Sequence record: SRR2962707_1896 | Direction: 5' to 3' (one strand) | Length of the DNA stretch: 37,510 nucleotides | Shown: piece by piece, positions 1 to 37,510 of the stretch | Layout: each line of letters starts with the position of its first letter | Numbering within the stretch: the stretch's first letter is position 1 | The notes under the pieces: model-generated | The model's database searches: none | The model's input: the letters and a program-made list of their open reading frames with translations, nothing else | What the model was told of the DNA's origin: nothing | Program-made: the position numbers and the translations under genes

Positions 1-31
1 GGACGAGGGTTCGAATCCCTCCGACTCCACC
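1..31 (+). ncRNA. ssrA: 3' end of tmRNA (tRNA-like domain); 5' part lies outside the window
   Basis: GGAC precedes a T-arm GAGGG-TTCGAAT-CCCTC (5-21), then acceptor strand CGACTCC, discriminator A and CC (22-31). The U at the position-70 equivalent is the alanine identity element, and GGAC directly before the T-arm is typical of tmRNA rather than tRNA-Ala. The terminal A of CCA is not encoded (CCT). Confidence 0.85.
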
Positions 32-34
32 TTC

Positions 35-78
35 GCTCGCCATAGTTTTGACACAGTCAAAACGAAGGCGAGCTTTTT
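35..78 (+). terminator. Long hairpin with T-tract after tmRNA (probable terminator, also REP-like)
   Basis: GCTCGCC(35-41)/GGCGAGC(67-73), internal ATA/GAA, GTTTTGAC(45-52)/GTCAAAAC(56-63), loop ACA, followed by TTTTT (74-78). Confidence 0.65.
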
Positions 79-159
79 GTTTGTAAGCAATTAATCTACA
101 CAATTCAATATCTCGCTTCGGTGGAGACACTCCACACTTCTACTCATTAAATTGTTTTG

Positions 160-396
160 ATGTGGTTTGTATACATATTACACTGCGCCGATGGTACCTA
201 TTATACCGGCTGCACTAACAATCTCAATAATCGCTTGACGAGACATTCCAAAGGTTATGTTTCATACACCAAGAGCAGATTGCCGTTTCAATTGATCACC
301 TACACTGTCTTTCAGGACAAATACAAAGCCTACCAATTTGAAAAGTACCTTAAGTTTGGTTCAGGAAAAGCTTTTCGGAATAGACACCTGATTTAA
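160..396 (+). CDS. Small stand-alone GIY-YIG nuclease family protein
   Basis: VYIL...YYTGCT..L..RL..H..G...YT motif and C-terminal A..FEKYLK.GSG.AF; ATG at 160 preferred over TTG at 157. Confidence 0.9.
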   Translation: MWFVYILHCADGTYYTGCTNNLNNRLTRHSKGYVSYTKSRLPFQLITYTVFQDKYKAYQFEKYLKFGSGKAFRNRHLI

Positions 397-500
397 ACTT
401 TGAACCCGAGTAGAGGGTTTGAAAGCGAAGCTTCACGAAGGGTCGTGCGCATGGGTGAGGGTATGAGTAATCTCTCCGGGGCATACCCGCAACCTGGCCC

Positions 501-642
501 CTCACTAAAATCTTCCGTAGAAAGATTTATATAAACCATGAAAAGATCAAATGAGGTAGGAAAGCATGTCATTATAGACTCTATTGAGATTCCACTTAGT
601 ACTACATTCAAACTTGATCTGCTCAAAAGAATGAGTAATTGA
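501..642 (+). pseudogene. Probable frameshifted remnant of a LytTR domain C-terminus
   Basis: One frame reads LTKIFRRKIYINHEKI(K*). Removing one A at 549-551 continues as NEVGKHVIIDSIEIPLSTTFKLDLLKRMSN* (stop 640-642), resembling the YIVN..KI..I....V.I....IP.S..YK..LL end of LytTR regulators. Confidence 0.4.
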
Positions 643-689
643 CTTTTTCCTCTTTCACTATACTTTATGACAAATTATCTAAAAAATAT

Positions 690-709
690 CTCGGATAATT
701 TTGTCCGAG
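690..709. promoter_or_regulatory. Palindromic operator 1 (probable Rrf2 autoregulatory site)
   Basis: CTCGGATAATTTTGTCCGAG; 19/20 identical to the site at 1201-1220; overlaps the predicted -33 element. Confidence 0.75.
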
Positions 710-730
710 TTAAAAATAAACATATTATTG
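700..730 (+). promoter_or_regulatory. Bacteroidota primary-sigma promoter for the Rrf2 gene
   Basis: TTTG (700-703), 19-nt spacer, TATTATTG (723-730; one mismatch to TAnnTTTG). Confidence 0.55.
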
Positions 731-749
731 CATAAACAAATTCATTAAA

Positions 750-1184
750 ATGTTTAGTAAAGCATGTGAATACGGACTTAAGGCTATGATTTCCATAGCA
801 ACCAAATCTGCGACAGGTCAGCGTACCAACCTGAAGGAGATTTCTAAAAACATCGATTCTCCAGAGCAATTCACAGCTAAAATCCTTCAGCAGCTTTCTC
901 GTAATAAGCTTATCCACTCCGTGATGGGTGCACATGGCGGATTTGAAATACGGGAGGATGAAATGAAAAAAATCAAACTAATAGATATTGTAAAGACCAT
1001 CGATGGCGATCAACTTTTTGTTGGTTGTGGACTTGGGCTCAAAGAATGCAACGCAAACAAACCTTGCCCTATCCATCATCGATTTATCGGTATTAGAAAT
1101 GACTTAACTAAAGTATTGTCCGAAACCAGTCTTCATGACATGTCGAATGATGTGAATGGAGGATTGGCCTTTTTAAATAGATAA
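750..1184 (+). CDS. Rrf2 family transcriptional regulator, probably Fe-S binding
   Basis: Winged HTH with KILQQL...S..GAHGGF, and C93-X6-C100-X5-C106-X2-H109, similar to the IscR Cys3His ligand spacing. Confidence 0.93.
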   Translation: MFSKACEYGLKAMISIATKSATGQRTNLKEISKNIDSPEQFTAKILQQLSRNKLIHSVMGAHGGFEIREDEMKKIKLIDIVKTIDGDQLFVGCGLGLKECNANKPCPIHHRFIGIRNDLTKVLSETSLHDMSNDVNGGLAFLNR

Positions 1185-1197
1185 AATTTTTTAACCA

Positions 1198-1223
1198 TAA
1201 CTCGGATAATTTTATCCGAGTTA
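1198..1223. promoter_or_regulatory. Palindromic operator 2 upstream of the membrane-protein genes
   Basis: Perfect 12-2-12 inverted repeat TAACTCGGATAA-TT-TTATCCGAGTTA ending 12 nt before ATG 1236. Confidence 0.75.
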
Positions 1224-1235
1224 AAATAAATAGTA

Positions 1236-1466
1236 ATGAAAGCAACCAAACAAACCATCTCGAGTTCCACAGTCCATTTTTGGCTTATCATGGTGAATCT
1301 TCCGCTTATTGCAATCACCATATATGTTCACTATCTACTTGATAAAGTAGGAGGACCGGGTAACACATTTATTAACCATGTTGGTGTCTGGCTCCTTGTG
1401 GCCTTCAAACTAATTGGAGCCAACTTGATTATGGCCACCATATTTTCAGAATATAAAATCAAATAG
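1236..1466 (+). CDS. Small hypothetical membrane protein (2 predicted TM helices)
   Basis: ATG after an A-rich leader, two hydrophobic stretches, 2-nt gap to the next ORF. Confidence 0.7.
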   Translation: MKATKQTISSSTVHFWLIMVNLPLIAITIYVHYLLDKVGGPGNTFINHVGVWLLVAFKLIGANLIMATIFSEYKIK

Positions 1467-1468
1467 TC

Positions 1469-1654
1469 ATGAATGAATTAACTAAAGCAAGAATCTTCTG
1501 GATGTTTACACATCTAATGGTATTTGCCACGCTATTAATCCTTGTAGTGAGTTTGGCAGTAGGCCTGCATCACTGGATGAACGGCCTCATTTTATTCGCT
1601 TCACTCAACTCCCTGAGCTGGATTGCAATTCTGGTTCATCTCGCAAACAAATAA
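1469..1654 (+). CDS. Small hypothetical membrane protein (2 predicted TM helices)
   Basis: Tightly packed between neighbours (2-nt and 10-nt gaps), strongly hydrophobic. Confidence 0.65.
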   Translation: MNELTKARIFWMFTHLMVFATLLILVVSLAVGLHHWMNGLILFASLNSLSWIAILVHLANK

Positions 1655-1664
1655 GTTATCAACT

Positions 1665-2339
1665 ATGAAAAATTTAACATTCAATCAATTTGCTGGTATT
1701 TCAGCTATTGTTTCCGCACTTCTCTACATCATTTCCATTGTAGGTATGCAGTTCTATCTTGCTACAGATACAACCAACATGGCCCTTTTTGTAGAAAACA
1801 TGAATGAACATCATACACTGATGTTAATCTATGGGTGGCCTGGACTTGTTGCAACCTTGCTAATCATTCCGCTGGTTCAATCTATTCATCATCACAATCG
1901 AAAGCTTTCCGGATTCTCTAAGTTCATATATTCCTTTACTGTAATCGGTTTAGTTTTTGTAATGGTGGGTTATCTCATGCACCTGGCTATGATCTATTAC
2001 CACACTTCCATTTATGAAACCATGACTGACAAACAGGATGTGATCAGCGTCATCATTAAAACCACCATTGGTGTCCAAGATCTGTTTTGGTTGAGTGGAG
2101 ACTTATTCGCTTTTCTAGGTATAGGCCTTCTGGCCCTACTTGGCTGGAAAGAAGGCTACCTTTCCGGATCGCTTGCTAGTGCAGGAATGGTTGCTGGTTT
2201 CCTTGCTGCAATTGGAAGTTTCGGATTCATACCTTCAATGAAAGAGACTGGTATTAGCTTCCTATTCATTGGCGGATTCTCAGTCTTTGCAATTTGGGAG
2301 GTAATCCTTGGGATAATAATGCTGCGACTAAAAGACTAG
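1665..2339 (+). CDS. Polytopic membrane protein, DUF4386-like
   Basis: About 6 hydrophobic segments and a terminal F..WE..LG...L pattern; ATG 1665 avoids overlap with the upstream ORF. Family call is tentative. Confidence 0.75.
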   Translation: MKNLTFNQFAGISAIVSALLYIISIVGMQFYLATDTTNMALFVENMNEHHTLMLIYGWPGLVATLLIIPLVQSIHHHNRKLSGFSKFIYSFTVIGLVFVMVGYLMHLAMIYYHTSIYETMTDKQDVISVIIKTTIGVQDLFWLSGDLFAFLGIGLLALLGWKEGYLSGSLASAGMVAGFLAAIGSFGFIPSMKETGISFLFIGGFSVFAIWEVILGIIMLRLKD

Positions 2340-2345
2340 TAGATT

Positions 2346-2385
2346 AAACACATCAAAGCACAAATTCGTGTGCTTTGATGTGTTT
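2346..2385. terminator. Bidirectional terminator between convergent genes
   Basis: Perfect 17-bp stem AAACACATCAAAGCACA/TGTGCTTTGATGTGTTT with loop AATTCG. Confidence 0.8.
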
Positions 2386-3576
2386 TCAAAAATACCGTGT
2401 AATAGACGCCTGGATAAAACTATCATCTCTCAGGAAGGAGGTAAATTCAGTTGGATCAACGTTATCAAAAATCCTCGCTTCCAAAACACCTTTCCAGGAT
2501 GAACCTATTCGCCTGCTCGATTCGATGAAGTAAAGATCAGTGGAGCGATTTGCGTCATTAATCATTCCCATCAATACTTGCGTGTCTTTCACATCATTGA
2601 ATCCAAAACGGATACCACTAAAAATATCACTCTGTAATCCATTAAGGGCAATATCATCACGATCATCATAGAGGTATTCACTCAAGATACCAATGTCCAA
2701 TCCGGAACCTCCTACGTTACCGAAAGTGTATTCAAAACCTCCCGCCAGGGCGAAAACGTCCTGAAATTGGTTTTCCCGATAAATGGATTCCAGCTTAAGA
2801 AGTAATGAACCTGTAGTCACCTGTAGATCAATGCCTACTTGATTAATAATACCGTAGAGCGCACTAAAGGTCTCAAAGTTGGTAATTATCGGCTCTCTCC
2901 CAGTTCCATGAAAGTAGGATACGCCAAAGTCCAGCACTCCAACATAGTTGGACCATCTGGCAGCTACGGAAGGACTCCATCTTTTATCCGCACTTTCGAA
3001 TCCAAATTCACGGCTATCAACAACTACATCTGACAGGTCGCCGGGCCTCAATCGTCCCTTTCTGCCAGGAAATACGCGCTTCCTAAAGTAGGGCATGACA
3101 TAGAGATCCAATGTTCCGAAATCTCCCAGCAAAGACATATGTGCCATAAACTCTCCCAACTTAGCTTCTCCATCAAAACTCTCCACTACATCGGTTTGAT
3201 TGATGATGTCAACAAGGTGGATTGATTCAGTTTTGCCCCAAAACACTTTCTTGAACCCCAGGGAAAACTCAAAATCAGAATTGTAAGTCTGCCAGTAGAG
3301 TTCCCTTATGTCGAGATGCGTTCTTCTGCTATCGTATTGATCAACCCTGGCAAATCCCACAAACTTGATGCTGTGAACACCTTCGGCCCACTCATACAGG
3401 TATTCGGGTTGGATCGAAAATGAGAGATAATTTCTCTCCTGACCCGGATAGCTTCCTTCCTCAAAGAAATAGCGGTTGTTTGCCTCTAGCTCTATGGAGA
3501 AATCACTATAGGTGTCGTCCTGCGCTTGCAAGGATGAACCGATTACAACAAATAGTGCTACTAATGCTTTTTTCAT
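2386..3576 (-). CDS. Outer-membrane beta-barrel protein of an MMPL/LolA-like operon
   Basis: Signal peptide (SLQA-Q), alternating aromatic beta-strand pattern, IRELY...G.KKVFWG motif, C-terminal ..TRYF. Confidence 0.8.
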   Translation of the reverse strand: MKKALVALFVVIGSSLQAQDDTYSDFSIELEANNRYFFEEGSYPGQERNYLSFSIQPEYLYEWAEGVHSIKFVGFARVDQYDSRRTHLDIRELYWQTYNSDFEFSLGFKKVFWGKTESIHLVDIINQTDVVESFDGEAKLGEFMAHMSLLGDFGTLDLYVMPYFRKRVFPGRKGRLRPGDLSDVVVDSREFGFESADKRWSPSVAARWSNYVGVLDFGVSYFHGTGREPIITNFETFSALYGIINQVGIDLQVTTGSLLLKLESIYRENQFQDVFALAGGFEYTFGNVGGSGLDIGILSEYLYDDRDDIALNGLQSDIFSGIRFGFNDVKDTQVLMGMINDANRSTDLYFIESSRRIGSSWKGVLEARIFDNVDPTEFTSFLRDDSFIQASITRYF

Positions 3577-3588
3577 GTTTTTGGTTTT

Positions 3589-3615
3589 AAAAACCCGGGA
3601 CTCTCCAGCCCCGGG
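3589..3615 (-). terminator. Intra-operon terminator-like hairpin
   Basis: Minus strand reads CCCGGGGCT-GGAG-AGTCCCGGG followed by TTTTT, between the LolA-like stop and the barrel start. Confidence 0.6.
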
Positions 3616-3640
3616 CTACTCACCTAACTCAAATCACATA

Positions 3641-4429
3641 CTACCTTCCAATTCGCTGGAGAGTAGTTTGATTGAAATCTTCCTCCTTTAATCCGGTTTT
3701 GAACTGGTAGTCTTCAAAAAACAGCTCGGTCTCTTTGCCTGTCTGATGATTGACCATATAAAATCTACTAGCTCGATGATGTTTGTCCAGATAAACCTTG
3801 TAATCATGGTAGGTCAAGGTTTTCAACAAGGCCCCTTTCCGATCGTAAAACTCCGCCTTTTCATATCTGTAGTTCTTTGAAGGATTATAATACACCACCC
3901 TTTTCTGATATCCGGATTTTGGATCAACCGGATATTGCTCCACCTTAAGCAATTTGGCTCCATTCACATTCTCTTCTCCAATAAACTTGTAAGTGTATTT
4001 CTCAACCTCGTCGGAAGACAAATCCTCGTAAGCAAATTCACTTCCCATAAAGGGTCCAGATTTGTTGCTGGATGAGATTCGTTTCACTCGTTTGATCGCA
4101 GGCAAGTAAAGCCATTGATCATCTGAACCAACCTTATGAGTGAAGGTCAGCGTGGCAGTTCCCTCAACATCACGAGGGCTTTTAAAAACGATCAAGGACT
4201 TGTCTCCGTCTTCTGTCAATTCATATGTCATGTTGGACATGAAGCGCTCACTTTCCTGACCTTGTCTGTTTCTTAGAATCATTCTCAGATCAACTTCCGA
4301 TGATTCAAATCCATAGTCCGCCTTAATGGCTGTCTCAGCGATTTCTTTGCCCTTCTGTTCGGGTGATTGCCCGAAGGCATTTAACACTACCAATAACGTG
4401 ATTGATATAATTATTTCTAGTCGTTTCAT
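3641..4429 (-). CDS. Outer-membrane lipoprotein-sorting (LolA-like) periplasmic protein
   Basis: Signal peptide; family motifs F.SP.DV.GT..L, DDQWLYLPA.KRVKRI, FMGSEF.YED and EFYDRKG.LLK; 4-nt overlap with the MMPL gene. Confidence 0.9.
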   Translation of the reverse strand: MKRLEIIISITLLVVLNAFGQSPEQKGKEIAETAIKADYGFESSEVDLRMILRNRQGQESERFMSNMTYELTEDGDKSLIVFKSPRDVEGTATLTFTHKVGSDDQWLYLPAIKRVKRISSSNKSGPFMGSEFAYEDLSSDEVEKYTYKFIGEENVNGAKLLKVEQYPVDPKSGYQKRVVYYNPSKNYRYEKAEFYDRKGALLKTLTYHDYKVYLDKHHRASRFYMVNHQTGKETELFFEDYQFKTGLKEEDFNQTTLQRIGR

Positions 4430-6792
4430 TGAGTTGCTTGTTTTAGTTCTAGTGATTTTTTCTGAGTTTTAGCTGTGATCAGCAGGAATGCCGGAAGCAT
4501 CAAAAAGTCGATAATCAATGCACTGACGATGATAATAGCTGTCACCTTGGCCATTCCTTCATTCATACCGAAACTGGATTGTGATAAAATGACAAACCCG
4601 GATATTAGTACCAGAGTGGTCACTACAAGAGCTCTCCCTACGGTATCAAAGGCATATCTAACTGCGTCTTCCGGGGAATATCCATGCTCCCGGATGGCTC
4701 TTAAGTACTTTGTGAGAAAGTGAATGGTATCATCAACGATGATCCCCAGTGTCATTCCGAATACAATGGAAATTCCAATGTTGATTTTACCACCTAGTAG
4801 GGCCCAAATTCCAAAACCCACGACAGCAGGAGTCAAATTGGGTAGCAGACTAATGATGCCATGGCTAAAACTTCTCAGGGCCAGTACAAGTACAAATGTG
4901 ATTAAACCAATCGCCATCAAATTGCTACTGATCAGGCTCAGAATCTGAGTTCGGGATAAGTAGGCAAACATCATCGTAGGGCTAATCCCATTGGTATGCA
5001 TGTAGGCCGGAGTATTTTCCTGAAGCCAGCTCTCCGCTCGCTGAGCAAATGCAATCATGGATTTGGATGGCATATTGGTAAGCGTGGCGGTGAGTCTTGT
5101 CTCTGACTTATCTACGTTGATCTGATTGTTCAAATCCAATCCGAATGGAAGGGACATTTCATAGAGAAGCAGGTATTGAGCAGCTTCTTCCCTATTTGTG
5201 GGCACCTTGTAAAAGGATTGATCGTCACCGTGCATGGATCTGTTTACCCGCCGGGCAATTTCTGAGTAGGCATTTACATGCACCACCTCCGGCTGATCTT
5301 CCAGCCATCTTTCGAATCTTTCTAGCTTTTCCAGGTATTCGGGGTTATTGATACCTCCGGATTCACCTGCAGAGAGTGAAAATTCAGTGTTGTAGATACC
5401 CGTTAGATTTTCATTGATGAAATCAGTATCCTGACGGAATGTAACACTCTGATCAAAGTACTTGATGAACTCATCGTTGAGATCAATATTGAAGGCGAAA
5501 AATCCCAAAGAAGCAATGACAACAGCCGAACCACCCAGAGTAGCCCATCTGTTTCCAATAACCGTATTGGCAATTCGATTGTAAAAACTCTTCTCCGGAT
5601 CTTTGCTTTTTTTGCTCGCCCTCACTTTGACAGGCAGAAGAGACATCATAACCGGCAACAGGGTAACCGAAAATAAAAAGGCTCCCACCATGCCTACTGC
5701 TGTAATATTTCCTAAATCCCTGAAAGGTGGAACCTCCGCTGTGTTCAAGGACAAGAATCCAATCACAGTTGTGAGACTTGTAATGAATACCGGCATGAAA
5801 TTCACTCTCAGGCTTTCTACGATTGCTTCCCTCTTCCCTAGTCCTTTCCTCATTCCCTGCATCATAGTGATCAAAATGTGAATACTGTCTGCCACGGCAA
5901 GTGTCATGATAATAATTGGAGCGGCACCTGATGGCGGAGTGAGCTTGATTCCCATATGACCGGCAAATCCCATCCCAAATACGATCGAAAACACAATCAC
6001 AAGAAGCGACACAATCGTTCCTGACAATGTTCGCGTTGAGATGAAAATTGTGACGAGAATGGCTAGAAACATCAATGGAATAAGCGTCGCACTATCCCTT
6101 TGCGATGCTTCGAAAAAAGCACTGTTTAACATCACCATTCCAGAAAGGTGTGTCTTCAGATTAGGATGCGCTTCTTCAAACTTTTCAGCCATTTCCCTCA
6201 CATGAGCAACTATGATTGGGTTTTCGTTGACATTCTCTCCAGGTAGTTGAACGGTGACATTAACAGCCGCAACTGTTCCACTTTCGTTTAAAAGCCGGTG
6301 CACGAGAAGAGGCTCACCAAGCGCAACCGAACGAATATGTTCAATTTCATCCTCATCCTTTTGTGAGGCTAACGTTACCAGATCTTCCACATAAAGATCA
6401 TCCTCCTGGGCATACGTGTGCTGGAAGTTGGTGATAGCATCTACCCTTGTAGAAAATGGGACCTGCCAGGATTGAGTGGTCAGGTCCTCGATTGCATCCA
6501 GTGTCTCTGCATTGAAAATCTTACCCTCAGCAGGCTCAATAACAATAAGTACATTATCATCTTGTGTGTACTTCTTCTGCAATGCCTCATAAGCCATCAA
6601 CTGCGGATTATTCTTTTTAAAGAACACCCGATAATCACCATCAAATCCAAGTTTGGCCCCACCTGAACCAAAAGCCATTGCCAATGCAATACTTAAAATG
6701 AGAACAGGCCATCGATACTTAATGACCCAATTCCCCCATTGTTCTCCAAACTGCTGAGAACTCTTTTTCATTTTGTTTAGCGAATACTTCAT
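4426..6792 (-). CDS. MMPL/RND-family inner-membrane transporter
   Basis: Two repeats of TM + periplasmic domain + 5 TM; motifs LAVADSIH, ITSLTT.IGF and GIIVDDTIH. Start could be 6792 or 6771. Confidence 0.92.
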   Translation of the reverse strand: MKYSLNKMKKSSQQFGEQWGNWVIKYRWPVLILSIALAMAFGSGGAKLGFDGDYRVFFKKNNPQLMAYEALQKKYTQDDNVLIVIEPAEGKIFNAETLDAIEDLTTQSWQVPFSTRVDAITNFQHTYAQEDDLYVEDLVTLASQKDEDEIEHIRSVALGEPLLVHRLLNESGTVAAVNVTVQLPGENVNENPIIVAHVREMAEKFEEAHPNLKTHLSGMVMLNSAFFEASQRDSATLIPLMFLAILVTIFISTRTLSGTIVSLLVIVFSIVFGMGFAGHMGIKLTPPSGAAPIIIMTLAVADSIHILITMMQGMRKGLGKREAIVESLRVNFMPVFITSLTTVIGFLSLNTAEVPPFRDLGNITAVGMVGAFLFSVTLLPVMMSLLPVKVRASKKSKDPEKSFYNRIANTVIGNRWATLGGSAVVIASLGFFAFNIDLNDEFIKYFDQSVTFRQDTDFINENLTGIYNTEFSLSAGESGGINNPEYLEKLERFERWLEDQPEVVHVNAYSEIARRVNRSMHGDDQSFYKVPTNREEAAQYLLLYEMSLPFGLDLNNQINVDKSETRLTATLTNMPSKSMIAFAQRAESWLQENTPAYMHTNGISPTMMFAYLSRTQILSLISSNLMAIGLITFVLVLALRSFSHGIISLLPNLTPAVVGFGIWALLGGKINIGISIVFGMTLGIIVDDTIHFLTKYLRAIREHGYSPEDAVRYAFDTVGRALVVTTLVLISGFVILSQSSFGMNEGMAKVTAIIIVSALIIDFLMLPAFLLITAKTQKKSLELKQATQ

Positions 6793-6829
6793 CTTTTTTT
6801 GCAACTGGTTAGTTTTTTCAGTTTATGAA

Positions 6830-6908
6830 TATTTCGTATATCGAAATAATTTCAACCTATAACGAAAGACAAATATTTTAGTTCATAAATATTTCGATTT
6901 TCGTATTA
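6830..6908. promoter_or_regulatory. Two candidate MarR operators
   Basis: TATTTCG-N5-CGAAATA (6830-6848) and imperfect TATTTCG-N5-CGTATTA (6890-6908) in the divergent intergenic region. Confidence 0.55.
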
Positions 6909-6953
6909 TATTTTTTCTGAAACATTTAAAAGCAGATTTTTGTCTTATATATA

Positions 6954-7424
6954 TTGACAAGAAGACGAGGTGGAATAAAGAATTTGGACAACACGAATCA
7001 ACATACTGATTTTGCTGAGGCGTTCCCTAGAATATTCGCGAAGCTGATCATGCGTATGCAGCAGGTTGATGATACATGCGTGCAAGCCACTCAGGACATT
7101 ACGAAGCAGGATTTAATGTTGGTTGAGTTTGTTGGCGATCACGATCAGGTGATCATGAGGGATATTGCAGAATTTCTCCAGACGCCTCATAGTACAGCCA
7201 CCGGAATCGTGGATAAGCTTGTACAGAAAGAATATTTGAAACGATACTATTCGGAGGAAGATCGAAGAACAGTCTTGGTAGGTCTAACCAAAAAAGGCCT
7301 GGATCTCAAAAACCTTTTCTGCAACATGAAAAATGAAATGAGTACCAGGATAGCTTCAATTCTGTCTCAATCAGAGAAAGACCAGATTCTCAAAATCTTA
7401 CAAAAGATAGAGGGACATATTTGA
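6954..7424 (+). CDS. MarR family transcriptional regulator
   Basis: HTH STATGIVDKLV.K.YL.R and wing EDRRTVLV.LT.KG; start uncertain (TTG 6954, TTG 6984 or later). Confidence 0.92.
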   Translation: MTRRRGGIKNLDNTNQHTDFAEAFPRIFAKLIMRMQQVDDTCVQATQDITKQDLMLVEFVGDHDQVIMRDIAEFLQTPHSTATGIVDKLVQKEYLKRYYSEEDRRTVLVGLTKKGLDLKNLFCNMKNEMSTRIASILSQSEKDQILKILQKIEGHI

Positions 7425-7463
7425 AGGTGGATACGTATCAAAACACGCTCTCTCAAAAGTCAC

Positions 7464-7617
7464 AAAAAAGCCCCGGTCAGCCTATATCAAAATCTCTTAC
7501 AAGAAAGATCATGGTACCAGCTTTCCTATTCAATGATCCCGTAAAGGGCGTGATTTAGCAGGACAGACAAGCCCATTTATTGTTACAATCTCAGATTTGT
7601 ATATTGCTAACCAAGGC
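7464..7617 (-). ncRNA. Putative structured small RNA of unknown family
   Basis: ORF-free unit with a perfect -7 element upstream, nested inverted repeats (7476-7568) and a 3' GGGGC-TTTTTT end. The ends are estimates. Confidence 0.55.
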
Positions 7618-7621
7618 AAGA

Positions 7622-7629
7622 CAAAGGTA
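7622..7629 (-). promoter_or_regulatory. Bacteroidota -7 promoter element pointing into the putative sRNA
   Basis: Minus strand TACCTTTG matches TAnnTTTG; only a weak -33 (TTTA) lies 19 nt upstream. Confidence 0.6.
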
Positions 7630-7658
7630 AGTATTATTAAAACCTACCTAAATTATTG

Positions 7659-7674
7659 TTGCGAAATTTCGCAA
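7659..7674. promoter_or_regulatory. Perfect 16-bp palindrome, candidate regulator binding site
   Basis: TTGCGAAATTTCGCAA, with no flanking T-tract of terminator type. Confidence 0.5.
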
Positions 7675-7688
7675 ACCAATCCGTGATT

Positions 7689-9926
7689 CTAAGGTGATCT
7701 CTGCCAGGAACGTTCAACCAAAACCTGTGAATCCTCCTTTAATTTGAAATAGACTGATCCAATATTCAGTATATCGAGTGTGCCTATTTTTCCTACCGAA
7801 TTTGGTTGAGTTATGACTGACCAGACAATCTGTTTGCTGCGATTATCAGAATATTGAATGGTGATTTCCACTTCCCCCTTGTAAGGTTCCAAACGATCAT
7901 TGACAAGGTATACTTCCAGGGAATCACCTGCTTGCCTTGGAATAACAGTCACAGGTGCAAACAAAGTTTTTAACTGTTGATGGAAGATCTTTTCATTCCC
8001 AAATACATCTATGCTACTCCAGCTTGGTCCTGGCCAGCAGTCGTTGAGTTGCCAATACAGGCTCCCCCAGCAATGACCTTTGTTCAGTCGATGAGCATCA
8101 ATGGCCATTTGCATACCCAGCGCTTGTGTTTCCTGGCTTTTGATCACAAAGTCCTCGAAATTCTCCGGTTGTTCAAAATACTTCTCCAGATGACGACTTA
8201 TCATTCCATTCCCAACATAGCTTTTCTGATGATTGCTCATCACTTCTGAATCAAGATTCCACTCCGAGGAATCAGCGAAAAAGCGAATGGTTTCCATATC
8301 AGGAAAGGATTGAAAGCCGTATTCACTCATGAACCGCCCAACATTGTTCCAGTAATCCTCAAAGCTGTCTCCCCCATGCCAGACACCCCAGTAGTGCATG
8401 CTTCCATAATTGAAATTCTCTGGTGTGCCCCAATTACTTAAGGGCGATGTGGTGGTATAAGATCGATCATCCAATTCGGAAAGCACAGATGGAATGAGCA
8501 CATGAAATAATTTCAGATAGTCATTCCAAATGCGTGTAGAGTCAGCTTCTGAATAGCCAAATTGCTTTTGCCAACCCCAGTTTTTCCACGCCACCTCCAT
8601 TTCGTTGTTGCCATTCCAATGAATGATAGACGGATGATTTCTGAGTCGCTTCACATTATCCACCACCTCAGCCTTAACGTTGTTCAGAAATGAGGAATCC
8701 CCAGGATACATACTACCGGCAAACATAAAATCCTGCCAAACAAGGATGCCATATCGATCACATAATTCATAAAACAGATCATTCTCATAAATGCCTCCTC
8801 CCCATACACGCAGCATATTCATATTAGCATCCTTTACCGATTGAATCAGACGTTCATAATCTTCTTTTGACACAGATGGCAAAAAGTGACTTTGAGGAAT
8901 ATAATTGGCCCCTCGTGTGAATAGTGATTCCCCATTGACTTTGAAATAGAAAGACTCGCCAATGCTGTCCGCTTCCTGCACCAGCTCAACCGTTCTGAGG
9001 CCGAAATGTACAGTATCAGAATCGAGGGAAATTCCTTCCATTTTGATGGCAATCGGAATTGCATAAAGTTTCTGGTTTCCCCAGCCATTTGGCCACCATA
9101 GCTCAGGATTCTTGATTTCAAATGGAATACTAAAATGATTCTCCCCTTCTTTTAACTGGAATTCATATGATTGATTGTAAACCGCTATTTGAACCGAATG
9201 TTCACCTTCCGAAAAAACCGTAATATCTGCCTCGAGTGAGGCAAGGCTATCTGTAAGGACTTTTTGATTAATTCTTGCGTCAGCTAACCTGGCTCTTTTC
9301 CATTTTTCCAGGTAAACAGGCCTCCAAAAGCCTGAGGTAACCAACCTGGGTCCCCAGTCCCAGCCAAAATGATAGGGTGCTTTCCTTGTAAACGGGCTGA
9401 CTTTGAATGCCACGGTTTCGCTACCTGCTGGTAATTCATAGCCTAATGTTTGAAGCTTTGGCTTGTTGTGTTCAACCGGGGATATAAATCTTACTTCAAG
9501 CAGATTCTTTTCCAGAAGAATATTCTTAACAGGAATTCTCCATTCTCTGAACATATTGTTCGCCTTGAGAATCAGCGAATCATTTAACCGTACCTCTGCA
9601 TAAGTATCCAGACCTTCAAAAATCAGATCAACCTGGTTGTTTAGAAAATCATCTTGTGTCAATTCAAACTGAAATTGGTACTCCCAGTTTTCGTTTTCAA
9701 CCCACTGCACTTTGATTTCATTGGTGCCTTTCCAAGGATGTGGGATTAGGTTGTGATTCAAAAGATCTGAGTGGACAACACCTGGCACTCTGGCATCATA
9801 CCATTTCTCAGTTCCTTCTTGCCTGAATTGCCATCCATTTTCAAGTTGAATTTTGGTTAATGACTGATCCTGATCAGCGCAACTGATCAAAAGCAACAGA
9901 ACGAACGTGCACTTAATCCATTTCAT
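7689..9926 (-). CDS. GH2 beta-mannosidase, lipoprotein
   Basis: RKAPYHFGWDWGP, GANYIP, NMNMLRVWGGG, acid/base WNGNNE and nucleophile SEYGFQ; lipobox LLISC from ATG 9926. Confidence 0.92.
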   Translation of the reverse strand: MKWIKCTFVLLLLISCADQDQSLTKIQLENGWQFRQEGTEKWYDARVPGVVHSDLLNHNLIPHPWKGTNEIKVQWVENENWEYQFQFELTQDDFLNNQVDLIFEGLDTYAEVRLNDSLILKANNMFREWRIPVKNILLEKNLLEVRFISPVEHNKPKLQTLGYELPAGSETVAFKVSPFTRKAPYHFGWDWGPRLVTSGFWRPVYLEKWKRARLADARINQKVLTDSLASLEADITVFSEGEHSVQIAVYNQSYEFQLKEGENHFSIPFEIKNPELWWPNGWGNQKLYAIPIAIKMEGISLDSDTVHFGLRTVELVQEADSIGESFYFKVNGESLFTRGANYIPQSHFLPSVSKEDYERLIQSVKDANMNMLRVWGGGIYENDLFYELCDRYGILVWQDFMFAGSMYPGDSSFLNNVKAEVVDNVKRLRNHPSIIHWNGNNEMEVAWKNWGWQKQFGYSEADSTRIWNDYLKLFHVLIPSVLSELDDRSYTTTSPLSNWGTPENFNYGSMHYWGVWHGGDSFEDYWNNVGRFMSEYGFQSFPDMETIRFFADSSEWNLDSEVMSNHQKSYVGNGMISRHLEKYFEQPENFEDFVIKSQETQALGMQMAIDAHRLNKGHCWGSLYWQLNDCWPGPSWSSIDVFGNEKIFHQQLKTLFAPVTVIPRQAGDSLEVYLVNDRLEPYKGEVEITIQYSDNRSKQIVWSVITQPNSVGKIGTLDILNIGSVYFKLKEDSQVLVERSWQRSP

Positions 9927-10650
9927 CAAGCAGAATTTTAATTCGACGCACCTTTTCGGGATCAGAAACAATCAATTCATTTTCAGGAATGTCTTTAGAA
10001 CCATTCATTGGTACTTGGTGATTCATCGCACTTTTGATTCGACTCTTTGCTGAAAAGTGAAATTCCCTACACCCAGCTTCATAAAATGAGCGAATGTTAT
10101 GCTCGTTTATCCCTCCTCCGGGCATAATGCTAATTCTACTTCCAGCCCTGGATGCAAGGTTCCTGATCGTATCCAACCCTTGAATCGCGGTTGGAGCTTG
10201 TCCTGAAGTTAGAACGCGATCCACACCTAAAGAAATGAGATCATCCAAAGCTTTTACAGGATCGGCAACAAGGTCAAATGCACGATGAAAGGTGAATGGC
10301 AAAGGTCGTGTGAGCTTAACCAGTTCTGAAGTGCGATTCACATCTATGGTTCCATTGGCATTTAGAATTCCGGATACGATACCATCTGCACCGGCCTCCT
10401 TTGCTCGCAAAATATCTTTTTTGATGATGTCAAATTCAAGATTATCATATACAAAATCACCACCCCTTGGACGTACAAGTACAAAAACCGGAATGGTCAA
10501 CTGATCTTTGGCGAGCTCAATAGATGCGATGCTTGGAGTGGTACCCCCTTCCCATAAATTATCACACAATTCCACACGATCAGCTCCACCCAATTCAGCA
10601 TTTATTGCAGATCTGACAGAATTAGCACAAATTTCAATTTGATAACTCAT
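9913..10650 (-). CDS. cutC: CutC family TIM-barrel protein
   Basis: EICA, GADRVELC, GGTTPS, RPRGGDF, TFHRAFD, VLTSG and IMPGGG motifs. Confidence 0.95.
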   Translation of the reverse strand: MSYQIEICANSVRSAINAELGGADRVELCDNLWEGGTTPSIASIELAKDQLTIPVFVLVRPRGGDFVYDNLEFDIIKKDILRAKEAGADGIVSGILNANGTIDVNRTSELVKLTRPLPFTFHRAFDLVADPVKALDDLISLGVDRVLTSGQAPTAIQGLDTIRNLASRAGSRISIMPGGGINEHNIRSFYEAGCREFHFSAKSRIKSAMNHQVPMNGSKDIPENELIVSDPEKVRRIKILLDEMD

Positions 10651-10653
10651 AGT

Positions 10654-12843
10654 CTATTTTACACTTATTTCATCCATAAATAGCCACGCCGGACTTCCCG
10701 CTGCATCATGCCAATCCGGACACACTCCCAAATTCTTGGCAAACACTTTCAAATACCTCATTTTGGTCGGATTGTCAAGTCCCAAAACATATTGCTGTGT
10801 TTGTTGCTTTTTGTTTTGGGGTGAATCGCTATTCTCAATCCTCCCCATTTCCTGATAATCCTTGCCATTCACAGAAGCTTCATAGCTCACCCACTCGGGA
10901 AAAAAGATCCATGCATTATTGTATTGAAGAAAGCCAGATGATAGTTGGCTGACTTCTATTTCACTACCCAAATCAAGAGTAATCTCAACATCATCACCCC
11001 AGAATCCTTGCCAGTTGCCATCGCGAAAATGATTGCTCCCTTTAAGTCCATCTGTTAATGCTTTCTCGCCACCGGCGACATAATTTTTATTCGGTTGGCT
11101 TGAGAGTGAATAACTCAAACCATTAGCCAAATGAGGATCGAACGATTGATAGATTGTATCCTTAAACATGGTTTCTCCACGACCAAATGTAATCGCCCAT
11201 TCAACCGGAGAGTTTATTTCTACAGGTTTGCGATAGGTCGCTTTTTCACCATTCATCTCGTAATAGATCTCAATGGCTGTATCATATGGAATAAGAACTG
11301 CTTCCAGTCGATCGTTGACATGAGTGATAACTTTAACAGGCACAGTCTCAAAACCATAATTGACATTCATTTTCTCAAGCACCCCATAATTCTCTCTTAC
11401 TCGTTGCTTGAACGCAGTATAATCCCTCCGCTCAGGATAGCTCCAGAGCACTTCCGACATGGCTAAAATCCTTGGGAATACTTTCATATCCACTTTGGTT
11501 TGTGGCGCCCTTTCCGACCACATGTTGCACTCACCACCAAGAACCAGTTGCTTCTGTGATTCGGATAATCCTTGTGGAATCGGGTCAAAACTGTAGACTT
11601 TCTCCATATTGATATCATTTAGGCCATAGTCAAAATAGGAATGGGAAGTGGGTGACAAAATGGTTTGATTTCCCTGATTTACGGCTTGTATGGCACCTTC
11701 ATATCCCCGCCAACTTTGGACTATGGCTCCTTCCGACAGACCACCTTCCAGGATCTCATCCCATCCAATCATTTTCTTTCCCTTGGAAGCCAGAAACTTA
11801 CCAATTCTGCCAACGAAATAGCTTTGCAATTCATGCTCATCATGAAGGCCCTCATCCACCATTCTTTTCTGACACTTATCGCAATGCTCCCAACGAAACT
11901 TCGGTACTTCATCACCACCAATATGAATGTATTCCGAAGGAAAAAGATCAATCACTTCGGTCAGAACGTCTTCCAGAAAAACAAAGGTGGAGTCGTTTCC
12001 GGCGCAGTAGATTTCCTTGAAAACCCCCCACTCTGTTTCTACTTCAAAAGGCCCTCCTGTGCAGGAAAACTGTGGATATGCTGCCAATGCAGCTTGTGAG
12101 TGGCCGGGAAGCTCAATCTCAGGCACAACCATAACTCCCCTTTCTGAAGCATAAGCGATAATCTCTCTAATATCCGCTTTCGAATAATACCCACCATATT
12201 TCCCACCATTGCCATCATCCCGCCAAGCTCCTGTTTTCGTCAAATTGGGATATTTATCGATCGCTATTCTCCAACCCTGATCCTCTGTCAAATGCCAATG
12301 CAACACATTCATTTTATAAAGCGCCAGCAAATCGATGTATCGCTTCACAAATGACTTTTCCATAAAATGTCGTGAGCAATCCAATAGCAAACCACGCCAT
12401 TGGAACTTTGGGTGATCTACCAGCTCGAGTGCGGGAACAATTCGATTGCCATTGAGTAACAATAATTGCCTTAGTGACTGAAAGCCATGCAAGAGCGCTT
12501 GATGACTTCCACCTGAAACAAGTACTCGATCCGGGTTGCTACTTATTCGGTATTCCAAAGAATCCCGATTGTCAACCATGAATTGAATGTAATTGGTACC
12601 TGATTCTTCCGTACTGAAATTCAGCGAGGTTATGGAAGCCAAATAATCAGTCAGTACTTCTTCCGTTGATTCGGTTCCCTCTGAAAATATCAAACTGGTG
12701 GATGAATTGATGTTAAAATAGCCTTCACCAAGTTCCATTTCTGCAGGAGTGGGAATGATTGAAGTCACCAATTTATCTTGATGCTGCTCACACCCAAAAA
12801 ACCAGATTACACTCAGAAGCAGTGATTTATAGATGTTTCGCAT
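10654..12843 (-). CDS. GH20 beta-N-acetylhexosaminidase with C-terminal F5/8-type (CBM32-like) domain, lipoprotein
   Basis: WRGLLLDCSRHF, HWHLTEDQGWR, PEIELPGH, catalytic HIGGDE and GGECNMWSE; C-terminal LTDG..G....W.G domain; lipobox FFGC. Start 12843 or 12864. Confidence 0.93.
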   Translation of the reverse strand: MRNIYKSLLLSVIWFFGCEQHQDKLVTSIIPTPAEMELGEGYFNINSSTSLIFSEGTESTEEVLTDYLASITSLNFSTEESGTNYIQFMVDNRDSLEYRISSNPDRVLVSGGSHQALLHGFQSLRQLLLLNGNRIVPALELVDHPKFQWRGLLLDCSRHFMEKSFVKRYIDLLALYKMNVLHWHLTEDQGWRIAIDKYPNLTKTGAWRDDGNGGKYGGYYSKADIREIIAYASERGVMVVPEIELPGHSQAALAAYPQFSCTGGPFEVETEWGVFKEIYCAGNDSTFVFLEDVLTEVIDLFPSEYIHIGGDEVPKFRWEHCDKCQKRMVDEGLHDEHELQSYFVGRIGKFLASKGKKMIGWDEILEGGLSEGAIVQSWRGYEGAIQAVNQGNQTILSPTSHSYFDYGLNDINMEKVYSFDPIPQGLSESQKQLVLGGECNMWSERAPQTKVDMKVFPRILAMSEVLWSYPERRDYTAFKQRVRENYGVLEKMNVNYGFETVPVKVITHVNDRLEAVLIPYDTAIEIYYEMNGEKATYRKPVEINSPVEWAITFGRGETMFKDTIYQSFDPHLANGLSYSLSSQPNKNYVAGGEKALTDGLKGSNHFRDGNWQGFWGDDVEITLDLGSEIEVSQLSSGFLQYNNAWIFFPEWVSYEASVNGKDYQEMGRIENSDSPQNKKQQTQQYVLGLDNPTKMRYLKVFAKNLGVCPDWHDAAGSPAWLFMDEISVK

Positions 12844-12918
12844 GATGTGATGACTCGGTACCATTGGGTTGATGAAAATATAAAATTAGCACACTCAACT
12901 CGTGACTTCAGTAATTCT

Positions 12919-12926
12919 TAACTTTG
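12919..12926 (+). promoter_or_regulatory. -7 promoter element immediately upstream of the AMP nucleosidase gene
   Basis: TAACTTTG, 6 nt before ATG 12933. Confidence 0.6.
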
Positions 12927-12932
12927 AACTTT

Positions 12933-13706
12933 ATGGAAACTAAAGAACAAATCGTTAATGACTGGCTTCCGAGGTACACCGGAACAGAGTTGGATGAATT
13001 CGGTAAATACATCCTTCTAACCAACTTTCAGAACTACGTCGACCTTTTTGCCACACGTTTCAATGTGGAAGTAAAGGGCAAAAAAAGGGCTATGCAAACA
13101 GCTACACATGATGATATCACCATCATCAATTTCGGCATGGGAAGTGCAATGGCGGCCACAGTAATGGATCTTTTGTCCGCCATTATGCCAAAAGCTGTTC
13201 TATTTCTAGGAAAATGTGGGGGATTGAAAGAAGAAAACCAATTGGGTGATTTGATTCTTCCTATTGCTGCTATCAGAGGTGAAGGTGCATCCGATGACTA
13301 TATGCCGCCTGAGATTCCTGCCCTTCCATCCTTCCGTCTGCAACGATCTGTATCACACGTCATCAAAGCCAAAGGATTTGACTACTGGACTGGTTCCGTA
13401 TTCACAACCAACAGGCGTGTTTGGGAGCATGACCTAGAGTTCAAAGAGTACCTGAGATCCATTCGAGCATCTGCGATAGATATGGAAACTGCCACCTTAT
13501 TTACGGTTGGTTTTGCCAACAAAATCCCAAGGGGCGCTTTGTTACTGGTATCGGATAACCCTATGCAGCCTGAAGGAGTCAAAACATCAAAGAGCGATCA
13601 AAAGGTGACTACCAGTTTTGTCGAGAATCATTTGGATATTGGCATTGCTTCATTGGTAGAATTGAGGGATTCAGGAGAATCAGTGAAACACCTTCGCTTC
13701 GAATAA
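12933..13706 (+). CDS. amn: AMP nucleosidase (short Bacteroidota type, PNP/UDP phosphorylase fold)
   Basis: WLPRYTG, YILLTNF, NFGMGS.MAAT.MDLL, AAIRGEG and DMETAT motifs. Confidence 0.88.
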   Translation: METKEQIVNDWLPRYTGTELDEFGKYILLTNFQNYVDLFATRFNVEVKGKKRAMQTATHDDITIINFGMGSAMAATVMDLLSAIMPKAVLFLGKCGGLKEENQLGDLILPIAAIRGEGASDDYMPPEIPALPSFRLQRSVSHVIKAKGFDYWTGSVFTTNRRVWEHDLEFKEYLRSIRASAIDMETATLFTVGFANKIPRGALLLVSDNPMQPEGVKTSKSDQKVTTSFVENHLDIGIASLVELRDSGESVKHLRFE

Positions 13707-13764
13707 ATTTATTCCTTGCATTAAACCTTCAGACTTTTTCATGATCTAAGGAAGAAAAAAGATC

Positions 13765-14145
13765 ATGAAAAAGTTATTACTAATCATCGGTGTGCTCGTT
13801 GCATTCAATATTGTGTCTGCACAAGAGCCACAAAGAAGAGAAGCGGCGAAAGCCCAGATCGAAGCGTACAAAGAGAGACTTCAATTATCTGACGATCAGG
13901 TTTCTCAGATCAAAGCCATGCACAAAAAATATCAACCTGAGATGCAGGCCATCCACCAGGATAGCAACACATCCAAGAGTGAAAAAATGCGTGCTGCTGC
14001 TGACATTGTTGAAAAGAAAGAAGCTGAAATTGCCCAAATCCTAAGCGAGGATCAAATGGCTGAATGGAAAATTATCAAGAAAGAAATCAGGGCCAAAAGA
14101 AAAGCCGGACGCGAAAAAAGGAAAGCCAACAGACGAGGTAACTAA
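13765..14145 (+). CDS. Secreted helical Spy/CpxP-like protein
   Basis: Signal peptide (VSA-Q), LQLSDDQ and ILSEDQ (LTxxQ-like) motifs, basic tail. Confidence 0.75.
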   Translation: MKKLLLIIGVLVAFNIVSAQEPQRREAAKAQIEAYKERLQLSDDQVSQIKAMHKKYQPEMQAIHQDSNTSKSEKMRAAADIVEKKEAEIAQILSEDQMAEWKIIKKEIRAKRKAGREKRKANRRGN

Positions 14146-15012
14146 TTATTGCTGGGTGGCAGGGATTTTAAGGTTCACTCCTAATTCGTTGTTCATCTTG
14201 TCTATCAGGTAAGCTGAAAGAACCGGCGACTCTTTCTCCAGGTTTTGATGAACAAAGAAGTATAGGTTTTCCATTCCAGCATCCGCCCATTTCTTAATCC
14301 GATCCATCCATGTGTCGAGGCGTGAATAATCGCTTTCATGGTTGGCTCCAACATACCTGACAAATACGGTAGGGGTCGTTAATCTCATGTGGAGCAGATC
14401 CCTCCTACCGGCTGTATCGGTGATAATATTGGAGATGTTGTTCTTCTCAAATAGGGCATAGACTTGATTGGCTATTTCTGCATCATTGAACCATTCGGTG
14501 TTTCGAAGTTCAATGGCCAAGGGTACATCCTTTGGCCAATATTCCACAGCAGTGATCAGCCGATCCATGTTTTTCGGCTTGAAATTATCGTGAAGCTGCA
14601 GGAAGCACATGCCCAGTTTATCCCCAAATGCACGGATGTTTGTGGTGTACCTCTCAATGGGCTCCTCCACTTCATTCAGCCTTTTGATATGGCTCACCAT
14701 CTGATGGACCTTAGGAAAAAACATGAAGTCATCAGGAGTCTTCTCCACCCACTTTTCGATCTGCTCAATCCTGAAGTGATTGTAAAAAGTCGCATTGAGC
14801 TCAATGGAGTTGAATTGAGAAGAGTAGTATTCCAACTCATCCTTTGTTCCTCTTGGGTAAAATTTCTTTAGATCCTGTTTATTCCATTTGGCACAGCCAA
14901 CAAAAACCTGCTTAAGTCCTTTCCCCTTCTTCAGCACCTTTTCGGTATCATGATGATCATCGGGCAGGCTAAGATCTACCAGTTCAGGTTGTGTGACGCT
15001 TCCAAATTTCAT
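14146..15012 (-). CDS. DUF72 (YecE-like) protein
   Basis: L.YYS.QFNSIELNATFY, F.F.PK, LG..FLQL and AIELRN..W motifs. Confidence 0.9.
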   Translation of the reverse strand: MKFGSVTQPELVDLSLPDDHHDTEKVLKKGKGLKQVFVGCAKWNKQDLKKFYPRGTKDELEYYSSQFNSIELNATFYNHFRIEQIEKWVEKTPDDFMFFPKVHQMVSHIKRLNEVEEPIERYTTNIRAFGDKLGMCFLQLHDNFKPKNMDRLITAVEYWPKDVPLAIELRNTEWFNDAEIANQVYALFEKNNISNIITDTAGRRDLLHMRLTTPTVFVRYVGANHESDYSRLDTWMDRIKKWADAGMENLYFFVHQNLEKESPVLSAYLIDKMNNELGVNLKIPATQQ

Positions 15013-15021
15013 AGGTCTAAA

Positions 15022-15888
15022 TTACTTGATTAAACCGAGGACTTTACCCAAAAACTTATCTACAAAACGAGTCGGCATAATTCGGGGAAGTGTCCAATTC
15101 ATAAATTTTTGAGGAACGATCAAATACCTCACTTTTGGCCGCTTGGCTTTAAATGCTTTGAAAATGATTTTAGCTGCTTTCTCGGACGTCCAGGCTTTCT
15201 CTACCGCTTTCGTTACAAACTCTTTTTGAAACTTTTTAATGCTTGAGGAATAAACAGAATCCTTGAATTTCTCTTCAATTTCATCAGAGGCTCCCTTATC
15301 CCAAATGGGTGTTTTGATGGGACCCGGTTCAATCAGGATCACATCAATTCCGAATAATAGCAGCTCTTTTCGAAGACTCTCTGTAATTCCCTCAACCGCA
15401 TGCTTAGAACCTGCGTAGGGAGCCATGAATGGCATTCCATGTTTACCGGCAATCGAAGAAATCTGAATCACTCTCCCCGGATTAACCGGATGATTTTCCC
15501 TGGCACCTAATAGTGGAAGAAATGCCTGGGTGACTTTAATCAACCCAAACACGTTTACCTCGAATTGATGTTTGAATTCCGCCACATCCAAATCGATGAA
15601 TGGCCCTCCTATGGCAATACCGGCATTGTTGATCAATGCATCAAGTCCTTCCTCCCCAATCTGATCCTGAAGTAATTTGGCAGCCCTATCTATTCCTTCA
15701 AAATCCGTCACGTCAAACAAAAGAGGTTCAAAATTTTCAGCAAATTCAGTTACTAGTCTGTCAGCATCAGCCTGTTTTCTGACACTTCCATATACCTTAT
15801 AACCATTCGCAAGGAATACCTTTGCGAGATCATATCCAATGCCGGTTGAAACTCCGGTGATCAGAATATTGTTGGATTTTCTTTTCAT
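15022..15888 (-). CDS. Short-chain dehydrogenase/reductase
   Basis: TGVSTGIG, NNAG and catalytic YAGSK. Confidence 0.93.
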   Translation of the reverse strand: MKRKSNNILITGVSTGIGYDLAKVFLANGYKVYGSVRKQADADRLVTEFAENFEPLLFDVTDFEGIDRAAKLLQDQIGEEGLDALINNAGIAIGGPFIDLDVAEFKHQFEVNVFGLIKVTQAFLPLLGARENHPVNPGRVIQISSIAGKHGMPFMAPYAGSKHAVEGITESLRKELLLFGIDVILIEPGPIKTPIWDKGASDEIEEKFKDSVYSSSIKKFQKEFVTKAVEKAWTSEKAAKIIFKAFKAKRPKVRYLIVPQKFMNWTLPRIMPTRFVDKFLGKVLGLIK

Positions 15889-15904
15889 GCTAAACGATTA
15901 GATA

Positions 15905-16465
15905 GTGAGTAAAATTAATGACATCATTCGCGCACGCCGTTCGGTCTACCCCATGCAATATATGGAGAAGTCTATCCCTAAGGAAATCATTCAGGAGTTG
16001 CTGATCAACGCGAATCATGCCCCTACACATCGACTTACGGAACCATGGCGCTTCAAGGTTTTTACTGGAGAAGGAAAAAAGAAGCTAGGTGAGTTTTTGG
16101 CTCAGAAATACACTCAGATTACTACCGATCCTGTAGAAAGTAAAGTTGAAAAGATTAGAACCAATCCGATGAAAGCAGGGGCTGTCATTGCGATCATTCT
16201 TCATCGTGACCCTCAGGAGCGAGTTCCGGAATGGGAGGAAATTGCAGCGGTTGCCTGCGCAATAGAAAACATCTGGATCTCATTGAATCAATATGGGCTG
16301 GGAGGATATTGGAGTACTCCGGGACTTGCAGACCACTTGGGAGAACATATCAAACTAAAGGATAATGAGAAGTGCATCGGATTTTTCTACCTTGGATATT
16401 GCGAGCCTTCTGGCAAACCCATCACGAAAAAACCGATTGAAGAAAAAACCGAATGGATCTCATGA
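15905..16465 (+). CDS. Nitroreductase family protein (YdjA-like)
   Basis: RRS, APTHRLTEPWRF and GLGGYWST motifs; GTG start. Confidence 0.9.
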   Translation: MSKINDIIRARRSVYPMQYMEKSIPKEIIQELLINANHAPTHRLTEPWRFKVFTGEGKKKLGEFLAQKYTQITTDPVESKVEKIRTNPMKAGAVIAIILHRDPQERVPEWEEIAAVACAIENIWISLNQYGLGGYWSTPGLADHLGEHIKLKDNEKCIGFFYLGYCEPSGKPITKKPIEEKTEWIS

Positions 16466-17790
16466 AGCTGGAAAAAGAATCTATTAAAATCCTTCAAAAA
16501 GCCTTGGAAAAACTAGAATCCGGCTTCAATCTACCGGATTTACCTCATCATTATGATACTGAACAAATGGAAACAGTCATGATGCAGGTAGCTGAAAAAA
16601 TGCAAAACAACTACCCCTATTTTCATCCGCTTTTTGCAGGTCAGATGTTAAAGCCACCTCATCCGATTGCCAAGGCAGCCTACATGCTTGCTATGTGGGT
16701 CAACCCAAATAATCATGCCATGGATGGTAGCAAGGCTAGTTCTCCGATGGAAAAAGAGGCTGTTACTGACTTGGCAAAAATGTTTGGGTGGAACACGCAT
16801 CTTGGTCATCTGACTGGAGGAGGTACCATGGCAAATTTGGAGGCCCTGTGGATTGCGGGCAAAATTCATCCGGACAAAAAAATCCTAGCTTCAGATCAGG
16901 CACACTACACCCACCAACGGATTTCAGAGGTGCTCCAGCTAAAATTCGATAAAGTGAATACCACTTCCAATGGCATTATGGATGTTGCCCATTTGGAAGA
17001 AAAATTAAAGGAAGGAAATATCGGAACGGTAGTTTGCACCATGGGCACCACTGGTTTAGGATCAGTAGATCCACTTCACAAAGTGATCGAGCTACAAAAA
17101 AAGTATGAGTTCAGAATACATGCTGATGCTGCGTACGGAGGCTATTTCACTCTTTTGGATAACCTGAAGGAAGAAACTCAATTGAAATATTCGCTTCTTG
17201 AAAAGGTAGACAGCATTGTGATTGATCCGCATAAGCAAGGTCTTCAACCCTATGGATGTGGTTGCATATTATTTAAGGATGTCAATGTTGCCAAGCATTA
17301 CTTACATGACTCACCATACACCTACTTCACATCGGATGATTTGCATCTAGGCGAAATAAGCCTGGAATGTTCAAGAGCAGGAGCTTCAGCAGTAGGTCTT
17401 TGGGCTACCCACCAACTTATGCCTCCCATCAAAGGTGGAGCGTTCGCCGAGGATCTCGCAAAATCCAGACGAGCTGCACTTGATCTGCACCAAAAGCTTT
17501 TCGAAAGTGAAGAATTCTACACTTTCCTGGAACCTGAAACCGACATTGTAGTCTGGGCGATGAAAGGTGAAAGTACTAGCAGTATGAGTGAGAAAGCACA
17601 ACATCTGTTCATTAAAGCAGAAGAAAACCAACTTTATTTATCACTCTATAAGTATCCGACATCCAAATTGAGCGATTCTGATCTTAAGATAGATTGTGAG
17701 TATTTGATGTGTTTGAGATCATCCTTAATGAAACCGGAGCATGAATCATGGATGGACGAGATTTGGAATAGATTGAAAGAATCCATTTAA
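16462..17790 (+). CDS. Group II PLP-dependent decarboxylase (substrate unknown)
   Basis: GGT.ANL, AHY, GTT..G.VDP, HADAAYGG and PLP-lysine DPHK; ATGA overlap with the nitroreductase stop. Confidence 0.9.
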   Translation: MKLEKESIKILQKALEKLESGFNLPDLPHHYDTEQMETVMMQVAEKMQNNYPYFHPLFAGQMLKPPHPIAKAAYMLAMWVNPNNHAMDGSKASSPMEKEAVTDLAKMFGWNTHLGHLTGGGTMANLEALWIAGKIHPDKKILASDQAHYTHQRISEVLQLKFDKVNTTSNGIMDVAHLEEKLKEGNIGTVVCTMGTTGLGSVDPLHKVIELQKKYEFRIHADAAYGGYFTLLDNLKEETQLKYSLLEKVDSIVIDPHKQGLQPYGCGCILFKDVNVAKHYLHDSPYTYFTSDDLHLGEISLECSRAGASAVGLWATHQLMPPIKGGAFAEDLAKSRRAALDLHQKLFESEEFYTFLEPETDIVVWAMKGESTSSMSEKAQHLFIKAEENQLYLSLYKYPTSKLSDSDLKIDCEYLMCLRSSLMKPEHESWMDEIWNRLKESI

Positions 17791-17871
17791 GATTTGTTGA
17801 GATTCGTCTACACTTTTTGCTCATTGGTACAAATTATCACCGAATGTTACTGTAATGCGTATACTAACATG

Positions 17872-17879
17872 TAGGTTTG
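17872..17879 (+). promoter_or_regulatory. -7 promoter element upstream of the 106-aa ORF
   Basis: TAGGTTTG matches TAnnTTTG, 28 nt before ATG 17908. Confidence 0.5.
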
Positions 17880-17907
17880 ATTAGAATTTGGACATTCCAA
17901 TTCGAAT

Positions 17908-18228
17908 ATGTTTAAAAGAAGTATACATATCATTCTGGCCCTTTTCCTAGTTTTTACAACTACAGGATCCATTTGGGGTCAACTTCTTGAGGACAAAAAA
18001 GATCCCATTGAATTAAATTCTTCCGGTGAAACAGATGGAGAAAAAAGTGAAAAGGAATCAAAAAACGGTTTCGATGATTGGGATGATGACTACACCAGTG
18101 AATCTTTTGAAATAATCCCAGAGCTATTTTGTGGATTTCAAAAGGTTGGTTCTACTTCCTATGCCCCATCAGGCATTTATTACTCTAAGCTATATCTGGT
18201 CTACCACCAGTTTAAGCTCGACTGCTAG
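17908..18228 (+). CDS. Small exported hypothetical protein with acidic linker and hydrophobic/aromatic C-terminal motif
   Basis: Signal-like N-terminus, E/D-rich middle, ends YYSKLYLVYHQFKLDC. Confidence 0.7.
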   Translation: MFKRSIHIILALFLVFTTTGSIWGQLLEDKKDPIELNSSGETDGEKSEKESKNGFDDWDDDYTSESFEIIPELFCGFQKVGSTSYAPSGIYYSKLYLVYHQFKLDC

Positions 18229-18336
18229 AGCTACAAGCATCTACACATTTTAAGCAGGTGATGCGAAATCGCAATCATCTGACTTTCAATCATTCTTATG
18301 AATTGATTGAAGTATCATCAATTAAATCTTAATACA

Positions 18337-18975
18337 ATGAAAAATTACATCTACATCCTAGGAGGAGTAATTGCTATCTTCCTAATCTTATTATTGTTCG
18401 GAAATCAACAATACACCGAGCAGCACCCAACCTTGAATGAATCTGCTAAAATGCCCGATTCATTTCTAAAAAATGTGGCGCAATATGCATCTGAAGACAG
18501 ATTGCAACAAAGCGCATTTAATCTTGAAAAAGCGATCGAATCCATTTGGAAACTGGAGCAAGATGTTGACGAAGAAAGCTTCCAGCGACTTGAACAGTCA
18601 ATCAATGATTTGGAAAACATTCACCACGCCATGCTTGAAGACTCTATGGAATATGTGAAAATGTCCAAAACATTTGAATACGCACTTGATAACCTCGCTC
18701 GTGCAGAGCTGGAAATTGCTGAGATGTATGCAGAAACCAACCATCTGCACAATGCCAACATCGCCCTTAAATACGCGATGATTCACATAAAAAATGCGCT
18801 GTTATTCCACGATGAATTCTGGGATTCCGACTCCCTTCAATATGCAATCGAACAAAATGTATTGGAAGAAATGGAGGATCTGTCAAAGGATGAATCCATT
18901 ACCCCGGTTGAATACGTGATTACACTTGATAAAATGATCAAAGAAATTGATCAAATATTTAAAGCAAAGAGTTAG
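18337..18975 (+). CDS. Membrane-anchored acidic all-helical hypothetical protein
   Basis: N-terminal TM from ATG 18337, heptad-like acidic helices. Confidence 0.75.
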   Translation: MKNYIYILGGVIAIFLILLLFGNQQYTEQHPTLNESAKMPDSFLKNVAQYASEDRLQQSAFNLEKAIESIWKLEQDVDEESFQRLEQSINDLENIHHAMLEDSMEYVKMSKTFEYALDNLARAELEIAEMYAETNHLHNANIALKYAMIHIKNALLFHDEFWDSDSLQYAIEQNVLEEMEDLSKDESITPVEYVITLDKMIKEIDQIFKAKS

Positions 18976-19000
18976 TAGTTGAGTTAGTTGGTTAGTAAGT

Positions 19001-19038
19001 AGAGGGGGCAAGTCAAAAGTGACTGCCCCTTCTTTTTT
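19001..19038. terminator. Intrinsic terminator between convergent genes
   Basis: GGGGCA-(A)-GTCA-AAAG-TGAC-TGCCCC followed by TTCTTTTTT. Confidence 0.75.
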
Positions 19039-19582
19039 ATTGCTTCTTGATAGGAAGCTCCCATTTGGTATTACTCCATTTGAACTCCAGCGTCACTCCC
19101 TCATCAGTAGGTAAGGTGTTGATCGTAAATTGCTCCGTATGCTCAGATGGATTCATTCTTACGATGGTTGTTGCCAGATCTTTGGAATAATCCGGCTCGC
19201 TGTATCCCCAGAATCTCAAATCCGAACTTAGTCTGATTTCCATCTCTCCTTTTCGAGGAATCGCATAAATCACATATTGTCCGGCTGCTATTTCTGTCTC
19301 TCCGAAAACAAAATCCTGGTCAACCTCAATATCTGTAGGCTCATTGGCCCCTAACCTCCAATAATAACCGTAGGGCTGTAAGGCGCCCTCTTCTTTTTCA
19401 CCAAAAATCAACCTTTCCCGGACAGAAGGTCTGGAGTAATTAACAGTTACCGATAATCCATTCCCTTGCCCGGAACTCTGACCCGGAGGGCTCAGCGTAC
19501 GATTTCTATTGTCCAAATAGAGTATGGCTGCAATGATCATAACCACTAGCACACCAAGACCGATGAGTAATTTCTTTTTCAT
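19037..19582 (-). CDS. DUF2911 domain protein
   Basis: SP......V.YSRPS...R.IFG...PYG..WRLGANE.T motif; N-terminal TM. Confidence 0.9.
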   Translation of the reverse strand: MKKKLLIGLGVLVVMIIAAILYLDNRNRTLSPPGQSSGQGNGLSVTVNYSRPSVRERLIFGEKEEGALQPYGYYWRLGANEPTDIEVDQDFVFGETEIAAGQYVIYAIPRKGEMEIRLSSDLRFWGYSEPDYSKDLATTIVRMNPSEHTEQFTINTLPTDEGVTLEFKWSNTKWELPIKKQ

Positions 19583-19593
19583 AAAGTGAGATT

Positions 19594-20133
19594 TTAAATT
19601 TCTAATTCTTCTTTGTTTCGACGAAGCACCTCGATGATAAAATTAATGTGATCGGTCATATCTACTCCGAGCATTTCTACTCCTTGAGCGATCTCGTCAC
19701 GTTCAACCTTAGCCGCAAAACTTTTTTGTTTTAGCTTCTTTTTCACCGACTTAGCTTCCAGTGTCGTTATTCCATCCGGTCTCACTTGACAACACGCCAC
19801 CACAAAACCAGTCAGCTCATCACAAGCAAGTAAAGCCTTGTCTAACAAGGTATCATAGGAAACACCCCATTTAGTGTAGTGTGCTGAAATCGCATGCGCA
19901 ATTTTTTCTTCACCTTTCTCTCTCAGTAGCTTAACGATACGATTGGGATGTTCTTCAGGGTATTTATCATAATCAGCATCATGGAGCATACCTGTCACAG
20001 CCCATTCTTCGGGATCTTCGCCAAATTTTTCAGCATAAGCTTCCATGACCAATTCGACTGTGCGTGCGTGACGTAACAGGCTCGAATTTTCGGTCATGGA
20101 TACTAGAATTTCTTTTGCTTCAGTTCGGTTCAT
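19594..20133 (-). CDS. HD-domain (HDIG-type) phosphohydrolase
   Basis: LLRH...VE..M, GMLHDADY, HP, AI.AH and DELTG motifs. Confidence 0.9.
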   Translation of the reverse strand: MNRTEAKEILVSMTENSSLLRHARTVELVMEAYAEKFGEDPEEWAVTGMLHDADYDKYPEEHPNRIVKLLREKGEEKIAHAISAHYTKWGVSYDTLLDKALLACDELTGFVVACCQVRPDGITTLEAKSVKKKLKQKSFAAKVERDEIAQGVEMLGVDMTDHINFIIEVLRRNKEELEI

Positions 20134-20163
20134 GCTACCAAATTAGCAAGAACCAAATGAAAC

Positions 20164-22803
20164 TTATTCGTCTCTAAGCATTTCAGCCGGGTTTGTTTTA
20201 GCAGCCTTAATGGTTTGCCAACTGATGGTTAGGAAACCGATCAGGAATATCAGCAAGACACCTGGAATCAATTCAACAACACCAATAGAAATCCGCTCGG
20301 TGAAATCAACCAACACAAAGGATGTGAAAAAGAAATAGGTAGCGGGAATGGCGATCAAAGCTGAGATCAGCAGCATGAACATAAAACTTCTGGATAAGAT
20401 CAATATGAGGTTTTGCTCAGTTGCTCCCAGCACTTTACGAATGCTTATCTCCTTTATTCTTGTCTCTGTAGTGAATACGGCCATCCCCAGTAAACCCATA
20501 GTAGAGATAGAAATGGCTAACACTGCCAAAAAGGTGAAAATCCTGAACAACACCTGATAACCGGCATAGGATTCCTGGATCTGCTCATCCATAAATTCAG
20601 CCCTGAATGGAGCTACTTTTTCAACTTTATTCCATATGCTCTCCATTTTGCCCATCATTCCAATTACATCTGAAGTATTCACGACCAGATTGATGTGTTG
20701 GAAGTTGTCATGGACGCCCTGGATTAAAGCAGAGGGTTCCGGATCACTTTCAAGATTCGTGTATCGGTAATTTTCAATGACGCCAGATATTTGAACTGGC
20801 GTGTTTTCTAATCTCCCCTGAATATGGATCACTTCGCCAACTGCCTTATTGGGATCAGAAAAGCCAAGTCGATCACTCAATGTCTTGTCGATTATGATGA
20901 ACTGAGCATGCTCATCTTCTTCTTTCAAATCATAAGGAAATGTTCCTCCTGCCAGAAATTGCATTTGATGTACGGATGCGTAATTCTTGTCAACATGATT
21001 AACATAGATTGAGACAGAATCCATTGGATCTTTGTATTTCACCTCTTCGCCCCAAATTTCACCAGTACTTGGAATCATTCCTGACAATGACATTGCACTT
21101 ACTTCGGGCAATTGTTCCAATTCGGCCATTAAAATCTCGTGATCATTGCCCCTTAAACTGAAATTAAGGACATTCTCGGCAGTAAATCCAAGATCATAAT
21201 TGATAGAGAAATTATACTGTCTGTACGTAATTGTGGCACCTATGATGAGGGCCATCGAAATTGCAAACTGAAACACAATCAGCACTCTGCGGAGACTCAC
21301 GCCCTTAAATAGTTTCAGTTTCGTTACGTCTGTGAGTATAGAAATGGCTTTCAGTTTGGATAAGACAAGTGAAGGCAGGATGCCTGATACAAATCCAATC
21401 ACAACTGCGAATAGCAGGAAGTACAAAATATTCATCCATCGAAATTCCATCTCCACATTCTCGTTATCAATAACAGAACTGACGAATTCCGGCTTGATCA
21501 GCGTATACAGCCCACCAGCAAGAATCAACGAGAAAATAGCAATTAGTATAGCTTCAAAAACAAACTGGCTTAGCACCTGAGTTCTGGATGCTCCAACCAC
21601 TTTTCTGATTCCAACTTCTTTGGCACGTCTCAGAGATCTGGCAATGGAAAGATTGGTATAATTGAAACAAGCAGACAAGATAATAATCAGCGTCAAACCA
21701 AGTAACTGATAAATACTCGTCCAGGTGATGTTGGGTCCAATTTGATTAGATAATTCGCGTCCTGGTGAAATATCACTCAGGTTTTCCAATGAGTGCGTAA
21801 TGGTAAATCGATCCGTTTTCGCATTCTCAACAATAGCGATTTCCATCAAGTTGTCATTGACCTCCGCAGGTGTCGTACCTTCCTCCAACAGAAGATATAC
21901 ATGATTCACCCAGATACTTCTCCAATTGAAAACAGTTGTATTCTCATCATTTCTATGCTGATTGATGAATGTTGACATAGAAGCCAACGCTTCAAATTGA
22001 AGGTGAGAATTAGTCGGTATATCCTCCATTACCCCTGTAATGGTATAGGTATCTTCACCTGAAGTAACGATTTGACCTACAGGATTTTCGTCTTTAAACA
22101 GCTTTCTGGCAGATTTTTCAGTGAGAACTATCGAGTATGGTTCAACAAGTGCCGTCGAAGGATTTCCGGATGAAAGTTTGAATGAAAAAACATCAAAAAA
22201 TTCTGGAGTGGAATAATGACCTCTCACATTAATGATGTTTTCATCTTTGGCAATATCTGCACTGAAATTCCTTCTTAAGGTTAGTACCTTTTCAATGCCA
22301 GCATATTCTTCTCTTAATTTATCTCCTATGAATATTGAAGTAGAAGCTAAATCGAAAGAGTCACCTCCAGTAATATTGGAATAAGTTGATATAATACGAT
22401 AAATACGGTCCTTCTTTGAATGAAAATCATCAAAAGTGAGTGATTCACCTATGTAGGTAATCATTATCAGTCCGACTGACATGGAAATAGCCAGTCCCAC
22501 TATGTTAATGCCCGAAAAAAGCTTGTTTCTTGCAATACTTCTAACCGATGTTTTGAAGTAGTTGCCCATCAAATTAAAAAATGTCATTTGTCCTAATATT
22601 TTGGGTTTTCGAATGGTGTAAAGCCTGCAAAACTTTAGTACATCCAATAGATAAATAAGATTTGCTTTGAAGCGACCTCTAGGTAGATTTCTGGAATAGT
22701 ACTCCAATAAATCTCCTTGCAAATCCTCCAGAAGGTCTTTTTTGCAATAAAACTGGATGATCAAATTCATCCATCTTGGAGGCGTATTTTTGTGGGCACT
22801 CAT
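20164..22803 (-). CDS. Duplicated MacB/FtsX-type ABC permease with N-terminal permease-prefix domain
   Basis: N-terminal PP.W...LLEDLQGDL.E prefix; two FtsX halves (ACFNYTNLS...RAKEVGIRKVVGA and RIKEISIRKVLGA); terminal NPAEMLRDE. Confidence 0.92.
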   Translation of the reverse strand: MSAHKNTPPRWMNLIIQFYCKKDLLEDLQGDLLEYYSRNLPRGRFKANLIYLLDVLKFCRLYTIRKPKILGQMTFFNLMGNYFKTSVRSIARNKLFSGINIVGLAISMSVGLIMITYIGESLTFDDFHSKKDRIYRIISTYSNITGGDSFDLASTSIFIGDKLREEYAGIEKVLTLRRNFSADIAKDENIINVRGHYSTPEFFDVFSFKLSSGNPSTALVEPYSIVLTEKSARKLFKDENPVGQIVTSGEDTYTITGVMEDIPTNSHLQFEALASMSTFINQHRNDENTTVFNWRSIWVNHVYLLLEEGTTPAEVNDNLMEIAIVENAKTDRFTITHSLENLSDISPGRELSNQIGPNITWTSIYQLLGLTLIIILSACFNYTNLSIARSLRRAKEVGIRKVVGASRTQVLSQFVFEAILIAIFSLILAGGLYTLIKPEFVSSVIDNENVEMEFRWMNILYFLLFAVVIGFVSGILPSLVLSKLKAISILTDVTKLKLFKGVSLRRVLIVFQFAISMALIIGATITYRQYNFSINYDLGFTAENVLNFSLRGNDHEILMAELEQLPEVSAMSLSGMIPSTGEIWGEEVKYKDPMDSVSIYVNHVDKNYASVHQMQFLAGGTFPYDLKEEDEHAQFIIIDKTLSDRLGFSDPNKAVGEVIHIQGRLENTPVQISGVIENYRYTNLESDPEPSALIQGVHDNFQHINLVVNTSDVIGMMGKMESIWNKVEKVAPFRAEFMDEQIQESYAGYQVLFRIFTFLAVLAISISTMGLLGMAVFTTETRIKEISIRKVLGATEQNLILILSRSFMFMLLISALIAIPATYFFFTSFVLVDFTERISIGVVELIPGVLLIFLIGFLTISWQTIKAAKTNPAEMLRDE

Positions 22804-23135
22804 TTGATCCCTTCAAATACCAATTCAGGAATATTGCCCCAAAGCCTATCTCGCTGCTCTTTGGCTTTCATGAGTGCTATTTTTCCGGCATGAGATACTT
22901 GAAAGAATCGCTTTCTTCTGCCGCCTCGCTCCTTAGTTGGCTCCCCCAATTCAGATGTTATTAGCCCCTTGTCTTCCAAACGGTTGAGTACTGAATGCAC
23001 TACACCAAGCTTTGTTTTCCTTCCCGTTACATTGGCTATTTCATCAACGATATTCACACTGTAGGCCTCTTCCATCAGTGCGGCAATCGTCAGCAAAACG
23101 ATCTCTTCAAATTCTCCCAGGTTAGTCCCCTTCAT
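22800..23135 (-). CDS. PadR family transcriptional regulator
   Basis: LGEFEE.VLL, VL.RLE.KGL and ERGGRRKRFF; 4-nt overlap with the permease gene. Confidence 0.93.
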   Translation of the reverse strand: MKGTNLGEFEEIVLLTIAALMEEAYSVNIVDEIANVTGRKTKLGVVHSVLNRLEDKGLITSELGEPTKERGGRRKRFFQVSHAGKIALMKAKEQRDRLWGNIPELVFEGIK

Positions 23136-23158
23136 TGCCTTAAAGTTTATTTATTCAC

Positions 23159-23166
23159 CAAATGTA
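23159..23166 (-). promoter_or_regulatory. -7 promoter element for padR-permease
   Basis: Minus strand TACATTTG, 23 nt before the padR ATG. Confidence 0.6.
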
Positions 23167-23378
23167 TAAAAAATGATTACGTAGTGAAGAAAGAAAAAGT
23201 TTTATTTATTCATATTTTGTATTAAAAATTAAAAAACCTACGGTTTGATGTGCCAATTTCAAACTCAACGTCAGTTTACTCTGGGTAGATTTATCATGAA
23301 TGCTTCTCGATGGTCGAAATATTATTTTAACGGCAAGGGGTACATACTTCACAAAATGTTTTTCAAAAAAAGCTAAGT

Positions 23379-24122
23379 ATGAAAAATAACCTTTTAATCA
23401 CCATTTCTCTATCACTTCTTATTTCTTGTACTTCTCCTTCAAATAGTCTCGAAATAAACAAGGTGTGGCTTGGCAAGCCTGTAAATTTTGAGCGAATAAG
23501 TTCACTAAACCATACCTACCATATGTTCGATTCGACAGAAACAAAGGTCGGTTCGATGGTATTTGGATCATTTTTTAAAGATGGATTACTCGTCTCCAGA
23601 GATACCTCTCAGTTTGATAATGGAAGCGTCTATGAGACTGCCGAATTTAGATTTGACACCTCAGGTTTTAATATGAATTCAGTAGCAATCAATATGGACT
23701 TTGGACCAGCAAATCTACTTGTCGACCTTACTGATAAGAATAGTAACGTAACCGGAATATATAAGGTAACAAGAGACACAGTGGTCAATCAATATGACAT
23801 TGATTCACTTTACTCACATGATGTATTCCGAGGTGAGTTGTATATGTTGTTGCATACCCTTGATTTTCAACCTGGCGATAGTCTTAATTTTAATGCGTTG
23901 GTACCTTCGAGTATGAGTCTTTCTAATGCTACAATCAGTTATGTTGGCGAAGAGAGCATCACGGTTCCTGCAGGCACCTTTGATTGTAATGTGATTTGGT
24001 TAAAGACCGATGGGAAAATGCCGAACAACAAGATTTGGATTTCCAAAAATGAACCTGTCAGAATAGTGAATTTCTATGTCCCAGGACCTGAACTAAATAT
24101 CCGTTTGGTGGAAACTAAATAA
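23379..24122 (+). CDS. Hypothetical lipoprotein, DUF3108-like beta-rich fold
   Basis: Lipobox LLISC; GEESITVPAGTFDC..I...IWIS motif. Confidence 0.75.
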   Translation: MKNNLLITISLSLLISCTSPSNSLEINKVWLGKPVNFERISSLNHTYHMFDSTETKVGSMVFGSFFKDGLLVSRDTSQFDNGSVYETAEFRFDTSGFNMNSVAINMDFGPANLLVDLTDKNSNVTGIYKVTRDTVVNQYDIDSLYSHDVFRGELYMLLHTLDFQPGDSLNFNALVPSSMSLSNATISYVGEESITVPAGTFDCNVIWLKTDGKMPNNKIWISKNEPVRIVNFYVPGPELNIRLVETK

Positions 24123-24884
24123 CTATTGATCAAGCCATTGCTTAAATGCGGTGGCTTTTTCAGCACTTACCAGAATTTGCTCCTCCTGAAAATTTTGAAC
24201 TTCCACCAGTAGCTTCCCTTTGAAGTGCTTGTGAACCGTTTCAATGTATTCTGCATTCACGATAAACTGTCGGTTTGCTCTGAAGAACAGGCATGGATCA
24301 ATCTCGTTTCCTAATTCGTCGAGTGTGAAATCAGTTAGAAATGTGCGCTTATTTTTCGTAGAAATGTGAACTACGCCATTCTTACTCTGGAAACAAACAA
24401 TATCTTCTGACCGAATGGATAGCATTTTATCGCCCTGCTTAACAAGAAATCGACTTTTATATTTCGGCCCAGATAAATTGATTTTGTTAAGAAGTGCGGA
24501 CATATCAAGCCCGTTTGATACAAAGGATTTATGATACTTTTCATATTTATCCAGTGCATGTTGCAATTCATCTTTCTTGATTGGTTTTAACAGATAATCA
24601 ATGCTATTCACCTTAAACGCTTTCAGCAAATACTCATCAAAAGCTGTGGTGAATATGACCGGGCAACTCACATCTACTTCATCAAAAATCTGAAAGCTTA
24701 TCCCGTCACTTATCTGGATATCCACCAAAATCAAATCCGGCATTTGATGATTGTTGAACCACTTTATTGAATCCTCAACACTGTCCAGAACTTCAACAAT
24801 TTCAATAGAGGGCTGTATCTCGGTCAGGGTTTTTTCCAGTTTCCTGTAGGCAGGAGCCTCATCCTCAATAATTAACACCTTCAT
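24123..24884 (-). CDS. LytTR family response regulator
   Basis: Receiver domain IIEDE...DIQ.SDG...FTTAFD...DYLLKP and LytTR domain FFRANRQFIVN. Confidence 0.95.
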   Translation of the reverse strand: MKVLIIEDEAPAYRKLEKTLTEIQPSIEIVEVLDSVEDSIKWFNNHQMPDLILVDIQISDGISFQIFDEVDVSCPVIFTTAFDEYLLKAFKVNSIDYLLKPIKKDELQHALDKYEKYHKSFVSNGLDMSALLNKINLSGPKYKSRFLVKQGDKMLSIRSEDIVCFQSKNGVVHISTKNKRTFLTDFTLDELGNEIDPCLFFRANRQFIVNAEYIETVHKHFKGKLLVEVQNFQEEQILVSAEKATAFKQWLDQ

Positions 24885-25918
24885 GCGAGATTTAAATCTT
24901 TTTCCTCCAAAACATCGATTAGCGGGACAGCAACCATAAAATTAACTGCGCTGGTAATCACATCTATCTTCTTTCCACCCAATAAATCATATCTCTTCAT
25001 GATGTTTTCTAATCCCGTTTTTGTGGACTTTTCAGCGGTATTTTTCAATTGAAGATTATTCTTCACCACCAACGATTTGCCATTCTCTACATAAATATCA
25101 ATGTGAAGAGGTTTTGATTTGGAAACGACATTATGCTTAATCGCGTTTTCCACCAACATTTGAAGAGTCATTGGTGGTACAGTTAATTTTTCATATTTCT
25201 TCTCAATATGAAATTCCGCCACCAGATTGTTAGGATAGCGGATACTAAGTAGAAAAATGTATGACTTAACAAATGCGAGTTCATCTGATAGTGTGACCAA
25301 CTCTCGATCCTTATTGGAAAGAATATACCTGTAAACTTCAGATAGTTTTTCTGTAAAACTCACGGCAGCAACAGAATCTTCAGGGATGATAGAAGCTAAG
25401 GTGTTCAGACTATTAAATAAGAAATGAGGACTCATTTGATTCTGCAAAACCTCATACTGTGTTTTGATTTGCTGATTCTTTAACTGCTCATTTACTCTGA
25501 ATTGCTCTTTCCATTTGTCAAAAAAATAGAAAGCTTCATATCCTAATGAAACAACCGTGGCAGCTACAAAATTGAATGGCATCCAATCAGCGTGTGAGGA
25601 AATAGTCAGTACGTCTGAAGGCTCACATAATCCAAAAAATATCTTTAAGGGTGTGCCACCAACAGACATCCAAAAAATAATTCCTAAAGCAGTAAAAAAA
25701 AGACGTCTCCCGGTTTTGCTTATTTCAGGAAATTTCTTTCTAAAATAGAAGATGACAAGACAAGCCCCATTCCAATAAACTACGGTAAAGCAAAGGGCTA
25801 CCAGATATATATACCAAAATGGCTCTTCAGCCATATGACCATCTCTGTCATTTATGGCTGCTACGATTGCCAATATCGGTATCCCGATCCATCTTATGTA
25901 GATTTCCTTCCACCTCAT
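24881..25918 (-). CDS. LytS/YehU-type sensor histidine kinase
   Basis: About 4 TM segments, H-box NQMSPHFLFNSLN, N-box LQMLVENAIKHN and TGLENI. Confidence 0.93.
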   Translation of the reverse strand: MRWKEIYIRWIGIPILAIVAAINDRDGHMAEEPFWYIYLVALCFTVVYWNGACLVIFYFRKKFPEISKTGRRLFFTALGIIFWMSVGGTPLKIFFGLCEPSDVLTISSHADWMPFNFVAATVVSLGYEAFYFFDKWKEQFRVNEQLKNQQIKTQYEVLQNQMSPHFLFNSLNTLASIIPEDSVAAVSFTEKLSEVYRYILSNKDRELVTLSDELAFVKSYIFLLSIRYPNNLVAEFHIEKKYEKLTVPPMTLQMLVENAIKHNVVSKSKPLHIDIYVENGKSLVVKNNLQLKNTAEKSTKTGLENIMKRYDLLGGKKIDVITSAVNFMVAVPLIDVLEEKDLNLA

Positions 25919-25967
25919 GAGGTTAAATTTAAGATATCTGCAGGGAGATTATCCATCAAACAATCTT

Positions 25968-26002
25968 TGAAACGGGTAAATCCACGAATGAAACCGGTAA
26001 AT
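25968..26002. promoter_or_regulatory. 21-bp-period direct repeat, candidate LytTR binding site
   Basis: TGAAACGGGTAAAT (25968-25981) and TGAAACCGGTAAAT (25989-26002), 13/14 identical. Confidence 0.6.
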
Positions 26003-26163
26003 ATCCTCTTAAAGCGGCGATAACAATTCAAACTGTTGACTTGTGGCTTCAACCAGGAAATTCGTCAGTTCACCCATGAAAAAAGGTGTTTTACGCAGTT
26101 TATCGTTTTCAGCTATGACCCATGATAATAGGTTAGCCTCCAGAAACTCAAATCACTCACACG

Positions 26164-28563
26164 ATGAAAGTAAGAAAAACCATTATCACAATTTTTGGAA
26201 TCCTTGTTTCCATTCTTTCCATAGCGCAGGATCAAACAGTAAAGGGTATTATCCTGGATGCTCAGGTAGAATACCCACTCATTGGTGCAACCATTCAGCT
26301 TGTTGGATCGGATCCAATTCAAGGTGCAGTAGCAGACGTAAATGGAGCATTCAGAATCGAAAATGTTCCTGTAGGTAGACAGACCTTTGCCGTAACCTAT
26401 ATTGGTTATAAGAGCATAACCCTACCAAATGTTTTGGTCACTTCCGGAAAGGAAGTTGTGTTGCGTGTTCTCCTGGAAGAGTCTGTGGAAAAGCTATCAG
26501 AGGTTGTTGTAACAGCGTCCGCTGACAAAGATCTTCCAATCAATGACATGGCCAAGGTAAGTGCCAGAACTTTTAGCCTTGAAGAGGTCACGAGATTTTC
26601 CGGCGGAAGAAATGATGTTGCCAAGTTGGCTACCTCCTTCGCTGGCGTCAATGCGACAAACGATGCAAGGAATGATATCGTGGTAAGGGGTAACTCCCCC
26701 ATTGGATTACTCTGGAGAGTCGAAGGAATTCCGATTGCAACAACCAACCATTTTGCTACACAAGGAACAACAGGCGGACCGGTTAATGCTCTCAATACTA
26801 ATCTCTTGAGAACTTCAGATTTTCTCACTGGTGCCTTTCCATCTGAGTATGGAAATGCCAACGCTGCAGTTTTTGATGTTTTTTTCCGAAACGGAAATAC
26901 GGATAAACTCGAATTCACTGGCCAGCTATCAGCATTTAGCGGATTAGAATTCATGGCAGAGGGACCAATTAGCAAAGCAAATAACTCCTCTTTTGTGGCT
27001 TCATACCGTTATGGAATAGCAAGTCTGGCTGCAACTGGTACCTCAGCGATCCCATTCTATCAGGATATTTCATTCAAAGTCAATCTGGGTGAGACTAAAA
27101 TTGGAAGGTTTGAGCTCTTTGGTTTAGGGGGAAAAAGTAAGATTGATTTCCTGGGTGATGAAATAGATGATACAGATCTTTTTGCGGACCCGGAACAAGA
27201 TGCATTTGTCAATAATGAGTTGGGTTTGATTGGAATGTCACACACGCTCCGATTTAGCAAGAACACCTATCTAAAGACATCACTTGGAGCCTCCACCAAT
27301 TACAACGAATACCTACAGGACAATAGAATGTTGGATGCTAATGATGAATTACTTGGGAAATACAGAGCGACCAACGTCGAAAATAGAGAAAACCGATATA
27401 CGGTCACTTCAACATTGAATACCAAGTTCAATGCACGATGGAGCCTAAGAACCGGGTTTCTAAATGAGATCTATGATCTGGACTTATTTGCTGAAGATCG
27501 TGATGATAGGGTGTCAATTCCTGATGATAATAATGATGGTATTCCTGATTACTTTCTTGTGAACACGGATGTCGATGAAACCTACAATTTATTTCAGGCC
27601 TACAGTCAGGCAGAATATAAAATTACCGACGAATTGTCCACTACGTTCGGACTTCACAGTCAATACCATGAATTCATGGAAGACTTTATACTAGAACCTC
27701 GTGCCGCAATCAGCTGGCAACAAACACCCATTCAAAGATGGAGTCTGGCATACGGACTACATGGACAGGCCATTCCTGCACCCTTGTTATTCTTCCAGGA
27801 AGAAATTTCACCAGGAAATACAGTAAGAACTAACGCGGATTTAGGATTTATGAAAGCGCATCATTTCGTTTTTGGAATGGATCGAAATCTAAGCCAGGAT
27901 TGGAGGCTCAAGGCTGAAGTATATTATCAGCAAATCTTTGACATTCCAGTGGAAAGTACTCCCTCAAGCTACTCACTTGTCAATGAAGGCAATGACTTCA
28001 TTTTCGAAGAAAAAGGTTCATTGGTCAATGATGGAACAGGATTTAACTATGGTATTGAAGCAACTCTTGAGAAGTTCTTTAGCAGAAATTACTATTTACT
28101 TCTCACTACTTCCGTTTTCGAGTCACAATATGAAGGAAGTGATGGCATACAGCGAAACACGGTCTTCAATAATAATTACGTGCTAAATGCACTTTTTGGA
28201 AAAGAATGGAAGTTCGGTGCAAACAAGCAAAATGCATGGACATTTGACACCAAATTGACCACTTCCGGAGGACGACCTTACACACCCATTGACATACAAG
28301 CGACAAGAGATAACCTTGGTAGAGAAGTACGCATGGATGAGGTAGCATTCAGTGAAAGATATGGGCAATACTTTCGATGGGATATGAAGTTTGGAGTGCG
28401 ATTAAATCGTCAGAAAGTGTCTCACCAGTTTTTCGTGGATTTTCAAAATGTAACAAATCGCAAAAATGAATTTGTAAGAAGGTATAATGATGTCACCGGG
28501 CAAATCAATGTGGTGGAACAAATTGGGTTTTTTCCGGATGTCATGTATCGAATTCAATTTTAA
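26164..28563 (+). CDS. TonB-dependent outer-membrane receptor with N-terminal carboxypeptidase-regulatory-like domain
   Basis: Signal peptide, Q.VKG.ILD...PLIGAT domain, LSEVVVTA, plug NDIVVRGNSP...TGAFPSEYGNA, C-terminal YRIQF. Confidence 0.93.
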   Translation: MKVRKTIITIFGILVSILSIAQDQTVKGIILDAQVEYPLIGATIQLVGSDPIQGAVADVNGAFRIENVPVGRQTFAVTYIGYKSITLPNVLVTSGKEVVLRVLLEESVEKLSEVVVTASADKDLPINDMAKVSARTFSLEEVTRFSGGRNDVAKLATSFAGVNATNDARNDIVVRGNSPIGLLWRVEGIPIATTNHFATQGTTGGPVNALNTNLLRTSDFLTGAFPSEYGNANAAVFDVFFRNGNTDKLEFTGQLSAFSGLEFMAEGPISKANNSSFVASYRYGIASLAATGTSAIPFYQDISFKVNLGETKIGRFELFGLGGKSKIDFLGDEIDDTDLFADPEQDAFVNNELGLIGMSHTLRFSKNTYLKTSLGASTNYNEYLQDNRMLDANDELLGKYRATNVENRENRYTVTSTLNTKFNARWSLRTGFLNEIYDLDLFAEDRDDRVSIPDDNNDGIPDYFLVNTDVDETYNLFQAYSQAEYKITDELSTTFGLHSQYHEFMEDFILEPRAAISWQQTPIQRWSLAYGLHGQAIPAPLLFFQEEISPGNTVRTNADLGFMKAHHFVFGMDRNLSQDWRLKAEVYYQQIFDIPVESTPSSYSLVNEGNDFIFEEKGSLVNDGTGFNYGIEATLEKFFSRNYYLLLTTSVFESQYEGSDGIQRNTVFNNNYVLNALFGKEWKFGANKQNAWTFDTKLTTSGGRPYTPIDIQATRDNLGREVRMDEVAFSERYGQYFRWDMKFGVRLNRQKVSHQFFVDFQNVTNRKNEFVRRYNDVTGQINVVEQIGFFPDVMYRIQF

Positions 28564-28573
28564 CCTAATAAAT

Positions 28574-28816
28574 ATGATCACTAATTCAACTATCAAAACC
28601 AGCACAATGATTTTCCGAACTTCCATTAGAAATGAATGGGATTTAAAAATTGCCAGGGCATTCCTCAACAACAATCAACATATTCGTCGTTGGTCCATTG
28701 ATTTGGATGACTGGGAAAAGATTTTGAAAATAGAAACGGATACCTACCTGAAAATTTCCGACGTTGAGAGAAGAATTTCAACACTTGGATTTGAGTGCAA
28801 AGAACTTGACCATTAA
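28574..28816 (+). CDS. Small hypothetical protein, HMA/ferredoxin-like fold suspected
   Basis: IFRTS...I.RWSIDLDD.EKILKIE...LGFEC.EL pattern; ATG 28574 lies 10 nt after the receptor stop (alternative start 28607). Confidence 0.75.
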   Translation: MITNSTIKTSTMIFRTSIRNEWDLKIARAFLNNNQHIRRWSIDLDDWEKILKIETDTYLKISDVERRISTLGFECKELDH

Positions 28817-28850
28817 GAATTCACATTAGGTAGTGATAGTTTGGTGATTA

Positions 28851-28879
28851 AAGGAGCTCTGCAAATTGCAGGGCTCTTT
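28851..28879 (+). terminator. Probable terminator of the receptor operon
   Basis: AAGGAGCTCTGCA-AAT-TGCAGGGCTCTTT hairpin. Confidence 0.6.
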
Positions 28880-28893
28880 ATCTTTAGGCTAAT

Positions 28894-30033
28894 ATGGATC
28901 AAAGTAAATATGATTATGCCTTTGTTGGAGCTGGAGCTGCAGGACTTCAGCTTATTCTTAAAATGATCAATGATCCATTTTTCAAGGATACTTCCATCCT
29001 TGTCATTGATAAGGATAACAAAACAACCAATGATCGCACCTGGTGCTTCTGGGAAAAGGGGGAGACAAAATTTGACCAACTTGCCACCCAAACCTGGGCT
29101 AAAGGGAAGTTTATTAATAGTACTGATACGATAGATTTTGAACTGTATCCGTATCGGTATAAAATGGTCCGATCATCGGATTTTTATGCCTATGCCCTGC
29201 AAAAAATAAATGAATCATCAAACGTCAAATGGATTAATGATGATATTATAGATGTTGATGGAAGAGCAATTAAAGGAAAATCGACAATCTATCAGGCAAG
29301 CCATATTTTTGACAGTCGCATTCCTGATAAATTTTTCCAAGAACAACATAAGTACCATTCCTTAATTCAGCATTTCAAAGGGTGGTTTATCATAACCAAA
29401 GAAGAAGTATTTGATCCAGATACATTTGTTATGATGGATTATCGAATCAAATGGAATGATAGCACCAGCTTTACGTATGTCTTACCTACATCAAGCAAGT
29501 CGGCACTAGTTGAATTCACTTTATTTAATGATCAACTCCTTGAGAAGGATGACTATGATGTGTACTTAAAAAAATACATATCTGACAATCTCAACATCAA
29601 AGAATATGAAATCGAGGAGGTAGAACTAGGCCAGATCCCAATGTCCGATTACCCCTTTCATAAACACCATGAAAAGCATATAACCAAGATTGGGACTGCC
29701 GGCGGATGGGTTCGGCCATCCTCAGGGTATTCTTTTAAAAATGCGGATCGCTATTCATCTTGTATCATTGACAATCTCAAGAAGGGCAAAAAACCTCACA
29801 GTGGGATCGCCACTTCTCGATTCAGAATGTATGATTCAATTTTCCTGAATGTATTGTCAAATCGAAATGATCTAGGGGAGGAAATATTTACTCGTCTTTA
29901 CACAAAACCACCCATCCATTCCGTATTCAGATTTCTTGATGAGGAGAGCGGATTCTTGGAGGACTTAAGGGTCATGTTTTCACTAAACAGGCCTCAATTC
30001 TGGAAAGCATTCTTCGGAACATTCTTCAAATGA
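28894..30033 (+). CDS. Lycopene cyclase family flavoprotein (CrtY-like)
   Basis: GAGAAG FAD motif, NDRTWCFW, QHFKGW, MMDYR, FTYVLP...ALVEFT, E.G.IPM and IGTAGG...PSSGY. Confidence 0.88.
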   Translation: MDQSKYDYAFVGAGAAGLQLILKMINDPFFKDTSILVIDKDNKTTNDRTWCFWEKGETKFDQLATQTWAKGKFINSTDTIDFELYPYRYKMVRSSDFYAYALQKINESSNVKWINDDIIDVDGRAIKGKSTIYQASHIFDSRIPDKFFQEQHKYHSLIQHFKGWFIITKEEVFDPDTFVMMDYRIKWNDSTSFTYVLPTSSKSALVEFTLFNDQLLEKDDYDVYLKKYISDNLNIKEYEIEEVELGQIPMSDYPFHKHHEKHITKIGTAGGWVRPSSGYSFKNADRYSSCIIDNLKKGKKPHSGIATSRFRMYDSIFLNVLSNRNDLGEEIFTRLYTKPPIHSVFRFLDEESGFLEDLRVMFSLNRPQFWKAFFGTFFK

Positions 30034-30906
30034 TCACAATTTGAATCGTATGCCAATACGATAATGCATTACATCGGCCGTGCTCAAACTCTCTATTTTA
30101 CGACGATTTTCCCTCAATTGAATAACTGGATTCAATGATCGGGTTATGGTAAGAAACGACTCAATGTGATCTGATAATTTGTATTCAAATCTGGATCCAA
30201 GTAAGACCATATTTATTCTAATCCTGCTTGCTACTTCATTTGAGCTTAGCATCTGATTTCGTTGAAGGTTAGCATTAAACCCATCCAGAGTTGCATACAA
30301 TTTCAGCCTTACTGTTTCCGATGCATGATATTGAAGATTAGATATGGGTGCTCCAATATTGTAAGACCATTTTAAGCTGAACTTTTTATAATAGCTAATG
30401 AATGGAATCGGGAACGGAATTCCGCCGTTTCCTGAATAGGCAGCTCCAATGATAATCCTGAAAGGTTTACCATTCTCAACGTCCTTCTTATCCTTGACGA
30501 AAGCAACAACGCTTGAGAAAACAAGATCATGCGAAGAAAATCCATTTTCCAATGTGGAGCTTAGTCCCGGAGTAGTTTGCAAAGCAAATCTCCAATCATC
30601 ATTGATTGGAAAAGTGTATGTGAGATTAAAATCGATCAAAGTGAAATCATCAGCCTCGGTTTTATCAAAAACATCAATATCCTCTCTGAAGTTGAGATGA
30701 ATCTCACTGTAATCTAACCCGGTAAACAGATACACTCCTTCCTTGACCTTAAATGGAAGATTGAAAAGAATACGTCTTCGACTGTATTCAAAATTCGAGT
30801 TCTCTCCCGGAACCAGAGTATACTCCATTCGTCCCAGATCAAGAAACTGTGATTTTGCAACCCCACAAATTCCTACAAATGTTAAAATCAGAAAAACTGT
30901 CTTCAT
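30034..30906 (-). CDS. Outer-membrane beta-barrel protein (DUF6268-like)
   Basis: Signal peptide from ATG 30906 (AKS-Q), G.PFPIPFISY motif, beta-strand pattern, terminal GIRFKL. Confidence 0.8.
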   Translation of the reverse strand: MKTVFLILTFVGICGVAKSQFLDLGRMEYTLVPGENSNFEYSRRRILFNLPFKVKEGVYLFTGLDYSEIHLNFREDIDVFDKTEADDFTLIDFNLTYTFPINDDWRFALQTTPGLSSTLENGFSSHDLVFSSVVAFVKDKKDVENGKPFRIIIGAAYSGNGGIPFPIPFISYYKKFSLKWSYNIGAPISNLQYHASETVRLKLYATLDGFNANLQRNQMLSSNEVASRIRINMVLLGSRFEYKLSDHIESFLTITRSLNPVIQLRENRRKIESLSTADVMHYRIGIRFKL

Positions 30907-30975
30907 TCCAATCTGCCAAGATCGACAAATTGAATCAGGTATGATATGAAATAAATTTCCACTCATCGAAAAGCG

Positions 30976-30993
30976 GTGACATAGGGCTGTCAC
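30976..30993. promoter_or_regulatory. Palindromic operator GTGACA-N6-TGTCAC
   Basis: Perfect 6-6-6 inverted repeat in the divergent intergenic region, 45 nt upstream of the SnoaL-like gene. Confidence 0.55.
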
Positions 30994-31038
30994 TCTGAAG
31001 CATTTCTTTGAAATATGTTTCAATAAATCAAGAAAATC

Positions 31039-31416
31039 ATGACAACAGAAGAAGTAGCAAAAAAACTGGTAGCCCTGTGTAGAGAAGGAAAATTTGAGCA
31101 AGCCATTCAAGAATTGTATTCACCCAGCATCATAAGTGTTGAGCCAGAAGGTGGCCCATGGGGTACTGTTCAAGGATTTGAGGCGATTGCTCAAAAAGGG
31201 AAAGAATGGAATGAAATGGTTGCAGAGTTTCATTCAAGTGAAATTTCGGATCCTTTGGTAGCTGAGAATTTTTTCTCAATTGCTATGAAATCCAACATTA
31301 CAATGAAAGGAATGGATCATCCAATTGACATGGATGAGGTTTGTGTATATGAGGTAAATGATGGTAAGGTGGTGAAGGAACAGTTCTTCTACACACCTAT
31401 ACCACAGCCGGCATAA
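31039..31416 (+). CDS. SnoaL-like / NTF2-fold protein
   Basis: A..LV.LCR.G....A..ELY...I.SVE, G..AI..K and M.EVCVYEV.DGKVVKEQFFY. Confidence 0.88.
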   Translation: MTTEEVAKKLVALCREGKFEQAIQELYSPSIISVEPEGGPWGTVQGFEAIAQKGKEWNEMVAEFHSSEISDPLVAENFFSIAMKSNITMKGMDHPIDMDEVCVYEVNDGKVVKEQFFYTPIPQPA

Positions 31417-31442
31417 TCTCATACTTAGAATCATAAGAAAAC

Positions 31443-31470
31443 AAAAGCGACCCTCTTAGGGTCGCTTTTT
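31443..31470. terminator. Bidirectional intrinsic terminator
   Basis: AAAAGCGACCCT-CTT-AGGGTCGCTTTTT. Confidence 0.88.
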
Positions 31471-31546
31471 AACATCTGCCTTAAGCAAATGCCAGCCTTA
31501 GTTAATCTTCCCACTATGGCACATCAAAAAAAGATTTTGAATCACA

Positions 31547-34500
31547 TTACTGTTTTATTACAGTCTTACTTAATTGGCTTGATGATGTCTCGATTATCAT
31601 CAGGTATATTCCTGCGCTTAGTTCATCCAAGCTTATTTCAAGCTTATCAGAATCTGAAGTCGGCACAACTCCTATCACCTTCTGACCTATGGTATTGTAG
31701 AAGCTTATGTTCATGGTATTATTTGGCAGTTCAACCATCAATGTGGTCTTTACAGGATTTGGATACACACGAACAATATCCTCTTCTTCTAATCCCAGGG
31801 CCTCATTAACTGTAACTACAAATTTGTCGGCCACACTACCTCCTTTTCCATCGTCAGCAGTTATTGTTATTGTCGCAATTCCTGTTCCTGCTTCAGTCAG
31901 TGTTAGTGTATTTCCTGAAACAGCCGTGGTTACTACTGAATTCGCAGTGTTACTAACTGAATAAGTAAGAGGATCCCCATCTATATCACTGAATACATTA
32001 CCTAAATCTATCGCACTACTTCCAAAACCCTCATCCAGACTCAAATCAGCTATTGCTGCAAATACGGTAGGTGAGTTGTTAGGCATAGCGATTACATTAA
32101 CAACAAAAACGTCACTAATACTTCCGCCTTTTCCATCATTTGCAGTTACACTAATATTAGAAGTTCCTGGAGCCACTTCCGTCAGAGTCAAAGTGTTGTT
32201 AGATAAAGAAACAGTAATTACATTTTCAGAGGAGTTACCTACCGTGAAGGTAAGCGCATCCCCATCTGCATCGCTAAATACACCGGATAGATCAACATCC
32301 TTACTACCAAAGCCTTCATCCAGATTTTGATCTGATATTGCAGACGCTACAGTTGGAGCATTATTACCAGGTGTCATCACATTCACTGTAAAAGTGTCTT
32401 CTACATTTCCTCCTTTACCATCATTGGCTGTGACTGTAATGTCGCAAGTTCCTAGTGCCACTTCCGTCAAGGTTAGTGTATTACCGGATATTGAAGCAGC
32501 TATTATACTCTCATTTGAACTACTCGCCGTAAGGCTCAGTACATCACCATCGACATCATTAAATACACCAGCTAAATCAATAACCTTACTTCCAAAGCCT
32601 TCATCCAAATTTTGATCCGATATAGCAGATGCTACTGTTGGAACGTTATTACCTGCTGCAATCACATTCACAGTGAAAATATCATTCACGTTACCACCAT
32701 TTCCATCATTGGCAGTGACTGTTACCGTGCAAGTTCCTGGAGCTACCTCTGTCAAGGTCAGTGTATTGCCAGATATTGAAGCGGTTACAACTGTCTCATC
32801 CGAGCTGCCAGCGGAAAAACTCAACACATCTCCATCGACATCACTAAATACCACGGATAGATCAAAATCTTTACTACCATAGCCTTCTTCCAGGTCTTGA
32901 TCGGATATAGCGGATGATACCGTTGGAGCATTATTCCCAGCTGCATTCACGATTACTGCAAAAGTATCATCTACACTTCCTCCTTTGCCATCATTTGCAG
33001 TCAGTGTAATTGTAGATGCTCCTAACCCCACTTCAGTCAAGGTCAGTGAATTACCAGATATTGAAACAGTTACTACACTCTCATCGGAACTGGTGACATT
33101 AAAGCTCAATGCATCCTCATCTGCATCACTAAATACACCAGATATATCAATGACCTTACTACCAAAGTCTTCTTCGAGATTTTGATCCAATATAGCATTG
33201 GAGACCGTTGGAGAATTATTTACAAATACATCAAATGATTCATCTACTGTTCCACCAAACCCATCATCTGCAGTAAGCGTAATCGTAGAAGTACCGGTTC
33301 CTACTTCTGTCAGAGTCAAAATATTCCCATCTACCGAACCAGTAATCACATTTTCATTGGAGGAACTCACTGTATATGTGAGAAGATCATCATCAACATC
33401 AGTGAAAATATTACTAAAATCAATTTCCTGAGAGCCAAATCCTTTTTGAAAACCAAGGTTTGAAATAGCATTAGAAACTGTTGGAGCGACGTTATTTTCA
33501 TCCACGTTACCGTCGCAATTATTATCAATCTTATCATTGATGTCCGTGGCGTCAGGATTGATTTCAGCATCACTATCATCACAGTCGTCGCTGTTGGAAA
33601 CATGACTTTGCGGTTGTGAACAATCCTCGACGGATGAATTTGCATCTCCATAACCGTCCCCGTCGATATCTGCATACCAGGTTGCCAATTCAGGGCAATA
33701 TTCAACAGTAAATTGCTCAGCAGCTTCATTTCCATTTCCATCTCCATCCAGAACCACATTTGCATCTATATTAATTGTAACGATCCCAACCGATGCTGCA
33801 GTAATTTCTACACTATATGTGCCATCTTCATTTATGTTTAATACATCGACAATTCCATTGCTGATTGTCAAGTCGCTTGCATCAAATCCAAAGACCGGCT
33901 CATCAAATGTCACAGTTACTTGAAATGAGCTCGCAGAACTGAATTGTGAACCAGATATGCTAACTGTTGGAGAGGTAACATCCTTATTCTTATACCATGC
34001 CAATGTATTATTAATTGCTGAAGCTGATAGAATATCCAAATCACCATCCCCATCCAAGTCGGCTGCAAATACAGACGCTGCTCCATTAGCCGCTTCATTG
34101 AGGTAACTACCGGTAAACGTACCTGTACCGTTGTTATCGTACAATATGACATTATCCCCATCATAAGAGGCCGATATGATATCCATATGCCCGTCACCAT
34201 TTACATCAGCCGGGTGTACGTGAATCGGGTTATCATTACCTCCGGGAGGAGTTAACGTGATATTATTAAACGTACCATCATTATCATTATTTCTAAACCA
34301 CTTAATTCTATCTGTATCCGTTGCAAAAGTAGCGGTTAAATCCGTATACCCATCCCCATTAAAATCAGCAGCCTCAACGGCATGCGCAGCATTATTTGCA
34401 TCAGCATGTACAGTCACGGCAGTATTGAGTGTGAAATCTCCCATACCCTTGTTGACGTACCATCTCACACTTCCATCTTCTGAGGCAGAAAATACATCTA

Positions 34501-37171
34501 AATCTCCATCCCCATCCACATCCGCTGCTCGTACATAATAAGGAAAAGAAGCATCCAATGTGATATTATGCATTGCAAAAATTTCCGATCCATCATTCTC
34601 ATACCATGCAATTCTATTGTCGTCTCGAGAAGCAGATAAAATGTCCATGTCACCATCGCCATCTATATCTGACGCATAAACGGAGATGGCATTATCGACC
34701 GAGATTGGAAGAGCTTCCTGATCTGCAAACGTTCCATCGCCATTATTCGGATACCAGGCAATTTTATCGTCATTCTGGGAAGCAGATAACACGTCCAGGT
34801 CACCGTCACTATCCACATCGGCCAGGTGTATGAGTCGGGGATTATCTACGCTTCCATTCACAATCACTGTTACAGCACCTAAAAAAGTTCCGTCTCCGTT
34901 ATTTTCGTACCATACGATATCATCTACCGGCAGAAGGGACAATACAATATCCAGGTCACCATCTCCATCCATATCACCTGCCACTACTGATCGTGCGCCA
35001 GTGGCTACATCACTAATGGGTATCGCTGGTTGAATTTCATTCAGAGTGACAGCATTTGACGCAGCAGTAACAATAAGCTGTTTAGGATTTGGCAGTACCT
35101 TTCCTGTTGCTGATAACACATTGGTAGTAATGGTAATCGATAGTACTTCACCCGGTTTAAAATCATTATCGGAATTAAATGTTACATCCGATCCATTTGT
35201 ACTTAAGACACCACTTATTACGCCCGTGTAACTGCCGTGAACCACTACGTTATTGCTGTTTACAGTTGATGCATCTATAGGATGATTAAACATTAGAATC
35301 AAATCATCCTTACGAGATATATTTAGTGCATTATTGGTAGGAGATAATAAAGAAAGTGTTCCTTTAAAACTGGTATCTGTCACAACTTCGCCTACATTGT
35401 TATTGGCATCCGTAAGTGTAAGGGATAGTGTAACCGTACCATCTTCGAGGCTGCTCAGGTCGATATCGGTCACTTCCTGGTTGTTAAATTGTGTTACCGT
35501 ACCGCTACCCGTTACCTCAGTAGGACCTCCGGAAGTAGAAAAAGTATAGTTGTAGGTGGCACCTACTTCGGTATTTTTTAAAATAAAACTTACGGCACTT
35601 TCATTGGCACTGGTAATAGGATCCTGATTAATGGTTGCAGAATAAAGGATGGGTGCCGATTGATCATTCTCAAACCAAATGATATTGGACGCTTGGCCAG
35701 TGGCCACATCGATATCCCCATCCCCATCAAAATCTGCAGTTGCCAAACCATATACATTACTCCCATCAAAATTCGCTAGCGGTCGATCGGTAAAACTACC
35801 ACTACCATCGTTTTCGTACCATGTCACCACGGCATTAAAAGCCGATGATGCGATCACATCCATATCGCCATCGCCATCCATGTCCATTGTTTTTACCTTC
35901 GACAGGTCAATACCACTCTCACTTAATTCATGCCATGTGAATACCTGGCTGCCGTCATTTTCATACCAAAAAATTTTATCAGCACCAGCCGATGCAACAA
36001 CTATATCCATGTCGTCATCGCCATCCATATCAGCTGCGCTTACTGAAATGGCGTTACTTACACTGCCTACGTTTATAGCTGATGAGAAAGTACCGGCTCC
36101 ATCCGTATTTTCGAACCAACTTACGCTGTGGTTATGGGCCACCACTACATCCATATCCCCATCACTATCCACATCTACTGCATATACGGATCTCGGATTG
36201 GTAATTGGTTCACTATCATTTTCCGTAAAATTGCCACTACCGTCATTGCTATACCATGTAATTACGTCCTGAACACTTGAAGCAGCTACGACATCCATAT
36301 CTCCATCGCCATCAAAATCTGCCGTGTGCATATTATCCCTTACATCATTAAATGAAGTATTTACAGCTAACTTGGAGGAGAATATATTCCCAACATTCTC
36401 GTGCCAATAGATCTTATCGTCTGTAGCACTTGAAGAAAGCACATCCAAATCCCCATCTCCATCAATGTCTGCAGTAAATACAGAACTTGCACTACTCACA
36501 GTAGTACTAACATTGGATTCACTAAAGCTACCCAACCCATCATTGGCATACCATGCGACAGTATTCGAATAAGCACCTAGTATATCAACATCTCCATCTC
36601 CATCGACATCTGCGGTGTGTAGGACTTGAATTGAAGTTGCAGTAGTGCTTACTTCCGGGGCTACTTGCTCAAAACTGTCCGGTGTATCAGGGCCATCTAC
36701 TCCAGGAACTAAGAATTCAAATATGTAAGGATTCGTAAGGGATTGTCCCCCACCAGCAACACCGGTGGTTACTACAACGGTTATCTTTTCTCCACTTTTA
36801 AATGGAGAAGAAGGTGTAACAACTCCAGTCAAAGATCCCTCACCAGTAAATGTCGCTGGAATCATACCAGTCAGACTTCCAGTTACAAAAACAGTATTAG
36901 CATTGAACGTACCACCATCAATGGCCGCATCGAAAGTAAGCTCAATTGTGGCTGTTTTTGACACGTTAGTTGCATTAGGAGTGGGTGATTTACCAGTAAG
37001 ATTGAGCTGAGCCCATACGGGAGCTGTTAGTACAACCATTGCGACACAAAGCCAGGCTTTAAGCATTCCTGAATGACCTGTTTTGCTTCGAACTAGCAAA
37101 TTGCTTGCTTTTAAGATGTAAGCAAGAGCTGCTATTAGGATGAAAAGAATGATTTGTAGCAGTTTTTTCAT
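31547..37171 (-). CDS. Large T9SS-secreted multidomain surface protein: 2x(Ig-like + 7 FG-GAP repeats), further Ig domains, MopE-like metal-binding motif, 6 cadherin-like repeats, type A CTD
   Basis: 14 D.DGDGD.D repeats in two blocks of 7; WYAD.DGDGYG...DCDD...NP...D.IDNNCDG motif; six N..PTV..AI.D repeats; C-terminal VYPNP...YN..GQ...L.AGIY...K.IK. Confidence 0.93.
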   Translation of the reverse strand: MKKLLQIILFILIAALAYILKASNLLVRSKTGHSGMLKAWLCVAMVVLTAPVWAQLNLTGKSPTPNATNVSKTATIELTFDAAIDGGTFNANTVFVTGSLTGMIPATFTGEGSLTGVVTPSSPFKSGEKITVVVTTGVAGGGQSLTNPYIFEFLVPGVDGPDTPDSFEQVAPEVSTTATSIQVLHTADVDGDGDVDILGAYSNTVAWYANDGLGSFSESNVSTTVSSASSVFTADIDGDGDLDVLSSSATDDKIYWHENVGNIFSSKLAVNTSFNDVRDNMHTADFDGDGDMDVVAASSVQDVITWYSNDGSGNFTENDSEPITNPRSVYAVDVDSDGDMDVVVAHNHSVSWFENTDGAGTFSSAINVGSVSNAISVSAADMDGDDDMDIVVASAGADKIFWYENDGSQVFTWHELSESGIDLSKVKTMDMDGDGDMDVIASSAFNAVVTWYENDGSGSFTDRPLANFDGSNVYGLATADFDGDGDIDVATGQASNIIWFENDQSAPILYSATINQDPITSANESAVSFILKNTEVGATYNYTFSTSGGPTEVTGSGTVTQFNNQEVTDIDLSSLEDGTVTLSLTLTDANNNVGEVVTDTSFKGTLSLLSPTNNALNISRKDDLILMFNHPIDASTVNSNNVVVHGSYTGVISGVLSTNGSDVTFNSDNDFKPGEVLSITITTNVLSATGKVLPNPKQLIVTAASNAVTLNEIQPAIPISDVATGARSVVAGDMDGDGDLDIVLSLLPVDDIVWYENNGDGTFLGAVTVIVNGSVDNPRLIHLADVDSDGDLDVLSASQNDDKIAWYPNNGDGTFADQEALPISVDNAISVYASDIDGDGDMDILSASRDDNRIAWYENDGSEIFAMHNITLDASFPYYVRAADVDGDGDLDVFSASEDGSVRWYVNKGMGDFTLNTAVTVHADANNAAHAVEAADFNGDGYTDLTATFATDTDRIKWFRNNDNDGTFNNITLTPPGGNDNPIHVHPADVNGDGHMDIISASYDGDNVILYDNNGTGTFTGSYLNEAANGAASVFAADLDGDGDLDILSASAINNTLAWYKNKDVTSPTVSISGSQFSSASSFQVTVTFDEPVFGFDASDLTISNGIVDVLNINEDGTYSVEITAASVGIVTINIDANVVLDGDGNGNEAAEQFTVEYCPELATWYADIDGDGYGDANSSVEDCSQPQSHVSNSDDCDDSDAEINPDATDINDKIDNNCDGNVDENNVAPTVSNAISNLGFQKGFGSQEIDFSNIFTDVDDDLLTYTVSSSNENVITGSVDGNILTLTEVGTGTSTITLTADDGFGGTVDESFDVFVNNSPTVSNAILDQNLEEDFGSKVIDISGVFSDADEDALSFNVTSSDESVVTVSISGNSLTLTEVGLGASTITLTANDGKGGSVDDTFAVIVNAAGNNAPTVSSAISDQDLEEGYGSKDFDLSVVFSDVDGDVLSFSAGSSDETVVTASISGNTLTLTEVAPGTCTVTVTANDGNGGNVNDIFTVNVIAAGNNVPTVASAISDQNLDEGFGSKVIDLAGVFNDVDGDVLSLTASSSNESIIAASISGNTLTLTEVALGTCDITVTANDGKGGNVEDTFTVNVMTPGNNAPTVASAISDQNLDEGFGSKDVDLSGVFSDADGDALTFTVGNSSENVITVSLSNNTLTLTEVAPGTSNISVTANDGKGGSISDVFVVNVIAMPNNSPTVFAAIADLSLDEGFGSSAIDLGNVFSDIDGDPLTYSVSNTANSVVTTAVSGNTLTLTEAGTGIATITITADDGKGGSVADKFVVTVNEALGLEEEDIVRVYPNPVKTTLMVELPNNTMNISFYNTIGQKVIGVVPTSDSDKLEISLDELSAGIYLMIIETSSSQLSKTVIKQ
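31805..33496 (-). repeat. Six intragenic tandem repeats encoding cadherin-like Ig domains
   Basis: Equivalent positions at 32067, 32352, 32637, 32922 and 33207 (285-bp period) and at 33480 (273 bp). Confidence 0.9.
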
Positions 37172-37458
37172 AGGTGTATTTTTTTAGTTAAAGACTGAAT
37201 GCCAATCCAATTTCAATTGCTCGAAAAGGCGCTTCAAAGAAGAAAACAAGCAGCTTTAGATCATAGGAAGAGGTGTCTACTGAATGTCTCAGATGAAGGA
37301 AATAGGTGTTTACATGGAGTATACAAGAGGAGGCAGGAGATAGGAGATAGCACTTAGTAGTCAGAAGAAAGTAGACAGAATTCAGGAGATTGAGATGTTT
37401 GACTTAGTTCAGTATGACAAACTGGTTCTGGCCTGCCTACTGGAGCTTAGGCGAGGTA

Positions 37459-37510
37459 GGTTGCATGGTTGCTGGTTGCATGGTTGCTGGTTGCTGGTTG
37501 CTGGTTGCTG
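37459..37510. repeat. 7/8-mer tandem repeat GGTTGC(A)T, running off the window
   Basis: GGTTGCAT GGTTGCT GGTTGCAT GGTTGCT GGTTGCT GGTTGCT GGTTGCT G. Confidence 0.9.

Follow-up and report, generated by a model that had tools for sequence, protein, structure and literature searches.

6S RNA, as described in PMC8876501, is a rod with a closing stem and an apical stem on either side of a central bubble, and it is encoded by a single gene. The same source gives its mechanism: the RNA is bound by the housekeeping holoenzyme, a product RNA (pRNA) unwinds a helix called P2, and in 6S-1 a small hairpin forms in the 3' strand of the bubble. Weinberg et al. 2010 (PMC2864571) list 6S-Flavo as an RNA of the Bacteroidetes that does the job of 6S RNA. 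In the supplement to that paper the alignment file bears the heading 'merge into 6S RNA family', with a remark on its overlap with known 6S. Ryan et al. 2020 (PMC7366714) report experimental validation of the 6S RNA of Bacteroides thetaiotaomicron together with its pRNAs, citing a 2014 source for the prediction in Bacteroidetes; by their account, therefore, the mechanism operates in the Bacteroidota. Guérin et al. 2021 (PMC9723704) count 6S RNA among four known RNAs detected in Flavobacterium psychrophilum. A search of the literature brought up nothing specific on 6S RNA in the Cytophagales, and Wehner et al. 2014 may already list such RNAs.

I propose that the window, a stretch of 37,510 nucleotides from sequence record SRR2962707_1896, carries at 7464..7617 of its minus strand a 154-nt gene that I take, with good confidence, to be the 6S RNA of this Cytophagales lineage, a compact and diverged member of 6S-Flavo. 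What was found is a single-copy, independently placed gene with a fixed promoter box, a covarying rod and homology to 6S-Flavo. By analogy with 6S RNA, its most likely role is that of a decoy for RNA polymerase.

The gene and its boundaries

A MarR-family gene (6954-7424, plus strand) and the gene for a GH2 glycosidase (7689-9971, minus strand), both assigned from the list of open reading frames and Pfam, converge on a gap of 264 bp (7425-7688). An earlier note, made from the letters of the window, had pointed to an RNA in this gap, and everything it said of the sequence itself is correct: the gap and its convergent flanks, a perfect palindrome TTGCGAAATTTCGCAA at 7659-7674, a -7 element TACCTTTG at 7622-7629, and GGGGC followed by six U at 7464-7474, the last three on the minus strand. 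The gene begins 4 nt past the -7 box and ends in the U tract, 40 nt from the marR stop codon, and two models of the RNA, R1 and R2, match it over its full length. The minus strand is the RNA strand because of the numerous conserved G-U pairs, the U tract and the promoter.

The box at 7622..7629 is of the Bacteroidota -7 type (consensus TAnnTTTG), as judged by its sequence and by the homologous loci. A similar box, agreeing at five or more of the six fixed positions, stands upstream of the RNA in all 25 loci and is perfect in eight. From the end of the box to the first base of the closing stem there are 4 nt in 20 loci and 5 nt in the other five, a positional fit far above chance, and a box so fixed in place predicts the start of the transcript to within a base or two. 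Beyond it, no further conserved element appears upstream of the 25 loci. A scan for sigma-70 promoters and terminators returned none for the RNA, with a tool that is blind to Bacteroidota promoters and to stems whose arms lie 125 nt apart.

At the other end is the U tract (7464..7469, minus strand). The aligned tail is mostly T in all 25 sequences, one A or C interrupting it in two, and closing stem and U-rich tail persist throughout the alignment; together they likely form an intrinsic terminator. In the interval from the marR stop codon to the 3' end of the RNA (7425-7463), a scan found no hairpin or terminator for marR, and transcripts of marR may therefore run into the antisense of the RNA gene.

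Conservation at 25 loci amid varying neighbours upholds the central claim of the earlier note, an independently transcribed, structured, non-coding RNA with its own promoter, and upholds as well its start near 7617 and its U-tract end at 7464. The note had also held that the RNA acts in trans and is not a riboswitch, since no gene lies downstream, and the changing neighbours of a conserved gene bear this out. A processed form of 110 nt, which it had thought possible, is without support in this analysis.

The same note had called the RNA regulated, with the upstream palindrome in view. TTGCGAAATTTCGCAA is the sole perfect 16-nt palindrome of the window, where at least one such palindrome arises in 48 of 100 shuffles. 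It lies 14 nt past the stop codon of GH2 and, counted from the start of the RNA, between about -42 and -57; by eye it is not present upstream of the other 24 homologues. As an operator or a part of the gene it is unsupported, being at chance level in shuffles and confined to the window among the 25 loci. It is no conserved part of the gene, and the description of the RNA as regulated is therefore unsupported. The palindrome could be a weak terminator hairpin of GH2 or a local operator.

Structure of the RNA

Folded from the predicted start, the full 155 nt form a rod (minimum free energy -43.9 kcal/mol, z = -2.31, equalled by 3 of 200 shuffles) closed by pairing between the two termini, GCCUUGGUUAGC at the 5' end and GCUGACCGGGGC at the 3' end. 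Read on the minus strand, the rod starts with the closing stem, continues through a P2-like helix into a central bubble (16 nt on the 5' strand, 15 nt on the 3' strand) and is capped by an apical arm. In the closing stem (helix 1), 7606..7617 pairs with 7470..7481; across the alignment 98.3% of this helix is paired, with 8 of its 12 pairs changed on both sides, and its 3' arm is likely the terminator stem. Beside the bubble lies the P2-like helix (helix 2, 96% paired), whose 5' strand AUAU-CAAA-UCU at 7593..7604 pairs with the 3' strand at 7484..7495, and whose UCU/AGA extension is seen in the consensus made with MAFFT and RNAalifold.

The 5' strand of the bubble, 16 nt at 7577..7592, is nearly invariant (GAGAAUGUAACAAUAAA in the family) and unpaired in both consensus structures. 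The 3' strand takes up 15 nt at 7496..7510 in the consensus structure, and in it a small hairpin can be drawn (UUUCU-UGUA-AGAGA, 7493..7506; helix 6, five pairs, 96.7% paired, one changed on both sides). This hairpin and the UCU/AGA extension of the P2-like helix cannot form together, the rival pairs being 7593-7595 with 7493-7495. A motif in the 3' bubble strand that resembles the -7 box was considered as a promoter mimic and rejected, its match being inconsistent by eye between the window and the family. The apical arm (7511..7576, with its loop at 7541-7545) holds the motifs common with 6S-Flavo, GCUAAAUCACGCCC ... GGGAUCAUUGA, and in its helices 3-5 the bases of 12 of the 22 pairs have changed on both sides.

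Over 25 sequences and 47 pairs, 96.5% of cells pair; sliding the 3' partners along leaves 44.3% at most. Changes on both sides are found in 23 of the 47 pairs, and none of 500 shuffles reaches any of the five measures used. The alignment from which these figures come (A2) was fitted to the model itself. An independent check, with MAFFT and RNAalifold on 22 of the 25 sequences, recovers this rod, compensatory changes being present in 19 of 45 pairs, and an alignment of just the window and two homologues gives it again with 15 of 47. The three sequences left out of the check (L121:1501-1689, L125:1501-1688 and L126:1501-1686) have about 35 additional nucleotides inserted in the apical loop, resembling extra hairpins, e.g. 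CCUCUUCGGAGG, the remainder of the RNA being unchanged.

The fold that the earlier note had drawn is a different one, a closing stem opening into a multi-way junction within a segment of 112 nt. Each of its listed pairs can form in the window, but the fold as a whole is neither conserved nor above chance. The segment has a minimum free energy of -27.4 kcal/mol (z = -0.21; 79 of 200 shuffles fold equally well), and its minimum-energy structure is not the one drawn. Pairing over the 22 pairs of that fold comes to 83.0% on A2, where shuffles average 82.2% and 12 of 500 do as well; four pairs are changed on both sides, a number equalled by 39 of 500 shuffles. Neither the closing stem nor the junction holds up on the 25 homologues: CCU/AGG is paired in 47.9% of cells, 13 of the 25 lack the third pair of GUC/GAC, and the C-G pair of GAUCAU/AUGAUC forms in 1 of 25, the window alone. 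Two of the component hairpins are kept, CCC-loop-GGG (100%) and UCU-UGUA-AGA (95.9%), and the rest are lost. The misfolding came about because the 5' 45 nt, which supply one side of both the closing and the P2-like helix, had been omitted. Once they are included, closing stem, central bubble and apical arm are all present, contrary to the statement that the RNA lacks 6S features.

Kinship, distribution and position

At gathering thresholds Rfam has no match in the whole window. In E-value mode, in a search of 361 nt, 7491-7600 of the minus strand spans the whole of RF01685 (6S-Flavo), positions 1-108; the alignment scores 30.7 bits (E 0.009), and both the apical hairpin and the GCUAAA/GGAUC-UUGA motifs are conserved in it. 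Comparison with Rfam thus finds a family for the RNA, at a score below that family's gathering cut-off of 85 bits. This alignment and the reciprocal searches with my own models make the RNA a diverged 6S-Flavo or 6S-type RNA, and it can no longer be called, as it was, an orphan of a family without a name. A match to SraB (12.2 bits, E 5.6) is noise. The model of canonical 6S RNA, RF00013, has no match in 7380-7740 even at E <= 10, nor at that limit in any of four related genomes; it also finds none in the B. thetaiotaomicron control, despite the validated 6S RNA there. RF01685 has a match in that control genome only at E between 1 and 10.

In four of five relatives the best genome-wide match of RF01685 is the locus found by my own models: an Ekhidna sp. 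metagenome-assembled genome (MAG; G001, 37.5 bits), G174 (35.0 bits) and G155 (34.9 bits), in both of which it falls in the same place as the match of R1, and G003 (28.4 bits). It is not so in G002. Among flavobacteria, the Lutibacter genome (G195) scores 105.6 bits, over the cut-off, and two Flavobacterium genomes (G194 and G193) score 80.6 and 76.1 bits, under it.

The search works in the other direction too. R1 was built from the window and two Cytophagales homologues, with no flavobacterial sequence. With filters off it matched three flavobacterial loci (L098, L099 and L097) over their full length of 158-160 nt, at 42.6, 41.4 and 33.8 bits, and the alignment takes in the closing stem CCUACAUUAG/CUAAUGUAGG and the U tract, which lie outside the 108-position Rfam model. 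Genome-wide in Lutibacter its sole match is the 6S-Flavo locus (E 5e-5, the E-values of R1 and R2 being rough). In two of the three flavobacterial genomes, both Flavobacterium, the genome-wide search missed the locus, which the prefilter dropped. R2 was built from the 25 sequences and the three flavobacterial ones, after an antisense match in L106 (28.3 bits) had been removed. It gave one match each in the genomes of Labilibaculum and Draconibacterium (48.4 and 44.8 bits; two of five genomes tried) and a weak match on the RF01685 locus of a Roseivirgaceae MAG. None was found in Odoribacter, Chitinophaga and Pedobacter, where the prefilter scores part of the candidates and absence is not implied.

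The window RNA therefore shares with 6S-Flavo, a family of its own phylum, an alignment over the full model, the motifs GCUAAA-CA-GCC ... GGAUC-UUGA with the sequences flanking the bubble, reciprocal detection by a model built without flavobacterial sequence, and, as the flavobacterial loci show, a 5' end that pairs with the 3' end ahead of a U tract. It differs in its score, far from the cut-off like those of its relatives (35-37.5 bits), and in forming a distinct sequence subfamily of close relatives.

Relatives of the window were reached through the GH2 protein, whose best match (59% identity) is in the Ekhidna MAG. The best RF01685 match of that genome is an evident homologue of the window RNA, with compensatory changes in the closing and inner stems, and it lies on the same contig as the GH2 homologue, about 940 kb away. 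BLAST of the RNA against 151 genomes of the order gave six matches, and only those in G001 and G092 are homologues; the other four, of 21-57 nt, are on reading due to chance. R1 gave two matches in an even sample of the order (151 genomes), both in genomes used for its training. In a sample of the family (41 genomes) it matched strongly in G174 and weakly, over the full length, in G155; its matches in G157 and G161 (E 0.3-0.9) are noise, and R2 matched a different contig in G157. Among relatives of G001, exactly one match was found in each of 22 of 41 genomes, at 100-174 bits. The window itself has one R1 match, and a single copy per genome is known from the relatives. From these samples it follows that the window form belongs to a narrow group of genera and is present there as a single copy.

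Other genera of the same GTDB family have longer homologues (about 197 nt), which R2 matched over their full length at 29-36 bits in 5 of 40 genomes sampled (L129-L133, in G155, G176, G157, G165 and G160). They share with the window RNA the bubble and its flanking motifs, the closing stem and the U tract. Unlike it they are some 45 nt longer, with an apical region that is expanded and branched, and in places they are nearer the 6S-Flavo consensus (CGAGUGAAGC, GCUCAAAUC). The one in G155 is also the best RF01685 match of its genome. The long forms are too diverged for reliable detection by BLAST or R1. A pattern scan of metagenomes produced three loci with local matches to the apical motif only (12.6-17.5 bits) and no rod, and these are not homologues.

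The neighbours of the RNA differ across the 24 homologous loci; among them are an S41 peptidase, DUF349 proteins (3), an aminotransferase, an integrase, histidine kinases, RlmF-like methyltransferases (2) and FtsX permeases. Neither GH2 nor MarR stands beside the RNA in any of the 24. In eight of them an open reading frame of about 173-186 codons on the same strand, with no Pfam match to its product, lies 3' of the RNA (L091:1692-2231, L106:894-1412, L108:258-782, L113:904-1428, L114:1701-2258, L115:1678-2232, L116:1700-2257 and L117:1697-2227). DUF349 proteins are encoded upstream in three loci and make up, with that reading frame, a partial local synteny that is absent from the window.

The 6S-Flavo gene of Lutibacter (L138:1299-1458) lies between zapA (939-1271) and rny (1477-3045), in a spacer of 205 nt. 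The window RNA, between marR and GH2, is not in this position, which was seen in Lutibacter and is no formal criterion of the family. In the Ekhidna MAG (L135:1091-1482), zapA and rny are adjacent, with a spacer of 71 nt and no match to the RNA, and neither G001 nor G092, G174 or G155 has a model match near rny. With this position empty in the relatives examined and the RNA elsewhere, it follows that the gene changed its place in the Cytophagales lineage and that no second copy was left there beside rny. Within 100 nt upstream of the three flavobacterial loci (L097, L098 and L099) there is, by eye, no TAnnTTTG box directly before the closing stem, where the window RNA has one; GTTC ... (A/G)TACTGCC is common to them instead. 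This suggests that the flavobacterial 6S-Flavo loci have a different promoter, or that the RNA is processed from the zapA transcript.

Function and rival explanations

In shape the window RNA is like canonical 6S RNA (SsrS, RF00013; 6S of E. coli, 6S-1 of B. subtilis) as that RNA is described in PMC8876501. Both are rods with a closing stem, a bubble and an apical stem, in a range of about 150-200 nt of which 154 nt is the short end, and both have one gene per genome (for the window RNA, by its relatives). The P2-like helix lies beside the bubble, where it could be unwound by a product RNA, and the small hairpin in the 3' bubble strand has its like in free 6S-1 RNA. Unlike canonical 6S RNA, the window RNA has no match to RF00013, no similarity of sequence being detected. 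The 6S RNA of B. thetaiotaomicron (PMC7366714), detected by experiment along with its product RNAs, comes from the same phylum.

If the window RNA works as 6S RNA does, it would mimic an open promoter and occupy the sigma-A holoenzyme. A product RNA would then be templated on the 5' bubble strand (7577-7592) and on the 5' strand of the P2-like helix, a template role drawn from 6S biology as set out in PMC8876501. That product RNA would unwind the P2-like helix and the 3' strand would refold, the competing hairpin at 7493-7506 being a candidate for this step, after which the polymerase would be released. By this analogy I infer that the window RNA may both bind polymerase and direct pRNA synthesis. 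The result is a useful annotation, not a new kind of RNA, the mechanism of 6S RNA being already well known. The window and the Cytophagales relatives tested fall below the Rfam cut-off, so a 6S-type RNA goes unannotated there, and the 25-sequence alignment with models R1 and R2 is a means to find this subfamily.

One might suppose that the RNA acts in trans on a partner other than polymerase, as a base-pairing small RNA or a protein sponge, with the invariant bubble segments as seeds or binding sites and the likeness to 6S-Flavo a matter of descent or shape and not of function. Both bubble strands are nearly invariant across the 25 loci, as seeds would be, RF00013 is without a match, and in this analysis members of 6S-Flavo are tied to polymerase by inference. 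I nonetheless think this unlikely. The rod, the size of the bubble, the single copy and the length fit 6S RNA as PMC8876501 describes it; the 6S-Flavo motif was merged into the 6S family by its original authors, going by the heading in their supplement; and a rod of 150 nt with 23 covarying pairs is rarely kept by base-pairing small RNAs. Nor has another candidate for 6S RNA come to light, either by RF00013 in four relatives or beside rny in four Cytophagales genomes. The broader form of this supposition, that the 6S-Flavo superfamily, the compact Cytophagales form included, is a separate class of RNA specific to Bacteroidota, with a partner other than polymerase and with the bubble strands as its binding or seed sites, seems to me equally doubtful; on that reading the gene has left its place between zapA and rny and gained a near-consensus sigma-A -7 box in this lineage.

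Explanations that tie the RNA to its surroundings are far less probable than these. Its place immediately after GH2, on the strand of that gene, and the 40 nt between its 3' end and the marR stop codon might make it the 3' UTR or terminator region of GH2, or else an element that serves the convergent marR as antisense or in termination. It is very hard to reconcile this with 24 homologous loci of widely varying neighbours, none of them GH2 or MarR, with the 940 kb or so that separate the RNA from the GH2 homologue in the Ekhidna MAG, or with the promoter box at its fixed distance in all 25 loci. I give as little credence to a small protein (a frame of 16 codons from an ATG at 7576) or a cis-acting leader of a downstream gene, even though the aligned codon is ATG or TTG in 24 of 25 loci and a same-strand reading frame of about 175-186 codons, its product without Pfam match, follows in 8 of 24. 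The substitutions are compensatory changes in pairs, not synonymous ones; length differences in the apical loop, of 1-2 nt and of about 35 nt, put the frame out of register; a U-tract terminator closes the RNA in all loci; and the downstream reading frame is absent from the window and from most loci. A 6S RNA that belongs to the 6S-Flavo family remains the reading I prefer.

On its other side the marR gene is divergent from a cluster on the minus strand, the two together spanning 2386-7424 of the window. The cluster encodes an MMPL/RND-type transporter (4426-6804), a LolA-like protein (3641-4429) and a protein of 396 amino acids with no Pfam match (2386-3576), and it is probably an export operon controlled by MarR.
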